A stretch of DNA of 64,000 nucleotides from contig CAZVYG010000007.1 of assembly GCA_964631605.1 (NCBI GenBank), positions 473-64,472 of the forward strand. Reading direction: 5' to 3'. This DNA comes from an uncultured Verrucomicrobiota bacterium. GTDB lineage: Bacteria > Verrucomicrobiota > Verrucomicrobiia > Limisphaerales > UBA8199. Positions 1-64,000 of this stretch are shown here, in pieces (positions within the stretch are counted from its first letter, which is position 1; every line of letters begins with the position of its first letter). A program made the translations under genes and the position numbers. A model generated the notes under the pieces. The model searched no databases. It had not been told where the DNA came from and saw only the letters and a list, made by a program, of their open reading frames with translations.

Positions 1-1092
1 CATCTGCTGGAAGGCCTGTTTGAAGCGCTCGGCCGGCTGGCGGACGAGGCGTTCGAGCGCCCGCAAACGCGCCTGCTCTTCGTGCCATCGTTTTTGGTGT
101 TCCGGTTCGTGCTCGCGGCCTGCCAGCTCCTGGAGGGCCGCCTGGCAGGCGAGAAAATGCTCGTAGGTGTTTTCAGCAACGAGGGTCATTTCTTCGATGA
201 CCTTTTGTTTGTAGGCGAACCGGTGGAAGGAGGCCTGAAGTTTCCGCTCAACCTGGCCCAACTCCGCCTCGAGCCGCCTGCGCCCAGCGCGGCTCTTGCA
301 GTCCACCCAGGCGGCAAAGAGCCGGTCCGCGTGCTGATCCAAATCACCCACGGTGGCAATCAGCCTGCGCAGCAGGCGTAGGTGGTTGTCGCGGCTTTCC
401 ACCTTCTTATCCAGAACAACGCGATCAAAGCGCTCTTTGGGAGGATCGGAGACGAGCTTCTCGGCGAGGCTGACATGCTCCTTGGCGGCGAAGCCGAACC
501 CGTAAAGAATCCGGCGCACCTGGTTTTCCGCTTGCTCGATGCGCCGGGAAATCTGCACCTCCTGGTCGCGGGTCAGCAGCGGAACTTGCCCCATCTGGCG
601 GAGGTACATGCGTACCGGGTCGTCGAGCACGTCCAGGCGGGAACGCTCCTCTTCTTCTTCCTCGGGCTGGCGCACCCGGTCCACCTCGGCTTGATCCACA
701 ATCTCGACGTCCAGGTTCCGCAATTGAACGTAGATTTGGTCCAGCTCTTCCGGTCCAATCAGCGAATCCGGCAGCGCCTCATTGATGTCATTATAGGTGA
801 GATATCCCTGTTCCTGGTGGAGACGAAGCAGCTCCTTGATCTTCTCGGTGACCTCGGGGGAATGCGAGTCGGCAATTGCCGCGGCATTTCGCGCGGTGGT
901 TTGGTCCGCGGCGGATTTGGGTTCCGATTTCGGATTACTCGCGCCCGGGGCTGCTTCGTCGCGGGAGGACCCGGACCCGTTGCGTGCTGCGGCGGCGCGA
1001 ACCGCGGCGGCGCCACGCTGCTCCCCGCGGGAGCGCGCGGGCTTGCCCGAGGAGGGCTTTGCCTGGGGTTTGCTCACCTTCAACCGCGACAT
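1..1092 (-). CDS. rpoD: RNA polymerase sigma-70 factor RpoD, N-terminal part (3' end lies beyond the window)
   Basis: Absent from the ORF track because it has no stop inside the window. Manual reverse-strand translation from the ATG (complement of 1090-1092) stays open to base 1, 364 codons, starting MSRLKVSKPQ. It contains sigma-70 region 1.1 (VTEKIKELLRLHQEQGYLTYNDINEALP) and region 1.2 (DDPVRMYLRQMGQVPLLTRDQEVQISRRIEQAE), then a non-conserved spacer. Regions 2-4 would be left of the window. Confidence 0.85.
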   Translation of the reverse strand, partial: MSRLKVSKPQAKPSSGKPARSRGEQRGAAAVRAAAARNGSGSSRDEAAPGASNPKSEPKSAADQTTARNAAAIADSHSPEVTEKIKELLRLHQEQGYLTYNDINEALPDSLIGPEELDQIYVQLRNLDVEIVDQAEVDRVRQPEEEEEERSRLDVLDDPVRMYLRQMGQVPLLTRDQEVQISRRIEQAENQVRRILYGFGFAAKEHVSLAEKLVSDPPKERFDRVVLDKKVESRDNHLRLLRRLIATVGDLDQHADRLFAAWVDCKSRAGRRRLEAELGQVERKLQASFHRFAYKQKVIEEMTLVAENTYEHFLACQAALQELAGREHEPEHQKRWHEEQARLRALERLVRQPAERFKQAFQQM

Positions 1093-1161
1093 ACGACGTT
1101 ACAACTTCTGAACAACTCAAAACAACAAACCCAACAACCTCCGCCCCCACGGCCAACCAAC

Positions 1162-2256
1162 CTATTGGTTGGTCACCGGGATGCTAACCGATGTGCCCTG
1201 GTCGCCACCGGCTGCCCGAATGCCCTCATTCGCCGCGACCGTGCTCACGAACGTGTTCACGACCAGGTTCAAATACGATTTGAGGATGCGGTACGGCGAA
1301 TTCGGCACATACACAATATCCCCCGGCTCCAATTTCACGTTCGGGGCCTTCCCCTTCATGATAGCACCGAAATCCACAACCGCAATTTGGGGTTCAGCCA
1401 GGGAGCCGCGGACAATGGCGATCTGGGACAAATAGGCGTCATTCTGCAAGCCTTGTTCGTAGCGGGCGAGGTAGTCAAACTGGGCCGGACCATCCGCGCC
1501 GGTCATGACGGAGACCAGCGTAAGAGTGTCCGTGTAGGGAATGGCGCGGGGATTGCGCACCGCGCCAAGAACATACACCTCCTGCGCCAGGCTCGAGGGG
1601 ATGAAAACGAAGTCATCCGGCTGGAGCACGATGTTCTGCGAGGTGTCACCCTCGCGCAGCAACCGTTGGAAATCCACCGGCAACGCCTGCCCGTTGCGCA
1701 TCACGAAACTGTGCCTCAGATCGGCCAGTTCCTCCGAATTGGCCGGTGAAACCGAACGGGCGGTGCCGCCCGCCAAGGCGATGGCCTCGAGGAGCGATAT
1801 GGGGGCCGGCATCGGATAGATGCCCGGCCGGTTCAGCCGCCCCACCAGCCAGACATGGCGGCTGCCCACCGCCCGCAACGTGAGGCTCACCTGCGGTTGG
1901 CTCAAATACTTCGAGAGCCCCTGCTCGAGCGCCTGCCGGGTCTGGTCGAGAGTCAGCCCCCAGACATCCATGCCAGGCAGCAAATGAAAATAGATTTTCC
2001 CGTCCGGTCCCACCGCCGTGCGGCTGCGGCTCGTCGGCTGGCCAATGATCTCGATCTCCAATTGGTCTCCAGGTCCCAGCGTAAAGTCTCCGCCAGCGGG
2101 TCGCAACAGCTCCGGACTGATCCGGTTGGTGGACTCCATGGCCGTGAAGGACACCGAGGGCTCGGTAAATTGCGTCTTGGGGGCGGGGGTCGTTTTGCAG
2201 CCGGTCACCAGAACACCCGCCAGGGCGAAACAGCAGATCCACGTCAGATTTTTCAT
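1162..2256 (-). CDS. polysaccharide export lipoprotein (Wza-like, Poly_export + SLBB)
   Basis: The track ORF 1162..2265 starts at GTG. The internal ATG at 2256 gives MKNLTWICCFALAGVLVTGC, a lipoprotein signal with a lipobox. Poly_export-like LGPGDQLEIEIIGQP..VGPDGKIYFHLLPGMDVWGLT is present. SLBB-like repeats are VWLVGRLNRPGIYPM and VYVLGAVRNPRAIPY. Confidence 0.8.
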   Translation of the reverse strand: MKNLTWICCFALAGVLVTGCKTTPAPKTQFTEPSVSFTAMESTNRISPELLRPAGGDFTLGPGDQLEIEIIGQPTSRSRTAVGPDGKIYFHLLPGMDVWGLTLDQTRQALEQGLSKYLSQPQVSLTLRAVGSRHVWLVGRLNRPGIYPMPAPISLLEAIALAGGTARSVSPANSEELADLRHSFVMRNGQALPVDFQRLLREGDTSQNIVLQPDDFVFIPSSLAQEVYVLGAVRNPRAIPYTDTLTLVSVMTGADGPAQFDYLARYEQGLQNDAYLSQIAIVRGSLAEPQIAVVDFGAIMKGKAPNVKLEPGDIVYVPNSPYRILKSYLNLVVNTFVSTVAANEGIRAAGGDQGTSVSIPVTNQ

Positions 2257-2261
2257 CGTTA

Positions 2262-3284
2262 TCACCAGTCAATTATCGAATCGTTAATGAGGGGGTCCAC
2301 CTTGCGTGTGGTGGCCGTCACAACAAAGGATTGCATGAAAGCGCGGGCGGCGATGTCGAGAATGTCACCGACCTTCACCCACGGGTTCTGGCTGATGTAA
2401 ACAATATCTCGCGGCTGCAGTTTGAAATCCTGGCTTTTGCCGGCCAGGATGTCGCTGGTGTCCACCACGAAGGTCTCGGGCGTCGAGAGTGAGCCCCGCA
2501 CCACCAGGACTTTGCTCCGGAACGATTTCCGCGTGAAACCACCCCGCGCGCTGATGACGCTGATGACGGTCGGTTTGGGAGCATAAGCCACGATGCCGGG
2601 TCGGGCCACCTCACCCAGAACGTAAATCTCATTGGCGGTGGCGGAGGCGAAATAGATGTAGTCGCCGGGAGCCAACGGGACGTTTTGCGACAGGTCGCCG
2701 CGCTGGAACAACCGTTCGAGGTCCACCGGCAGGCGGTCGCCGTTGCGAACAATGAAGCTGCGCGACAAATCCGCCAGCTCGACCGAGCGCTGTTCGAACA
2801 GGCCCGTTTCCAGACCGCCCGCCCGGGCTACGGCCTCGATGACCGTCAGTGGCCGGTCGAGGTTATAGACCCCCTTGTTTACGACGGCGCCAAGCACATA
2901 GTACTTTTTGCTGTTGTAAGCTGCCGGGGTGACGATGGTGCGCGGGTTCTGGTAATAGTTGCCGAGCGCCTCGTCGAGTTTGGCCCGCAGCTCATCAATC
3001 GTGAGTCCGGCGGCCATGATCTGGCGAGCCTGGAGGAAGGTGATGCGGCCATCCGGACCGATCGGCACGTCGGTGCGCGCCGTGTCGGGCTGATCCAACA
3101 GCATGAGGTTGAGCAGGTCACCGGGGCCGAGGGTGAGCCGCTGCTGCCAATCCGCTCGTTTGGGTTGGGCCACCCCGGACAAGGATCGCGGGCTCGAGGC
3201 GTCGGAGTCAGCGGCCAGACTCACCAAGGCGCAGCCGGGGGCCAGGGTAAGGCAGAGGACGATTAGTGCGGTTTTTTTTCTCAT
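2262..3284 (-). CDS. polysaccharide export lipoprotein (Wza-like), paralog of 1162..2256
   Basis: MRKKTALIVLCLTLAPGC is a lipobox signal. LTLGPGDLLNLMLLDQPD..IGPDGRITFLQARQIMAAGLTIDELR is Poly_export-like. SLBB-like repeats are YYVLGAVVNKGVYNL and IYVLGEVARPGIVAY. Its stop lies 5 nt before the next gene's start. Confidence 0.8.
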   Translation of the reverse strand: MRKKTALIVLCLTLAPGCALVSLAADSDASSPRSLSGVAQPKRADWQQRLTLGPGDLLNLMLLDQPDTARTDVPIGPDGRITFLQARQIMAAGLTIDELRAKLDEALGNYYQNPRTIVTPAAYNSKKYYVLGAVVNKGVYNLDRPLTVIEAVARAGGLETGLFEQRSVELADLSRSFIVRNGDRLPVDLERLFQRGDLSQNVPLAPGDYIYFASATANEIYVLGEVARPGIVAYAPKPTVISVISARGGFTRKSFRSKVLVVRGSLSTPETFVVDTSDILAGKSQDFKLQPRDIVYISQNPWVKVGDILDIAARAFMQSFVVTATTRKVDPLINDSIIDW

Positions 3285-3442
3285 GATCGTATGCTGCGGT
3301 TATCCGCTCATCGGTGTTCTCTACAAACACGGTAGCCGGACGTATCTTGCGGAGCAAGATTTGTCCATTCAGGACCTCTACGGATGGCCTATCCGCAATT
3401 TCCCACCATGATTCCCGCCCCACCGCCTCGCGGCTCCCCCAT

Positions 3443-4219
3443 TCATGCCGCCGGCTCAGCCAAAAATGCGGCCACCAAACGATGAAAAACCTCCGGCGCT
3501 TCCGCATGCAGCCAATGCCCCGCGCCCGGAACCAACTCCATTCTTGCGCTGGGAAACAGCTCCCTCGCCGGCACGAGGTCCGCCTCGCTTAAATAGTCTG
3601 AATGTTCGCCGCGAAGAAAAAGGGTCGGGCCGGCATAGGTTCGCCTGCCGGGAAGGGCTTGGCGAAGACGATCGTAGTTGGCTGCAATCTCGTGGAGCCC
3701 CATTCGCCAGACGAAGTGTTGTCCCGACGCATGGCGGCTCAGGCCCCTCAATAGGAACTGCCGCACGGCCAGTTCCGGTATCCACGGCTCCAGCGCCGAT
3801 TCCAGCTCGCGCCGGGTGGTGTAACGGTTTAGGTCCAGCGCCAGCAGTCCCTCGAGGATTCGCTGGTGGTGAGGGGGGTACGCTTTGGGCGCAATGTCGG
3901 CCACCACAAGACGCGCCACGCGTTCCGGGTAACGCAGGGCAAACTCCATGGCGGTCTTGCCCCCCATGGAGTGCCCCAACAGGCGCACCGGCGGCAACCC
4001 TTTGGCTTGCACCAATTCAAGTACATCCTCTGCCATCATGCCGTAGTCCATCTCCGGGCTGTGCGGCGATCGCCCATGGTTGCGCTGATCCACCGCATAG
4101 ACGCGGTAACGTTCGGCCATGCGCTGGTTGAAAGGATTCAGGTTTTCCAGCGAGCCGAAAAGACCATGTAATACGATTAACGGTTCGCCCTTGCCGAAGG
4201 TCTGAAAATGAAGCCGCAT
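3443..4219 (-). CDS. alpha/beta-fold hydrolase (YbfF-like esterase)
   Basis: 258 aa with the nucleophile elbow GHSMGG, HG oxyanion motif LIVLHGLFGS and a C-terminal GAGHWLHAE histidine motif. Confidence 0.8.
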   Translation of the reverse strand: MRLHFQTFGKGEPLIVLHGLFGSLENLNPFNQRMAERYRVYAVDQRNHGRSPHSPEMDYGMMAEDVLELVQAKGLPPVRLLGHSMGGKTAMEFALRYPERVARLVVADIAPKAYPPHHQRILEGLLALDLNRYTTRRELESALEPWIPELAVRQFLLRGLSRHASGQHFVWRMGLHEIAANYDRLRQALPGRRTYAGPTLFLRGEHSDYLSEADLVPARELFPSARMELVPGAGHWLHAEAPEVFHRLVAAFLAEPAA

Positions 4220-4374
4220 GCGCGTCTCAGTATGGCAGGCGCCGCCGCTGGCTACAAGACCCCGGGCGCACGGCCGGGTTGCGCCAGTTCCGGAGCGGCT
4301 CCCGTGTCTGCGCTTGTCCTGGAAGTTGATTCCCGCTTAACTGCAATTCGATCCTCGGCTAAGTGAAACACCGA

Positions 4375-5094
4375 ATGAAATGCTGCGACTTCACATTCGA
4401 CTCAACAGAAGAGAACCTCGCCTGCGAGGAGGTGCTGCTGGATTGCTGCGAGCAGGGGATCGAAGGGCCGCTGTTGCGGTTTTGGGAACCCGCCGGTTAT
4501 GCCGTCGTCGTTGGATATGCCAACCATGTCCAAACCGAAGTGAACCTGGCTTTTTGCGCCGAAGCAGGCATCCCGGTCCTGCGGCGGTTTTCCGGCGGCG
4601 GGACGGTGCTGCAGGGGCCGGGTTGCTTGAACTACGCGTTATTTTTGCCGGTGGACGTCTCCGGGCCCCTCGCCGGGATCCATTCGACCAACGCCTTCGT
4701 TCTGGATAAGCATGTCATTGCCATTTCCACCTTGCTGCGCGCCCCGGTCGAGCGACAGGGGGACACAGACCTTGCCATCGGTGGCATGAAATTCTCCGGC
4801 AACGCCCAGCGCCGCCGCCGCCGCTTCCTCGTCTTTCATGGCTGCTTCCTCCTCAACCTCGATTTGGAGATGGTGGAGAAGACGCTGCACATGCCTTCCC
4901 GTCAGCCAGGCTACCGCTTGAATCGGCCGCACCGGGATTTTCTGCTTAACCTCCGACTCGAACCCAGCGCCCTCAAGAACGCCCTGCGCGCTGCTTGGAA
5001 AGCCGTCATCCCGTGCGATCACCTGCCGTTTGACCTCATCCGGAAACTTGCTCGCGAGAAATATGCCCTCGACGAGTGGAACTTGAAGTTCTGA
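4375..5094 (+). CDS. biotin/lipoate A/B protein ligase family protein (LplA-like)
   Basis: LRRFSGGGTVLQGPGCLNYALFL and GGMKFSGNAQRR are typical of the lipoate-protein ligase catalytic domain. I prefer the ATG at 4375 to the GTG at 4363 used by the track. Confidence 0.75.
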   Translation: MKCCDFTFDSTEENLACEEVLLDCCEQGIEGPLLRFWEPAGYAVVVGYANHVQTEVNLAFCAEAGIPVLRRFSGGGTVLQGPGCLNYALFLPVDVSGPLAGIHSTNAFVLDKHVIAISTLLRAPVERQGDTDLAIGGMKFSGNAQRRRRRFLVFHGCFLLNLDLEMVEKTLHMPSRQPGYRLNRPHRDFLLNLRLEPSALKNALRAAWKAVIPCDHLPFDLIRKLAREKYALDEWNLKF

Positions 5095-5193
5095 TTCGAA
5101 TCAAGGGAGTGCCGTGTTACACGGGACCCGCCTTCAGGCGGCAATCAGTGCGCCAGAGCTGCCGCCTGCCAGTCTCGGGAGGTTGAGCCAACG

Positions 5194-6567
5194 TCAATCG
5201 CCGCCTGCCGCCGGAGGCAGGCGCAATGCGGTGTCCACCGGCTGAATGTCGGCGAGTTCCCTGCCCGGCACGCCCCCGCCCAGTTCGACCAGCCGCTCTC
5301 CCGCAGGGCGAACCCGGGTCTGGAAGCTGGCGGAAGCCTCGTTGAAAGCCGAGGTGGCGCGTTCGAGCCCGGCGCCAATTTTGGCGAAGTGCTCGGCGAA
5401 TTTGCTGACCCGTTGGTAGAGCTCGCGGGCGGTGTCCGCAATCTTTCGCGCGTTCTCGGTCTGGGCATGTTGCTGCCAGCTTACGCTCACCGAGCGAAGC
5501 AGGGCGATCAGGGAAGCCGGCGTGGCCAGAAGGATGCGCCTGGATGCCGCCCAGACGATCAGGTCGTGATCACCTTCAAGCGCGGCGCTGAAAAGGGACT
5601 CGGCGGGAAGAAATAGCACTACATGATCGAGCGCGTTCGGGAACTGGCTCGGGTAATCACGCTCCGCCAGCGCCCGGATGGTGGCTTTGAGCTTGTTGGC
5701 GTGGGCGGCCAGCGATTCCGACCGTTTGGCAGGGTCCGCCGCTTCCAGGGCGCTGAGAAAATCCAGGTCCGGGACCTTGGCATCCACGATGATCACCCGG
5801 TCGCCGGGCAGGTGGACCAGCAGGTCCGGCTTGGCGTCGCCCGCCTGGGCCTGTTCCACGAAGTCGCAGTGGGCGCTCATGCCGGCGGCCTCCACGACGC
5901 GCCGGAGGGTTTCCTCTCCCCAGCGCCCGCGGGCTTGGTTGGATTTCAGCACGGCGCGGAACTGCTGAGTTTCCTGGGCCAGGGCCTGGCTTTGCTGAGC
6001 CAGTTGATCGAGCTGTTTCTTGACTTCGCCCAGGGTGGATGCCTGGAGGTTCTCGGCCTGTTGCAGTCGCTGCTGGTAAGCTTCGAGGTGTTGCTTGAGC
6101 GGCTCGACCAGCAGTTTGATGGATTCCTGGCGCTTCTCGAGGTCGCCCCGGGCGGCTTCCTGGAACTTGCCGAAGGTTTGTTCGGCCAGGCGCAAAAACT
6201 CCGGGGCGCTCCGCTGCAAAGCATCGGCGCTGAGCGCCCGAAACGCTTCGCGCAGGTCGGCCAACGCTTTCTCCTGCGCTGCCCGGGCTTCCTGCAGCGT
6301 CTTCTCGTGCAGCGCCCGTTGGTCCGCCAGAAGTTGCTCCGCCGCCTGGCAACGCGCCTCGGCGGAAGCGCGGGCGGCCAGCTCGCGGGTCGCGTCGGCG
6401 CGGGCATTGGTCAGTTCGAGCTCCCGCTGGGCCAGTTGCTGGCGCAGCTCATTGGCCAGGCGGTCGTCGGCAGGCGCGGCGCGGCCTCGGCCCCAGAGCC
6501 AGCCGACCAACAGGCCCAGCAGGGCGCCAATTACCAAGCCGATTAACAGGTAGAATCCCGCAGGCAT
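5194..6567 (-). CDS. rmuC: DNA recombination protein RmuC
   Basis: 457 aa with an N-terminal TM helix, a long coiled-coil and the RmuC C-terminal nuclease-like region (VIIVDAKVP..VVLFLPAESLFSAALE..ILLATPASLIALLRSV). Confidence 0.85.
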   Translation of the reverse strand: MPAGFYLLIGLVIGALLGLLVGWLWGRGRAAPADDRLANELRQQLAQRELELTNARADATRELAARASAEARCQAAEQLLADQRALHEKTLQEARAAQEKALADLREAFRALSADALQRSAPEFLRLAEQTFGKFQEAARGDLEKRQESIKLLVEPLKQHLEAYQQRLQQAENLQASTLGEVKKQLDQLAQQSQALAQETQQFRAVLKSNQARGRWGEETLRRVVEAAGMSAHCDFVEQAQAGDAKPDLLVHLPGDRVIIVDAKVPDLDFLSALEAADPAKRSESLAAHANKLKATIRALAERDYPSQFPNALDHVVLFLPAESLFSAALEGDHDLIVWAASRRILLATPASLIALLRSVSVSWQQHAQTENARKIADTARELYQRVSKFAEHFAKIGAGLERATSAFNEASASFQTRVRPAGERLVELGGGVPGRELADIQPVDTALRLPPAAGGD

Positions 6568-6592
6568 TGCTCAGGCTTTGGCGTCGAACGTC

Positions 6593-6976
6593 TTAGTAAT
6601 GAGCCACCACTTCGATTTCGACCTGGGCCCCTTTGGGGAGGGCTGCCACCTGAATTGTGGAACGAGCAGGGTGATCGCCGGTGAAGTGCTTCGCGTACAC
6701 CTCGTTCATGCCGGCAAAGTCGCCCAGGTTCGTCAGGAACACCGTGCTCTTGACCACATGGGCGAAGGTGAGTTTCTGGTCGTCCAGGATGGCCTTGATA
6801 TTCTGAAGCACCCGTTCAGTCTGGACTTTGATATCTCCGGTAACAAGGTTGCCCGTGGCGGGGTCCAGGGGAATTTGCCCGGCACAGAAGAGCAAGTCAC
6901 CCACGCGCACGGCATGGTTGTAAGGGCCGACCGCAGGAGCCGAGCCGGCTGGTTTGATGATTTGTTTATTGGCCAT
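6593..6976 (-). CDS. ridA: RidA family reactive-intermediate deaminase (YjgF/TdcF)
   Basis: 127 aa with APAVGPYNHAVRVGDLLFCAGQIPLDPATG and PARSTIQVAALPKGAQVEIEV, full-length RidA hallmarks. Confidence 0.9.
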   Translation of the reverse strand: MANKQIIKPAGSAPAVGPYNHAVRVGDLLFCAGQIPLDPATGNLVTGDIKVQTERVLQNIKAILDDQKLTFAHVVKSTVFLTNLGDFAGMNEVYAKHFTGDHPARSTIQVAALPKGAQVEIEVVAHY

Positions 6977-7146
6977 ATTCGTTTTCTTTGAAATGCGAGC
7001 CTAGCGTAAGGCATCGCGTCAGCCCGTCAAGCGGCGCGTCGGGCTTTAAGGTTTCGCGCGGCGGGCGAGGCCCTGGCGATGCGCCCGGACAGCTCTGCCT
7101 CCGCCCCGGCATTGTCAAGGCCCTGGTTTGCTGGTAGGCTTGCCGC

Positions 7147-7752
7147 ATGGTTGAGCCTGGGCCGCGCATTTTGGCCGTTACCGGCAGCCTGCAGCAGCAG
7201 TCGGTAACGCGGGTGGTGATCCTTCATTTGGCAAAACGCCTCGAAGAATCGGGCTGTGCGGTGGACTTGCTGGATTTGAAGGAGGAACCGCTGCCGCTCT
7301 ACAATCCGGACACGGCCCATCTCCAACCCGGTTTCGAACCCTTGCGCGCGCGGTTGAATGCCGCCGACGTGTTTGTGCTGGGCAGCCCCGATTATCACGG
7401 AAGCATCGGCAGCGCGCTCAAGAATTTCCTGGACCATTTCTGGCACGAGTTCGCCGGCAAACTCTTCGTCACGGTCGTCGCCTCGCACGAGAAAGGGTTG
7501 ACCGTGACGGATCAGCTTCGGACCGTGGCGCGGCAGTGCTACGCCTGGACGCTGCCTTACGGCCTGAGCGTCGCCGAAAAGGTGGATGTGAAGGATGGCC
7601 AGGTGGCAAGCGAGAGCCTGAAGCAACGGTTGGAGATGGCGGTCCGGGATGCGCGGGTTTATGGCGCGCTGCTGGCCGCTCAGCGGCGGGCCGATCTGGC
7701 GTGCAGCGACCCCTGCTTCATGGCGAAGTTGCGAAAGTTGCACTCGAAATGA
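7147..7752 (+). CDS. NADPH-dependent FMN reductase family oxidoreductase
   Basis: ILAVTGSLQQQSVTR, VFVLGSPDYHGSIGSALKNFLDH (FMN_red-type motifs). The stop overlaps the next gene's start (ATGA at 7749-7752). Confidence 0.75.
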   Translation: MVEPGPRILAVTGSLQQQSVTRVVILHLAKRLEESGCAVDLLDLKEEPLPLYNPDTAHLQPGFEPLRARLNAADVFVLGSPDYHGSIGSALKNFLDHFWHEFAGKLFVTVVASHEKGLTVTDQLRTVARQCYAWTLPYGLSVAEKVDVKDGQVASESLKQRLEMAVRDARVYGALLAAQRRADLACSDPCFMAKLRKLHSK

Positions 7753-9788
7753 AATGCCTGCTTTGTTTTTCCCGGGTGGCACTGGCGGTATCGGCCTTCT
7801 GCGCTGCGGGCGCTTTCGCTCAAAGCGCCATCTTCGAGGACGACTTTGAGTGGGGCGGCGGGGTGCCCAACCCTGCCATCTGGCCCCAAGTCGTCGGCGC
7901 CACCCTCGAGTCGTCCGGGACTTACTTTGGCAGCAACAACACTTATCTTCGCATCAGCGGGGCGGGCAGGAAGGTGTTCTCCAGCGATTGGTCCGCGCAA
8001 CTGACGGGCAGAACCAGCACGTTTGCGTTTGACTACTACGAACCTTCCTCCTCGACGGGTTATTGGGTCACCGGCTATGCCGCTGGCACCAGTGACATTA
8101 ACGTGGACGGCGCGTTCGCGCGAATTTCCCTGGCAGCCGGCGTGGTCAGCCTCAACGCCACTGAAGGAACCTGGACCACCAACACCGGCACGACGACCTA
8201 TCCGCGGGACACGCGGCTGACATTTAGTCTCGTGCTGAACCATACGCCAGTGGATCAGCCGTTTAGCGGCAGCCTGTTGCCAGCCAAAACGATGGAGGTT
8301 TGGTACTACAACTGGCAGACCCACGAAACCGTGTACGCGCTCACGATTGCCACGGTCGCGTCGGCCCGGTCGCCGGCCGCCGTGGCCTTCCGCACGTGGT
8401 CAACCGAGACCGGAGTGCTGGCGCATTTCGACAATGTCAAACTGCTCGATGGCCTGCGAATCGTCACCGACGGTTTTGTGCCCGAGGAACCGCCGGTTCC
8501 GCCATCCATTCCGCCGCGGCCGTTTGTTCACCCCAGTGTCTATAACACCCAGGAGGAGCTCGAGCGCATCCGTTACCGGGTCAATGCCGAGCCAGGGTCG
8601 GCTGCGGCCACGGGTTGGTCCCAGGTGCTCAATTCCGGTCTGGCCTCGCTGAGCTATCAGCATGTGCCCTACTCGAACGTCGTGGTGGTGGGCAGTGGCA
8701 CTTCCCCCAGCGAAACCCAATATCGAAGAGACGCCCATGCCGCGCGCGCCCTGGCGCTGCGATGGGTGATGTCGGGCGACGTCCGTTACCGGGATAAAGC
8801 CAGACAGATTCTCAACGACTGGGCAAATACCTTCCAAACCATGAGCCCGGCCTCGGGAACTTCCACCTCGCAAATCCAGCTCGAAGCCGCGTGGGCCGCG
8901 CCCATTTGGGTCGCCGCGGCCGATCTCATCCGGTATTTCGACGGCGGCAGCGCCGGCTGGAGCGGTTCGGAAATCGCCCAATTTGACCGGATGCTGGATT
9001 ATCTCCATGGGGAGGCGGCGAAGAGCGCCACGCGCAACAACAATTGGGGCGCGTCAGCGGCGCTGACCATGATCAGCGTTGGGGCTTACCAGGGGAACCG
9101 CGACCGGTTGAACGCGGGGGTCAAGACCTGGCGGGATCGGCTCATCGGGATTAACCAGGCGGTGGATGGTTACAACGACGACTCGATTTACGAGGTCTGC
9201 CGCGACACAGTCCACCCCCAGTACACCCTCACGGTTTGGGCCCAGGCCGCCGAGGTGGCTTGGAAACACGACCTGGACTTGTATGGAATGACCTTCGATG
9301 CTGACCTGCGGCCCCAATATTCGCGTAACCTCGAGTATTTCGCCGAACTGTTCCGCGGGCTGCGCCAGCCCCCCTGCGACGCGACCTTCACCGGCAATTA
9401 CTTGGGCGAACAAATGCGGGCCAACGCCTACGATGTCGGCCATAACCATTACCTTCACCGCTGCGGCTTGTCCTCCATGCCGGTTTTTGAAGATATGGTC
9501 ATCAATCATTGGCGTCCCGGCGGATTCGACGACCATTTTCCGGCGTGGACGACCTTCACCCATGGCGACCTTTCCACCGGCATACCGCGCGTCATGTCCC
9601 TGGTCCTCGCCGACTCGGCCTCCGGCACGGTCTTCCGATCACTCACGAACGGGATTAGGCTGAATCTTCAGGAAATGCCCTCCTCGAATGCCATATTCAT
9701 GGCGCAGATTGTGGGTGCAGTTTGCCCTGAACGACATTCCGACCGGCCCCCCGGATACAACCGCGCCTTTCACAATGCCGGTGCCTGA
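7749..9788 (+). CDS. secreted protein with N-terminal beta-sandwich and an alginate-lyase-like (alpha/alpha toroid, PL5-type) domain
   Basis: The track ORF starts at 7536, but the internal ATG at 7749 gives the signal peptide MKCLLCFSRVALAVSAFCAAGAFAQ. RNNNWGASAALTMISVGAYQGNRDRL and DTVHPQYTLTVWAQAAEVAWKHDLDLY resemble the NNHSYW and YHNY-type segments of alginate lyase family proteins, from memory of the family. The 3' end is probably frameshifted into 9688..10839. Confidence 0.6.
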   Translation: MKCLLCFSRVALAVSAFCAAGAFAQSAIFEDDFEWGGGVPNPAIWPQVVGATLESSGTYFGSNNTYLRISGAGRKVFSSDWSAQLTGRTSTFAFDYYEPSSSTGYWVTGYAAGTSDINVDGAFARISLAAGVVSLNATEGTWTTNTGTTTYPRDTRLTFSLVLNHTPVDQPFSGSLLPAKTMEVWYYNWQTHETVYALTIATVASARSPAAVAFRTWSTETGVLAHFDNVKLLDGLRIVTDGFVPEEPPVPPSIPPRPFVHPSVYNTQEELERIRYRVNAEPGSAAATGWSQVLNSGLASLSYQHVPYSNVVVVGSGTSPSETQYRRDAHAARALALRWVMSGDVRYRDKARQILNDWANTFQTMSPASGTSTSQIQLEAAWAAPIWVAAADLIRYFDGGSAGWSGSEIAQFDRMLDYLHGEAAKSATRNNNWGASAALTMISVGAYQGNRDRLNAGVKTWRDRLIGINQAVDGYNDDSIYEVCRDTVHPQYTLTVWAQAAEVAWKHDLDLYGMTFDADLRPQYSRNLEYFAELFRGLRQPPCDATFTGNYLGEQMRANAYDVGHNHYLHRCGLSSMPVFEDMVINHWRPGGFDDHFPAWTTFTHGDLSTGIPRVMSLVLADSASGTVFRSLTNGIRLNLQEMPSSNAIFMAQIVGAVCPERHSDRPPGYNRAFHNAGA

Positions 9789-10839
9789 ACCGGGCAATTA
9801 TTTCCTCAGCGCACTGCCTGGCCGCAGTATGACCGCCGGCGCACTCCCCGGGGACCGCTTTGTGAGATTTCTGACGGTGGTTGACCTGCCGCCAACGTGG
9901 AACCTGCACAACATCGGGGTGCCACCCATGCCGGCCTGGGCCCGTGCAGCGTCCTCGAAGCTTACTCTCGCCGCCGCGGGGTCTGCCATTGCTGGGAGCT
10001 ATGACCAATTTGGTTTCGTCGCCGCCGCAATCGAAGGCGACGCGCAAATCACCGCCTGCCTGCAGGGGCTCGAGAGTGCAGACTCGGACACGCAGGCCGG
10101 AATCATGTTTCGAGACGGGCTGAAACCGGGGGCCGCCAATGTTTTCCTTTATCTAACCCCCACGGCCGCCAACAGCGTCCATTTGCAGGCTCGGGGCGCG
10201 ATCAACGCCGTCACGACGAACGGGGCTGCTGGCAACCTGGTTATGCCGGGGTGGCTGCGGCTTGTCCGGTTCGGAGACTCCTTCTCAGCCTACGGCTCCG
10301 CTGATGGCCGCTCGTGGACGTTCCTGGGCTCGGCGGTTGTCCCGATGAGCCACCGTCTGGAGGCTGGCCTGGCGGTCGCCAGCCACAGCTCCAACGAGGT
10401 GGCGCGGGCGGAATTCCGCCAGGTGTTGATCGAACCGCTAACCAATTCCTACGCGCAATGGCAAGAGTGGCTGTTGACCCGTCGCGGGCAGACCAATGCG
10501 AACGCGCTGCTGCCCGAGGCTGACCCGGACGAGGACGGGCGGTTGAATCGCCTCGAATTCTATTTGGGCTCTGATCCCCTGACACCGGATGTTTCGCCCT
10601 CGGTCGCCTTGGCGGGGTTCGAAAACCCGGACAAAGTCAAATTGCGTTTCACCGAACGAAAGAACGCCGCTGACTTCGGCCGCGTGTTCCAGTACTCGAC
10701 AAACCTTGTTCATTGGTCGGTGGTCGTGCCTTCCGCGTCGGTTGAGCTCGACGACCGCGGCAGCGTCGTGATCCGCGAAGTGACGCTGCCGGCCCCCGCC
10801 GCCCAAGGCTTTTACACCAGCACCTATCCGACACCTTAA
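9688..10839 (+). CDS. beta-sandwich (LamG/concanavalin-like) segment, probably the frameshifted continuation of 7749..9788
   Basis: It has no signal peptide and no convincing start, and it overlaps the upstream ORF by 101 nt. Protein-like sequence switches frame near 9712-9722. GIMFRDGLKPGAANVFLYL and WLRLVRFGDSFSAYGSADGRSWTFLGS look like a jelly-roll domain. Confidence 0.5.
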   Translation: MPYSWRRLWVQFALNDIPTGPPDTTAPFTMPVPEPGNYFLSALPGRSMTAGALPGDRFVRFLTVVDLPPTWNLHNIGVPPMPAWARAASSKLTLAAAGSAIAGSYDQFGFVAAAIEGDAQITACLQGLESADSDTQAGIMFRDGLKPGAANVFLYLTPTAANSVHLQARGAINAVTTNGAAGNLVMPGWLRLVRFGDSFSAYGSADGRSWTFLGSAVVPMSHRLEAGLAVASHSSNEVARAEFRQVLIEPLTNSYAQWQEWLLTRRGQTNANALLPEADPDEDGRLNRLEFYLGSDPLTPDVSPSVALAGFENPDKVKLRFTERKNAADFGRVFQYSTNLVHWSVVVPSASVELDDRGSVVIREVTLPAPAAQGFYTSTYPTP

Positions 10840-10853
10840 ACTTCGACAATCTT

Positions 10854-12236
10854 ATGAGCACGTCCTTCCAACATCATTCACACACCCGCCGCGCATTCCT
10901 GCGCGCCTCAACCGTCGGCACAGTGGCCCTGGCCCAGGCCCCGCTGCTCTGGGGACAAGCCGAGCGGTTCAAGGGCGCCAACGAGCGGGTGCGCGTGGCC
11001 GTGATCGGCATCCATGGCATGGGCCAGAATCATGTCGCCGAATACAGCAAACTGCCGAACGTTGAAGTGGCGGCGCTTTGCGACGTGGACCAAAACCTGT
11101 TCGGCGAGGTGATCCGCAAGCGGCTCAAGGACAAAGCGACGCCCAAGACTTACACCGACTTGCGCCGCTTGTACGAGGATAAGAGCATTGACGCCGTGTC
11201 GGTCGTCACGCCGAATCATTGGCACGCGCTGGCCGCCATTTGGGCCATCCAGGCCGGGAAACATGTGTCGGTCGAGAAACCCTGCTGCCATAACTTCCAT
11301 GAGGGCCGAAAGCTGGTCGAGGCGGCCGCGAAATATCCGAAAATCGTGGTCCAGGATGGCGCGGAACAGCGGTCGAATCCCTGCGCGCAATCCATGGCGC
11401 AGTTCTTGCGCGAAGGCGGTTTGGGCGAGGTCTATATGGCCAAAGGCATTTGTTACAAGCGCCGGGACACCATCCTGCACACGCCGGACGAGCCGGTGCC
11501 GGCGGGAGTGGATTACGACCTGTGGCTCGGACCGGCTGCCAAACGGCCGTTCTCGCGAAACCGCTTTCACTACAACTGGCACTGGCATTGGGACTACGGA
11601 AACGGCGACATCGGCAACCAGGGCGTGCATGAAATGGACATCGCCCGATGGGGGCTGGGGGTAACGCTGCCCACGCGGGTTTGCGCCATGGGCGGCCATG
11701 TGATGTTTCAGGACGATCAGCAGACCCCCAATGTGCTGCTGGCCGTGTTCGAGTTTCCCAATCCTGCCGGTGGCGGCGACAAGAAGAAGCTCCTTCAGTT
11801 CGAGGTCCGGCACTGGTATGTCAACCGGGAGCTTGATCTTGCCCCGGAGAAAACAGCTAACTCCTACATGACCAGCGCCGCCAATGTCGTTGGCAACCTC
11901 TTCTTCGGCTCCAAAGGCTACCTGGCCAAAAATGTGAATGAGTGGCGGGCGTTCCTGGGCCCGAAACTTGAACCCGGCCCGACCGGGCAGGGCGAGGCAA
12001 ACCATTATCGCGATTTCATCGAAGCCATTCGCGCGGGCGATCCCGCCCGGGCCCATGGCGATATCCGCGAGGGCTTCTACACTTGCGCCTTGGTGCATCT
12101 GGCCAACATCTCCTATCGCCTGGGCCGTTCGCTCGAATTCGATCCGGAGAAGATGGAGTTCAGAAATGATGCGGCCGCCAACGCGATGCTTACCCGCGAC
12201 TACCGGGCGCCGTTCATCGTCCCCGATCGGGTTTAG
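10854..12236 (+). CDS. Gfo/Idh/MocA family oxidoreductase with twin-arginine signal
   Basis: TRRAFLRASTVGTVALA is a TAT-type signal. Rossmann VAVIGIHGMGQNHV and EKP motif (VSVEKPCCHN) are typical of the family. Confidence 0.85.
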   Translation: MSTSFQHHSHTRRAFLRASTVGTVALAQAPLLWGQAERFKGANERVRVAVIGIHGMGQNHVAEYSKLPNVEVAALCDVDQNLFGEVIRKRLKDKATPKTYTDLRRLYEDKSIDAVSVVTPNHWHALAAIWAIQAGKHVSVEKPCCHNFHEGRKLVEAAAKYPKIVVQDGAEQRSNPCAQSMAQFLREGGLGEVYMAKGICYKRRDTILHTPDEPVPAGVDYDLWLGPAAKRPFSRNRFHYNWHWHWDYGNGDIGNQGVHEMDIARWGLGVTLPTRVCAMGGHVMFQDDQQTPNVLLAVFEFPNPAGGGDKKKLLQFEVRHWYVNRELDLAPEKTANSYMTSAANVVGNLFFGSKGYLAKNVNEWRAFLGPKLEPGPTGQGEANHYRDFIEAIRAGDPARAHGDIREGFYTCALVHLANISYRLGRSLEFDPEKMEFRNDAAANAMLTRDYRAPFIVPDRV

Positions 12237-12368
12237 GCTTGGCCGCAGATTTGTGTTGCTCCTGAAGGCGGCCCGGGTCGCGCTATGCCGCGGCGTCTTC
12301 TCAAGCGCGCTTCCGGCGCCCTTGTGCGAAGTTTTGCATCGTCTGTCCTCACACGTTATACTGCGTCC

Positions 12369-15300
12369 ATGCGCCAGTGTTTTCGGCCTGACCAAGTGCC
12401 GCTTCGGCATCGGCTTGGACTCGGTGGCTGGTTGATTTTGATCTCGGTCAGTGCGGCTTTAGTCCGGGGTCAGACGCTTTCCGACCGTTTCGAGACCTAT
12501 TCGGAGGGCAGCGACGCCGGTCCCGCCTGGGAGCCGTTGTCCGAGGGCTGGTCGGTGGCCGGGGGGAGTTACCAGGGCGACGAAGGAAGCAGTGTCTGGC
12601 GGGCGGTGCCTTGGGCAGGTTCAGTCAGATTCGCCTGCGAGCTGACAGTGATCGAAGCGCTGCCGGGAAATTGGCTGACCGCGGGGATTGGATTGCAGAC
12701 GGACGAGCGCAATTTTTGGGCGCTCAACCTGGTTGCGGCGCCTGAAAGCCAGCAACGCCGGCATTTTACCGAGCTGCACGAAATGCTCGATGGCGTGTGG
12801 CAGGCGCAAGCACAGGCGGCAACGCGCCTTGAACCTTTGCCCGGCCAGGGCTGGGATTTCAACTGGCAGGCCGGCGAAACCTACCGGCTCGAGCTGGATC
12901 TGTCGGTTTCCAACATCGTCGGTCGTGTATGGCGTGGAAAGGAGGCGGTCTCCCGTCTCGGTTACCGCCTGGATGGTTCGGGGCCGGCGGTGCGCGTGGT
13001 ACGGCCAATGGTCCGCGTCCAGGGCCTGCGCACTCGCTTTGACAGTGCGACCGTTACAGTCCGCGCCCCCGCCCCGGAGCCGGTTCGGGAGCGAAAGCCC
13101 GTTCCTGCGTGGACCTCGCGCCCGGGAAAGCCGCTGGCCCAAGGCACCGGCTTTTTTCGCACGATTGAGGCCCAGGGGCGCTGGTGGTTGGTGGACCCCG
13201 AAGGGAAGCCCTTCTTTGACATCGGGACCGACCACATCAACTACCGTGGCCATTGGTGCGAGGCGTTGGGTTACGCGCCGTACAACCGGAACGTGACGGC
13301 GAAATATGGCAGCGAAGCCGCCTGGGCCGAGGTCACGCTCGACCGTCTCAAACGCTGGGGATTTAACACGTTGCCGGCGGGCCACAGCGTGTCGCTTCGG
13401 CACCGGGGCCTGGCACACATCGAATTTGCGAACTTCGGCGCAAGTTTTGCCCGGCGCGAATGGATCTGCCGGCCAATCCATTGGACCGGCTTCCCCGATG
13501 TCTTCAGCCCGCGCTGGGAAGGCCACTGCCGGATGGTTGCCCGACGGGTCGCGCGGGAGTCCAGAGGCGACCCGTGGTGCATCGGCACGTTCCTCGACAA
13601 CGAACTCGAGTGGTATGGCAAACGCGGGCATTTGGTGGACGAGGTTTTCGAACTCTCCCCCCGGCAGCCGGCCAAGAGGGCTTTCTATGAGTGGCTGATC
13701 CAGCATTTCGGCGGCTTGGAAAACCTGAATGAGCAACTCGGAACCGCCTATTCCAACGAGGGGGCTTTCCTCGGCGCGACCCACGTCCCCCAAGCCAGCC
13801 CCGCGCTCGAGCGGGTGCGCGAGGGTTTTCTGTCGCTGATTGCCGAGCGCTATTTCGGCTTGGCAGCCACAGCGCTGCGGGAGGCGGACCCGGATCACCT
13901 CGTCCTGGGATGCCGTTTCGCCGGCCAAGCCCCGGCAGCCGCGCTCTCCGCGGCAGGAAAATACAATGACGTGTTTACCATCAACAGCTACCCACGAGTG
14001 GATTTCGAAAACATCTGGCTGCCGGACGGAACCGGCGGAGTGGTCGAGCGAGTGCCGCGACAGCTTGCCGAATACCATGCCGTGGTCCGCAAGCCGATGA
14101 TTTTGACCGAGTGGAGTTTTCCGGCGCTCGACAGCGGGTTGCCTTGCAAGCACGGCGCCGGCATGCGGGTGGATACTCAGCAGCAAAAGGCCGCCTGCTA
14201 CCGCATCTTCGCCAATGCAATGGCCGACCTGCCGTTCCTGGTCGGTTACCATTATTTCATGTGGGTGGACGAACCCGCGCTGGGAATCAGTTCAACCTTT
14301 CCGGAAGACAGCAACTATGGCCTGGTCAATGAGCAGGACGAGCCTTATGAAGTCTTCACGCGGGTGGTAGCGGAGGTGAACCAGCAGGCGGCGGCTCGAC
14401 ATGAGCGCAGCAGTTTGTCGGGACTGCTCGGACTCGCTGCCGCGCCGGGTCAAGTCGAGGTGCTCAACACGAACGCGCTGACGTCGCACGGCCATTTGCG
14501 GCTGACGATTCAGGGCCGCAGCCGGATTGAGAGTTTGCGGCTCCAGCCGCGGGAGTGCCGGCGATTCGACCTGCCCACCGATCAGGTTTGGTGCGCGGAG
14601 TTGTTGAACTGGGACGGCACCAGACAACGCGTGGTGGGAGGTCCGTTTCCCTCAGGTGGCCTCGCGCTCGTGAACGTTTCCAGCCAGGTCCTGGAGCGCC
14701 TGCCGGTCGTGGTCGAAGACCGGGGATGGGCGGCGGTCTTGGTTTCAAAACTCGCGCCTGGCGAAAGCCGCCAGGTACAGGCCCTGCCGCTGGACCTTCA
14801 AAAGCGGCAAACGGCCGAACTCAAGGGCGTCGGGACGACCTGGCTGTGCACAGGCAAGACCGGCGCGTTGTTTGATCGAATTGAATCCGAGGGCCTGCCA
14901 TTGGGCCGGCTGGTCTTCGCGGTTCATCAGCGGTTTGAGGGACGCGATCATTGGGTTGAAACCACGCGCCTGGTGGAGTTGGAAACTCAGGAACACCCGG
15001 ACGCCTGGGTGCTTGAAGCGGTCGTCGAGAATCCCGGCGCCAGTCATGGCCCGGCGGGATACCGCGCTCGAGTTCGCGCGGTGGTGTTCAAGCAACCGAG
15101 CCTGACGTTTGTGCGGCCGCTCTGGGTGGAAAGCCGGGATGAACAGCCATGGGATTTGGTTGAGGCGTATTGGTTTTGTCGCCCGGCCATTGGCGGGTCG
15201 GCGGACGACGACGTTGTCGGCGGTCCGGGCGTCCCCCAGTATTATCGCCGCGCCCAGTTTCTTACCGACCGGAACCTGGGCGGGTGCTTCGGCTCGTTGC

Positions 15301-15518
15301 AGCAGCCAGGCGGATGGGAAGTGACGTTTTGGACCGATCCGCAGGGAGGCATTCATCCGGACAGCCGGCTGGCGGCCAACCTGGCAATGAACCGGGGAAA
15401 ACGTTGGGACGCCGGCTCCGCGCCTTATCTCTGGGTCTATGCCTCACGGCAAACGGAGGCGTGGAAGGAATTCTCCAGACTCAGCCAGCAGGCGGAACAT
15501 GCTCTCATGCGGCGGTAG
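12369..15518 (+). CDS. large secreted glycoside hydrolase, clan GH-A TIM barrel (GH42/GH50-like) with flanking beta-sandwich domains
   Basis: The ATG at 12369 (MRQCF..GWLILISVSAALVRGQ) gives a signal-like N-terminus; an alternative start is at 12285. The candidate acid/base is FLDNELEW and the candidate nucleophile is MILTEWSF. GYHYFMWVDEP..EDSNYGLVNEQDEPY is as in agarase or beta-galactosidase-like families. The family assignment is tentative. Confidence 0.6.
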   Translation: MRQCFRPDQVPLRHRLGLGGWLILISVSAALVRGQTLSDRFETYSEGSDAGPAWEPLSEGWSVAGGSYQGDEGSSVWRAVPWAGSVRFACELTVIEALPGNWLTAGIGLQTDERNFWALNLVAAPESQQRRHFTELHEMLDGVWQAQAQAATRLEPLPGQGWDFNWQAGETYRLELDLSVSNIVGRVWRGKEAVSRLGYRLDGSGPAVRVVRPMVRVQGLRTRFDSATVTVRAPAPEPVRERKPVPAWTSRPGKPLAQGTGFFRTIEAQGRWWLVDPEGKPFFDIGTDHINYRGHWCEALGYAPYNRNVTAKYGSEAAWAEVTLDRLKRWGFNTLPAGHSVSLRHRGLAHIEFANFGASFARREWICRPIHWTGFPDVFSPRWEGHCRMVARRVARESRGDPWCIGTFLDNELEWYGKRGHLVDEVFELSPRQPAKRAFYEWLIQHFGGLENLNEQLGTAYSNEGAFLGATHVPQASPALERVREGFLSLIAERYFGLAATALREADPDHLVLGCRFAGQAPAAALSAAGKYNDVFTINSYPRVDFENIWLPDGTGGVVERVPRQLAEYHAVVRKPMILTEWSFPALDSGLPCKHGAGMRVDTQQQKAACYRIFANAMADLPFLVGYHYFMWVDEPALGISSTFPEDSNYGLVNEQDEPYEVFTRVVAEVNQQAAARHERSSLSGLLGLAAAPGQVEVLNTNALTSHGHLRLTIQGRSRIESLRLQPRECRRFDLPTDQVWCAELLNWDGTRQRVVGGPFPSGGLALVNVSSQVLERLPVVVEDRGWAAVLVSKLAPGESRQVQALPLDLQKRQTAELKGVGTTWLCTGKTGALFDRIESEGLPLGRLVFAVHQRFEGRDHWVETTRLVELETQEHPDAWVLEAVVENPGASHGPAGYRARVRAVVFKQPSLTFVRPLWVESRDEQPWDLVEAYWFCRPAIGGSADDDVVGGPGVPQYYRRAQFLTDRNLGGCFGSLQQPGGWEVTFWTDPQGGIHPDSRLAANLAMNRGKRWDAGSAPYLWVYASRQTEAWKEFSRLSQQAEHALMRR

Positions 15519-15643
15519 TGCCCGTACGCTCTGCCTCGTGGTGATTTTCCCGGCAATTTTTTCCTTGGCAACACCGAGGCGCGGTCCTAAAAAGGGGCGG
15601 TTCATTGAAAACGGGTGAACAACACGTTCGCCCCGTAACACAG

Positions 15644-15818
15644 CCTGGCGTCTGGGAACCCCGTGAGATTCGGGGACGGTTGCGCCACTGTAACGGGTTA
15701 CAAGCTCCCACGCTCGGGACCGGAGACAAACACTCCGGCGCCGGGCACGAGCCACTGGTCGCAGGGACCGGGAAGGCGGGGGCAAGGTTTCAAGCCCGAA
15801 GTCAGGATATCGGCCAGG
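15644..15818 (+). promoter_or_regulatory. cobalamin (B12) riboswitch aptamer
   Basis: Core elements read directly: GGGAA 15654-15658; hairpin CCCCG/TGAGATT/CGGGG 15659-15675; GCCACTG 15684-15690; variable hairpin CCGGAG..CTCCGG 15720-15738; GCCACTGG 15751-15758; CCGGGAAGGC 15768-15777; B12-box-like AGTCAGGATATCGGCC 15800-15815. P1 is CCTGGC 15644-15649 paired with GCCAGG 15813-15818. Confidence 0.85.
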
Positions 15819-15973
15819 TTGTGCTCGTCATGGCGGTCAGTTTGGAGTTCATGCCGGGCCTTCGCTGCACAGCGGAGGCGGCAGAGGCCTGAATCCGAAC
15901 CGGCCCCCAACTTCTCCGGCAAAGAGAAGGATGAGGCCAGCCTGTTGCGCGGGCGCGCGGCAGGGTTCGTTGG

Positions 15974-16019
15974 ATGCCTTCATTCTCCGATTTGCGGCGG
16001 CTGAAGGCATTTTTGCTTT
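15974..16019 (+). terminator. intrinsic-terminator-like hairpin in the riboswitch leader (possible expression platform)
   Basis: ATGCCTTCA (15974-15982) pairs with TGAAGGCAT (16002-16010) and is followed by TTTTGCTTT. It lies between the aptamer and the ATG at 16094. The loop is long (19 nt), so this is moderate evidence only. Confidence 0.5.
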
Positions 16020-16093
16020 CCGGTCGTCGCACTGGTCTCTCAATCGTAAATCCGCCGCGGGTGAAACTTCGCGGCTTAATTGAAAGATCAGTC

Positions 16094-17092
16094 ATGCAAG
16101 TACGTTTGTTTGAAAGGCTGGCTTTGGCCGGCCTCATGGGTGTTGTTGCGTTCGCGGCCACGGCCGCCGTCATTCAGGAGGATTTCAGTTCCGCCCCCGC
16201 CGACCGCGGTTGGCGCGTCCACGGTGATACCAACCTCTTCCACTGGAACTCAACCAACGGGAACCTGGAAGTCACCTGGGATTCCTCGCGCTCCAACAGT
16301 TACTTCTGTCTCCCGCTGCCCGATACCCTGACGGACGCTGACGATTTCAGCCTGTCGTTCGATTTGCGGCTCAGCAATGTTGTGGCCGGGATAAACCCAG
16401 CCAAACCCAACCCGTTCCAGCTTTCGCTGGGCTTCTGCAATCTCGCCCAGGCCACCGCCCCGGGTTTCGTCCGAGGGACGGGATTCGAATCGCCCAACCT
16501 GGTCGAGTTCAGCTATTTTCCGGATCCGGGTCCCCCCTGGCTCTGGGGGCCGTCCCTGACGGCTACGATGATAGACTGGACCGCGACCAACTGGTCGGTC
16601 GGCGGTTTCGCCCCGGTCGGCTTAAGCACCGAGACCGTCTATCGCGTGGCCTTGAATTACTCCGCCAGCAACCGCGTTTGGCGCACGACCCTTCTGCGCG
16701 ACGGACAACCCTGGCTGACGGTGGATGACGCGATGGCGGGCACGGCGTTTCTTGGGTTCCAGGTGGACCACGTTGGCGTGCTGAGTTACAGCGACGAAGG
16801 CCAGGACCCCTATTACTCGGGCTCCATCCTGGCTCACGGCACGGTGGACAACGTCGTGATTACCGCACCGTCCGCCGTGAGCCAATGTGCCGGCCACCTC
16901 ACCGGCGGACAATGGGAGACGGCTTTTCGGAGCCGCAGCCACTGGCTCTATCAGCTCGAGCGCTCCGTGAGTTTCCAATCCTGGAGCCCGGTCGGTGACG
17001 CTGCGCCCGGAAGCGGAGGGACGCTCGTTTTGCGGGACCCCAGCCCGCCTGCGGGCGCGGCCTTCTACCGGGTAAAGGCGTGGAAGCCCTGA
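16094..17092 (+). CDS. secreted beta-sandwich protein of unknown family (first gene downstream of the B12 riboswitch)
   Basis: The track ORF starts at 15974, inside the terminator hairpin. The ATG at 16094 gives the signal peptide [27 protein letters not shown] recognise no catalytic motifs. The C-terminus ends [11 protein letters not shown]. Confidence 0.65.
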
Positions 17093-17099
17093 GGCTGAA

Positions 17100-17855
17100 A
17101 TGGCTGCGGCGAAAGCACCGCTGAGGCTGCCGAAAGCGTTCACGCTTGTGGAGCTGCTGGTGGTCCTGGCGATCATCGCCATTCTCGCCGCCCTGCTTCT
17201 GCCCGCGCTGGGCCGCAGCCGGGAGTCGGCCCGGCGCCTCAAGTGCGTCAGCAACCTGCACCAACTGGGCCTGGCCATCCAAATGTACTGGGACGATAAC
17301 CACGGCGAATGCTTTCGCTACGGCGGCGCCTACACCAACGGCGGACAGCTTTATTGGTTCGGTTGGATGGGGCCCGGGCCGGAAGGCCAGCGCGTGTTTG
17401 ATGCCGGACAGGGAGTCCTGTTTTCGTACCTTCAGGGCAGGGGAGTCGAGCTCTGTCCGGCGTTCAACTATGGATCGGCACAAGTCAAACTCAAGGCGGC
17501 CGGGGGGTCTTACGGCTATGGTTACAACTTGGCGTTGGCGGGCGCCCCCGCGTCTCCGCCTGTAAAAGTCAGCCGGCTGCCTGATCCCGCAGGCACCGCC
17601 TTGCTGGCGGATGCCGCCCAGGTGAACACATGGCAGGCGCCCGCCTCCCGCAGCAACCCCATGCTCGAGGAGTGGTATTACATTGACAACAACACCAACC
17701 AGCCCAACACCCACTTCCGGCACGGGGGACGGGCCAACGTCCTGTTCACCGACGGCCACACCGGCCCCGAGAAGTTCGTTCCCGGCTCGATTGATCCCCG
17801 CCTCCCAAGCCAGTTGGTCGGCCGGCTGCGGCCCGATATTCTGGACCTCGAGTAG
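17100..17855 (+). CDS. prepilin-type N-terminal cleavage/methylation protein, DUF1559 (H-X9-DG) family
   Basis: [46 protein letters not shown] is a type IV pilin-like N-terminus. C-terminal [13 protein letters not shown] matches H-X9-DG. It starts 7 nt after the previous stop. Confidence 0.85.
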
Positions 17856-17866
17856 GGCCGGACGGA

Positions 17867-18472
17867 TCAGAGTTCCTTGAGCCGGATGTTGCGGAACTCG
17901 ACTTTCATCTTCAGCCCGCCGTGAATCTGGAGGCCGATCGGCGCCGCTCCGGAGAATTTGGGATCGGTATAAGTCGAAATTTTTTGGCCGTTGAGCCAGA
18001 CGGTGAAAGTATCCCCTTTGGCCTCAAGGCGGAAGCGGTTCCAGTCTCCCGGTTTGAAATACTTCTCGAACTCTTTGGCCTGTCCCGCCTCGGGGTAGCG
18101 TTCCTTGCCGCCGGTATAAAAGGATCCGGTCAAGTCCCGTTTCAGGCTCCGCGAGACGCCGAACTGCACTTGCAGCTCGGGCTGGCGAAAAAGATAGCCG
18201 CTATCAATTTCCCCAGACCACCGCACCTCACTCTCGAGGATGAAATCCTTGTAGGATTTTACCGTTCTAAGCACGTGGCCGGTGAGCTTTTCGTCGTTTT
18301 CCCCGACCAGAACGCCATCCACCACCTTCCAGAAAGGATTCGGGTCGGGAACCTGCCAGCCAGTCAGGTCTTTGCCGTTGAAGATCGGCTCCAAGTCAGC
18401 CGCCCGGGCGGCTGGAGCGGAACCTAACAGTGCGCAGAGGACAAGGGCCATGAGGTAAGTTTGTGCTTTCAT
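17867..18472 (-). CDS. DUF1080 (3-keto-disaccharide hydrolase-like) domain protein, secreted
   Basis: Signal peptide MKAQTYLMALVLCALLGSAPAARA. FNGKDLTGWQV, WKVVDGVLVGE, GLQIHGG and VEFRNIRLKEL are classic DUF1080 motifs. Confidence 0.85.
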   Translation of the reverse strand: MKAQTYLMALVLCALLGSAPAARAADLEPIFNGKDLTGWQVPDPNPFWKVVDGVLVGENDEKLTGHVLRTVKSYKDFILESEVRWSGEIDSGYLFRQPELQVQFGVSRSLKRDLTGSFYTGGKERYPEAGQAKEFEKYFKPGDWNRFRLEAKGDTFTVWLNGQKISTYTDPKFSGAAPIGLQIHGGLKMKVEFRNIRLKEL

Positions 18473-18617
18473 CGTTTGTTGTTTTGTCAGTGGTTAAAAC
18501 GTAAATCAGGCGACGCGGCCGGCAATCCAAAAATTCAGGGCTCAATTTGTTTTTGCGAGGAACATGGGCGAGAAACGATTCTCAGGGAGCCTGGGGCGTG
18601 GCCGGCGGCACTCAAAA

Positions 18618-20396
18618 TCATTCGGCGCCCATTTTCTTCGCCCATTGATCCAGCGTTTGCCCCTCGCTGATGTGGCTGATGCCGGTTTTGCGCGCGATTT
18701 CGAGGAAGCGTTTGAGCAGCTCGGCCCGGGCGTCCCCCTCGACGCGATTGGTGGCCAGTTGCACGTACCACACCGGCAGGCGGGCAACCTGCACCCGAAA
18801 ACGGACGGCGTCATCCCCGGCGGCTTTTTCGGCTTGGGCAAGGAGGGCGTCGGCTTCACTGAGGAATTCAGGTTTGAGGTAAACCGCCCTCGGGGAATCA
18901 AAAATATGGGCGTGGACCTTCCCGTCCTGGACCTGACGGTGGAGCAGTTCGAGATAGGCGCGGATTTTCTCCGCCGCACGGCCATAGTAGGCGGACAGGA
19001 ATTCGTCCTCATGCCGCCGCAGATCGGTGTCCGGATTCCACAACAGCTTTGCCAGCAGATAAGCGCGCAGTGGACCCATTTCCCCAAAGCCGCCGGGCGA
19101 GTAGTTGCCCTGTTCGAACAGCCCCTTCACCCCGTGGGCCACGAAGAATTGGACGTTCGGCTGGATGGCGTTGAAGTTCGGAAAGGGCTGCTGGTAGTGC
19201 GCAAAGTTCGGCGTGTAATCCCACACGTAAAGCAACGGTGCCACCGGCTGCCAGGCGACGATGTCCTCCCGGAAACGGCGATTGGCTTCCGAGTCACAAC
19301 TCGCCAGCGGATGGGCAAAGCAGCATTCAATCGAGCAGAGTCGTATAATCACGTTGCTTCTCGGACGGATCGTTTTGGGCGGTTTGCGGGTATATTGATA
19401 CGCCAGCGTGTCAATGCGCACGTTCGGATGGTCCGTTTCGATATCCTGGGCGATCGTATTGACGAAGCGCAGCAGCGAAGCGCAGGGACTGCCTTCGGCG
19501 TCATCCAAGGCTTTGCAGGACTCACACTGGCACCACTTGCCGACATCGTTTTGCGATACGCTGATGATGCTTGCCTCGGGATGCTCCCGAATCCATTGCC
19601 TCACTCGTGCAATGGCCAGCTTGACGACCTCGGGGTTGGAAAGACAGCGTTGCACATACCCTCCCACGCGCTGGCCATTAATGTAAGGAAAATACTCCGG
19701 ATGCTCCTTGAAGAGATCCGGGGGCACCAAACTGTCGAAACTGTGCACAAAGGGGAAGTACACCACGCGCCGCCCGCCGTGTTTGTCCCCCAGCGGGTAA
19801 TGGTGGCCATTGAGCCGGTGCCTCGCCGCGAAATCCGCGTTGCGCATCATTTCGGTCCAGAAAACTTCCCGATATTCCAGCGCCGGAACGCGCGTTTCCC
19901 CCAAGTCAGGCAGAATGACGCGGTTGGTGCGGGGGACTTGTTCCAATTCGGGTGTAAACCAGCGCACCCCGAGCTTCTCCTCCAGCAGCGTGTAAACTCC
20001 GTAGAGTGTCCCCCGGGGTTTGCCGCCCGCAATGACCAGCCGGGGACCCCGGGTCTCGAGCGTGAATCCATCTGTCCCGAGTTTTTTCCAATCCGGCACC
20101 GCCTCGAGCTTGCGGAGATGGGCATTGTCGCCCAGCAGGATGTCATTCGTTCCCGGTGGTTCCGAATCCTTGACGATGGGCAGTTTTACGCCGGTGATTT
20201 TCTCCAGGTAACGTTGCAGCTCCTCGGCGGCGTAAGCCTCGGAGGGAATCGCCTCCGCCGCCACTACAACCCGATAACTGCTTCGGCCTTCATCCACCAG
20301 GGTGACTGCGGCATATCCGGGACGGGCGGCAGCCGCAAGCAAGAGCACTAGCGCGAGGAGTTCCAGGCCACGGGTAGGAAAATGCTGTGTCAGCAT
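18618..20396 (-). CDS. DUF4838 domain protein (GH20-like glycan-active enzyme)
   Basis: The internal ATG at 20396 gives MLTQHFPTRGLELLALVLLLAAAARPGYA. YRVVVAAEAIPSEAYAAEELQRYLEKITGVKLPIV, PRGTLYGVYTLLEEKLGVRWFTPE and the Cys cluster KWCQCESCKALDD are typical of DUF4838 proteins. Confidence 0.75.
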   Translation of the reverse strand: MLTQHFPTRGLELLALVLLLAAAARPGYAAVTLVDEGRSSYRVVVAAEAIPSEAYAAEELQRYLEKITGVKLPIVKDSEPPGTNDILLGDNAHLRKLEAVPDWKKLGTDGFTLETRGPRLVIAGGKPRGTLYGVYTLLEEKLGVRWFTPELEQVPRTNRVILPDLGETRVPALEYREVFWTEMMRNADFAARHRLNGHHYPLGDKHGGRRVVYFPFVHSFDSLVPPDLFKEHPEYFPYINGQRVGGYVQRCLSNPEVVKLAIARVRQWIREHPEASIISVSQNDVGKWCQCESCKALDDAEGSPCASLLRFVNTIAQDIETDHPNVRIDTLAYQYTRKPPKTIRPRSNVIIRLCSIECCFAHPLASCDSEANRRFREDIVAWQPVAPLLYVWDYTPNFAHYQQPFPNFNAIQPNVQFFVAHGVKGLFEQGNYSPGGFGEMGPLRAYLLAKLLWNPDTDLRRHEDEFLSAYYGRAAEKIRAYLELLHRQVQDGKVHAHIFDSPRAVYLKPEFLSEADALLAQAEKAAGDDAVRFRVQVARLPVWYVQLATNRVEGDARAELLKRFLEIARKTGISHISEGQTLDQWAKKMGAE

Positions 20397-20527
20397 GCGC
20401 GCCAGCCTGCGTCGCTCAATCCCCCTTGTAAAGCCGTAATTCAGCGCGCCCGACTCTTTGCTCCCCGCTCCGTGTTCCATGCCGGACGAATTCCAAAGAG
20501 GGTCCGTAAGGTTCTGCGGATGCGGAT

Positions 20528-21448
20528 TCACCTGGCCATGGCCCTGGCAGTTTCAACGTCGCGGGCGATTTGCCGTTGCAGCTCGGCCAGCGAAGGGAAC
20601 CGGCGCTCGTCCCTGATCCTGGACACGAACATCAGTTCCAATTCCTGGTCGTAAAGGTCGCCGCTAAAGTCCAGCAGGTGCGCCTCCACCCGTACTGGCG
20701 GTGCGGGCTGTTCGACCGTGGGGCGGGTCCCGATGTTGACCACCGCTGGATAATGGTCTCGTCCGACTTGAGCCTGGGCAAAATAGACGCCGTTGGGAGG
20801 CAGGGCCAGGCCGGTGGTCTCGAGGTTGGCGGTCGGAAACCCCAACTGGCGGCCCAGTTTGTCTCCCCGGATTACCGTTCCGGCGAGGGAATAGGCGCGG
20901 CCGAGCATCTGGCTCGCCTTATCGAGTTGACCCGCGCGAATCGCGGCGCGAATGCGGGTGCTGCTGATGGTTTGGCCGTCCAGCGCCACCGCCGCCATGC
21001 CGTGCACCTTGAAGCCCAGTTCTGCGCCCAGCTTTTTCAGCAGGGCCACGTTCCCCGAACGTTTCGCTCCAAAAACAAAATTGGCCCCCACACACAGGCT
21101 GATGACCGGCTCGAGGTCGCGGGCTAGCCGGCGGACGAATTCCTCGCCGGTTTGACGGCTGAACGCGCGGTCAAAGTGGATCAGCCACACGGCGTCCGCG
21201 CCCAGGCCCTTGATGCCGCGCAGCTTTTGCGGCAGCGAGTAAATCAGCGGCGGCACCCGGTCCGGCGCCACGATCGTGTTGGGGTGCGAATCGAACGTGA
21301 TCACCAACGACCGGGCGTTGTGCTGGCGCGCGTCGGTGACGGTTTGGCGAATGATTTGTTGATGGCCGAGATGAACACCATCAAAAAAACCGATCGCCAC
21401 ACACACCGGCCCCAGCTTCGCCTCGCTCGCGGAGTGAATCAGCCTCAT
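20528..21448 (-). CDS. ribF: bifunctional riboflavin kinase / FMN adenylyltransferase
   Basis: GFFDGVHLGHQQII (FAD synthetase HxGH), GFPTANLE and HLLDFSGDLYDQELELMFVSRIRDERRF (riboflavin kinase). Confidence 0.9.
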   Translation of the reverse strand: MRLIHSASEAKLGPVCVAIGFFDGVHLGHQQIIRQTVTDARQHNARSLVITFDSHPNTIVAPDRVPPLIYSLPQKLRGIKGLGADAVWLIHFDRAFSRQTGEEFVRRLARDLEPVISLCVGANFVFGAKRSGNVALLKKLGAELGFKVHGMAAVALDGQTISSTRIRAAIRAGQLDKASQMLGRAYSLAGTVIRGDKLGRQLGFPTANLETTGLALPPNGVYFAQAQVGRDHYPAVVNIGTRPTVEQPAPPVRVEAHLLDFSGDLYDQELELMFVSRIRDERRFPSLAELQRQIARDVETARAMAR

Positions 21449-21551
21449 ATTTCACCGGGGCCGCGCGCCTTGAAACCGGCCGGGGCCGGGTCGGCGGCGT
21501 TGCGGGCCGTCATGCCCTGCCACGGGTTGTCTTTTTCGCCTTCCATGGCTG

Positions 21552-22268
21552 TCACGCGCGGGCCAGTTTCAGGAACGGAATCACCCGCTTCTCCAGGTCG
21601 CGCGGACTCCACTTGAGGATTTCCTCGAACGGCACCGCGTCCGCAACATCGAACTTGCCCGACGCGGTTCTTCGAAGGGTCGCCAGGTGGGCGCCGCAGC
21701 CCAGTTTTTGCCCCAGTTCGTGCGCCACGCTGCGGACGTAGGTCCCCTTGGTGCACGCAATCTTGAACCAGCCCATGGGTTCCTCGTAGGCCGTAAAACG
21801 GAAACTGTAAATGTGAACCAGGCGCGGCTCGCGCTCCACTTCCACCCCCTTGCGGGCCAGTTTATAGAGCGGCACGCCGTCCTTCTTGACAGCGGAAACC
21901 ATCGGCGGCGTCTGCATCAGGTCGCCAACGAACTCCGCGGCCGCCTCGTTCAGTTGCTCAAGCGTCAGGGGCGGCACCGGCAGCGAGGCCACCAACTCGC
22001 CCGCGGCGTCATAACTGTCGGTCGTCTCTCCAAATTTCATCGTCCCCTCGTACACCTTGTCGTCGGACATCAGCCGCTCGGACAGTTTGGTTCCCCGTCC
22101 GAGCACAATGATCAGCAGCCCGGTCGCATTGGGATCGAGCGTGCCGCAATGCCCCACCTTTTTTATCCCAAATTGGCGCCGGATCACATCCACCACGTCA
22201 TGGGAGGTGGGCCCGGCCGGTTTGTCTATCAGGATCGCGCCGTCCAGCGCGGTAAATTCTTGCATCAT
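21552..22268 (-). CDS. truB: tRNA pseudouridine(55) synthase
   Basis: ILIDKPAGPTSHDVV and GHCGTLDPNATGLLIIVLGRGTKL (catalytic Asp motif). I prefer the ATG at 22268 (MMQEF) to the track start at 22343. Confidence 0.9.
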   Translation of the reverse strand: MMQEFTALDGAILIDKPAGPTSHDVVDVIRRQFGIKKVGHCGTLDPNATGLLIIVLGRGTKLSERLMSDDKVYEGTMKFGETTDSYDAAGELVASLPVPPLTLEQLNEAAAEFVGDLMQTPPMVSAVKKDGVPLYKLARKGVEVEREPRLVHIYSFRFTAYEEPMGWFKIACTKGTYVRSVAHELGQKLGCGAHLATLRRTASGKFDVADAVPFEEILKWSPRDLEKRVIPFLKLARA

Positions 22269-22391
22269 GCGTGACATCCATGCTGCCAGTTCCCCCGGCC
22301 AATGGCGAGCGCCAAAAAGTACGCGCCAAGTCCGCATGGACATGCGCCCTCACACGCTTGTCGTCCGGCCTCCGGCTTGATACGCTGGCTT

Positions 22392-23852
22392 ATGAACTTT
22401 CAATTGGACCGCCGGAGCTTTCTCAAATCCACGGCTGCGTTCGCAGCCTTCGGCCTGATGCCGCTCGGGGGGCTGGCCGCGGAGGCAACCACGCTGAACT
22501 GTTGTTCGCGCAAAAAGAAGCCCGCCCGGCTTCGAGGCGCGTTCTTTTATCCGCCGGCAGAGGTGGTGCTGGCCGGGCGCAACGAGGATTCCTGGAGCCA
22601 GCACGAGTGGTTCACGTGGCCGGGCAACCAGTTCCAGCCGGAACGGCAGCAGGCGAAATTCCTGGCCAAACTGCGCGAGATCACGGCCGGCCTGGACCTC
22701 TCGCTCGCCCTCGAGGAAAAACCGATCTATACCGACGCCGCCATCCGCGAATTCATCAACAGCCTCGCAGACGACCGTCCGGATGCGCTTCTCTTATTCA
22801 ATTTCTGGAACAGCTTCAGCGCCAAGCTGCGGCCCATCCTGGACGCCTGGAAAGGCCCGATCATTCTCTACCACCCGGTGGGAGCCAATCACCAGTTGCC
22901 GCCCGAATACTTTCGCACCGCGCCGCGGCTGCAATACATCCATTCGATTGAGAACTGGGAGAGCCTTGAGCGCGGCTTGAGGGCGGTCCACGCGATGACC
23001 CGCCTGGGCCAGAGTCGGCTCCTGCGGGTGTCCGGCCGGACCCAAAAGGAGAGCGACGCGGTCGAACCCTGCTTCGGATTGCCCATCCACACCGTGCCCG
23101 CCGACCAGTTCAACCAGATTTACGACGATACCGTCGTCACGCGCGATATGGAACGGCTGGCGCGGTTGGTGCGACGCAACGCGCGCCGCGTGACGGATCT
23201 GGCGGATGAGGCCTTCCAGGATGCGGTGCGGGCGCACCTGGCGGTGCAGGAGATCATGAACCGGCACCAGGCTGATGCCATTACCATCGAATGCCTCTTC
23301 CTCAAACATCGCAAACCGTGCCTGAGCTTTGCCCTGAACAACGGCAACCTGGTCCCTTGCGGCTGTGAGAACGATCTCAACGCCACCCTGACTCTCATGC
23401 TCGGGGCCTGTTGTTTTGGGCGGGGCGGTTTCCAGCACAACCCGGAATTTGACACCGAACAGAACCTCTACTTCGCCTCGCACTGCACCTGCACCACCCG
23501 CTTGCACGGTCCGCGCGGGAAGGAGGCCACCTACGACCTGCGCCCGTTTTTCCATCAAATGCCAAAAACCCTGGCCCTGGACGTCCAATGGCCGGCCGGC
23601 GAAACCGTCACGCTCTGCAAATACCAATCCGGCAAAAACCTGCTCGACGCGTGGCAGGGCCGGGTGGTGTCTTCGCCCGCCTGTCCGCCCACCGGCGGAT
23701 GCGCAACGCGGGTTCTTGTCAAGTTGGAAGACGTCAAGGATGTTTGCTCGGTCTATGCGGGGCCGCATCCGATCCTCTACTGCGGGGGCTGGGCGGGCCA
23801 CCTCAAGACCCTGGCCCGACTTTACGGCTTGGAAATCAAGACCAACGTCTGA
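22392..23852 (+). CDS. TAT-signal protein of unknown function, possibly sugar-isomerase-like (FucI/AraA-like fold)
   Basis: The internal ATG at 22392 gives MNFQLDRRSFLKSTAAFAAFGLMPLGGLAAE, a twin-arginine signal. CGCENDLNATLTLML loosely resembles the metal-site segment of the fucose/arabinose isomerase superfamily. The functional call is weak. Confidence 0.5.
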   Translation: MNFQLDRRSFLKSTAAFAAFGLMPLGGLAAEATTLNCCSRKKKPARLRGAFFYPPAEVVLAGRNEDSWSQHEWFTWPGNQFQPERQQAKFLAKLREITAGLDLSLALEEKPIYTDAAIREFINSLADDRPDALLLFNFWNSFSAKLRPILDAWKGPIILYHPVGANHQLPPEYFRTAPRLQYIHSIENWESLERGLRAVHAMTRLGQSRLLRVSGRTQKESDAVEPCFGLPIHTVPADQFNQIYDDTVVTRDMERLARLVRRNARRVTDLADEAFQDAVRAHLAVQEIMNRHQADAITIECLFLKHRKPCLSFALNNGNLVPCGCENDLNATLTLMLGACCFGRGGFQHNPEFDTEQNLYFASHCTCTTRLHGPRGKEATYDLRPFFHQMPKTLALDVQWPAGETVTLCKYQSGKNLLDAWQGRVVSSPACPPTGGCATRVLVKLEDVKDVCSVYAGPHPILYCGGWAGHLKTLARLYGLEIKTNV

Positions 23853-23860
23853 CGGGCGGC

Positions 23861-24511
23861 TCAACCGTTTTCGAGCGCCTCCTGGACAAAATAGTTGGTG
23901 CGCCGCTCCTCCCCCAGCGTGGTGACCGGTCCGTGGCCGCCCAATAATTTGGTTTCCGCCGGCAACTGCATGACCCGACGAATGGACGCTTCCAGGTCCG
24001 CGTGACAGGAATCCGGCAGGTCCGTTCGCCCCACCGACCCGCCGATGATAAGGTCTCCGCCCACCAGCACCCCTTCGCCGGGAAGGTAATAGGCCACGTG
24101 ACCCGAGGAATGGCCCGGCGTATGCAGCACCTGAACCTTGAGGGCCCCGATGAACAGTTCCTGGTTGTCCGTGACGTGCTGGTCCGCCCGGCGCGGAGGA
24201 ATGGAAAAGGGCAGGCCGAACATCCCCGTCTGCAAATCTGGATTCAGCAGTTTGGGCGCGTCCAGGGCATGGATCAGAACGCGCGCCGTGGGGCACTCTC
24301 TGGTGACCACGGCGTGGTCGGCGAAATGGTCGAAATGTCCGTGCGTCAGCCACAGCCCGATGAGGGTCCACCCCCGCCGCTTGACTTCAGCCAGCAAGGG
24401 CTCGGTCGTATGATCCGGCCCGTCAAACAACACCGCTTCGTTGCGCGTTTCGTCAGCGATAAGGAAGCAGTTGGTCATCGCGACACCGCCAGTCTGACTC
24501 AAGATTATCAT
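23861..24511 (-). CDS. MBL-fold metallo-hydrolase (glyoxalase II-like)
   Basis: LWLTHGHFDHFADH (HxHxDH), TPGHSSGH, GGDLIIGGSVGRTD. The start was moved to the ATG at 24511 (MIILSQTGG). Confidence 0.85.
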   Translation of the reverse strand: MIILSQTGGVAMTNCFLIADETRNEAVLFDGPDHTTEPLLAEVKRRGWTLIGLWLTHGHFDHFADHAVVTRECPTARVLIHALDAPKLLNPDLQTGMFGLPFSIPPRRADQHVTDNQELFIGALKVQVLHTPGHSSGHVAYYLPGEGVLVGGDLIIGGSVGRTDLPDSCHADLEASIRRVMQLPAETKLLGGHGPVTTLGEERRTNYFVQEALENG

Positions 24512-24753
24512 GAACTTCAGTTTACACGGCCTGCACCGGGGCAAAAAGTCGGAATCTGCGAAATTCGCCAACTTTACCCGGCGACCTGCAGCGGCACGGT
24601 CCACTCGCCTTGCCCCCCGACAAGTGCCCAGATTCAGTCAACCTCTGGTGGAGATTCCGCGGCGCCGACGACGGGGCCATGAACTTGCCTTGAACCAGCG
24701 GTCCGGACTGGCAAAGAGCGGGCCTCCCGGGCTACATTGGCGCCACGAAATTC

Positions 24754-25449
24754 ATGTCATCCTGTGTAAGATTGATCCTTGCCACTCGCAACCGGCACAA
24801 AGTCGTGGAAATCCAGACCATTCTTGGCGGGAGTTTCCTGTGCGCCAGCATGGCGGAATACCCCGGCGCTCCGCTGGCGCCGGAGGACGCCGGCTCCTTT
24901 GCCGGGAATGCGACACAGAAGGCGGTGTTGCTGGCAAAGTGGCTTTCAAGTCAAGTTGCGGCGGGCGCAAGTTCCAATGATCGGGTTTATGTGCTGGCGG
25001 ACGATTCCGGGCTCGAGGTGGATGCGTTGCACGCGGCGCCGGGCGTTCACTCGGCCCGGTTCGCGGCCCTCGAGGGAAACGCTGGAAACAGCGGCGACGC
25101 GGACAACAATGCCAAGCTGCTGAGGTTGCTCAAGGAGGTTCCGTGGGAGAGGCGAACGGCGCGGTTCAGATGCGTGCTGGCGCTGACGCCCGTCAGGGAA
25201 GCCGGCGGGCACGCGGCCTCGCCGGTTTGCGGCCTGGACGAGTTTGAAATCGCGACCCGGTTGTTTGAGGGCCGCTGTGAGGGGCGGATTGGATTCGAGC
25301 CAAAGGGTGCCGGTGGCTTCGGCTATGATCCGTTGTTTATTCCCGAGGGATATGACGCGACTTTCGCCGAATTGGGGGAGGAGATAAAGAACGGCCTCAG
25401 CCATCGCGCCCGGGCGCTGGCGGCTTTGAAAGCCGCCCTTCAGGCTTGA
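24754..25449 (+). CDS. rdgB: non-canonical purine NTP pyrophosphatase (RdgB/HAM1)
   Basis: LILATRNRHKVVEI, LADDSGLEVDAL, GFGYDPLFIPEGYDATFAELGEEIKNGLSHRARA. Confidence 0.85.
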   Translation: MSSCVRLILATRNRHKVVEIQTILGGSFLCASMAEYPGAPLAPEDAGSFAGNATQKAVLLAKWLSSQVAAGASSNDRVYVLADDSGLEVDALHAAPGVHSARFAALEGNAGNSGDADNNAKLLRLLKEVPWERRTARFRCVLALTPVREAGGHAASPVCGLDEFEIATRLFEGRCEGRIGFEPKGAGGFGYDPLFIPEGYDATFAELGEEIKNGLSHRARALAALKAALQA

Positions 25450-25540
25450 GTCGCGGTGCTTTTTCGGGCAGAATGAGAATCAGTGCACGCCGGGTTGCGC
25501 CCCTGAGGAAAGGGCGCTCTGACGGCAATCAAGATACGTT

Positions 25541-26725
25541 ATGAGCCGAAGAATCGGGTGGGGAACAGCGGTTTTTCTCGGAGCAATTCTGGTCTGCGTT
25601 TTGCCAGGCCGAACCCTTGGGCAGACCAACGGCATTTTCGCCGACTTCACCACCAGCCTGGGGAGTTTCACCTGCCAGTTGGATTACACCAACGCGCCGA
25701 AAGCGGTGGCGAACTTTATCGGGCTGGCGACAGGGCAGCGGGCCTGGCTGGACCTGCCAACGGGCCGGGTTCGCACCAACACGTTTTACAACGGTCTGAC
25801 CTTCCACCGCGTGATTGCCAATTTCATGATCCAGGGTGGATCTCCCAACGGCCAGGGCAACGACGGCCCCGGCTACGTCTTCCAGGACGAGTTTCATCCT
25901 TCCCTCACCTTCAGCGATTTTGGGGTCCTGGCCATGGCCAATAGCGGCACCAACTCAAACGGGTCCCAGTTTTTTATTACCGTCGCCAGCACCCCCTGGC
26001 TCAACAACGTGCACACCATTTTTGGACGCGTCACCTCCGGGTCGAACGTGGTTTATGCCATCAGCCGCGTGGCGACGGGCGCCAACGACAAGCCCTTGAC
26101 GAACGTGGTGATTCAGCAGGTGGCGATTCGGCGGGTCGGCTCGGCCGCGCAGGCGTTTAATGTCCATGGCCAGGGCTTGCCGACTGTGACCAACCTGGCG
26201 CTCCGAATCAACCCGGCAGGGAGTGACATCCTCCTCAGCTTCACCAACCGCCTCCATGCCGACAACCGCCTGTATGTTTCAACCAACCTGAGCGGTTGGA
26301 GTGGGTTGGAATTAGGGCTCGAGCTGGGCCCGACCTTCACCAACAGCCTGCGCCGGCCGCGGACCGGCTGTGAATTCTTTCGGATGGCCCAGATTCAATA
26401 TCCCGCTTCGACGCTGGCCCCGCGCGCCGTGACGAACCGGGTCTTGACCCTGAATTTCGGAGGGGGTTCGGGCACAATCGTCATTACCTTCGACGCGACG
26501 GGAGGCGGCACTTACACTTATACGGCCGGGTCACCGGGTGTCATCACCGCCTACGACTGGCATCAGGAGCCCTACGCCGGACGCCTGTGGCCCATCTACT
26601 ATTCCGCCTTGGTACCCATGACGCTGCGACTTGGGTTCGCTTCCACAACCGGCGGGACCTTCAGCGGAACCGCTTATGGAACCAGCGCCTTCCCTGTTTC
26701 CGGCAGCTTCACTCTCGGACCATAG
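25541..26725 (+). CDS. secreted cyclophilin-type peptidyl-prolyl isomerase with a C-terminal extension of about 200 aa
   Basis: FHRVIANFMIQGGSP, LAMANSGTNSNGSQFFIT, HTIFGRV. There is a signal peptide at the N-terminus. The extension carries a WSG..FFRM module like those in other secreted proteins here. Confidence 0.85.
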   Translation: MSRRIGWGTAVFLGAILVCVLPGRTLGQTNGIFADFTTSLGSFTCQLDYTNAPKAVANFIGLATGQRAWLDLPTGRVRTNTFYNGLTFHRVIANFMIQGGSPNGQGNDGPGYVFQDEFHPSLTFSDFGVLAMANSGTNSNGSQFFITVASTPWLNNVHTIFGRVTSGSNVVYAISRVATGANDKPLTNVVIQQVAIRRVGSAAQAFNVHGQGLPTVTNLALRINPAGSDILLSFTNRLHADNRLYVSTNLSGWSGLELGLELGPTFTNSLRRPRTGCEFFRMAQIQYPASTLAPRAVTNRVLTLNFGGGSGTIVITFDATGGGTYTYTAGSPGVITAYDWHQEPYAGRLWPIYYSALVPMTLRLGFASTTGGTFSGTAYGTSAFPVSGSFTLGP

Positions 26726-26726
26726 C

Positions 26727-26768
26727 CCAAAAAGAAAGCCTGCCCCCGTTGGGGAACGGGCGGCAGGC
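26727..26768 (-). terminator. intrinsic terminator after asd (hairpin also usable from the + strand)
   Basis: 13-bp GC-rich stem 26738-26768 (GCCTGCC CCCGTT / GGGG loop / AACGGG C GGCAGGC). On the minus strand it is followed by CTTTCTTTTT. It lies between the convergent cyclophilin and asd genes. Confidence 0.6.
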
Positions 26769-26815
26769 CGTGACGTTCGGGGCGGGCGACCGCCTCGCAG
26801 TGATCGGCGCCCGGG

Positions 26816-27820
26816 CTATTTCAGCAGTTCCTCCGCGATCTGGACGGCGTTAAGCGCGGCGCCTTTGAGGAGCTGATCCCCGCTGATCCAGAAGCACAGG
26901 CCGTTGTCCATCGCGCAATCCTTGCGCAATCGGCCGACCGCGCAATCGTATTGCTCAGCCTGGTAAAGGGGCAGGGGATACTGATTCCTCGCGGGTTCGT
27001 CCACGACCTGAAGACCGGGAGCTTTGCGCAGCACTTCGCGCGCGGCTTCAACCGTCACCGGTTTCTCAAACTCGGCGCTGACCGCCACGGAATGGGCGCG
27101 GTAAACCGGCACCCGCACGCAGGTCACACTGGCCCGGAACGTGGGATGGTGCATGATTTTGCGTCCCTCGTTCTCCATCTTCATCTCCTCCTTGGTGTAG
27201 CCGGAGGGCAGAAAGGAATCCACGTGCGGCAACACGTTGAAAGCGATTTGATGGGGATAAACCTCCCGGGTAACCGGCTGGCCCTTGACAATTTGGCCCA
27301 CCTGCCGTTCCAGTTCGAGAATCGCCTTGGCGCCCGTGCCGGAAACCGCCTGGTAACTGGAGGCAAAGATGCGTTTGCAAAAGAACGCCTGGTGCAACGG
27401 GTAAAGCGCCATCAAGGTGATCGCGGTGGTGCAGTTGGGGTTGGCAATGATTCCCTTGTGCCATTTCACATCCGCAGCGTTGATTTCGGGCACGACCAGC
27501 GGAACCTTGTCGTCCATCCGGAACGCGCTCGAGTTGTCCACCACCACACATCCCGCTTGAACCGCCGCCGGGGCGTATTCCTTGGAAATGCTGCCGCCCG
27601 CGCTGAACAGCGCGATGTCAATGCCGCCGAAGGACGTTTTAGTCAGCTCCTGCACCGTGATGTCCTCGCCCCGAAACTTGAGTTTCTTGCCCACCGAACG
27701 AGCGGAGGCGAGCAGCGTCAACTTCCCGACCGGGAAATTGCGCTTTTCCAAGGTCTTGATCATCTCGATGCCGACGGCGCCCGTCGCACCGACCACGGCC
27801 ACATGCGGTCTGCTATTCAT
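26816..27820 (-). CDS. asd: aspartate-semialdehyde dehydrogenase
   Basis: VAVVGATGAVGIEMIKTL and IIANPNCTTAITLMALYPLH (active-site Cys), 334 aa, full length. Confidence 0.9.
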   Translation of the reverse strand: MNSRPHVAVVGATGAVGIEMIKTLEKRNFPVGKLTLLASARSVGKKLKFRGEDITVQELTKTSFGGIDIALFSAGGSISKEYAPAAVQAGCVVVDNSSAFRMDDKVPLVVPEINAADVKWHKGIIANPNCTTAITLMALYPLHQAFFCKRIFASSYQAVSGTGAKAILELERQVGQIVKGQPVTREVYPHQIAFNVLPHVDSFLPSGYTKEEMKMENEGRKIMHHPTFRASVTCVRVPVYRAHSVAVSAEFEKPVTVEAAREVLRKAPGLQVVDEPARNQYPLPLYQAEQYDCAVGRLRKDCAMDNGLCFWISGDQLLKGAALNAVQIAEELLK

Positions 27821-27831
27821 AAGAGCCGCAA

Positions 27832-27861
27832 AATATAGGTGCGCGGGGCGGTCGGTGTCAA
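27832..27861 (-). promoter_or_regulatory. candidate sigma-70-type promoter of asd (very short leader)
   Basis: On the minus strand: TTGACA (27861-27856), an 18-nt spacer, then TATATT (27837-27832). The asd ATG is at 27820, which implies a leader of only a few nt. Confidence 0.35.
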
Positions 27862-27999
27862 TCCAACTGATGCGAAAACGAAGCCCTCATTACGCTTGAC
27901 GCTCCGGCGCCCCCGGGCTGCCTCCGCGCGACTCGAAAGGCCCGGTCCGAGGCGCGAGAACGGGCAGGTTCCTGGGCCGGGACCCCGGAGGGACAGGGA

Positions 28000-29235
28000 T
28001 TAGCGTTTGCGGCGGGCGGGGCCGAAGTAGTAGCCGCCCCGAATGCGGGCGCCGGTGATGCGGCGGACTTCACCGCCCGGCTGGCCCGGTTTGCTCTGTT
28101 CGAAGAGGGCGGTGTAGCGATAGTCGAAGTCGTCGAGTTTGACGCGTGGAATTTTCTGGCTGATGAACCGCTCGATGGCCTGCACGTGGCGGGCGTCCTC
28201 GGCGACCATCAGGGTGAACGCGTCGCCGCGGGCCTCCATGCGCCCCGTGCGGCCGATGCGGTGGATGTAATCCTCGGGGTGTTGCGGCACGTCGTAATTG
28301 ATCACATGACTCACATCGGCAATGTCGAGCCCGCGGGCGGCGATGTCGGTGGCCACCAGCACTTCATAGCGGCCGTCGCGAAAACCGCGCAACGCCTGCT
28401 CGCGCTCGCGTTGCGTGCGGTTGGAGTGAAGCACCGCCACGGCGTGATTATGCCGCTTGAGCAGGTGGGCGACGCGATCCGCCCCGTATTTGGTCCGGCA
28501 AAAAACGATGACCGAGTCGTAATTCACGCGCTTGAGCAATTCCAGAAGCAGGTCGGCTTTCTGCGCGTCCGAAACCGGGTAGATGACGTGCTTGACCGTT
28601 TCGGCCGGCGTGCGGCGGGCCCCAATCTCAATGGTCTGCGGGTCTTTCATCGCCCAGCGGATGAGGGAATCAATCTCCGGCGGGATGGTGGCCGAAAACA
28701 GCGAGGTGTGGCGCTCGCGCGGGCATTTCTGCACGATGCGGCGCACATCGGGCAGGAACCCCATGTCCAGCATGCGATCGGCCTCGTCGAGCACGAGGTA
28801 TTGAATGTGGTCCAGCCGGCAGACGTTCTGTTGCATCAGGTCCAGCAGGCGGCCGGGGGTCGCGACCAGAACATCCACACCCTGGGCCAGCGCTTCGCGC
28901 TGGCGCCCGTACCCCACGCCCCCAAACACCACCGCAACACGCAGGTTGGTGAACCGGGCGAAATCCCGCAACGCCGTTTCGACCTGCGCGGCCAGCTCGC
29001 GAGTCGGCTCCAGCACCAACAGCCGGGGCTGCGGCTGGTGGGACCCAAGCTTGGAAAGGATCGGCAGGCCAAAAGCCGCGGTTTTGCCGGTGCCGGTCTG
29101 CGCGCTGCCGATGACATCCCGCCCTTCAAGGATCAAGGGGATTGCCCGGATTTGAATCGGCGTGGGTTCAACGTAACCCATGGCGCGCACACCATCCAAA
29201 ACCGCGTGAGAAAGGCCAAACTTGGTAAAAGGCAT
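28000..29235 (-). CDS. DEAD-box ATP-dependent RNA helicase (RhlE-like)
   Basis: Q-motif region FTKFGL, AQTGTGKT, VLDEADRMLDMGF, SAT, ARGLDI and HRIGRTGR. Confidence 0.9.
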   Translation of the reverse strand: MPFTKFGLSHAVLDGVRAMGYVEPTPIQIRAIPLILEGRDVIGSAQTGTGKTAAFGLPILSKLGSHQPQPRLLVLEPTRELAAQVETALRDFARFTNLRVAVVFGGVGYGRQREALAQGVDVLVATPGRLLDLMQQNVCRLDHIQYLVLDEADRMLDMGFLPDVRRIVQKCPRERHTSLFSATIPPEIDSLIRWAMKDPQTIEIGARRTPAETVKHVIYPVSDAQKADLLLELLKRVNYDSVIVFCRTKYGADRVAHLLKRHNHAVAVLHSNRTQREREQALRGFRDGRYEVLVATDIAARGLDIADVSHVINYDVPQHPEDYIHRIGRTGRMEARGDAFTLMVAEDARHVQAIERFISQKIPRVKLDDFDYRYTALFEQSKPGQPGGEVRRITGARIRGGYYFGPARRKR

Positions 29236-29356
29236 GACGGAATCCTACCAGCCTCTGCCAAAAAGGGAAGCGTTTCCATGAGTCACAATTCTCGTGATCG
29301 TTGGAACGCCGGGCGGGGCGTGGGTCGGCGCCCTGACGTCCCCCTGGGCGGGCTGC

Positions 29357-30859
29357 TCAGCGCAGGAGCATGAACGAAGAGAGCGGCAGCGCGATCACGC
29401 GCGGATCCACCACCTCCGGGGCCTCACTCTGCGTGATCAGAAGCCCAAAAGGCGCGTTGTTCGCCGCCTTCTCGATAAAGGACCTCAGCCCCTCGGTATC
29501 TCGCAGGGGGTCAATCCTCGCCTGGTACTTCACTTCAACGGGAATGCGTTTGACGCCAATCGTCATGACAAAGTCAACCTCAGGTTCCCCGTGCCTTTCG
29601 GGAAAATGCGCGAGGTCGAGCCCCGTGATCGTGGACAGCACAGCGCCTGTTACACTTTCCGCCAGATGCCCGGCGACCCCCGTCAATTCAGGCTGCTCGC
29701 GCAGCCGCTTTGGATCCAGCGGAATTTGCTCCTGCAGCCAGCTTGCCCGCAGACCATGATCCACCAGGCACAACTTCGGACTGCCCCGCTTACGCTTGAG
29801 CCGGATCTCCAGCGGATGAATCAGCCGCAGCAGCAAGGCGTCACCGAGAAAACGAAGATAGGCATTGATTCGCAGGGTGCCCACATTGGCTCGCAGAACG
29901 CGCTGGGCTTCCCGGGCCAGAGTCTGGATCGTGGGTGCCTGACCGGCATAGCGACAGCAAAGGCGAAACAACTCCTCCAGAAGCGAGGCGTCGCGCTTTC
30001 TGCCTTTTTCACCCAGGCGCAGGTCATGTTGAATGACCCGCTTGATCACCGTTTCGTTCAACTGATCCGCCACTTGCTCCCAAGGAACCTCCGCGCGCAG
30101 GTGAGCTAGAGGGTAGCCGCCCCGTTCGGAAAAAGCCTCAAACGCGGCATCCCGGGGCGCCCGCCGGGATTGCCCCTGCGCCCGCAACTCCGCCCAAAAG
30201 GCTGGGTGCGTGAGCGCCTCCAGCCCGTTGTCCTGCAAATACGACTCCCCCAGTTCAATTCCTCGAAGCGCCGCGATTTCCGTCAGGGACAAGGTTCCCG
30301 CCTCCAACGAGGTGATGCGCCCCGCCAGACTGTCGCGTCCCACCTCAATCCGGAGCGCCGAGCTACCCGTCACCACCACTTGCACGGAGGCAGCATCCAC
30401 TAATGACTTCAACTGGGGCGCCCAGTGGTCCAGGTTTTGCACTTCGTCGAGCAGCAGCAGGGCCGGCGCTGCCGCCCTCGCGGCTTCGTTGAACGTGCAG
30501 CCGAGTACCGTGCGCTCGAACCAATCCGCTATCCGCAGAATCGGCGACTCAAACCCCCCGAGCTCGCGCAAGTCATCAAACTGAACCCTCAGAATCCGGC
30601 GGCCCTCCATGCCCGCCCCGAGCAGGTCCTCCACAAAATGGAGCTGGGCGGTCGTCTTGCCGATTTGCCGCGGGCCCCGGACCACCACCACAGGCGCAAG
30701 TTTCCGTTCCAGTCGGCGACGAATTTGCCCCACAAGGTGCCGCCGATGCGGCGGCAGCACGGGCAATGCCCGCCCTTCCCACCACGGGTTTTGCCGTCGC
30801 AGGTCTTCCACCAGCTCGGGCGGCAGGGCCATCTGCGAGAATAGAAACTCTGTCTTCAT
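29357..30859 (-). CDS. AAA-family ATP-binding protein with DUF4143 C-terminal domain
   Basis: NPWWEG N-terminal motif, Walker A VVRGPRQIGKTT, Walker B LLLLDEVQN, and a C-terminal restriction-endonuclease-like tail (EVDFVM..IPVEVKY). I prefer the ATG at 30859 to the TTG at 30886. Confidence 0.8.
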   Translation of the reverse strand: MKTEFLFSQMALPPELVEDLRRQNPWWEGRALPVLPPHRRHLVGQIRRRLERKLAPVVVVRGPRQIGKTTAQLHFVEDLLGAGMEGRRILRVQFDDLRELGGFESPILRIADWFERTVLGCTFNEAARAAAPALLLLDEVQNLDHWAPQLKSLVDAASVQVVVTGSSALRIEVGRDSLAGRITSLEAGTLSLTEIAALRGIELGESYLQDNGLEALTHPAFWAELRAQGQSRRAPRDAAFEAFSERGGYPLAHLRAEVPWEQVADQLNETVIKRVIQHDLRLGEKGRKRDASLLEELFRLCCRYAGQAPTIQTLAREAQRVLRANVGTLRINAYLRFLGDALLLRLIHPLEIRLKRKRGSPKLCLVDHGLRASWLQEQIPLDPKRLREQPELTGVAGHLAESVTGAVLSTITGLDLAHFPERHGEPEVDFVMTIGVKRIPVEVKYQARIDPLRDTEGLRSFIEKAANNAPFGLLITQSEAPEVVDPRVIALPLSSFMLLR

Positions 30860-31053
30860 CGTTGGAAACTGTAGTCTCGTCCCCAAAAAGCCAAGGTTCT
30901 GGCCTCAAGTGTCCGCGTTCATGCCCCCAACGATGGGCTTTGAAACGGAAACAGCCACGAACTCAAACCCAAGTTGACGTCTCTGGGCTGAAACACCAGC
31001 CCAAATTTTCCTTTTGCGCCCGGACGGCCCAAACGCTAATTTGTCTCCAGCCT

Positions 31054-31127
31054 TGTCCGGTGGTGTAATGGTAGCACAAGAGTCTTTGGAGCTCTTTGTC
31101 ATGGTTCGAATCCATGCCGGACAGCCA
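31054..31127 (+). tRNA. tRNA-Gln (anticodon TTG), CCA encoded
   Basis: Manual cloverleaf: acceptor TGTCCGG/CCGGACA, D arm GTGT-AATGGTA-GCAC, anticodon arm AGAGT-CTTTGGA-GCTCT (anticodon TTG), T arm CATGG-TTCGAAT-CCATG, discriminator G and CCA. Total 74 nt. Confidence 0.9.
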
Positions 31128-31213
31128 ACCCTTCAAAGCCGCGGAGGAGCAGGCTGCCGGGGCGGCGGAGGAATTGAACAAATCAAAAACATGCACAGAA
31201 AACAACGGGTACA

Positions 31214-32206
31214 ATGAAAGCCGCTTTTATCACGCAAACCGGACCACCCGATGTAATCCAATACGGGGATTTGCCGGATCCCAAACCCGGGCCGCACCAG
31301 TGCCTGATCAAAGTGGCCGCCGTGGATGTCAACCCGGTGGACACCTATATCCGGGCGGGAATGGTGCCAGCGAAGCTACCGTTTCCGTTCATTGTCGGTT
31401 GCGATTTGGCAGGCACAGTTCTCGAGGTCGGGTCGGCCGTCAAAGGATTTCAGCCGGGGCAGCGGGTGTGGGCGACCAACCAAAGTTTCGGGGGGCGTCA
31501 GGGCACATTTTCCGAGCTGGCAGTGGTGGACGAGCAGTGGCTTTATCCGACACCGGAAGGGGTGGGGGACCAGGCCATCGTCGCGTTATCGTTGGTGGCG
31601 GTCACGGCGCACCTGGGCCTGGTACGCGACGCGAAGTTAAAGGCCGGAGAAGTCCTGTTCGTCAACGGCGGGTCTGGAGGCGTGGGGTCGAGTGTGGTGC
31701 AGATGGCGAAGATTCTGGGCGCGCGGGTGATTGCCACCGCCGGCAGCGAGGCCAAGGCGGTCATTTGCCGGGAATTGGGGGCGGACCGGGTGATCAACTA
31801 CCGGACTCAAAACGTCGAGGAAGCCGTCAAAGCTTTCGCGCCCGAGGGAGTCAATGTCTGGTGGGAGACCTTGCGCGAGCCGAATTTCGAACGCACGGTT
31901 CCGCTGCTTTCCATGCGCGGGCGGATGGTGGTCATGGCGGGGCGCGATGCCCGGCCGGCGTTCCCGGTGGGCCCGTTTTACGTGAAAGGCTGCTCCCTGC
32001 ACGGCTTTGCCATGTTCAATGCCACCGCGGACGAGTTGCGGGCCGCAGCCATGGACATCAACCGGTGGGCGGCTGGCGGAACCCTTAGACCGCGAATAGA
32101 CCGGGTCCTGCCCCTGTCCGAAACCGCGCTGGCACACCGGTTGCAGGAGGAGAACACGATTCACAAATCCGGCGCGCTCAGCGGGAAGATTGTGCTGACC
32201 CCTTGA
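31214..32206 (+). CDS. NADPH:quinone oxidoreductase (zeta-crystallin-like MDR family)
   Basis: KVAAVDVNPVDTYIRAG; nucleotide-binding VLFVNGGSGGVGSSVVQMAKILGARVIATAGS. Confidence 0.85.
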   Translation: MKAAFITQTGPPDVIQYGDLPDPKPGPHQCLIKVAAVDVNPVDTYIRAGMVPAKLPFPFIVGCDLAGTVLEVGSAVKGFQPGQRVWATNQSFGGRQGTFSELAVVDEQWLYPTPEGVGDQAIVALSLVAVTAHLGLVRDAKLKAGEVLFVNGGSGGVGSSVVQMAKILGARVIATAGSEAKAVICRELGADRVINYRTQNVEEAVKAFAPEGVNVWWETLREPNFERTVPLLSMRGRMVVMAGRDARPAFPVGPFYVKGCSLHGFAMFNATADELRAAAMDINRWAAGGTLRPRIDRVLPLSETALAHRLQEENTIHKSGALSGKIVLTP

Positions 32207-32268
32207 GACGCCGAGGGCGGCAGTCGTCCAGCGGAAGGCCCGGCATCCGTGGCCGGCATTCGCAGGTC

Positions 32269-33842
<1,574 letters not shown>

Positions 33843-33846
<4 letters not shown>

Positions 33847-35408
33847 TCGACGTTTTCCGGCGCCGCCGTTTTGAGCGACGGGTCCTGAGGATGAGCCTGG
33901 ACCTCCCCTTCGGCGAGTGTTGAGCGCGAGAAAGCCAGCCGGATACGCCGTGACTCCCCCGCGGCGTTGGTCGCGGCGATGGGCAGTTCGTAAACTCCGT
34001 CTGGCAGCGCGAAACGATAGCTGAAGCTGCCATCGGGCCGCAGCCGAACCTGCCGGTCCCCAATCATCACGGTGGCATCCGGTCCCGCAGCCCCATAGAC
34101 CACCAACTCGGCATTGACGCTGAACCAGGACTGGGAGGGAGCGCCGGGCGAGGGCGCTGCAGCCGGGCTTGAAATGTGATCGGATCGAGCGGCTTGTTGT
34201 GCCAGAACCGCCTTGAAATGATCGGCCGCCATAGCCTCCGCTTCGCCTGGCGGCACTCCCGCTGCGGCCAGCCGCAAGGCTTCCCCTCGAATCAGGCGTT
34301 CGATCTCCAGGGACCCGATTCCCTCACGGTGAGTCAACGATTCCGCCAGATAAGCCGCCAACAACTGTTCGTGTTCCGCTGTCCAGGCGGACGTTGCCCG
34401 GCCCGGTTTCGGCGGAGGCGGGGTGGGACATTCTGAGAGCGCTGTGGTTGGAGTCGCGGCTTTGACGGCCGTGCTTGGAGAAGCGGGCGCCGGTTTCTCC
34501 TGTGCCCGGCGAGGGGTATTGACAGCCGGTGAACAGGGAGGGGCGGTTTCTTTGTGTTCCTTCCGGGGCGCTTGTACTGGAGCCTGCTCTGGCCGGGACA
34601 TGTCTGGCCTCGGCGTGTTTGCCTGTTGAGGAGGTTCAACAGTTGCACTGACAAGGGGCGGACCCCCGGCCGCGCCAGCCGCGGGCGGAAGTATCGTGGC
34701 AAATTCGGCGGAACGATCCTCGGACGGACGTTCAGGCGGTGTTGTCGCCGGGGCGGACACCGCGAGACGATGCCAGGCGTCGTCGGCTCCGTAATACCCG
34801 AGCTCGGCCTGATAGGCGGTCCCGGCCTGTGGCACTGGAACAAACCAGGAACGGGATTCTGGATGGACGGGGATTTCCGGCAAGTGGTGCGCAGTGGAGT
34901 GAGACTGCCGAATTCGCAATATGAGCGGATGGTCTTTTGAGAGGCGGTTGCAGGCTTGTTGTTGCGCTGGCGACACATTCCAGTGGGCGTAGAGGCAGCG
35001 TGGGTCTCTCGCAGTCAAGATCAAGCCGCCTGCACCCGCCACTTCAGGCAGGTCGGCCACAGTGGGAGGCGTGGCAGCGGCCGGCCGCGGGGATACCAGG
35101 AATTTCCGGCCTGGTCCGCTCATGAACTCTGAAGCAGGCTGATCGCCCTCCAAAAGAATTGGGGGGACATGCACGGATTTGGCCGGGGCGAGCCCTTTTC
35201 TTGCGGCAGGCCTTTCCCGCGTGCGTTTTGGGCCGACCGAGGTCTTGGGGCGATTGCGTGACTTCGAGGAATCGGCCTGCCTGCCGCGTCTTCGGGCCGA
35301 CTGCCCAAGTTTCCCCAAGCGGCCTTTTTCTGAGGGCTGGAAATGCACACGGGCGGAAAGGTTTTTGCCTTTCCTGGCCTTATCTGATTGGGCCTGTTGA
35401 GCTTTCAT
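33843..35408 (-). CDS. DUF4912 domain protein with a long Pro/Ala-rich linker
   Basis: LILTARDPRCLYAHWNVSPAQQ is typical of DUF4912. The central region is a low-complexity P/A-rich stretch. The start is uncertain: ATG at 35408, or the track start at 35480. Confidence 0.65.
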
Positions 35409-35578
35409 GTGAACCGGGCCCCCCGCAGTTTCTGGCCGGGCGTGCTTCTGACGGCGGTCAGAATACGGGAGATAACACACTTTCGCAACCGGGAATTTGG
35501 CCGGGAATCAGCCGTTTCCTTTGTTGCTGGGCGCTTGCCAGACAAAAGTTGACGGTGTTAATTGGCCTTGGTCATTGA

Positions 35579-35995
35579 ATGAACTCGTTTTCGGCCAACC
35601 AGACTGAACGGGCAGGAGCCAAGGGCAGCCTGATTTACGTGGTTGATGATGAGCCGATGATTCTGGATTTGACGCGGGCTGTGCTTCTGCCGGAGGGGCA
35701 CCGGGTGGAGTGTTTTCGGGACGCGGCAACCGCTTTCGGCGCATTTGCAGCTCAAGCACCGAGGCCGGACCTGGTGATTGCGGATTTCAACATGCATCCG
35801 ATGAACGGGCTTGAATTTCTAAGACTCTTGCGACGGGTTCATCCCCGTCAGCGGGTGCTCATGATCAGCGGCACGGTCAGCGCCTCGTTCTTCGAGTCAC
35901 TCGCCTGCCAGCCCGACGGTTTTCTAGCCAAACCTTACGAAGCCAGACAGCTTGTGGAAGCCGTGCGGGCGCTGCTGCGCGGCCAATCCGCTTGA
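35579..35995 (+). CDS. single-domain response regulator (CheY-like receiver)
   Basis: LIYVVDDEPMILDL, phospho-acceptor context LVIADFNMHPMNG, MISGT and a conserved K region (FLAKPY). Confidence 0.8.
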   Translation: MNSFSANQTERAGAKGSLIYVVDDEPMILDLTRAVLLPEGHRVECFRDAATAFGAFAAQAPRPDLVIADFNMHPMNGLEFLRLLRRVHPRQRVLMISGTVSASFFESLACQPDGFLAKPYEARQLVEAVRALLRGQSA

Positions 35996-36019
35996 GTGCC
36001 GGCCCGAAATCCATATAAT
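35992..36019 (+). promoter_or_regulatory. candidate sigma-70-type promoter with a perfect -10 hexamer
   Basis: TTGAGT (35992-35997), a 16-nt spacer, then TATAAT (36014-36019). The next plausible start codon, ATG 36033, is only about 14 nt downstream. Confidence 0.4.
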
Positions 36020-36032
36020 GCCGTACATCGTC

Positions 36033-36794
36033 ATGAAAAAAATACTCATTGGAGGCGTAATTGCCGTTGTTGTGGTGCTGGTTGGTGGCTTGGTGGCAGC
36101 CCGTCTGTTCCTGGATCGAGCCATCAAACACGGAATCGAAACCGTGGGGCCAATGGTGACCAAGGTGGACGTCCGGCTCGACGCGGTCAATGTAAGGGTG
36201 CTTTCGGGCTCGGGGCGGGTGAAGGGTTTGGTGGTCGGCAACCCCGAAGGCTTCAAGACCCCCTCGGCGATCAAGGTGGGTAGCGCCAGCCTGGCAATTC
36301 AGCCCTCCTCAGTGCTGTCGGACAAGATCATCATCCGGTCGGTGGAGGTGTTGGCCCCGGAAATCACCTTTGAAACCGACCTCCGCAAAAACAACCTCAG
36401 TAAACTGCTCGAAAACGTTGAATCGGCAACCGGCAAGACCGGTGCCGATTCCCAGCAGCAGAGCCAGACCAAGCTGCAGGTGGACGACTTCCGCGTAACC
36501 GGCGGCAAAATCAATGTCAGCCTGACCCTGCTTGGCGGGAAATCCGTCACCGTGCCGTTGCCAGACATTCACCTCACCGAATTGGGGCAGGGACCCGAGG
36601 GCATCACGGGCGCGGAACTGACCAAGCGTTTGATTAGCGAACTTAATCGCGTGGCCATTCCCGCCGCCATGGCGGCGGCAAAGGAACTGGCGAAGGGAGC
36701 GGGCGACATCATCGAGAGCGTGGGCAAGGAATCCGTGGAAGGTGTCCGCAAAACGACCAAGGGCATTACCGACCTGTTCAAGAAAAAAGAGTAA
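36033..36794 (+). CDS. membrane-anchored protein of unknown function (AsmA-like feel)
   Basis: MKKILIGGVIAVVVVLVGGLVAARLF is an N-terminal anchor, followed by beta-rich repeats and a Lys/Glu-rich tail. An alternative ATG is at 36018. The track start at 35952 is a TTG inside the preceding gene. Confidence 0.55.
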   Translation: MKKILIGGVIAVVVVLVGGLVAARLFLDRAIKHGIETVGPMVTKVDVRLDAVNVRVLSGSGRVKGLVVGNPEGFKTPSAIKVGSASLAIQPSSVLSDKIIIRSVEVLAPEITFETDLRKNNLSKLLENVESATGKTGADSQQQSQTKLQVDDFRVTGGKINVSLTLLGGKSVTVPLPDIHLTELGQGPEGITGAELTKRLISELNRVAIPAAMAAAKELAKGAGDIIESVGKESVEGVRKTTKGITDLFKKKE

Positions 36795-36995
36795 CATTTG
36801 CCAAAATTTCCCGTTGACAGTTGGCTGGGGAACGGGAGAATGCTCGGCCAATGCTTCGGAACTTTCTGGCAGCAGGCAGCTTAACTTGTTGGTCAGCGTG
36901 GTGCGTGTCAGAGGCACGGGCTTTCTCCATGGGCTGGCCGGCGAGGCGGCTGCGTCTTCAACAAAGCTCCTGATCGCTAAACCAACAACCGACCT

Positions 36996-38405
36996 ATGAA
37001 CAATCAAGACAAGCAATCGGCTGGCCAACTGCCAGCCTTCATCACCAGCGCGACGCCCAACCCGGCGACTAATCGCGCCCCGTGGTACAAAAACACGGCC
37101 CCAACCTACGCGGGCATTTTCTTGTGGTTCGTATTCTGGCAGGACGCGGCCAAAGCCGCGGCGCCCGGCGGGACGCTGGCTGCGGGGGTGGGGTGGGCGC
37201 TGGTGAGTCTGGTGATCGCCGCGCTGGTTTGCCATTTCCTGTTTTACCTTGTACCAGGCATGTTCGGCATGAAGACCGGCCTGCCCCTTTATATCGTGGG
37301 CACCTCCACCTTCGGAGCCCAGGGCGGTTTCCTCATGCCGGGCTTTCTGATGGGCGTTCTCCAGTTTGGCTGGCTGGGCGTGAACATCTATTTCTCCTCG
37401 CTGGCCTTGAGCGGCATGATCCCCATCAAGGCTGAGATCATTATGGTTTTGTGGGGTGTGCTGGCAGCCTTTGTCGGGCTCAAGGGCATCCAGTATGTGG
37501 CCCGCGTGGCCACCTGGCTGCCGCTGATTCCACTGGTCGTGCTGCTGTGGCTGACCGCCAAAACAATCGGTCATGTGGGCGACTTCAATCCGGACACGTT
37601 GATCGCTGCCCAGAAAGCGCTGAATCCAACCGGTCCCGGGGCCCTGAGTGCGTTGGGGGTGCTGGCAGTCATGCTGACTTACGTGGTGGGTTTCTTTGCC
37701 ACCGCCGGGGCGGCCGGTGTGGATTTTGGAACCAACAGCCGGGACAAGAACGACGTCCAAATGGGCGGTTTGATCGGCGTCGCGCTGGCCATCCTTGTCA
37801 CGGCCGGATTGTCCTTGCTGATTGTCGCGGGCGTGTATGGCTCGCTCAAGACGGGCGTGGACGCGGCGGCAACCAAGAACCTGAGCCTGAGTTCATTCGA
37901 CCTCATTCCGGTCGTCCTGGGCGAAAGCACGGCGAAATGGGTCTGGTTCCTTTTGGCCGTTTCGGCGTTCCCACCGGCATGTTTCAGCTCCTTCATTGCC
38001 GCGAACAGTTTCAAGACCACGCTTCCGAAAGTGAACCCGTTCGTGTCCGTTGGCATTGGCGCCGCGGTCAGTATCGCGCTGGCGATTACGGGCCTGGTGG
38101 CCAAGGCCATCAGCGTGTTTGTGATCATCGGCGCCTCATTTGGTCCCATCTGCGGCGCAATGATGGTGGATTATTTCCTGTCCGGCGGCAAATGGACGGG
38201 CCCCCGGGCCGGGTTCAATCCCGCCGGCTGGATCTCCTGGGCCTTGGGCTTTGTCGTGGGAATCCTGCCCAACCTCGGGGTCAATGTTCCTGCCGCGCCG
38301 GTGTTGGCGTTTGCGGTCGGCGCAATCGTCTATTTCCTTTGCGCCAAGGCAGGGCTGCAATCTCCCGTCGTACCGCTTCCAGAAAAAGCAGCTCCGGCCA
38401 AATAG
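36996..38405 (+). CDS. multi-pass permease, purine-cytosine/NCS1-like
   Basis: 469 aa with about 12 hydrophobic segments. The N-terminal NRAPWYKNTAPTYAGIFLWFVFW resembles CodB/CytX-type permeases. The family call is tentative. Confidence 0.55.
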   Translation: MNNQDKQSAGQLPAFITSATPNPATNRAPWYKNTAPTYAGIFLWFVFWQDAAKAAAPGGTLAAGVGWALVSLVIAALVCHFLFYLVPGMFGMKTGLPLYIVGTSTFGAQGGFLMPGFLMGVLQFGWLGVNIYFSSLALSGMIPIKAEIIMVLWGVLAAFVGLKGIQYVARVATWLPLIPLVVLLWLTAKTIGHVGDFNPDTLIAAQKALNPTGPGALSALGVLAVMLTYVVGFFATAGAAGVDFGTNSRDKNDVQMGGLIGVALAILVTAGLSLLIVAGVYGSLKTGVDAAATKNLSLSSFDLIPVVLGESTAKWVWFLLAVSAFPPACFSSFIAANSFKTTLPKVNPFVSVGIGAAVSIALAITGLVAKAISVFVIIGASFGPICGAMMVDYFLSGGKWTGPRAGFNPAGWISWALGFVVGILPNLGVNVPAAPVLAFAVGAIVYFLCAKAGLQSPVVPLPEKAAPAK

Positions 38406-38449
38406 AGTCCGGCCGGCAAGCGCGCAGCTTTCAGCAATACTGTGCTTTG

Positions 38450-38485
38450 GCCCGCCTTGGCGTCCAACCCCAAGGCGGGCTTTTA
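38450..38485 (+). terminator. rho-independent terminator after the permease
   Basis: An 11-bp stem, GCCCGCCTTGG (38450-38460) with CCAAGGCGGGC (38470-38480), has a 9-nt loop and is followed by TTTT (38481-38484). Confidence 0.7.
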
Positions 38486-38559
38486 GGAGTCGGGTGACGG
38501 GGGGGGGTAAGTTTATCTTGCCGGCATGGAACCCAGGCGATCAGCCATGCCGTGGCGCT

Positions 38560-38931
38560 CTATTGGAAATAGGCGCCGGCGGTTACGAGCAGCGACTCGA
38601 CCGAGTCCTTCTGAAGGTATTGGTCCGCGCCCGCTTTGAGAATGGCGGCGATGGTTGATTCATCCTGGTTCAAGTGCGTAAACACCACGACCGGGGTTCC
38701 AGGGTCATTGTGCTTCAAAAACTTGAGGAGGTTCAGGCCATTCTCCCCAGCCAGATCCAGTTCCAGGATGGTCAGACACAAATCATTGTTGCCGGCCAAC
38801 TCCAGGGCCTCGGTCGCATTTTGGGCGCAGATGACCACTTGACCCGCCTCCTTGAAGGAGGCAGAGACGGTTTCTCGCCAGGACCCGTCCGCATCAATAA
38901 ACAAAACCTTCTTACCCATTATTCCGTACAT
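38560..38931 (-). CDS. single-domain response regulator (CheY-like receiver)
   Basis: From the internal ATG at 38931: MYGIMGKKVLFIDADGSWRE, then LTILELDLAGENG (acceptor Asp context), VVVFT, LKAGADQYLQK. The upstream 59 codons of the track ORF look non-coding. Confidence 0.75.
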   Translation of the reverse strand: MYGIMGKKVLFIDADGSWRETVSASFKEAGQVVICAQNATEALELAGNNDLCLTILELDLAGENGLNLLKFLKHNDPGTPVVVFTHLNQDESTIAAILKAGADQYLQKDSVESLLVTAGAYFQ

Positions 38932-39216
38932 AGGCGAGCCATCGGGCAAAGCAAGGATTTTTGACCGCCGCCGTTTTTTGGCCAGCGCACGAAAACCCTT
39001 CCCGCTGCGGGCGGCGGCCGGCTTCACTTGGCCCCAGTCTCGTGGGGGTGGCCACGGGTGACGCGCGTGGCGACCGGGTTTCTCAGCGGTTAGGCAAAGG
39101 TTAAGCAAAGGATTGACAAGGCCGCTCCTGTGTGAAAGGTATCAGGCAGCCCCCGAGCCATTGGCGCCCGCGCGATGCAAGATGGGGCGGAGAAAGCATA
39201 AACGTCGAGAATAATT

Positions 39217-39822
39217 ATGAAGAGGTTGATCATCACTCTGAGTGTGTTGGTTCTAACGGCAACAGCGATGGCCCAGGAACACTTGCCGCGACAGGAGGCC
39301 CTCAAATATGCCTTCCTGGTAAGCGTGGATTTGAAAAACTTGCAGGGCACGCCCATCCCCACAGACGTTGACGTCAAACGCGCTGTGGCCATGCGCGACG
39401 GGGACTACGGGGCCTTGGTCCTGCCCGAGGCGAAACTGAGCGTGACCGCGGTCGCCAACGCCGGCGCCTCGGTGGTGCCGCTTGGCCAGCTTTGGCTGCA
39501 TCGCCTGACTCCCATGAAGGACGGCAGCGGCATCCCCGAGGACAGCCTGCGGCTGGTCACAGTAGAGGCCGGGCAGGAAACCGGAACTGCCGTGCAATGC
39601 GCCCTGGGCGTCAAAGGCAACGGCTCCGGAGGTTTGGAACTGCTCCTTTATGGGAAAGGCCAGGAACCGGTGCTGAGCGTGCCTTTGCGCCAGGCGGAAA
39701 GCTCGAACGACGCCCCCATCAGCATGGATGCCGAGCGCACCGGCGACGAGGGGGGAAGAATCATCCTCCGCATTCTGGGCCGGTACCGGGCGAGCATTCC
39801 TGTGACTGAACTCGGCTTTTAG
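39217..39822 (+). CDS. secreted hypothetical protein
   Basis: Signal peptide MKRLIITLSVLVLTATAMAQ. 201 aa with no recognisable motifs. Confidence 0.55.
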   Translation: MKRLIITLSVLVLTATAMAQEHLPRQEALKYAFLVSVDLKNLQGTPIPTDVDVKRAVAMRDGDYGALVLPEAKLSVTAVANAGASVVPLGQLWLHRLTPMKDGSGIPEDSLRLVTVEAGQETGTAVQCALGVKGNGSGGLELLLYGKGQEPVLSVPLRQAESSNDAPISMDAERTGDEGGRIILRILGRYRASIPVTELGF

Positions 39823-39941
39823 CCGGGCATAATTCCCGGGAAACAGGGGAGTGGGGCCGAGGGGCTGTCTGGAAAAAAGACAAGTAGATTGCCCTTTGAC
39901 TCGGCGGCGTTCGGTGGCGAAGTGTTAGCGTGAGACCACCG

Positions 39942-40706
39942 ATGCGCGCGAGTCTGAAAACAGAGAATTCCAAAACGGAACGGGCTTTTTGCCGGCCGGG
40001 GCGGCCGGCTTTTACCCTCATCGAGCTGCTGGTCGTGATTGCCATTATCGCGATCCTGGCCGCGATGTTGTTGCCTGCGTTGTCCAAAGCCAAGGAGCGG
40101 GCCAAGCTGACCGGGTGTTTGAATAATCTGCGGCAAGTCGGGCTGGCCACCACGATTTACGCCAACGACCTCAAGGACGAGCTCCCGCCGCGCCTAGCCA
40201 AAGGGTCGGATGGGACCTTTTACTCGAGCCAATACGCCTGGGTCGGCCGGGCGGGAAATGTCAACCCGTACAACTTCATGGATGCCTCCGGGCGTCCGCT
40301 GAACTCCTACCTGGGGACTTATGCCCCGACAGGTGAAGTGGAGGTGGCGCGGTGCCCGAGCGAGAGCAAGGCAACCGGGAGTTATTATAAATACGGTTCC
40401 TCCTTTCCCAACAATGTTCACGGCGACCCCGCTTTCAATACGCTTGGCGTGGGCAATGACCGAAGCTGCAAACTTTCCCAAATCAAAAGCGTCACCCGCA
40501 TGGTGGTGATTGGCGAGGCCGGCTGCTATTTCCCATCTTGGAACGGGACGGCCGCCCCCGTCGAGGAATACCGGCACACCAAATACCCTGACCACCGTTG
40601 GAACATGGCCTTTGCCGACGGCCACGCCGAATTCATGAGAATTCCGCTCACCAACGGCATCCGCAGCATGTATGGGGTGAATTTTACCTTTAACCGGGAT
40701 AAGTAG
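39942..40706 (+). CDS. prepilin-type N-terminal cleavage/methylation protein, DUF1559-like
   Basis: [46 protein letters not shown]. The C-terminal [11 protein letters not shown] is an H-Xn-DG-like motif with shorter spacing than canonical. I prefer the ATG at 39942 to the GTG at 39930. Confidence 0.85.
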
Positions 40707-40772
40707 GGAACTCGTCCGTCAACTCATTGCACAGAAAAGCCTGTTTAACAAAACCAGAACCCAACTCCAGTA

Positions 40773-43700
40773 ATGAAAATGCGTCATGTAATTCGAACCA
40801 CACGACTTCTGGCCATCGCGGCCGGAGTGCTGTTCACTGCCGGCAGTCAGGCCGGCATTATCTATAGCGACACCTTCCAGACCTATCCGGTCCAAAGTCC
40901 AGCGCCCAACCCGCTGACCAACGGCCCGGCGGGAGGTCAATGGTGGTTTGTGGATCCCACGCCCCCAACGATTGGGGCCAACGAACACCGCATCTACGAT
41001 TCCGGAACCGGTGGCTCAGCCCTGCAAAGCCGATGCTGGATCAGCAGTGCTGATAATGCCAAAATAACCAACGCCATCACCCTTCCAGCACTGCCGCCCG
41101 GGCCGGGACCGCACACTTTCACCCTGACGTTCCTGGCCGCGACCGACACGACGACGGCGGGCCGAAGGGCGACCTTTCTCTATGAGATCGCCAGCACAGG
41201 CGGCAACCTGCAATTTGTCTCCGGCGGCAACCTCGACGCCAGCCAGGCCTTTACGGGGCTCGCGGGTTACGGCGTGGCCCCGGAAGGGGCAAAGGGCAAG
41301 ACCGATGACCGCAAATTCCAAGTGGTTTTCACCGGCGCGAACCTCACCACCTCGGACAAGATTTTTGTCAGCCTGGCGCGGGTGACCAATTCGGGCGCGG
41401 CGGGTGCCTTTATCGCGATAGACGACGTTTCCCTTGCGTTGAACTTTGGGCCGCCGGTGGTGGTGCAAGACCCGGTTTCACAAACGGTATCCGCGGGTGA
41501 CCCAGTCACCTTCACTGCCGTATTCACGAATTTTCCGGATGTTTACCAATGGTATAAGAACGACGTGGCCATTCCGGGCGCCACCTCGACCAGCTACACG
41601 ATTCCTTTTGTCACCAAGCCGGATGAAGGATCCTATCGGCTCTGGGCCACCAACAGCGAAGGTTTCGCGGGGACCGCACCGGCCACCTTGACGGTGAATG
41701 ATCCCACCGCGCCGACCCTGGCGAGTGCCCGGGGCTTGCTCACACTGGAGCATGCGCTGATTCGGTTTTCAGAACCCGTGGAGGAGGTGTCGGCTACCAA
41801 CGCGTCCAATTACAGCGTCAACAACAGTGTGACCGTCAATAGTGCCACCTTGGTGGATGCCTTTACCGTGGAGCTGTTCACCTCCTCCTTGAATGCCGGG
41901 GCGAACTACACAACAACGGTTTCGGGGGTTCGGGACCTGGCTGGCAACACAATCCAAGCCGGCTCGACGATCAGCTTCTCGACTCCGGCACTCGTGGTGT
42001 CTTCCGCGCGGTACGACGCCGGCACGACGGCAACCCATCCGCTGGGTCCGCCGGATCCAACCAGCGCGGCGGGCGGTTACTGGTCGCAAACCACCAACCT
42101 GAACGCCGGCATGGCGGCTTATGGCGTGATTGACGATCTGGGAACGGGATTGAACGCCTGGACGGTCAGCGACCAGAACAGCTCATCCACGGGCGGCATC
42201 CTGGACTATCGGCTCGCGATTGACGACCGCTCGGACAATTTGGCGCAAAGCAACGGCTGGCGCCTGCTGTTTGTCAGCCGCATGCCGTCCTACCCGATCG
42301 GGACTACGCCGGTCGTGCTTTACAGTCACCCCGGCATTCCGCGCCGCTACGGCATGGTGTTTGGCGTGAACGCCAATAACGAACTGACGGCGGCACTCTT
42401 GGGCGGGGCCACTTACGTGCTGCCCGGCGATCCCCTGGCCTATCATACCCATGTCATCGTGTTCGATCCGGCTACGACCAATGCAACGTATTATTGCGAC
42501 GGCCAGCGCATTGTTGCGGGATACACGGGCCAGGCAAATACGGCTTACAACGGCTTGGCGTTCGGCACCGGCTCGAGCACGGCCACCGGCGACATGAATT
42601 TCCATCGTGTCCAACTCGACGTGGTGGGCGGCACGACCCCCGTGGTGGTGTCACATCCGCAGAGTTCGACCAACGGCGTGGGCCAGAAAGTGACTTTCAG
42701 CGCCAGCTTCACTCCCTTTGTCGCCGCTTTTCAGTGGCTGTCCAACAATGTGGTGATTTCGGGGGCGGTCAGCAACTCCTACACGACGGACTTCATTACC
42801 CTGGGAATGAACGGCACGCAGTACCGGTGCCGCGCCCTCCACGCTCTGGGCAACGTGGAGACTGAGCCCGCGACGCTGACAGTTACTTCCGACACCGAAC
42901 CGCCGACCGTGGTCAGCACCAAGGGCTCGCTGCTTCTCGACCGCGTGGTGATCACCTATTCCGAGCCGGTGCTCGAGTTCTATGCCACGAACATCGCCAA
43001 CTACGTCTGGGTCAACCCGGGAGTGACGAACCTGTCCGCCCGGTTGGCAGATCCTTTGACCGTCGAGCTTCGAACGACGCCGCAGGCGGCCAACAGCAAC
43101 TATACCGTCCGGATCAGCAACGTTCGCGATACCTCCAACCTACCCATCGCCAATAACACTCTGGCTTCCTTCAAAACGGCCAGACTGGCGGTTTTCGCCA
43201 AGTACGACGCGGGTAACACTACGTCCCGGCCGGCGGGTCCTCCCGACCCTGCGACCGCCGAGGGCGGTTCGTGGGTGGTCAATCTTGGCACGGATCCGCT
43301 GCTGATCACCAACGCGGTGCTTGATGATTTCGGCACAGGTTTGCACGCTTGGGAAGTAACTGACCAGACCACCGGCGCCGGCCAGTTCATCCAGTTCAAT
43401 GCGCCAATGACACCCGAGCAGCAGGCGGCTGCCCGAGCCAATGGCTGGGTCATGTCCATCCGGGGCCGCTTCGCCAACGATTTTGGCAGCAGCTTCACGG
43501 TGATGTCACAGGCCGGAGATCAAGCCGGCAACCGGGTGCTTTTGTGGTTTGATATTGACGCCGGCGGCGCGCTGGTGGTTCGTCCACAGGGATCGGCGGA
43601 TATCACCCTGACGGAGCCCGGCCTGGGGATTCTGGAGTATCATCTGCACCAGGTGGTGTGGGACCCCACGAGGACCAACGCCTCCTACTATTTTGACGGG

Positions 43701-44030
43701 CAATTGGTCCTCAGTGGCTGGCCGGGAGACGTGTCCGGTTTCACCTATCCGGGCATGCAATGGGGAACCGGTTCAAGCGCCAACCAGGGGAGCATGAACT
43801 TCAATCTGGTCGAGTTCAAGGTGGTGGAACCGCCGGCCCGGCCATACGTGGCGGCCGTGCTTAACGGCGCCAATCTCGACGTTTACTACACGGGCATTCT
43901 GGAAGCTGCCGCAGCCGTGGGTGAGAACATGGCGTGGACGGCAGTGGCAACCAACACGACGTTCGGCACCAACGTGTTCTCGATCCCGGCGACCAGCCAG
44001 CAGTATTTCCGCGCCAAGGCAGTGGAATAG
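40773..44030 (+). CDS. 1085-aa secreted multi-domain protein: N-terminal jelly-roll plus two tandem Ig-like/SbsA-like/LamG-like modules
   Basis: Signal peptide MKMRHVIRTTRLLAIAAGVLFTAGSQA. Ig I-set-like segments are YQWYKNDVAIPGATSTSY..GSYRLWATN and FQWLSNNVVISGAVSNSY..TQYRCRALH. LamG-like ends are DMNFHRVQLDVV and SMNFNLVEFKVV. Confidence 0.75.
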   Translation: MKMRHVIRTTRLLAIAAGVLFTAGSQAGIIYSDTFQTYPVQSPAPNPLTNGPAGGQWWFVDPTPPTIGANEHRIYDSGTGGSALQSRCWISSADNAKITNAITLPALPPGPGPHTFTLTFLAATDTTTAGRRATFLYEIASTGGNLQFVSGGNLDASQAFTGLAGYGVAPEGAKGKTDDRKFQVVFTGANLTTSDKIFVSLARVTNSGAAGAFIAIDDVSLALNFGPPVVVQDPVSQTVSAGDPVTFTAVFTNFPDVYQWYKNDVAIPGATSTSYTIPFVTKPDEGSYRLWATNSEGFAGTAPATLTVNDPTAPTLASARGLLTLEHALIRFSEPVEEVSATNASNYSVNNSVTVNSATLVDAFTVELFTSSLNAGANYTTTVSGVRDLAGNTIQAGSTISFSTPALVVSSARYDAGTTATHPLGPPDPTSAAGGYWSQTTNLNAGMAAYGVIDDLGTGLNAWTVSDQNSSSTGGILDYRLAIDDRSDNLAQSNGWRLLFVSRMPSYPIGTTPVVLYSHPGIPRRYGMVFGVNANNELTAALLGGATYVLPGDPLAYHTHVIVFDPATTNATYYCDGQRIVAGYTGQANTAYNGLAFGTGSSTATGDMNFHRVQLDVVGGTTPVVVSHPQSSTNGVGQKVTFSASFTPFVAAFQWLSNNVVISGAVSNSYTTDFITLGMNGTQYRCRALHALGNVETEPATLTVTSDTEPPTVVSTKGSLLLDRVVITYSEPVLEFYATNIANYVWVNPGVTNLSARLADPLTVELRTTPQAANSNYTVRISNVRDTSNLPIANNTLASFKTARLAVFAKYDAGNTTSRPAGPPDPATAEGGSWVVNLGTDPLLITNAVLDDFGTGLHAWEVTDQTTGAGQFIQFNAPMTPEQQAAARANGWVMSIRGRFANDFGSSFTVMSQAGDQAGNRVLLWFDIDAGGALVVRPQGSADITLTEPGLGILEYHLHQVVWDPTRTNASYYFDGQLVLSGWPGDVSGFTYPGMQWGTGSSANQGSMNFNLVEFKVVEPPARPYVAAVLNGANLDVYYTGILEAAAAVGENMAWTAVATNTTFGTNVFSIPATSQQYFRAKAVE
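41451..42623 (+). repeat. intragenic tandem module, copy A (aa 227-617 of 40773..44030)
   Basis: Aligns by eye with copy B at ATLTVNDPTAPT, YDAGTTATHPLGPPDPTSAAGGYW, DDLGTGLNAWTVSDQ, YHTHVIVFDPATTNATYYCDGQ and DMNFHRVQLDVV. Confidence 0.7.
42636..43823 (+). repeat. intragenic tandem module, copy B (aa 622-1017 of 40773..44030)
   Basis: Counterparts of the copy A anchors: ATLTVTSDTEPPT, YDAGNTTSRPAGPPDPATAEGGSW, DDFGTGLHAWEVTDQ, YHLHQVVWDPTRTNASYYFDGQ and SMNFNLVEFKVV. Confidence 0.7.
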
Positions 44031-44051
44031 GCGCAAGTTCATAAGGGTTGA

Positions 44052-44083
44052 AAGCGCGGTTCCACGAAAGTGGAGCCGCGCTT
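44052..44083. terminator. strong GNRA-loop hairpin between convergent genes (terminator-like, no clear U-tract)
   Basis: A 14-bp stem, AAGCGCGGTTCCAC / GAAA / GTGGAGCCGCGCTT with one G-U pair, lies between the 40773..44030 (+) and 44165..45103 (-) gene ends. Confidence 0.4.
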
Positions 44084-44164
44084 GAACTGTACGAAACGGA
44101 CCTGGGCCGCGGCTCGATCCCTGAATCAGAGGCAAGGCAAGCGGGGCGCCCGAACCGGAGGGAA

Positions 44165-45103
44165 TCAGACCGGTGCGGCTTCGGAGAGCGGCGGGGCCAG
44201 GATGCCGAGGCTGGCGATTTGCTCGCGCAGTGCCGCAATTTGGGAATCGGTCAGGCGCCGAACGGGCGGGCGAACCGGACCGCAATCCACGCCAAGCATA
44301 GCCATGATGGCTTTGCCCGCGGCGAGAACGCCATACTGGCAGAGCACCTCGACGAGCTTGACGGATTGCCGCTGGAGTCGTTGAGCAGTAACCATCTCGC
44401 CGGCCTGAAACGCGACAATGATTTTGTGATAAAGGGGCGCGGCGTAATTGTAGGTGCTGCCCACCGCCCCGGGACAGCCCAGGGCCAGACCCGCGAGCAG
44501 CATCTCGTCCACCCCAAACAAAATGTTAAAGCGGCCGTCCTCCAGTTCGAGGCATTGCTGCAGCGCCATCAGGTTGGTCGTGGTGAATTTCAACCCGGCC
44601 AGGTTCGGAATCCGCGCGGCAGCCTTACGGAGAAAGTCCGGCATGGAAAGGCTTACGCCTGTAAGAGCCGGAATGTCGTAGAAATAAAAGGGCAGGGAGG
44701 GCGCGGCCGCCGCAACCGGCACGCAGAATTCCACGAGGTCCTCGACACTCGCAGGCTTGAAATAGCAGGGGGCCATGATGGCGACCGCGTCCGCGCCGAT
44801 ACGCTGGGCATGGCCCGCGAGCGCGCGGGCATCCTCCAGGCAATTGTGACCCGCATGCACGATCAATTTGACGGGAGAATGAGCGAGCGCTTTCTTCCAC
44901 GCCTCGGCGATTTGCATCCGCTCGGCAGTGGTCAGGGAGTGGGATTCGCCGGTGCTGCCGCAAATGAACGCGCCGCTAATGTGGTTGCAGCCCAGCAGGC
45001 GGGCTTGCGCGGCCACCACGCCCAGATTCAGGCTGCCATCCAGCCTCATGGGCGTGTGGGGCGCCGCTACCAACCCAGACAGGAAGCGCGAGTATCCATG
45101 CAT
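44165..45103 (-). CDS. DapA/NanA-family class I aldolase (N-acetylneuraminate lyase-like)
   Basis: FICGSTGESHSLTTAERMQI (GSTGE motif) and the Schiff-base Lys context NLAGLKFTTTN. 312 aa. Confidence 0.8.
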   Translation of the reverse strand: MHGYSRFLSGLVAAPHTPMRLDGSLNLGVVAAQARLLGCNHISGAFICGSTGESHSLTTAERMQIAEAWKKALAHSPVKLIVHAGHNCLEDARALAGHAQRIGADAVAIMAPCYFKPASVEDLVEFCVPVAAAAPSLPFYFYDIPALTGVSLSMPDFLRKAAARIPNLAGLKFTTTNLMALQQCLELEDGRFNILFGVDEMLLAGLALGCPGAVGSTYNYAAPLYHKIIVAFQAGEMVTAQRLQRQSVKLVEVLCQYGVLAAGKAIMAMLGVDCGPVRPPVRRLTDSQIAALREQIASLGILAPPLSEAAPV

Positions 45104-45220
45104 ACGACCTCGAAAGTATCGGTTGCTGGCGGGGTGTCCAGCGACGAAAAACCGCTTGTCATTTTGTAAGACAGGTGCATACTTCCCATTTAGACCGCAC
45201 TGCGCTTGCCCTGCGGTGCT

Positions 45221-46291
45221 ATGAACCTGGTTCCCAAACGTTCTTCGCTGGTGGCCCAGACCGTCACCATCCTTCGGGATGGCATCCGCGCCGGTTTGTG
45301 GAAGGGTGTGCTGCCTGGCGAATTGGCTTTATGCGAGCGATTGCAGGTCAGCCGGGTGACGTTGCGGGCCGCGCTGGATCAGTTGCAGCGGGAGGGATGG
45401 TGTCGCGCGGGGCAGGGGCGGCGGCGGGAGATCGTGTCAGAACGCGCGCTGGACTCCGCCGAAAAGCCCAGCGACAGGGTGGTGCTGCTTTCGCCCATGA
45501 CGCTGCAAAACCTCCCCGCCAGCGCGATCTTCTGGGTGGACGCCTTGCGCGACCATTTGGCCGCCGTGGGTTATACGCTCGAATTCCATGCCAGCCACGC
45601 CGCCTACTCGCAGCACCCGGAGCGCGCCTTGGAGTCGCTGGTTCACAAACTGCGGCCGGCCGGATGGGTGTTGTATCTCTCAACCGTGGCGCTGCAGCAA
45701 TGGTTTTCGACCAGGGCCCTGCCCTGTGTGCTCAGCGGCTCACGGCATCCCGGGGTGGTATTGTCCTCGGTGGATATTGACTACGCGGCAACCTGCAGTC
45801 ATGCCGCCGGCCTGTTGGCGGCTCGCGGCCGGACCCACCTGGCCCTGCTGATGCCGCGCAGCGAACAGGCGGGGAACCTCGAGAGTGAGCGCGGGTTTCT
45901 GCAAGGCGCCGAGCGGGTTCAGCATGTCCGGGCGCAGGTGGCGCATCACGATGGGACGGCTGGCGGCATCTGCGCGACGCTGGACCGATTGTTGCGCTGC
46001 AATCCACCGGTGAACGGGATTCTGGTGGCCAAACCGGCCCACGTCGTGACAACGGTAAGCCATCTGCTGCGGCGGGGGGTGCGCCTCCCCGAGCATTTGA
46101 GCGTCATCTCGCGGGATGATGATCCCCTGTTGGAGCACCTGGTTCCAGTCGTCGCCCGCTACCACACGGACCCAATTCTATTCGCGCGGAAAGTCTCGCG
46201 CGCGGTCCTGGACTTGGTGCGCAGCGGGGCGCAGCGCCCCCATGATTCCAGGCTGATGCCCCACCTCATCCGCGGCGAAACACTCGGGTAA
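45221..46291 (+). CDS. transcriptional regulator, GntR-type wHTH fused to a LacI/PBP1-type sugar-binding domain
   Basis: LPGELALCERLQVSRVTLRAALDQLQREGW is a GntR HTH. The C-terminal part has periplasmic-binding-protein-like alternation (VVLLSP.., GILVAKP.., SVISRDDD). I prefer the ATG at 45221 to the TTG at 45206. Confidence 0.75.
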   Translation: MNLVPKRSSLVAQTVTILRDGIRAGLWKGVLPGELALCERLQVSRVTLRAALDQLQREGWCRAGQGRRREIVSERALDSAEKPSDRVVLLSPMTLQNLPASAIFWVDALRDHLAAVGYTLEFHASHAAYSQHPERALESLVHKLRPAGWVLYLSTVALQQWFSTRALPCVLSGSRHPGVVLSSVDIDYAATCSHAAGLLAARGRTHLALLMPRSEQAGNLESERGFLQGAERVQHVRAQVAHHDGTAGGICATLDRLLRCNPPVNGILVAKPAHVVTTVSHLLRRGVRLPEHLSVISRDDDPLLEHLVPVVARYHTDPILFARKVSRAVLDLVRSGAQRPHDSRLMPHLIRGETLG

Positions 46292-46307
46292 GCCCCCCGT
46301 CTGCCGG

Positions 46308-47063
46308 CTAATGCTCGGAGTAGAGCACCCCGACAACGTTCCGGATGTATTGTTCGTCGGCGATGCCGTCCGTGGCTTCGGGTGGAAAGTCCACTTTGCC
46401 TTTAAAATGGGCCGCCAAGTCGCAAAAAAGTTCAATCCTGGCTTCGGGCTGGAATTGGTCGCGGCGCAGTAGGGCCTGCAGAGCGAGGGCGGCTTCCGCG
46501 GGTGAAACCGCCTGGCGCAACCGCGCGGCCAGGTGGGGGTATCGCTGCAGCGAATTGAATTTGCCGGGCAGGACTTGATCCAGGTCCGGCTCCCGCAGCC
46601 GGGGCTGGCGGATGACAACTGTGCCGGCCGCGAGGTCGCCCAGCCGCTGGCACTTGGGGCTGAACCAGCATGCCACACCGCCGACAAAATAGAGGAAAGG
46701 CAACGCATCCACGAATCGGAGCAGGTTGCGGATAACCACCTGATTAAACTGCAGGCGCAGCCCCTCGGCATCCACGACCCGCAGCCGGCACACCTTCTTG
46801 CCAACGGTCTGCCCGCGCCAGAACCATTCGCAAACCATGCCGTACCCGATGCTGATGACGAAATAGCCAAGCGTATTGACCGCCGTTGCCAGCCCCGGAC
46901 TCACAAAGACAAGCAGCAACACGAGGTAACTGACTACGGTCAAAAGCGCGAGGATGCAGAACAAATCAAGCGACCAGGCAAGAAAACGCGCCACGGGGCC
47001 TGCCAGTATTTGCGCGAAGCATATACCTTCCGGCGTGCGAATATGAAGTGAAGGACTGTTCAT
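46308..47063 (-). CDS. RDD family membrane protein
   Basis: The internal ATG at 47063 gives MNSPSLHIRTPEGICFAQILAGPVARFLAWSLDLFCI. WRGQTVGKKVCRLRVVD is the RDD signature. The upstream 259 codons of the track ORF overlap the DUF95 gene in another frame. Confidence 0.8.
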   Translation of the reverse strand: MNSPSLHIRTPEGICFAQILAGPVARFLAWSLDLFCILALLTVVSYLVLLLVFVSPGLATAVNTLGYFVISIGYGMVCEWFWRGQTVGKKVCRLRVVDAEGLRLQFNQVVIRNLLRFVDALPFLYFVGGVACWFSPKCQRLGDLAAGTVVIRQPRLREPDLDQVLPGKFNSLQRYPHLAARLRQAVSPAEAALALQALLRRDQFQPEARIELFCDLAAHFKGKVDFPPEATDGIADEQYIRNVVGVLYSEH

Positions 47064-48121
47064 CCCGGCGCGCTCTGGGGCGTTGCGCGTTCGCCGTCTC
47101 TGACCTGGTTTGCGCCGCCTGGCTCCCGCCCCGGGCGGGTGGTGCCGGATCGGGCAAGAAATAATATGAGGGCCGCCAGCTCCAGGAAGCCGAACGCGAT
47201 TTTGGCCGTGTAAGGAACAATGGGCTCGTGATATTGAGACAGGAACGCTTCCACAAATCCGGCCCAGACCAGCAGCAGGGCGACACCGGAAATCAGGGTC
47301 ACGATGTCGCCCCAAACCCGTCGCAAACGGGCAGTCAGCGGCATCCGGCTGCCCCAGCCGATCAGGGCACTGGCGAGCACCAACCCGGCCTGGCCGGCGA
47401 TGAGAATCGCCGGGATTTCGATCGCGCCGTGCGGCAGGAGCCAGCCGAGCAGAAAGCGGGTTTGACCGGCGGCGACATAATCCACCGCCACGGCTCCAAG
47501 CAGGACGCCGTTGTAGAAAAGCATCAGGACGGTGCCAACGCCCCAAGACATTCCCAGCGCAAGGGTCAGGATGGAAACCTTGGTGTTGTGCGTCATCAGA
47601 AAGGCCGAAAAGGTGGTTTTTGCCCCGGCCAGACGATCTGCCGTGGCCTGCTCCTCCTGGGCGACGCGTTGAGCCGGGTCCTGCTGGAGATGGGGGAAGG
47701 GCATGAGGACCGGCTTGGCCTCGGGGTCCAGCGCAAGGGCAAAGCCGCCCAGCAGGGCTCCCGCCAGCGTCACCGCCAGGGACATCCAGAAGGCCCGCAA
47801 ATGGCGCCGGAAGGTTCGGGGCAAGGTCGCGAAAAACCAATGCAGCGGACGAAAGCCTCGATGCCGGTCGCGCGTCTCATGGATTTCGCCGTAGGCGCGG
47901 GCGACCAGATGCTCAAGATACCGCCTCGTCTGCGGTTCCGAGGAAAACGTGCGGAGCCTGGCCAGGTCTGCGGCGGTGCGCTCGAAGAGCAAATGAAATC
48001 GCTGAGCTTGATCCAGTGACAGGCGCGCGCGGGGGTCTCGCTCCAGTTCATCCAACAGCCGCTCGAGTTCCGACCAGAACGGTCGTTCATTGGCGAGAAA
48101 GCGTTGCAGATCAACGATCAT
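47060..48121 (-). CDS. DUF95 / SpoIIM-like membrane protein
   Basis: THNTKVSILTLALGMSWGVGTVLMLFYNGVLLG and LPHGAIEIPAILIAGQAG are hallmark motifs. It overlaps the RDD start by 4 nt. Confidence 0.8.
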   Translation of the reverse strand: MIVDLQRFLANERPFWSELERLLDELERDPRARLSLDQAQRFHLLFERTAADLARLRTFSSEPQTRRYLEHLVARAYGEIHETRDRHRGFRPLHWFFATLPRTFRRHLRAFWMSLAVTLAGALLGGFALALDPEAKPVLMPFPHLQQDPAQRVAQEEQATADRLAGAKTTFSAFLMTHNTKVSILTLALGMSWGVGTVLMLFYNGVLLGAVAVDYVAAGQTRFLLGWLLPHGAIEIPAILIAGQAGLVLASALIGWGSRMPLTARLRRVWGDIVTLISGVALLLVWAGFVEAFLSQYHEPIVPYTAKIAFGFLELAALILFLARSGTTRPGREPGGANQVRDGERATPQSAPG

Positions 48122-48130
48122 GGGCAGTCG

Positions 48131-49501
48131 CTAGAGGATTTGGCGGCGCTTGATATTCAAGTACTGCGAAATGATCTCGGCGCTTAAGCGGCCTTGGGGA
48201 AACAGCCCGAGCCGAACTCCTCGACGCTCGAGCACCTTTTGAAGTTGACGTAACTTGTTCCAGAGCAGGTGGCCGCCCAAGTGCCGGTAAAGATCATCCA
48301 CGGAGCCAATGTCGGCGTCGGTAAACAACGGCTGGACGCCCGCCGGTTGAATCATGTTGGCAACCAGGAGGTGCTGACGCCGGATCAGGTCCACGCCCCG
48401 TACAAAGTTCTCCGCCAACGCCGGATCATCCAGAGAGGTTAAGAAGACCAACAGGGCCCGGCGACGCAGGCGCTGGCGCAGGAAAATCGCCACCTCCTCG
48501 AAGTCGGGACTGACCGTTTTGGGTTCCAGGAGATAAAGTGTGTCGCGGCAAGTGCTGTAATGGGCCTTGCCGTTCCGCGCAGGGATCAAACGGTCCACTT
48601 TGTCGGAGAAGGTGATGAGGCCGAAGAAGTCGCCCTGGCGTTCGGCGGCCAGTGCCAGCAGCAGGGCAGCCGAAATAAAATGCTCCAGCGGAGTGGCGGC
48701 AAGAGTTTCCGGCGCACCAGAGTCAGGCGCAGTGTCCGGCCTGGGCGCGGCACAAAGCGGACGCGCCGACAGCCGGGAAGAATCCACCAACAGGTAAACC
48801 TCCTGGGTTCGTTCAAGTTGAAAAACCTTGGTTATCGGGTGCCCATGGCGGGCGGTGGCCTTCCAATGGATTTCGTCATAGCTGTCGCCCGGCACGTACT
48901 CGCGAAGTTTTTCGAATTCGCGGCCTTTGCCCACCTGACGATGCGCATGGAAACCCAATGAACCGCGATTCAAGAAAAGCGGAGCCAAGGTTTTTCGATC
49001 GGCCAAGAGGCTCGGATAGACTCGAATCTCGGTCTCGACGGCGACGGATTTGCGCGCGGCCCAAAACCCCCAGGGCGAGGCGGTCTCGATCCGGGCGCAG
49101 TTGACCGGAAAACGACCGCGGCGGCGGGGCAGACAGGGCCAAGCCAGCCGGGACCATTCCGCCTCGCCGGTTACCAGCACCGAGGCATCTTCTTGGGACT
49201 GGATCTCCGGCGGCAAGCCCAGCGCAAGGCGAAGCGCAAGGGCTTTGCCTGGCCGGCTGGCCAGACGCACTTCGATATTGCCCGGCCGATCCCGAGTCAG
49301 GCGAACCACCGATGGCAACGTAACCGTCAACTCGGCAGCGCCGCGGCAGGCCCGGAACGCGTCCAGCGCCGCCAGCGCGACAAGCATCCCGGCCGCTGCC
49401 AGCGCGGCGGGAGCAAGTGCCGGAACGGCCGCGCCAGCCAGGCCAAACGGCAGAAACACCACCCCCACCCAGAACAGCAGGCGATTTTGGGGAACAACCA
49501 T
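48131..49501 (-). CDS. DUF58 domain protein (MoxR partner, VWA-like)
   Basis: GREFEKLREYVPGDSYDEIHWKATARHGHPITKVFQLERTQEVYLLVDSSRLS. Confidence 0.85.
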   Translation of the reverse strand: MVVPQNRLLFWVGVVFLPFGLAGAAVPALAPAALAAAGMLVALAALDAFRACRGAAELTVTLPSVVRLTRDRPGNIEVRLASRPGKALALRLALGLPPEIQSQEDASVLVTGEAEWSRLAWPCLPRRRGRFPVNCARIETASPWGFWAARKSVAVETEIRVYPSLLADRKTLAPLFLNRGSLGFHAHRQVGKGREFEKLREYVPGDSYDEIHWKATARHGHPITKVFQLERTQEVYLLVDSSRLSARPLCAAPRPDTAPDSGAPETLAATPLEHFISAALLLALAAERQGDFFGLITFSDKVDRLIPARNGKAHYSTCRDTLYLLEPKTVSPDFEEVAIFLRQRLRRRALLVFLTSLDDPALAENFVRGVDLIRRQHLLVANMIQPAGVQPLFTDADIGSVDDLYRHLGGHLLWNKLRQLQKVLERRGVRLGLFPQGRLSAEIISQYLNIKRRQIL

Positions 49502-50460
49502 CAGCGCGGAACGGGAACGGTTTGGAGGACTTGCTGAACCACTTCTGCAACCGTCAGCCCCTCGATCTCGAACTCGGGTCGGAGTATCAAACGGTGTTCC
49601 AAAACGGGAAGAGCCATGGCCTTGATATCGTCCGGGGTGACAAAGTCCCGCCCGGCCAGGGCGGCCGAGGCGCGCGAAGCCATGATCAGCGCCTGGGTGG
49701 CACGGGGACCGGCTCCCACCAGGATGCTTTCATGTTGACGCGTGGCGCGCACCAGATCAACCAGGTAACCAATCAGCTCGTCGCGGATCAGAATGGCGGA
49801 CAACTGGCGCCGCAGCGTGGCCAGGTCCTGCTCGCGAATGACGGGTCTGACCGCGCCTCTGGCCAGCAGGGCTTCCGGGGCATCGTCGGTCAGGGTGCGT
49901 TGCGCCAATGCCACCTCGTCCGCGCGATCCGGCGGAGGCATCGAGATTTTGAGCATAAACCGGTCCTTTTGCGCTTCGGGCAAGGGATAGGTGCCCTCGT
50001 ATTCGATCGGGTTCTGGGTGGCGAATACCGTAAAACTGGCGGGCAGCGGATGGGTCTCCCGATCAATCGTGACGACTCGTTCCTGCATGGCCTGGAGCAA
50101 GGCCGACTGCGTCTTTGCCGGCGCCCGGTTGATTTCGTCGGCCAACAAAAACGAGGTGAAAATCGGCCCGCGGATGAGGGAGAATTCGTTGCGCTGAAAA
50201 TTGAACACGTTGGTGCCGGTTATGTCGGCCGGCATCAAATCCGGAGTGAACTGGATGCGCGCAAACTCGCAACCCAGCACATGCGCCAGGGTCCGAACCA
50301 GCAGCGTCTTGGCCACGCCCGGCACCCCCTCGATGAGGGCGTGGTTGCCGGTGATAATGGCGATGAGCGCCTTTTCCACCACCTCCTGCTGGCCGATGAT
50401 GACCTTGGCGGTTTCCGCTCGCGCCAGGGTCAAAATGTCTTTTACATTGATGGTATCCAT
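49501..50460 (-). CDS. MoxR-family AAA+ ATPase
   Basis: IIGQQEVVEKALIAIITGNHALIEGVPGVAKTLLVRTLA (Walker A), LLADEINRAPAKTQSALLQAMQE (Walker B / sensor). Its stop shares one base with the DUF58 start (TGATG). Confidence 0.9.
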   Translation of the reverse strand: MDTINVKDILTLARAETAKVIIGQQEVVEKALIAIITGNHALIEGVPGVAKTLLVRTLAHVLGCEFARIQFTPDLMPADITGTNVFNFQRNEFSLIRGPIFTSFLLADEINRAPAKTQSALLQAMQERVVTIDRETHPLPASFTVFATQNPIEYEGTYPLPEAQKDRFMLKISMPPPDRADEVALAQRTLTDDAPEALLARGAVRPVIREQDLATLRRQLSAILIRDELIGYLVDLVRATRQHESILVGAGPRATQALIMASRASAALAGRDFVTPDDIKAMALPVLEHRLILRPEFEIEGLTVAEVVQQVLQTVPVPR

Positions 50461-50470
50461 AAACGTGTTC

Positions 50471-51703
50471 TTAATGCTGCCTGCTCTTGAGCACGGCGCA
50501 AATCTCGCGATAGACGCGGACCGGCTCCTGGAGGCGCCGGGGACGGGCCAATTCGGTTTCGATTAAAGCCTGCGCCTGATCCACTTTGGTGATGGGCAGC
50601 GGCGCCCCCGCGCCGAGGGAGTCCGTCCATTTTTCAAAGCAAACGCGGAGCAGGTCGGTGGGCGCAACACTTCGCCGCAAAAGATTGATGAAACCCGCCG
50701 CTGCGTCGCGGCCGGCCACCTGGTTCAGCTCGCCGGGCGGCGCCTGTGGGGGGGCGAGGCTCGTTGCGTTCTTCCAAACAAACAACCCCGCCAGCAGCAA
50801 CAAACTTACCAGCGCCCACTCGAGCTGGTATTGGCGCAGCAGCGTCGCCACGCCGGCTTGCTCGACAATGCCGAAGTGCGCTTCATCAAAAACAACAGAT
50901 GTTGCGGAGCCGACCAGCCAGGCGAGCAGGTCCGCCTCCGGTTCGCGGAGCAACGCCTCGTTGCTGAGAAAGTAGGTGTCGGAAGCTAAAACAATGGAAC
51001 CGGCCCCGAGCCGCTTTTCGATGAGCACGGCATTGTTGCTGCGGGCGTAAAGGGTGCTCCACCCCGGTTGCAGGTTGGTGAAGATGATGGCGCTGTGCCA
51101 CGCCAGCTCGGCTGGGAGCGGCAGCTCGCTGCATTTATAAACCCGAACCGGTTCAAAACGGTCATTCGGCCCGGCCTCCAGCGGCAGATGGCCCAGGCTG
51201 ATTCCCCACCTTTCTTCGAGCGAGAACCACTTCTCCGAGCCCTCGGGAGCAGAGGTGGTTTTGCGTTTCTTGGCCGGCGGACCGCCTTTAGCCGGCGAGG
51301 GTCTGCCGGCCGCTGCCGGCGCCAAAAAACCGGATGACGCAACGGCCTCCGGATAAAAGGCCACGACCAGACGTCCTCCACGCAGCACAAAGCCTTCGAT
51401 TTCGCGGAACAAAGCTTCAGGCAGTCGGTCCCAATCGTGGCTCCGCGCCGCGAGGTGCAAGTAGGTCGTGCCTGCGGGAGGCGGCAGCCGATTGGCCTCG
51501 GTGAAGTCGCGACTGACGCTGATGCCGGGCAGTCTCGCGAGGCTTTCGTAAAAGGCCATGGTTCCGAGCGGATCAGCCCGCAGCGAGGAGTAGGGGGGAT
51601 AAACATCGCCCGTTTCGAAGCGAAGTCGGAACAGGTGCCAGAGCCCAAGCGCAAAGGTCGCCGTGGCGAAAACGAGCAAAAACACGGGCCATTTGGATTT
51701 CAC
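50471..51703 (-). CDS. DUF4350 domain protein
   Basis: N-terminal TM helix then YSSLRADPLGTMAFYESLARLPGISV, the usual DUF4350 opening. It occupies the conserved position next to MoxR. GTG start with GTGA overlap to the upstream stop. Confidence 0.7.
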   Translation of the reverse strand: MKSKWPVFLLVFATATFALGLWHLFRLRFETGDVYPPYSSLRADPLGTMAFYESLARLPGISVSRDFTEANRLPPPAGTTYLHLAARSHDWDRLPEALFREIEGFVLRGGRLVVAFYPEAVASSGFLAPAAAGRPSPAKGGPPAKKRKTTSAPEGSEKWFSLEERWGISLGHLPLEAGPNDRFEPVRVYKCSELPLPAELAWHSAIIFTNLQPGWSTLYARSNNAVLIEKRLGAGSIVLASDTYFLSNEALLREPEADLLAWLVGSATSVVFDEAHFGIVEQAGVATLLRQYQLEWALVSLLLLAGLFVWKNATSLAPPQAPPGELNQVAGRDAAAGFINLLRRSVAPTDLLRVCFEKWTDSLGAGAPLPITKVDQAQALIETELARPRRLQEPVRVYREICAVLKSRQH

Positions 51704-53490
51704 GACACCCCTCCAGTGGAATGAGCCGTTTTCATCTGCTCCAGGTTGGCGGTGAAACGACGCACCTCCTGGGCGTCAACCGCGTGACGGCCGTACCAAA
51801 CGCGCTCCAGAACGGCGAGGTTTTCGTCAAAGAGACTGAGCAGTCGGGGCAGGGCGTGAGCGCGCCGCCGCAGTTCCCTTTCGTATTCGAGGTTGGACTT
51901 GAACTGCGCCAGGGTAATGAGTTGGCAGTTGGCCAGGTAAGCCAGGCTGGCCAGATACCAGGCCCGCAGCGCCAACCGGAATTCCCCTCGCTCCGCCAAC
52001 TCGCGCGCCATTTGGGCCCAACCATCCTCCGGCAATTCGTCCGCGGCCACATGATCCTGCGTCAAATCCAGAGTGGACCGAACCGGCTGGCTCACGATAA
52101 CTGCTCCGGCGGAGCGCTTGCCGCGCCAATAGCGGTAGATCAGGTAAACGAGGCCGGCCAGCGCCGCCGCAAGCAGCACATAGAGCAGGAGTTGAAGCGA
52201 AACGATCCAGCCGTAACCCGGATTGGACGGGTTTAATCGCCAGCGCGGCTGAAAGAGCTTGCGGAAAATGTCGCCGATCCACTCGATCGCCCCAACCAGC
52301 GTCTTTCTGATTGTCTCGCCCAAGTCTGCGAAGAAACGAGCGATCAGGCCCGGCTCGGATTCCTTTTTCGGAGCGCTTTCTCTCGGCATGCGCCAGGCAT
52401 ACTTGCGCTGGCTCAGGACGCTCTGAATAGCCCCTTCCAGTTCCCGGCCCCGGACGGTGGTGGAGTCCAAACCAATTGGCGAGCCTTGAACCGAAGTCTC
52501 CTGACTTTCTCGTTCTTGAGCCGGCTTGCGGGGCGCTGTCTGGGCTTCCCCTCCAAAGTCGGGTTGTGCCGCTCGGAGAACCATTTCCTGGACCGAGGGG
52601 TGGTTGGTGACGTGATTCGCCGCGGTGGCGATTTCCGGAAGCAGGCAGCAAGCGCACATCACCGCGAGGGCCGCCGCCGCGGCGGGCCGGCACAGGCGGC
52701 GAAGTTCGGCTTTGAGATCCGCACCGGACTCGAGCGCCTGACCGTAAAAGCAGCGCAGGGCGTAGGCGCTCTTGATGATGGGATCAATGGAAAGGTAAGT
52801 CAGGCCCAGGGTAGCGGCGAAGAAAGTCGTATTCAGCAGCGCCCAGCCGCTGCGACTGAAGATGGTTTCCACCCCCAGCAGCGTTTTCAGCAGGTACGGA
52901 ACCAGGAACAAGACGGTGGCCCAGTTCGCAAACACAACCAGCGCAAAACCCGCGCCGATCAGGTGCAGGTAAATGTTCTGTGACGGCCAAAGGCCAGCCT
53001 GGCGAATGGCCCGCTTCACCAGCGGAACGGGGTGGTCCAAATCGGTCGCGCCGAGAACCGTGAAGTTCTGGTAAACCGCGAATGTCCAGGGAAAGGGCAA
53101 GGCCGCGACAAAGAGCAGTGGCAGCAGGAACAAACCGGTTCCATGCAGCGCGGCTTGACTGGCCAGGACGCGGGCAGCCTGTCGAAAGGATAGCCGGGAG
53201 GGAGAGTCCTGGGTTAGGTGTGCGCCCAAATGCCGCCCGTAAAGCGCCTGGCAAAACTTCATCCAGACAAACAACAGAGCCAGACCGAGCGCCCCCGGCG
53301 CATGGGTCTGGGCGGCAAAAGGACTGCGACTCATTTCGGCCCAGAAAAAGAGTCCGCCCAGAACAAAAGGCAGGGTGCCGAGGTAATAGAACATCAGCGC
53401 CGAGGGCGGGGCGGTCCGCACCAGATGGACGCTCTCCTCAAGCAGGTCGAGCGTGGGCTTTCCTTGCCGCTGTTGGGCGCGGTCCTTCAT
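51700..53490 (-). CDS. multi-pass membrane protein with C-terminal DUF4129 domain
   Basis: C-terminal ELAERGEFRLALRAWYLASLAYLA..VWYGRH is DUF4129-like. The start was moved to the ATG at 53490 (MKDRAQQRQGK), which overlaps the upstream stop by 4 nt. Confidence 0.7.
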   Translation of the reverse strand: MKDRAQQRQGKPTLDLLEESVHLVRTAPPSALMFYYLGTLPFVLGGLFFWAEMSRSPFAAQTHAPGALGLALLFVWMKFCQALYGRHLGAHLTQDSPSRLSFRQAARVLASQAALHGTGLFLLPLLFVAALPFPWTFAVYQNFTVLGATDLDHPVPLVKRAIRQAGLWPSQNIYLHLIGAGFALVVFANWATVLFLVPYLLKTLLGVETIFSRSGWALLNTTFFAATLGLTYLSIDPIIKSAYALRCFYGQALESGADLKAELRRLCRPAAAAALAVMCACCLLPEIATAANHVTNHPSVQEMVLRAAQPDFGGEAQTAPRKPAQERESQETSVQGSPIGLDSTTVRGRELEGAIQSVLSQRKYAWRMPRESAPKKESEPGLIARFFADLGETIRKTLVGAIEWIGDIFRKLFQPRWRLNPSNPGYGWIVSLQLLLYVLLAAALAGLVYLIYRYWRGKRSAGAVIVSQPVRSTLDLTQDHVAADELPEDGWAQMARELAERGEFRLALRAWYLASLAYLANCQLITLAQFKSNLEYERELRRRAHALPRLLSLFDENLAVLERVWYGRHAVDAQEVRRFTANLEQMKTAHSTGGVS

Positions 53491-53813
53491 GGCCCCTCGA
53501 ACCAGCGAACGCGCCAGACCGACCCTTCGTGCCACGCTGAAGGCAGGGAGAGCAGGGCATCCCCAACAAGATAAAAGAAAAACCAGGCCAGCATCACGCC
53601 GAGGAGTCCCTGGACAACCCAGCCCAGGCCGGCCAGACCACGACGGGCCAGCGAGGATGGGCGTTCGGCCTGGCGCAGGCAGACTGCGCACATGACCCGG
53701 CCGGCATGTTCGGTGACGCACTCGCGGCAGAAGTAACGCCGGCAGCCGGGACACCGCGCCACTGCCTCGCGGAAACCGTGGTTAAAACACCGTTGCTGTG
53801 CCAACTGCGGCAT
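53487..53813 (-). CDS. small B-box-like zinc-ribbon protein with a C-terminal TM helix
   Basis: From the ATG at 53813: MPQLAQQRCFNHGFREAVARCPGCRRYFCRECV..CAVC, then the hydrophobic GLGWVVQGLLGVMLAWFFFYLVG. Confidence 0.55.
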   Translation of the reverse strand: MPQLAQQRCFNHGFREAVARCPGCRRYFCRECVTEHAGRVMCAVCLRQAERPSSLARRGLAGLGWVVQGLLGVMLAWFFFYLVGDALLSLPSAWHEGSVWRVRWFEGP

Positions 53814-53827
53814 GAAGAAACTTTGAC

Positions 53828-54436
53828 TCAGCCCGGCGCGGCCGAAAAGGCATTTTGTTCCCCGGCTGCAGGGGCGGCGGGCGCGGGGCCGGACTCTTGG
53901 GCTGGAAGCCATGGACCCTGAACTGCCTCGATGAGCGGTCGCAGCCGGTTTAACGCCGCGTGGGCGCGAGGCACCCGATTCAGACAGGCCAGGTCTTCAA
54001 CCTGCACCGCCGTGCGAAGGTGGCATTGACAAGTGGAGCCCAGTGCCGTGTTCACCAGGAGGATGACCAGCAGGACGCCGCCAAGTCCCAGCAAGAGGCC
54101 TGTGCCGACTGGATCCTGAACGCTCCGGGCCAGGAGCACGACCAAACCAGTCAATAGTGCCAAAAGAATGTTCAAGGCCAGCCTTTCGTTCGTTTTATGA
54201 ATCGTGACCCCTTGAATGTCGGCATACCGAAAGCGCTTGTAGTATTCCTTGTAACCGTCCCATTCAACCAACAGAAGGTGGTCCGGCCCGAGCCAGAGTT
54301 GAACCCGGCGTCCCCGCAACAAAAGCGCGAAAATGCCGATTACAAAAAACAAGAGGAAAATGGCCCAACCGGGCAGCAAGCGCCGATAGCCGGTCCCGGT
54401 CAGACGCTGGTAGGCTGTGGGGGGCGGGGTTTCCAT
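53828..54436 (-). CDS. membrane protein of unknown function
   Basis: From the ATG at 54436 (METPPP). At least three hydrophobic helices are visible (WAIFLLFFVIGIFALLL, LALNILLALLTGLVVLLA, LLLGLGGVLLVILLV). It sits in the operon between two Zn-ribbon proteins. Confidence 0.55.
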   Translation of the reverse strand: METPPPTAYQRLTGTGYRRLLPGWAIFLLFFVIGIFALLLRGRRVQLWLGPDHLLLVEWDGYKEYYKRFRYADIQGVTIHKTNERLALNILLALLTGLVVLLARSVQDPVGTGLLLGLGGVLLVILLVNTALGSTCQCHLRTAVQVEDLACLNRVPRAHAALNRLRPLIEAVQGPWLPAQESGPAPAAPAAGEQNAFSAAPG

Positions 54437-54443
54437 GGCGCGG

Positions 54444-55001
54444 CTAACCAAGGAAAAGCCAAACGAACAGCAGGCTGAAAGCCAGGGTTTGCAACGCCCC
54501 GAAGAAGACGGCGGCCGGAAGCATCCATCGCTGCGGTCTGACCAGGCTTAAAGGCGCCCTCCAGTATCGCAGCGCCAGGAACAAGGCCAGCAGGCCGGTA
54601 ATGAACAGGGGGAGCAACGACAACACAAAAGCCTGCCGCCCGTAAAGAGGGCGGACGGTCTCAAGCTCCTGAATTCGGCGCTCCTGACGTCCGGCCTCCA
54701 GGCAGCCGGGACAAAAGTGGCTGGCGTTGAGCTGGCAATCACAGAGCGCGCACAGGAATCGGCCGCAGGCGTCGCATACCGCCACTGCCTTCCTGGCCTC
54801 GTGGTAAAAGCAGGCCGATTCGCCCGGCACCATCACCGCCTCGCCCGCCGTGCCCCTGGGCAGAGGTCGAACAAGCGCCGGGAATGCCTCGACCTGAAGC
54901 TGGGAACCGCAACCGGGGCAGGGGAAAAATTGACCGCTGTTGAAGCTGGCCGGAGGCAGAGCCGTTTGGCATTTCGGACATTCGAGGACTGCAGCGCGCA
55001 T
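54444..55001 (-). CDS. double zinc-ribbon membrane protein
   Basis: CPKCQT..CPGCGS, then CFYHEARKAVAVCDACGRFLCALCD..CPGC, followed by two TM helices. Confidence 0.6.
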   Translation of the reverse strand: MRAAVLECPKCQTALPPASFNSGQFFPCPGCGSQLQVEAFPALVRPLPRGTAGEAVMVPGESACFYHEARKAVAVCDACGRFLCALCDCQLNASHFCPGCLEAGRQERRIQELETVRPLYGRQAFVLSLLPLFITGLLALFLALRYWRAPLSLVRPQRWMLPAAVFFGALQTLAFSLLFVWLFLG

Positions 55002-55008
55002 CGCAGCT

Positions 55009-56100
55009 TCACCTCAAACCGAAGATGTCCTCGTAGGCGTGCAGCGTGGCGGCGTAGAAGATCGGCAGCGTTACGAAAATGCCAACGATGCAGGCCAGCA
55101 AGCCAAGGGCGCTCAACAAGCCGGCAACGAACATGAGGGCAAAGATCGAAAGCCAATGCCTGGACACGACCCGGAAGCTGACGCGCAGCGAGTCCATCGG
55201 CCCCAATTCAAGGTCCGCGCTCAAGGGCAGGGCGAAGACCAGACCGATGGCTACATAGACGAGGCCCACCACGCCCAGGCACATCAAAACCAGGAAAACA
55301 ACGTCTGGTGACTGCCCGCCCCGCATGGTTGCGAACCCGTAAACCGCCGCGGGGATCACGGAGAGGTAGATCAGAACGGCCATCAACAGGAAGGTGCCGC
55401 ACAGCCGCCAGAATGCCTTGCTGAACCCTGCAAAGGCATCCGCGATGCCCGCCGGCTCGCCGCGAATCAGCTTCAGATAAAAAACGTTGAGTCCGCCCAG
55501 CAGCGGACCCTGCAGGATCAGACTGGCAATGATGCCGAGCAACGGAATGAAACCGGCCGCCTGATTGCAGATCATGACCAGGAATGTGGCCCCAATCGCC
55601 AACCCAAGATTGGGTTTCACCGTCGCCCAGCCGCGGGAAATGCAACTGCCAATGTCAACGCGGTAGTCGCGCGCCAGAATCTCCCGCACCAGTTCGTCGG
55701 CATTCACCGGCACAGGGCGACGCCCGCGGCGCGCGCCGACCTGGAGCCCCTCGCTCAGCTTTTGCATGAAGATGGGCTTGCAGCCGGCGCACACATGGAC
55801 TGTCCCATACTGGATCATGTCCTGCTTGCTGAACACGCGGTTGCACTCGGCGCACACTGCCTCGTCGGCGGACGCCGGAGCGGGAGCAGCGCCAAGGGGA
55901 GACTCCGAAGAAGGGGGTGCGGCGGCCGTGACGCCTGCCGGGCCTGCCGGGCTGAGCTCGCGGTAAGGCTGCCAATTGGCCAAGCCTTCGTGCCAGACCA
56001 GGGTGTCGGGTTGGATTCTTCCGGACCGGACGAGTTCCTGGAGCTGGGCATCATCAACCGGGCCGGCCTGCTGGCCGTTTTCAACATAATACCAGTTCAT
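55009..56100 (-). CDS. GYF_2 (DUF4339) domain + zinc-ribbon + polytopic membrane domain protein
   Basis: From the ATG at 56100: MNWYYVENGQQAGPVDDAQLQELVRSGRIQPDTLVWHEGLANWQPY (GYF_2). Then CAECNRVF..VCAGCKP and a C-terminal membrane domain with five or more helices. Confidence 0.7.
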   Translation of the reverse strand: MNWYYVENGQQAGPVDDAQLQELVRSGRIQPDTLVWHEGLANWQPYRELSPAGPAGVTAAAPPSSESPLGAAPAPASADEAVCAECNRVFSKQDMIQYGTVHVCAGCKPIFMQKLSEGLQVGARRGRRPVPVNADELVREILARDYRVDIGSCISRGWATVKPNLGLAIGATFLVMICNQAAGFIPLLGIIASLILQGPLLGGLNVFYLKLIRGEPAGIADAFAGFSKAFWRLCGTFLLMAVLIYLSVIPAAVYGFATMRGGQSPDVVFLVLMCLGVVGLVYVAIGLVFALPLSADLELGPMDSLRVSFRVVSRHWLSIFALMFVAGLLSALGLLACIVGIFVTLPIFYAATLHAYEDIFGLR

Positions 56101-56326
56101 TGGCGTACGTGGAGGGAGCAAGGTTTGTTCCGTTTCAGTGTCGCGGTTTGCGGGTGCACGGCCTTCTTGTGCCACATCCCGCCGTCGCCTGGCAAAGTAA
56201 TTTTTATTCGCTGAAACCCCTTGGACGACCGTTGGCAGGGCTTGTACTGTCCAATTTGCGTTCCCGGTACCGCTAAAAAGAGTTGAAACGGCGGCCCAAG
56301 CCGCAAACACTCAGGCAGAACGAACT

Positions 56327-56821
56327 ATGAATCTGGATGAAGCACAACGCAGCAAACTAACCGAGTGGGTGGGGCAGGGACTCAAACTGTCGGAAATCCA
56401 GAATCGGCTGGCGACGGAACTGGGAGTTCGCCTGACCTATATGGAGGTCAGGTTGCTGGTGGATGATCTGAAGCTAACCCTCAAAGATGCCGAACCGTCC
56501 AAACCCGCGGTCACCGTTGTCCCGGGCGAACCCGCACGAAAAGGCGCTCAGCCGCCCGCAGGCGCCGCGCGACCTCAGGGCGTCCCCGCAGACGCACCCA
56601 CGCCGGGCGGGGTTTCGGTCACCGTGGACCAGATTGCCAAACCCGGCGCCGTGGTGAGCGGCAAAGTCACCTTCAGCGACGGCGTCCGAGCGGACTGGTA
56701 TCTGGACCAGACGGGGCGCTTGGGGTTGGGCGGTTGCAAACCGGGATACCGGCCACCCGCCTCGGACATGCCCGAGTTTCAGGCCGCCCTGGATGAGGAA
56801 CTCACGCGAATGGGATTCTAA
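56327..56821 (+). CDS. hypothetical protein with a possible N-terminal HTH
   Basis: 164 aa. LKLSEIQNRLATELGVRLTYMEV looks like a helix-turn-helix, followed by a P/A-rich linker and a small C-terminal domain. It is divergent from the 10-gene operon. Confidence 0.5.
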   Translation: MNLDEAQRSKLTEWVGQGLKLSEIQNRLATELGVRLTYMEVRLLVDDLKLTLKDAEPSKPAVTVVPGEPARKGAQPPAGAARPQGVPADAPTPGGVSVTVDQIAKPGAVVSGKVTFSDGVRADWYLDQTGRLGLGGCKPGYRPPASDMPEFQAALDEELTRMGF

Positions 56822-56830
56822 TCCCCCCGC

Positions 56831-58477
56831 TCACTCTCGGGGTCCTGAGGATAGTCTCTTGCCCGCTCTGCCCGCAGCGAACACCCCCTTGATTTCCTGA
56901 TCCGTCAACGCCCGGTTATACACGCTCACTTCGTCAATCAGGCCTTCGAAGAACAATATCGGCGGTTCGCTTTGAGCCCCGATGATGAAGGGATGGTCGT
57001 TGAGTGTATTGACAAGCTTGCCGCGGCGCCTGGCAGTTACGGTCCGCTTGCCATTCACGAAGGTCCTTAATTCGACCTCGCCTGGGCTGCATTGTTCGAA
57101 TACCCCCGCGACGTGGAGCCAGGTCCGAGGCGGAGGGGGCGTTCCAGTGTATGAAATCTCAAAGGCGGTCGGGTGGACCCGGTCGTCCACCGAAGGGTCG
57201 TTGAAATACAGCGCAATTCCCTCGGGCGAAAGCGCGACGGTGGGCTGTGTGTTCCCCTCAACCCGCCCACGGTCCGAAAATAGACCTGCATAATAGGGAA
57301 CCGGGCTGTGGTCCTGAAACCACAGCGCTATTGTCACCTGATTGGAGAAAGTCAAACAAGGACTCTTCGGAATGCGGACATAACCGTTCGTCCCGTTGAA
57401 CTGGAAGGCTTTACCCACCATGCCTAGGGCAAAACCAACGTTCCCAATGAGAGTTCCGTGGTTATCACCCGCGCTGTCTCGCGCATCATCCTCCCCGCGC
57501 CACCAGGCAACCAGTCCCGGGGGCGCCGGGATCGGAGAAGCGGACGCCGGCCGTAACTTGCCGGACCACGTTAACCACGCGGCCCCAACCGCAAGGAGGC
57601 TGGCTGCAATCCACATCCTTCCCAGCCGAAAGAATGGTCTCCACCGGTTCGCCCCAATCTGCTCGCCCCGCTGGATGCGCTCCAAATCGGCAAGCATTTC
57701 GCCGGCGGAGTGGTAGCGGCGACGAGCCGGCTCAGCGCATGCCCTCCCGATTACTCTCAGCAGTGCAGCGAGTGCGGGGGAAGGAGCTTTAGGCCACCTT
57801 GAGCAATCCCCGTAGTCGTGGCGGCTCAACCCTGTGCACGCCTCGAACAGGGCCATTCCCAGGGAATAGATGTCCGCTTGAATCGTGCCGGGTCCCTCAG
57901 GAGGAATATAACCTTCTGTTCCGACAAACGACCTGGCTTCAGCAGTTTCAATGACCAACCCAACATCCCCAAGTTTTGGCCGCTTTTGGACAAAAAGAAT
58001 ATTGCTGGGCTTGACATCGCGATGAATGAGCCCCTGCCGGTGAAGCGATGCCAGCGCGGAGGCCAGGGCGATGCCCCACTCGACGCAGGACTCGGTCGGC
58101 AACACCTTGCGCCGCGCCAGTTCCACATCCAGTGTGTGAGGCACATAATCGGCGACGGCATCGCCCCCGTCACCGTTGGCATTGTCCGCCAACTCCATGG
58201 TGTAATAGAAGCCCTCGCCACCGTCGGCCTCGCCCAGTTCAAGAACCCTGATGAGTGATGGATGAACCTCAGCCAGGGCCTGGAATTTCCGCACGCCCGC
58301 CAACTCCCGTTCAAAGGGCCGCTGCTCGGGAAACGCGGTTCGCCGTATCACCTTTACGGCGCGGCACACCCCCGAATTGTGCCGCGCCAGCCAGACCTCG
58401 CCATAACCGCCGGCGCCAATTTGGCGTAGCAACTCGTAACCGGGTGGAAATCTTCTTTCTTCCGAGGGTGACACCAT
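56831..58477 (-). CDS. Ser/Thr protein kinase - TM - extracytoplasmic LamG (concanavalin-like) domain
   Basis: IGAGGYGEVW, AVKVI, HRDVKPSNILF and GTEGYIPPE. The TM helix is WIAASLLAVGAAWLTW. The LamG-like domain runs from LVAWWRGEDDARDSAGDNHGTL to IDEVSVYNRALT. Confidence 0.85.
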   Translation of the reverse strand: MVSPSEERRFPPGYELLRQIGAGGYGEVWLARHNSGVCRAVKVIRRTAFPEQRPFERELAGVRKFQALAEVHPSLIRVLELGEADGGEGFYYTMELADNANGDGGDAVADYVPHTLDVELARRKVLPTESCVEWGIALASALASLHRQGLIHRDVKPSNILFVQKRPKLGDVGLVIETAEARSFVGTEGYIPPEGPGTIQADIYSLGMALFEACTGLSRHDYGDCSRWPKAPSPALAALLRVIGRACAEPARRRYHSAGEMLADLERIQRGEQIGANRWRPFFRLGRMWIAASLLAVGAAWLTWSGKLRPASASPIPAPPGLVAWWRGEDDARDSAGDNHGTLIGNVGFALGMVGKAFQFNGTNGYVRIPKSPCLTFSNQVTIALWFQDHSPVPYYAGLFSDRGRVEGNTQPTVALSPEGIALYFNDPSVDDRVHPTAFEISYTGTPPPPRTWLHVAGVFEQCSPGEVELRTFVNGKRTVTARRRGKLVNTLNDHPFIIGAQSEPPILFFEGLIDEVSVYNRALTDQEIKGVFAAGRAGKRLSSGPRE

Positions 58478-58582
58478 TCTGAAATACGCCGTCGAATCAA
58501 TGCTTCAACATCAGCGCGCGCAGGGTATTTATCCCTTCCGGCTTGAGGTTTCAAGCACGATCGTGGCCAATTTAATCTGCGC

Positions 58583-60238
58583 TCACTTGTGCGCAAGCCT
58601 CTTGCCGGCATTCCCGCTCGACGCCAGCATCAGAACCTCAAGCCCGTCCAGTGCCCGCGTATAAATGGCAAGTTCATCAAGAAGTTTTGCAGAGAAATAG
58701 TTGTATCCGGACCTTGGGTCCACCTGGGCGCCGATGTGGATAACCTCTTCCGAGTCCTGAAGATGAATAACCTCGGGACCGCGCCGGTACTTCACCGGTT
58801 CCGGCACTCCATCAATAAAAAACTCAGGATCCGCAGCGCCTTCCCGAACCACGACCGCACAATGGTGCCAATTGAGGTCCGCGATACGCCCGGCGCCCCG
58901 CCATCCACACGCGAAATGGAAGGCCAGGCAATAATCGCTGCTGGCGCCGTTGAGACTGACCGAGAACGCCGTTCGCCCCGCCGTCCAGTCGCCCCCCTGT
59001 TCGATAATGTAGCACGGCGCATCCAGTTCCTCGCGTTTAACCCAAAACTCGATGGTCATGGCCTTGGCCGACCGCAGCGTCTCCATCGCAGGCACTTCCA
59101 GGAAACTCTTGTTCGCCCCGAACGCCAGTGCCTTGCCGATCTTGCCCCGCGCAAATCCAACCCGGTTGCAGCGGGTTTCGATCAGTTGGAGGGAAGAGCA
59201 GCGCACGTCATCTTCGCCGCGCCACCAGGCAACAAGGTCGGCCGGGGCGGGAACCGCGCCTTTCGGAATCGGTGGCTCCCGCCTCTGCATCCAGGCAACC
59301 CAGAGCCAGGCTAACGCGGCTATGCAGAGCAAACTTGCCAGGACCATGCTCCCCATGAGAAGCCGGACATGCCTTGGGTCGCACGACCGTACAGCTTTTC
59401 CTTCCTTCAGTCGCTGCAGGTCGGCCAGAAGTTCTCGCGCCGAACGGTAACGCTGCCGTGGATTGGTGCGGCAGCACCTGACGACGACACGGTTGAGTTC
59501 AAGGATTTCGCGGCTGTGAATGGTTTTGTCGAGCAGCGTCGGCAGTTCCGGGAACTTCTGCCGGTCTTTGCCCGTGCTGGTTTCGTAAAGCACTTTGCCC
59601 AACGAATAAATGTCGGCCTGAGCTGTGCCGGGGCCTTCAGGTGGGATGAATCCCTCGGTTCCGACGTAAGAACGGGCTGCCGCGGTTTGGGCCACAAGAC
59701 CGGCATCCGCCAGCTTGGGCCGGCCGCCTACGAAAAGGATGTTGGAGGGCTTGACGTCCCGGTGAACCAGGCCGTGGGCATGCAAAAAGCCGAGCGCGGA
59801 ACCAATGGCCAGACCCAGTTCCACACAACGCGAAACCGGCAGACGATGGTCTCGGCCAAGCTCCTGGGCAAGTGTGTGAGGACAATAGCAATCCGGGTCC
59901 ACGTTCTGGCCGGAAGCGATGTCATCGGCCAGCTCCATCGCGTAATACACCATGCCCGATCGGCATTCCGTGCCAATTTCGAGAATTCGAGTCAGGCCCT
60001 CGTGCGCCCGGGACAGCGGTTCAAAAGCCCGCACCCCGCTGAGTTCGCGTTCGATGGCCCTGCTGGCGGATTGAGACACGCGAAGAATTTTCACCGCCGC
60101 CCACCTCCCGGCTGCGTCCCGAGCCAGCCACACTTCCCCATAACTTCCCCGGCCAATCAGGCGCACCAGGCGATAGCCTGGAACCTCAGGGAAAGGGTCG
60201 GGCGAATCAGGGTTCTCCGGGGAGGATGCTGCGCCCAT
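58583..60238 (-). CDS. Ser/Thr protein kinase - TM - LamG domain, paralog of 56831..58477
   Basis: IGRGSYGEVW, AVKIL, HRDVKPSNILF and GTEGFIPPE. The TM helix is VLASLLCIAALAWLWVAW. The LamG-like domain runs from LVAWWRGEDD to LDELAIYTRAL. Confidence 0.85.
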   Translation of the reverse strand: MGAASSPENPDSPDPFPEVPGYRLVRLIGRGSYGEVWLARDAAGRWAAVKILRVSQSASRAIERELSGVRAFEPLSRAHEGLTRILEIGTECRSGMVYYAMELADDIASGQNVDPDCYCPHTLAQELGRDHRLPVSRCVELGLAIGSALGFLHAHGLVHRDVKPSNILFVGGRPKLADAGLVAQTAAARSYVGTEGFIPPEGPGTAQADIYSLGKVLYETSTGKDRQKFPELPTLLDKTIHSREILELNRVVVRCCRTNPRQRYRSARELLADLQRLKEGKAVRSCDPRHVRLLMGSMVLASLLCIAALAWLWVAWMQRREPPIPKGAVPAPADLVAWWRGEDDVRCSSLQLIETRCNRVGFARGKIGKALAFGANKSFLEVPAMETLRSAKAMTIEFWVKREELDAPCYIIEQGGDWTAGRTAFSVSLNGASSDYCLAFHFACGWRGAGRIADLNWHHCAVVVREGAADPEFFIDGVPEPVKYRRGPEVIHLQDSEEVIHIGAQVDPRSGYNYFSAKLLDELAIYTRALDGLEVLMLASSGNAGKRLAHK

Positions 60239-60292
60239 AAACCTTGCTGATCTGACAAAACGCGGAACGGGGGCTGGGGAGGGATACGCCCT

Positions 60293-63061
60293 TCAGGGCC
60301 GGCGTGGTTTCCCCGGCCCTGGCTGCGCTTCGAGCGACTCTTTGGAAGCGGCAGACGGAGCCGATTCTGCACTTCGCCTGCTGGCGACAAACAGCCACGC
60401 CGAAAGCAGGACGCCGAGCAGCACCGCCGCAGCGCTCACGTACAGACCGTAATAGGAAGGTTCAAAACGAAACGCCACCTCGTGCGTCCCAGCCGGCAAA
60501 TAAACACCGCGCATAATGAAATTGGCGCGCAGCAGCGGCTCAGGCTTGCCGTCCACATACACCTTCCAGTTCGATTCGAAACGATCATTCAACAACAAAA
60601 CGGACGAGGCGTTTGCCTCGGCTTTCAGCACAATGTCTTTGGGTGCGTAACTCACGAATGAGACGGTCCCGGGCGGCGAGTTGGTGGCCGTTGGAGGCGA
60701 TGCCGGCGGCGGCGTGGCCAATAACACGGTCGTCGAAGGGTCAAAGGCTGGATCTACCAGCCGGGCCAGGGCGGCCTGATCGTTGGTAACCACCTGCCAG
60801 TTCGTGTACAGCTTGGCACGGGGCAGGGCGCCGGTGAATTCGAACAAGGCAAACGGACCGTTGGTTGCAGGCGCGGCGGTAAGTTCGTCAAGGCGCATCG
60901 GGCGTTCAATCCCGGGTTTGGGCACGATTTGGAAGCGTTCGGCGATGCGGAACCGTTGCTGGCCGGGATCCACCTGCTGGTTCAAAAACCCGAGATAATC
61001 CGCCGGCCCCAACAGGTAACGGGTATTGGTCAATTGCCAGCGGCGGGGCACCAGCCTTGGCACCTCCGCCATATTCTTGGGTTGGAGCGCCTGTTCGAAG
61101 GCCAGCAGGTCCTCGGGCATGCGCGGCAATTGCACAATGTCCAGCGATTGGATGTTGTAATATAGGAAATGGTGTTGAGCCCACTCGATGCGGTAAAGGT
61201 CGCGGACGAGTTCCAGTTCCGGGGGCGACTGGAGCACCTGTCCGATCCAGTCGGGAAGGATTGCCACGCGCTGTTCGTAGGGTTTCTGCCGAAGACGATC
61301 AATAATCGGGTTGGTGGCGTATTTCTGCTTATAGTCCCACGTAATAATCCAGGGGAGGTTTGCCCGGCCCAGGTCGGCGATGACGAACGCGCCCACCAGG
61401 ATGGCCCCCCATCGGGAGCGCGGTCCGGCGAATGCGCCGCTTAAGAGCAGGGTGACCAGCGCGACCGCCAGCACCAGCGTTAAAATAAACCAACCGACCT
61501 GGGTGACACTGAACCGCGCGATGGTTTCCGCTGTGGCGGGGTCGAAACGGACCGTTTGGAGGTAGCGCACCACGTCCTCCCGGCTGGAGCTGTAAATCAG
61601 CCAGCCCAGCACGCTCGCCCCGATGCTCCCCAGGCACAGTAGCGTCCAGCGCCGGTCAAACCCCCGTACCTGGCGCCACCAGCCCTGCACCGTCGCCGCA
61701 ATGCCTTGTTTGGCAGGCTGGGCCTCGATGACATATCGCTGCCACAATCCATGCAGCCCGTAGGCGAAAAGAACCACCAGCGAATAATCCACAATATGCA
61801 GAAACTTCGCCGGATTTCGAATCGTGGAAAAGTAAGGCAGCATGTAAAGGAACTGGTAGAAGGGCGCGAACCGGCCAAAAGCCAGCAACAGGGAAATCAG
61901 TGCCACCACGGACCAGAACCCAATCCACCGCCGTTGCTCCAGTGGGAACACGGAGTCCTTCTTCCGCAAACCCTGGGCGGTTGCCCACAAAGCCACCAGC
62001 ACCACCATCACTCCGGCGTAATTGCCTCCGCCGGTAAAGCGTAAAAACCCCGCCGGGGGTTGGCCCTGTTGGCCGCTGGCGAAATAGCGGTCCCAGGCTG
62101 GGTCGCGGCCCACGGCGCCCCAGTAGTTTCCCCCGCTGTAGGCTTTCTGCAGGGAGGGAGGCAGCAGCGCCGGCGTATCCATCCGGTAACCAAACAGCCC
62201 CGGGATGATCAGTCCCAGCGCCTCGCGTTTTGGCAGACTCCATTGCGTCGCCCAGTCCCACCGTTGCTCCTTGGTTCGCAGGTCCTGCTCAGTGCCGGCC
62301 ACGCCCTGAATCTGTGTCGCAACCAGCACAATCACGGTCTGGGCCGCCACCAACGCGGCGAACACAGCCACCGCGGCCACTTGGAGCGCCCCCTTGGCCA
62401 GGTTGGCTGCCCGGGAGCCCTCGGCGGTCCAAGCTTGGTACATCATGAACGCCGCCGTGTACAGGCTGAAAATCGCACCAATGTCCGCCCCCTCCATGAC
62501 CCCCATGCCGACCGCGGCTCCAGCCACAGCCACCCGCAGCCAGCGGCGGCGCGCTGAAGGGTCCGCCACCGCCGCCAAAGCAAGGAAGTTCATGCCGATG
62601 GTAATGGCATGCGCCGCCACTCCCCAGGCGGCCGCGGAGAAAAAGCCGGAATTCAGCGTGGCCGCCAGCGCCCCGGCGACACAGGCGACCGGTTGAAACC
62701 GCAACTGGCGGAAAAAGCACCAGGCTCCCAGACCCAGGATAAGCAGGGCGACGGGCGCATAGAGTTTGGAGAACAGCACCGGCTTCAGCAGCCACAGCAT
62801 CAGGTATGTGATATTCGGCAGGGCGCCGCTCTCCCGATAACCCAGGGTGTTGAGATCCTGCCAGCCGCCCGTAAAGGTGTACGGCACGGCATGCGACTGC
62901 GAACTTAGGGTCCCAAGCGGGCCGTCGTTGGAAAATACCGTGTGTCCCGGCACAAGCCCGTTCCGGAACAACAACGCCAGAACCACCACCAGCAGCAATA
63001 AAGTCATTACAAACAGCCTGGGCCAATTGTTGTCTGCCGCCCGGTTTTTCAAGGAATCCAT
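60293..63061 (-). CDS. large polytopic membrane protein, YfhO-like (putative glycosyl-transfer/glycan assembly)
   Basis: It has well over 12 hydrophobic segments and a C-terminal beta domain (LLLNDRFESNWKVYVDGKPEPLLRANFIMRGVYLPAGTHEVAFRFEP) typical of YfhO-family proteins. I prefer the ATG at 63061 to the TTG at 63076. Confidence 0.65.
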   Translation of the reverse strand: MDSLKNRAADNNWPRLFVMTLLLLVVVLALLFRNGLVPGHTVFSNDGPLGTLSSQSHAVPYTFTGGWQDLNTLGYRESGALPNITYLMLWLLKPVLFSKLYAPVALLILGLGAWCFFRQLRFQPVACVAGALAATLNSGFFSAAAWGVAAHAITIGMNFLALAAVADPSARRRWLRVAVAGAAVGMGVMEGADIGAIFSLYTAAFMMYQAWTAEGSRAANLAKGALQVAAVAVFAALVAAQTVIVLVATQIQGVAGTEQDLRTKEQRWDWATQWSLPKREALGLIIPGLFGYRMDTPALLPPSLQKAYSGGNYWGAVGRDPAWDRYFASGQQGQPPAGFLRFTGGGNYAGVMVVLVALWATAQGLRKKDSVFPLEQRRWIGFWSVVALISLLLAFGRFAPFYQFLYMLPYFSTIRNPAKFLHIVDYSLVVLFAYGLHGLWQRYVIEAQPAKQGIAATVQGWWRQVRGFDRRWTLLCLGSIGASVLGWLIYSSSREDVVRYLQTVRFDPATAETIARFSVTQVGWFILTLVLAVALVTLLLSGAFAGPRSRWGAILVGAFVIADLGRANLPWIITWDYKQKYATNPIIDRLRQKPYEQRVAILPDWIGQVLQSPPELELVRDLYRIEWAQHHFLYYNIQSLDIVQLPRMPEDLLAFEQALQPKNMAEVPRLVPRRWQLTNTRYLLGPADYLGFLNQQVDPGQQRFRIAERFQIVPKPGIERPMRLDELTAAPATNGPFALFEFTGALPRAKLYTNWQVVTNDQAALARLVDPAFDPSTTVLLATPPPASPPTATNSPPGTVSFVSYAPKDIVLKAEANASSVLLLNDRFESNWKVYVDGKPEPLLRANFIMRGVYLPAGTHEVAFRFEPSYYGLYVSAAAVLLGVLLSAWLFVASRRSAESAPSAASKESLEAQPGPGKPRRP

Positions 63062-63212
63062 ATTGTGTAAAGTCAAAGGGTCTGTTTGGAGGAGTCAAGC
63101 CCAAGGTTCATGTGGCTGGTGAGGCAAGCGGTCGTAACGCGAGCATTGGTGGCTTCAGAACTCGGGGCGCTCGCGTCCCCCGGCAGGTTCCCTCGGCACT
63201 GAGGCGGGGCCA

Positions 63213-63881
63213 TTATTTCGCCTTTATGCACAGAATTGCGGCGGCTCGGGCGGGAACCCACCGCGTAAATAGAAAATGCCCAGCCAGAGACACCAAGCTC
63301 CAGAGAGCTGCAGGCTTCCATCTAATGCGGTGGTATTCGCCTCGAAGACATTTCGGTCCCAGCGCCCCTACCACCCGGTAACCCAAAGCTCTCATCTCCG
63401 CGCAATCCCAACCCGACAGATGCTCCTGCAGATCGCTTTGCTCTGCATGGCGCTGGGGAAGAAAACCGTTGGGAGTGAGTAGCACCACGCGTCTTGCGGC
63501 GATGCGTTCCATGGATTGCAGCAATGCCAGACCTTCTGCTTTCCTCAGATGTTCGATCAGGTCCAGCGCCACACAGGCGTCGAACTCGTTCTCCCGAAAC
63601 ATATCTCCCAGCTTCCGCACATCCCCCAGGACCAGACAGTCATGCGTCGCATCCCGCCGCGCCGCCATCACATTGGGTTCGTATCCGTCAATCCCCACCA
63701 GCCGGTCGAATCCAAAATGCTTGAGATTCGAGCCGGGGCCGCAGCCCACGTCCAGCGCCGACCTGCAGCCGCGGAGGGCAGAGCGAATCTGAAGCAAGGT
63801 CACGACGCTCGAGGGAGGCAGGCCCCGCGTGAGCAGGGTCCGCACCAGAGAGATTCGACCGGTTCGCATGTCGGGACGCAT
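63213..63881 (-). CDS. class I SAM-dependent methyltransferase
   Basis: SAM motif I LDVGCGPGSN, post-I LVGIDG and motif II context ACVALDLIEH. Confidence 0.8.
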   Translation of the reverse strand: MRPDMRTGRISLVRTLLTRGLPPSSVVTLLQIRSALRGCRSALDVGCGPGSNLKHFGFDRLVGIDGYEPNVMAARRDATHDCLVLGDVRKLGDMFRENEFDACVALDLIEHLRKAEGLALLQSMERIAARRVVLLTPNGFLPQRHAEQSDLQEHLSGWDCAEMRALGYRVVGALGPKCLRGEYHRIRWKPAALWSLVSLAGHFLFTRWVPARAAAILCIKAK

Positions 63882-64000
63882 TGTGCCGAAGAGGGCGAAA
63901 CCATGGCAAGGCGGGAAAGCACCGGAAGGCCGAAAAGAGCAGGCAGCCTGCGGACGGGCCCGGGTTCGGGGCTGCGCGGCCTCCGACTCCGATATCAGCT

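Follow-up and report, generated by a model that had tools for sequence, protein, structure and literature searches.

A cobalamin riboswitch-led operon of Verrucomicrobiota, probably an undescribed B12-scavenging device

Introduction

Bacteroides species use accessory proteins to capture corrinoids outside the cytoplasm (PMC8941943, PMC10404256, 10.1101/2025.08.21.671476). For one of them, BtuH, experiments have established picomolar B12 binding at the cell surface, and its loci are under riboswitch control (PMC8941943, PMC10404256); DUF4465/BtuJ, with a verrucomicrobial member included, establishes the jelly-roll as a proven B12-binding scaffold (10.1101/2025.08.21.671476). In the Sulfolobus bindosome, sugar-binding proteins carrying class III signal peptides are assembled in the envelope by a type-IV-pilus-like system (PMC3047682).

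The locus described here lies in a 64-kb stretch of verrucomicrobial DNA, analysed as a whole and called the window below. It places a secreted protein (gene1) and a prepilin-type, DUF1559/H-X9-DG-like protein (gene2) behind a cobalamin riboswitch. Genomes of Planctomycetes and Verrucomicrobia each encode dozens to hundreds of DUF1559/H-X9-DG proteins; we know of no function for the family, and DUF1559 is scarcely mentioned in the literature searched. No report linking RF00174 to DUF1559 or prepilin proteins was found there either, and to our knowledge gene2 is the first of these proteins to be connected with a riboswitch that senses a metabolite.

The operon and its surroundings

The unit follows an ORF ending at position 15518 and comprises three main features:

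15629-15832, + strand: cobalamin riboswitch aptamer RF00174, full length, with P1 at 15639-49/15813-23 and the B12 box at 15800-15
16094-17092, + strand: gene1, 332 aa, predicted to be Sec-exported, in no known family and taken as a new one
17100-17855, + strand: gene2, 251 aa, prepilin-type, with FTLVE and a hydrophobic helix, a DUF1559 start, H208-X9-D218-G219 and an aromatic-rich globular part

Gene1 and gene2 are 7 nt apart in the window, and their frames abut or overlap in many related loci. A convergent gene (17867-18472) follows gene2, and the ORF coordinates agree with the two-gene unit of the original prediction. That no known B12 gene lies downstream also held: none occurs among the 26 window ORFs scanned, and neither in the window nor in any of 80 related loci does btuB, btuFCD, cob or another B12 gene adjoin the module. 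A BtuH-like gene is absent from the window operon, and none was found in the rest of the 64 kb. Glycan-active genes are plentiful in the window and include an alginate lyase, a GH57 member, a DUF4838/GH20-like protein and a 3-keto-disaccharide hydrolase.

The cobalamin aptamer

A complete-looking aptamer core on the + strand, expected to give a significant Infernal match, had been read from the letters of the sequence. When the whole 64-kb window was scanned with cmscan, RF00174 matched on that strand with 65.5 bits (E 6.2e-14), above its gathering score of 31.5 bits and over model positions 1-189 of 189, hence not truncated; a tRNA is the sole other Rfam match in the 64 kb. Membership in RF00174 is thereby confirmed, and a response to the ligand is predicted from the sequence. 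The motifs lie exactly where the original prediction had placed them: CCTGGC at 15644-49, GGGAA at 15654-58, the hairpin CCCCG/TGAGATT/CGGGG at 15659-75, GCCACTG at 15684-90, GCCACTGG at 15751-58, CCGGGAAGGC at 15768-77, the B12 box AGTCAGGATATCGGCC at 15800-15, which aligns with the RF00174 consensus B12 box, and GCCAGG at 15813-18. Only the extent of P1 needed revision. The CCTGGC/GCCAGG pairing is correctly positioned and forms part of a longer helix of 11 pairs, in which CACAGCCTGGC (15639-49) pairs with GCCAGGTTGTG (15813-23).

The leader downstream of the aptamer

The leader headed by this complete aptamer is roughly 460 nt long. Its predicted folds contain mutually exclusive antiterminator and terminator helices, together with a helix sequestering the ribosome-binding site (RBS). 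From the 5' to the 3' end, its elements are:

15824-15829, + strand: invariant CTCGTC, directly 3' of P1, complementary to GATGAG 15930-35
15911-15929, + strand: hairpin A, CTTCTC 15911-16 / GAGAAG 15924-29, invariant in sequence
15930-15940, + strand: invariant GATGAGGCCAG, the antiterminator 5' strand, pairing with GCCTTCATT 15976-84
15941-15964, + strand: hairpin B, enclosed by the antiterminator helix, variable in sequence and conserved in structure
15975-16014, + strand: intrinsic terminator, stem TGCCTTCA 15975-82 / TGAAGGCA 16002-09, then TTTTT 16010-14
16032-16041, + strand: anti-RBS CTGGTCTCTC, pairing with GAAAGATCAG beside the start codon
16081-16091, + strand: RBS-region motif TGAAAGATCAG, with its 3' end 2 nt upstream of the first-gene ATG

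The antiterminator helix appears in the RNAalifold consensus (alignment columns 24-31 with 75-83). Its 5' strand has three possible partners, with duplex energies of -12.4 kcal/mol for GCCTTCATT, -9.0 kcal/mol for CTCGTC and -15.1 kcal/mol for the anti-RBS. GCTCGTC is invariant in 16 aptamers, and CTCGTC may act as an anti-antiterminator strand, for which it is a candidate. All six pairs of hairpin A are kept in 57/57 sequences; with every base invariant, covariation is absent. Hairpin B displays compensatory double changes at 9 pairs among the 57 leaders.

The terminator hairpin has an energy of -18.2 kcal/mol. Hairpin A, the terminator 5' arm and the T-run occur together in 60 of 65 leaders. 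A consensus terminator scan called no terminator here, because the loop exceeds the 8-nt limit of that scan; RNAfold and the comparative analysis did find it. The anti-RBS is present in 63 of the 65 leaders, 53 of which have the exact sequence; it usually lies 50-60 nt upstream of the ATG, and its helix with GAAAGATCAG (-14.2 kcal/mol) is seen in the local MFE fold. Whichever gene comes first, about 65/74 leaders have GAAAGATCAG, with at most two mismatches, 2-6 nt upstream of the start codon. The TGAAAGATCAG motif is unique within the 64-kb window.

Two further pairings were considered and dropped. Aptamer L5 (GGTTGCG) and the hairpin A loop share, on a reading by eye, only 3-4 complementary bases, so that a kissing loop between them is not supported. 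GGCCAG (15935-40) is not taken to compete with the 3' strand of P1, given that P1 varies among loci while GAGGCCAG is invariant. The leader, in which aptamer, antiterminator/terminator and RBS sequestor are joined via one multi-partner strand, makes a useful riboswitch model.

Gene1, a predicted jelly-roll protein without a family

Gene1 had been described as a secreted, family-less beta-sandwich protein, and each of these traits was borne out: it carries a Sec-type signal peptide, its AlphaFold model is all-beta (mean pLDDT 92.7), and neither Pfam nor NCBIfam returns a family match. Homologs are numerous (581 in the homolog search, 1283 clusters in the cluster-level search), and gene callers often extend the frame into the leader. 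The model shows two domains, a ConA-like jelly-roll made of the N-terminal ~235 residues and a small beta-sandwich made of the last ~75. The best Foldseek matches are the legume lectins 1G9F, 1SBF and 2PEL and the alginate lyase Aly36B (probability 1.0, E about 1e-8, target-normalised TM 0.5-0.6, identity 11-14%). As modelled, gene1 shares the Concanavalin A-like lectin/glucanase fold, at fold level only; by sequence it matches no lectin family. The relatives P0003 and P0007 (545-564 aa) were ruled out as fusions and are tandem duplications of the lectin-like domain.

No B12 binder figures among the top 50 Foldseek matches of gene1, which are lectins and alginate lyases, and neither gene1 nor gene2 has a detectable sequence relation to BtuG, BtuH, BtuJ or BtuF. 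Gene1 as a diverged BtuH paralog was suggested by an hhalign probability of 60% over 81 columns (EFSFFPD vs DFIIFGNAGF). This signal was gone with larger alignments, in which the similarity of gene1 to the BtuH-like proteins described below is confined to the signal peptide, and profile searches of the PDB with gene1 gave no match below E 0.29. An assignment to DUF4465/BtuJ was rejected as well: 22 members gave no Pfam match even at E 5, there is no PDB profile match, the sequences of 9FCT, 9I2L and 9HMU do not match, and gene1 lacks the (G/N)TPAY HI-loop motif. Gene1 and DUF4465/BtuJ have only the general fold class, the jelly-roll, in common.

Gene2, a prepilin-type protein

Gene2 is, as originally predicted, prepilin-type, with the H-X9-DG motif and a match to the start of the DUF1559 profile. 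It exceeds the cut-offs of N_methyl PF07963 (29.9 bits, cut-off 21.2), TIGR02532 (29.3, cut-off 16.3) and DUF1559/SBP_bac_10 PF07596 (41.8 bits, cut-off 23.3), the last over profile positions 4-27 of 268 only, which leaves the globular part uncovered. The class III signal consists of a short basic leader (...LPKA), FTLVE with Glu5 and a hydrophobic helix; the residue before Phe1 is Ala in the window vs the canonical Gly, which is found in some orthologs. In the H-X9-DG motif, all 63 orthologs compared have H208, and conservation of D218 and G219 reaches at least 90%; the TIGR04294 HMM scores 18.2, slightly below its cut-off of 19. Against the PDB, the pilin helix alone matches pilins, GspG among them, and GspG is also the best NCBIfam match below cut-off. 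The AlphaFold model is poor (pLDDT 53.5). The globular part contains many invariant aromatic residues (Trp, Tyr and Phe) and is more conserved than gene1.

Recurrence and the BtuH-like partner

In a set holding one genome per species, gene1 relatives occur in 317 places, 80 of which were fetched as loci. The check proposed in the original prediction came out positive, in that the riboswitch recurs upstream of homologs. Our own covariance model places an aptamer upstream in 75/80 loci; the remaining five are cut by contig ends, and all 75 with enough upstream DNA are positive. Rfam itself finds RF00174 upstream of 15 of 16 loci. Gene2 directly follows gene1 in 73/80 loci (identity 52-93%) and is missing in cis from five. 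Recurrence in 75 of the 80 related loci takes the aptamer-gene1-gene2 arrangement beyond chance.

The module is conserved among loci whose surrounding gene order is not. The conserved neighbours in related loci are convergent or divergent housekeeping genes, absent from the window. On reading of the ORF sequences, opposite-strand neighbours look like glmM, ybbR, diadenylate cyclase and folP, and Pfam matches to PF02457 (DAC) and PF00809 (Pterin_bind) occur in these loci; lying on the other strand, having housekeeping character and missing from the window, these genes were not taken as part of the unit. Upstream genes in related loci that look like ABC exporter genes were left out of the unit too.

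An extra first gene, encoding a protein with an N-terminal signal peptide and a tail of the PEP-CTERM type, precedes gene1 in the same riboswitch-led operon in 27/80 loci, about a third. Two independent profiles of this protein have as best PDB match the BtuG1 H-domain 8BLW_B (E 1.6e-5 and 2.6e-5) and as second match BtuH2 7BIZ_A (E 0.007 and 0.006), the next match having E 0.13. The matches to BtuH consist of two short collinear motif blocks. These profile matches point to a remote homolog of the B. thetaiotaomicron BtuH domain. A DGTPAY sequence near the C-terminus of some first-gene proteins was not taken for the DUF4465 HI-loop GTPAY: it occurs in one subclade only, others having SGKAEID, and was regarded as a coincidence.

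In at least 11 distinct 50%-identity protein clusters, the BtuH-like domain is fused directly to gene1. In the clean fusions, neither the PEP-CTERM tail nor the signal peptide of gene1 is present. P0404, P0465, P0433 and P0362, which keep both, were not counted and are probably read-through or gene-calling merges. Five fusion proteins were looked up and DNA was retrieved for four of them (six loci), with an aptamer upstream in 6/6 and gene2 downstream in 5/6. Three architectures exist, all riboswitch-led and with gene2 last: gene1-gene2, as in the window; BtuH-like PEP-CTERM protein-gene1-gene2; and BtuH-like::gene1 fusion-gene2. The original prediction had drawn an analogy to accessory surface B12 binders. 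For the BtuH-like part of the system it has homology evidence behind it; gene1 and gene2 resemble no known B12 binder.

Proposed mechanism and alternative explanations

Because the riboswitch-gene1-gene2 unit recurs in many Verrucomicrobiota, often joined to a BtuH-related domain, it is probably an undescribed B12-scavenging device. The original reading of a corrinoid-capture or B12-responsive cell-surface module is supported at sequence level, with binding and regulation as predictions. Our best explanation, held with moderate confidence, is that Verrucomicrobiota of the Limisphaerales/Pedosphaera type possess, as a speciality of their own, an operon that B12 represses and that serves to scavenge corrinoids outside the cytoplasm. 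At high B12, the liganded aptamer would favour the terminator and a sequestered RBS, switching the operon off; when B12 is scarce, the GATGAGGC strand would pair with the terminator 5' arm and allow read-through. Gene2 would be processed by prepilin peptidase and then either stay in the inner membrane or join a pseudopilus resembling type IV filaments or a T2SS. Gene1 would dock to gene2 and tether, or itself supply, the corrinoid-binding function; docking and tethering are proposed because the gene1 fusion replaces the PEP-CTERM anchor of the BtuH-like domain. The captured corrinoid would then be passed to a transporter encoded elsewhere. In the minimal version found in the window, the binder would have to be gene1, gene2 or an unlinked BtuH-like protein.

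Scavenging would be retained, and gene2 would have no corrinoid role, if gene2 were a dedicated minor T2SS pseudopilin recruiting gene1 and the fusions for export over the outer membrane, where these proteins would act in free or surface-bound form. Its matches to solved structures in the N-terminal helix only (GspG and other pilins), GspG as best NCBIfam match below cut-off, the folded periplasmic-type nature of gene1 with its Sec signal and the tight gene1-gene2 linkage, which fits a cargo-adaptor pair, favour this proposal. We nevertheless consider it unlikely: T2SS genes were not found in the neighbourhoods scanned, a globular part outdoing gene1 in conservation, with many invariant aromatics, is unusual for a mere adaptor, and genomes contain far more H-X9-DG proteins (TIGR04294) than a role as secretion pseudopilins could account for. 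The chances appear slimmer for adhesion or surface remodelling at B12 starvation, in which the module would bind glycans of B12 producers or particles and the BtuH-like domain would be an add-on. In its favour, gene1 finds its best structural matches in legume lectins, which bind carbohydrates, and in an alginate lyase; glycan-active genes abound in the window, and pilins with ConA-like lectin modules are reported as known type IV pilus adhesins (PMC9934059). The resemblance of gene1 to lectins, however, is one of fold alone, as its low identity and TM values and the lack of a lectin family by sequence illustrate, and the covalent BtuH-like::gene1 fusion in many lineages indicates direct vitamin handling.

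It is very improbable that the riboswitch merely stops at its own terminator, yielding an attenuated RNA or sRNA, and that gene1-gene2 are transcribed from a promoter of their own with a purely syntenic linkage. The strong terminator does lie about 80-85 nt before the gene1 start codon, and the terminator-ATG distance of 57 to about 270 nt in other loci leaves room for a promoter. Against this, aptamer, terminator, anti-RBS and RBS motif form one conserved leader before gene1, the BtuH-like gene or the fusion, the module is conserved in a shifting gene neighbourhood, and the sole promoter-like match in 15400-18600 is on the - strand (15571-15544), with none on the + strand. Least credible, and close to dismissible, is that gene1-gene2 replace a B12-dependent function, by the logic of metE/nrd, or act on non-corrinoid matter. 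Cobalamin riboswitches do regulate B12-independent isozymes, but both products are predicted to be exported or membrane-anchored and have no enzyme domain, the BtuH-like partner argues for corrinoid handling, and we know of no extracytoplasmic B12-dependent process that could be replaced.

Beyond the scavenging operon that we favour, DUF1559/H-X9-DG proteins in general might be pilin-anchored ligand-capture and hand-over modules, counterparts of the bindosome or of DNA-uptake pili. The window operon would then be the B12-specific one, a type-IV-filament-like device with a jelly-roll protein and often a BtuH-like domain, passing corrinoids inward without a complex of the BtuB-BtuG type. This generalisation is speculative and we would sooner expect it to fail than to hold. 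If true, the scavenging reading would extend B12 scavenging as known from Bacteroidetes to abundant soil and freshwater Verrucomicrobiota, and it may reveal a filament-based route of vitamin capture. The B12 regulon would gain two families, that of gene1 and the subfamily of gene2. Invariably placed behind a cobalamin riboswitch, and in many species linked with a relative of a proven B12-binding domain, the latter offers a concrete and cheap functional hypothesis for the orphan DUF1559/H-X9-DG family. Corrinoids are coloured ligands, which makes for simple assays of binding, and expression in response to B12 is likewise easy to follow.

Comparison with known systems

The leader resembles classical RF00174 riboswitches with an intrinsic terminator in having a full-length aptamer with B12 box and P1 in the 5' leader and alternative antiterminator/terminator helices 3' of it. 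It departs from this platform by its unusual length (about 260 nt beyond the aptamer), by the extra conserved RBS-sequestering helix and the invariant GATGAGGCCAG strand with its choice of partners, and by the novelty of the genes regulated. Gene2 shares with type IV pilins and pseudopilins, including the H-X9-DG/DUF1559 proteins of PVC bacteria, the class III signal, the DUF1559 N-terminal signature and H-X9-DG. It differs in being short, in covering 24 of the 268 DUF1559 profile positions and in having Ala before Phe1, and no pilus or T2SS machinery is encoded near its gene.

The archaeal bindosome may serve as a working analogy for a pilin-anchored capture module. In contrast to the window module, it is archaeal, is dedicated to sugars and is composed of bona fide ABC-transporter binding proteins; its known likeness to gene2 is limited to the type of signal peptide, and no ABC transporter is linked to the window module.

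Compared to the Bacteroides btu loci (BtuG, BtuH, BtuJ/DUF4465), the operon described here is devoid of BtuB, BtuG or an ABC transporter, and gene1 and gene2 fall outside the BtuG, BtuH and BtuJ families. Its proteins are not lipoproteins, the anchor being PEP-CTERM or the fusion to gene1, and its pilin-like partner (73/80 loci) has no Bacteroides counterpart. Both are riboswitch-regulated operons for exported non-transporter proteins, corrinoid capture being a prediction in the present case, and a third of the related loci begin with a gene remotely homologous to the BtuH domain.

Aptamer and operon layout in the window

An Rfam scan of the whole window places a cobalamin aptamer (RF00174) at 15629-15832 on the + strand, with 65.5 bits against a gathering threshold of 31.5 (E 6.2e-14). 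The match spans the full model, with no truncation, and represents the only riboswitch in these 64 kb. The original prediction had proposed this aptamer, and its motif coordinates all agree with the sequence; P1 is longer than had been given, 15639-49 pairing with 15813-23. The gene layout proposed at the same time is that of the ORF map:

Genes around the aptamer
ending at 15518, + strand: upstream gene
16094-17092, + strand: gene1, a 332-residue Sec-exported protein
17100-17855, + strand: gene2, a 251-residue prepilin-type protein
17867-18472, convergent: next gene after gene2

The absence of a nearby B12 gene was borne out as well: 26 window ORFs, neighbours included, were scanned, and none is B12-related, these being glycan-active or housekeeping. 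Gene2 is followed by genes for a 3-keto-disaccharide hydrolase (DUF1080) and a DUF4838 protein. To note, the 1077-residue ORF just upstream of the riboswitch (12285-15518, +) has no Pfam or NCBIfam match, and further large ORFs without family lie at 382-1749, 9688-10839, 22302-23852 and 44048-45169. The sole further Rfam match is a tRNA gene at 31054-31124 (+; RF00005, 62.5 bits).

Conservation of the riboswitch-gene1-gene2 linkage

Relatives of gene1 number 581 in a 90%-identity protein collection, nearly all hypothetical proteins of ~330 residues, and form 1283 clusters in a 50%-identity library; the few with a named source among the 581 are mostly labelled Verrucomicrobiota. Scanning one genome per GTDB species yielded 317 places encoding a gene1 relative, 80 of which were fetched and inspected; near-complete genomes with the operon include OW818681.1 and the 4.6-Mb contig CAWDIX010000002.1. 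Of the first 16 loci, 15 have an Rfam match to RF00174 on the + strand upstream of gene1. Their aptamers served to build a covariance model, which finds the aptamer in 75 of the 80 loci and in the window, so that the anticipated recurrence upstream of gene1 homologs holds. The five misses (L026, L048, L052, L058, L067) each have at most 580 nt of upstream contig, and hence no testable locus lacks the aptamer; in L058, a fragment of an additional first gene runs off the contig end.

A gene2 ortholog directly follows gene1 in 73 of the 80 loci. Two of the remaining seven are contig ends, while gene2 is absent downstream of gene1 in L008, L009, L012, L026 and L048, with the riboswitch present where testable. 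The next + strand ORF encodes a diphthamide-synthase-like protein (PF01902) in L008 and a 554-residue protein without family in L048. Gene2 is the better conserved of the pair, at 52-93% identity to its orthologs versus 39-78% for gene1.

In about 30 species (L002, L003, L011, L013, L086, L087 and ~25 others) a convergent - strand cluster comes right after gene2. Its sequences read as housekeeping glmM, ybbR, diadenylate cyclase and folP genes, with Pfam matches to PF02457 (DAC) and PF00809 (Pterin_bind); this synteny is missing from the window. In one locus (L005) a fluoride riboswitch (RF01734, 41.7 bits) lies at 3577-3661 (-), on the strand opposite to the cobalamin aptamer and ~600 nt upstream of it. 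The record titles of several metagenome-assembled genomes with the operon (L025, L029, L033, L039, L074, L075) name Haliangiales, Binatia, Bifidobacterium, Bifidobacteriaceae or Sulfopaludibacter. As operon and flanks look verrucomicrobial, the contigs may have been binned or labelled wrongly.

A probably two-layered leader RNA

Past the aptamer, the leader shows nucleotide-level conservation and comprises the following elements:

Leader elements between aptamer and gene1
15911-29, + strand: hairpin A, sequence invariant
15930-40, + strand: strand GATGAGGCCAG, invariant, with three possible pairing partners
15941-64, + strand: hairpin B, sequence variable, 9 pairs with compensatory changes (57 leaders)
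15975-82 with 16002-09, T5 at 16010-14, + strand: intrinsic terminator, hairpin of -18.2 kcal/mol
16032-41, + strand: anti-RBS CTGGTCTCTC, pairing with GAAAGATCAG
16082-91, + strand: RBS region GAAAGATCAG, ending 2 nt before the ATG

In the RNAalifold consensus, GATGAGGC pairs with GCCTTCATT (-12.4 kcal/mol), forming an antiterminator; as GCCTTCATT makes up the terminator 5' arm, the two structures exclude each other. The antiterminator strand is also complementary to an invariant CTCGTC just 3' of P1 (-9.0 kcal/mol) and to CTGGTCTCTC at 16032-41 (-15.1 kcal/mol). The CTGGTCTCTC/GAAAGATCAG helix (-14.2 kcal/mol), present in 63 of 65 leaders, would place translational control as a second layer on top of a terminator-type riboswitch. 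The motif TGAAAGATCAG occurs once in the window and is therefore no general ribosome-binding site. The terminator, antiterminator and RBS sequestor are all conserved. Bound B12 would favour termination and RBS sequestration (an OFF switch), and scarce B12 would permit read-through into the operon. Such OFF switching by B12 is general for uptake genes.

Within the terminator 5' arm, an ATG at 15974 is in frame with gene1 and lengthens its ORF to 372 residues, and public gene calls of gene1 orthologs often carry leader-derived N-terminal extensions (..FSVKEKDEASL.., ..DAFILRF..; P0002, P0118, P0072). These extensions (15974-16093 in the window) are translated conserved RNA rather than protein.

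A BtuH-like first gene and its fusions

An extra gene stands between riboswitch and gene1 in 27 of the 80 loci. Its product, of ~260 residues, carries a signal peptide and ends in a PEP-CTERM sorting signal. When 20 such proteins are combined in a profile and compared with all PDB sequences, the best match is 8BLW_B (residues 434-480 and 611-636, E 1.6e-5), followed by 7BIZ_A (E 0.007). The same two come first (E 2.6e-5 and 0.006) with another profile, made from 64 largely different sequences, the next match having an E of 0.13. 7BIZ is Bacteroides thetaiotaomicron BtuH2, which binds B12 through its C-terminal domain at picomolar affinity (PMC8941943), and 8BLW chain B is BtuG1, in which a BtuH domain occupies the C-terminal ~250 residues (PMC10404256). 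The BtuG1 matches fall exactly within that domain. Since both profiles point first to these B12-binding regions, the first-gene protein is, by profile similarity, remotely homologous to a domain proven to bind B12 at the cell surface; its gene is absent from the window.

The gene1 profile also retrieved many proteins of 546-592 residues from the 50%-identity library. HMM mapping and junction inspection revealed the BtuH-like domain joined directly to mature gene1 in at least 11 distinct clusters, the former without its PEP-CTERM tail and the latter without its signal peptide. DNA was looked up for five fusions and retrieved for four (P0372, P0395, P0422, P0474), in six loci: the aptamer lies upstream in all six, and the five with sufficient downstream sequence also have gene2 after the fusion. 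All three architectures thus start with RF00174 and end in the pilin-like gene2, the window holding the minimal two-gene form. Single long ORFs span first gene and gene1 in L025 (1063-2838), and gene1 and gene2 in L031 (352-2199), where the prepilin signal is oddly internal; these may be true fusions or stop codons lost in the assemblies.

The gene1 and gene2 proteins

Gene1 is indeed family-less: it has no Pfam or NCBIfam match, and none appears when 22 members of its family are searched at a cut-off as loose as E 5. Its confident AlphaFold model (pLDDT 92.7, pTM 0.83) predicts an N-terminal domain of ~235 residues followed by a β-sandwich of ~75. Foldseek against the PDB assigns the large modelled domain to the concanavalin-A-like jelly-roll class, with legume lectins and the alginate lyase Aly36B as best matches (probability 1.0, E ~1e-8, target-normalised TM 0.5-0.6, identity 11-14%). 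Profile and Pfam comparisons found no sequence relation to BtuH, BtuG, BtuJ/DUF4465 or BtuF. Jelly-roll DUF4465 proteins, one of them from a verrucomicrobium, bind B12 (10.1101/2025.08.21.671476); the likeness of gene1 to them is one of analogy, without family membership. As the BtuH-like domain carries either a gene1 fusion or a PEP-CTERM tail, as alternative fates, we infer for gene1 at least a role in tethering or docking, with gene2 as its constant partner. Some relatives (P0003, P0007, P0361, P0362, P0363) have two tandem lectin-like domains before a single C-terminal β-sandwich; P0362 also begins with a BtuH-like protein that keeps its PEP-CTERM tail, probably a read-through merge.

The assignment of gene2 as a prepilin-type H-X9-DG protein stands, and it is a candidate DUF1559 member: it matches N_methyl and the start only of DUF1559/SBP_bac_10, and carries H208-X9-D218-G219. 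Resemblance to solved structures (geopilin, GspG, PilA) is confined to the N-terminal pilin helix. The globular part, where invariant Trp, Tyr, Phe and Cys residues are strikingly abundant, is poorly modelled (pLDDT 53.5). Phe1 is preceded by Ala in the window and in the consensus of orthologs, and by Gly in some orthologs. In L085 (4644-5540), a Cys-rich extension with a faint Cys_rich_CWC match precedes the prepilin motif.

Interpretation and comparison with known systems

The most economical reading, to which we lean with some reserve, is a B12-repressed envelope unit for corrinoid capture, both the capture role and the B12-dependent expression being predicted. Less likely readings take up parts of the same evidence. 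Gene2, with its GspG-like helix, may be a secretion pseudopilin serving gene1; the lectin-like fold of gene1 and the pilin-type gene2 may together form an adhesin induced by starvation, to be set beside the BtuH-like domain fused to gene1. Least likely, the module would be a B12-independent substitute for some B12-dependent function, or gene1 and gene2 would be driven by a promoter of their own, independently of the riboswitch, to be weighed with the recurrent aptamer and the conserved leader.

Full-text searches found no literature link of a cobalamin riboswitch to DUF1559, prepilin, pseudopilin or PEP-CTERM proteins, and none of BtuH to Verrucomicrobia or Planctomycetes; they found DUF1559 in four papers, none of them functional. 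For a corrinoid-capture unit, the closest comparison is with the Bacteroides btu loci: the module would work like their accessory B12-binding surface proteins and, in many species other than that of the window, shares one domain family with them, BtuH. Unlike these loci, it has no BtuB, BtuG or ABC transporter, its proteins are not lipoprotein-based, and both its constant parts are new, one of them pilin-like; it is no member of the btu system. The archaeal bindosome, a pilin-type nutrient-binding device (PMC3047682), offers a useful analogy for such a module.
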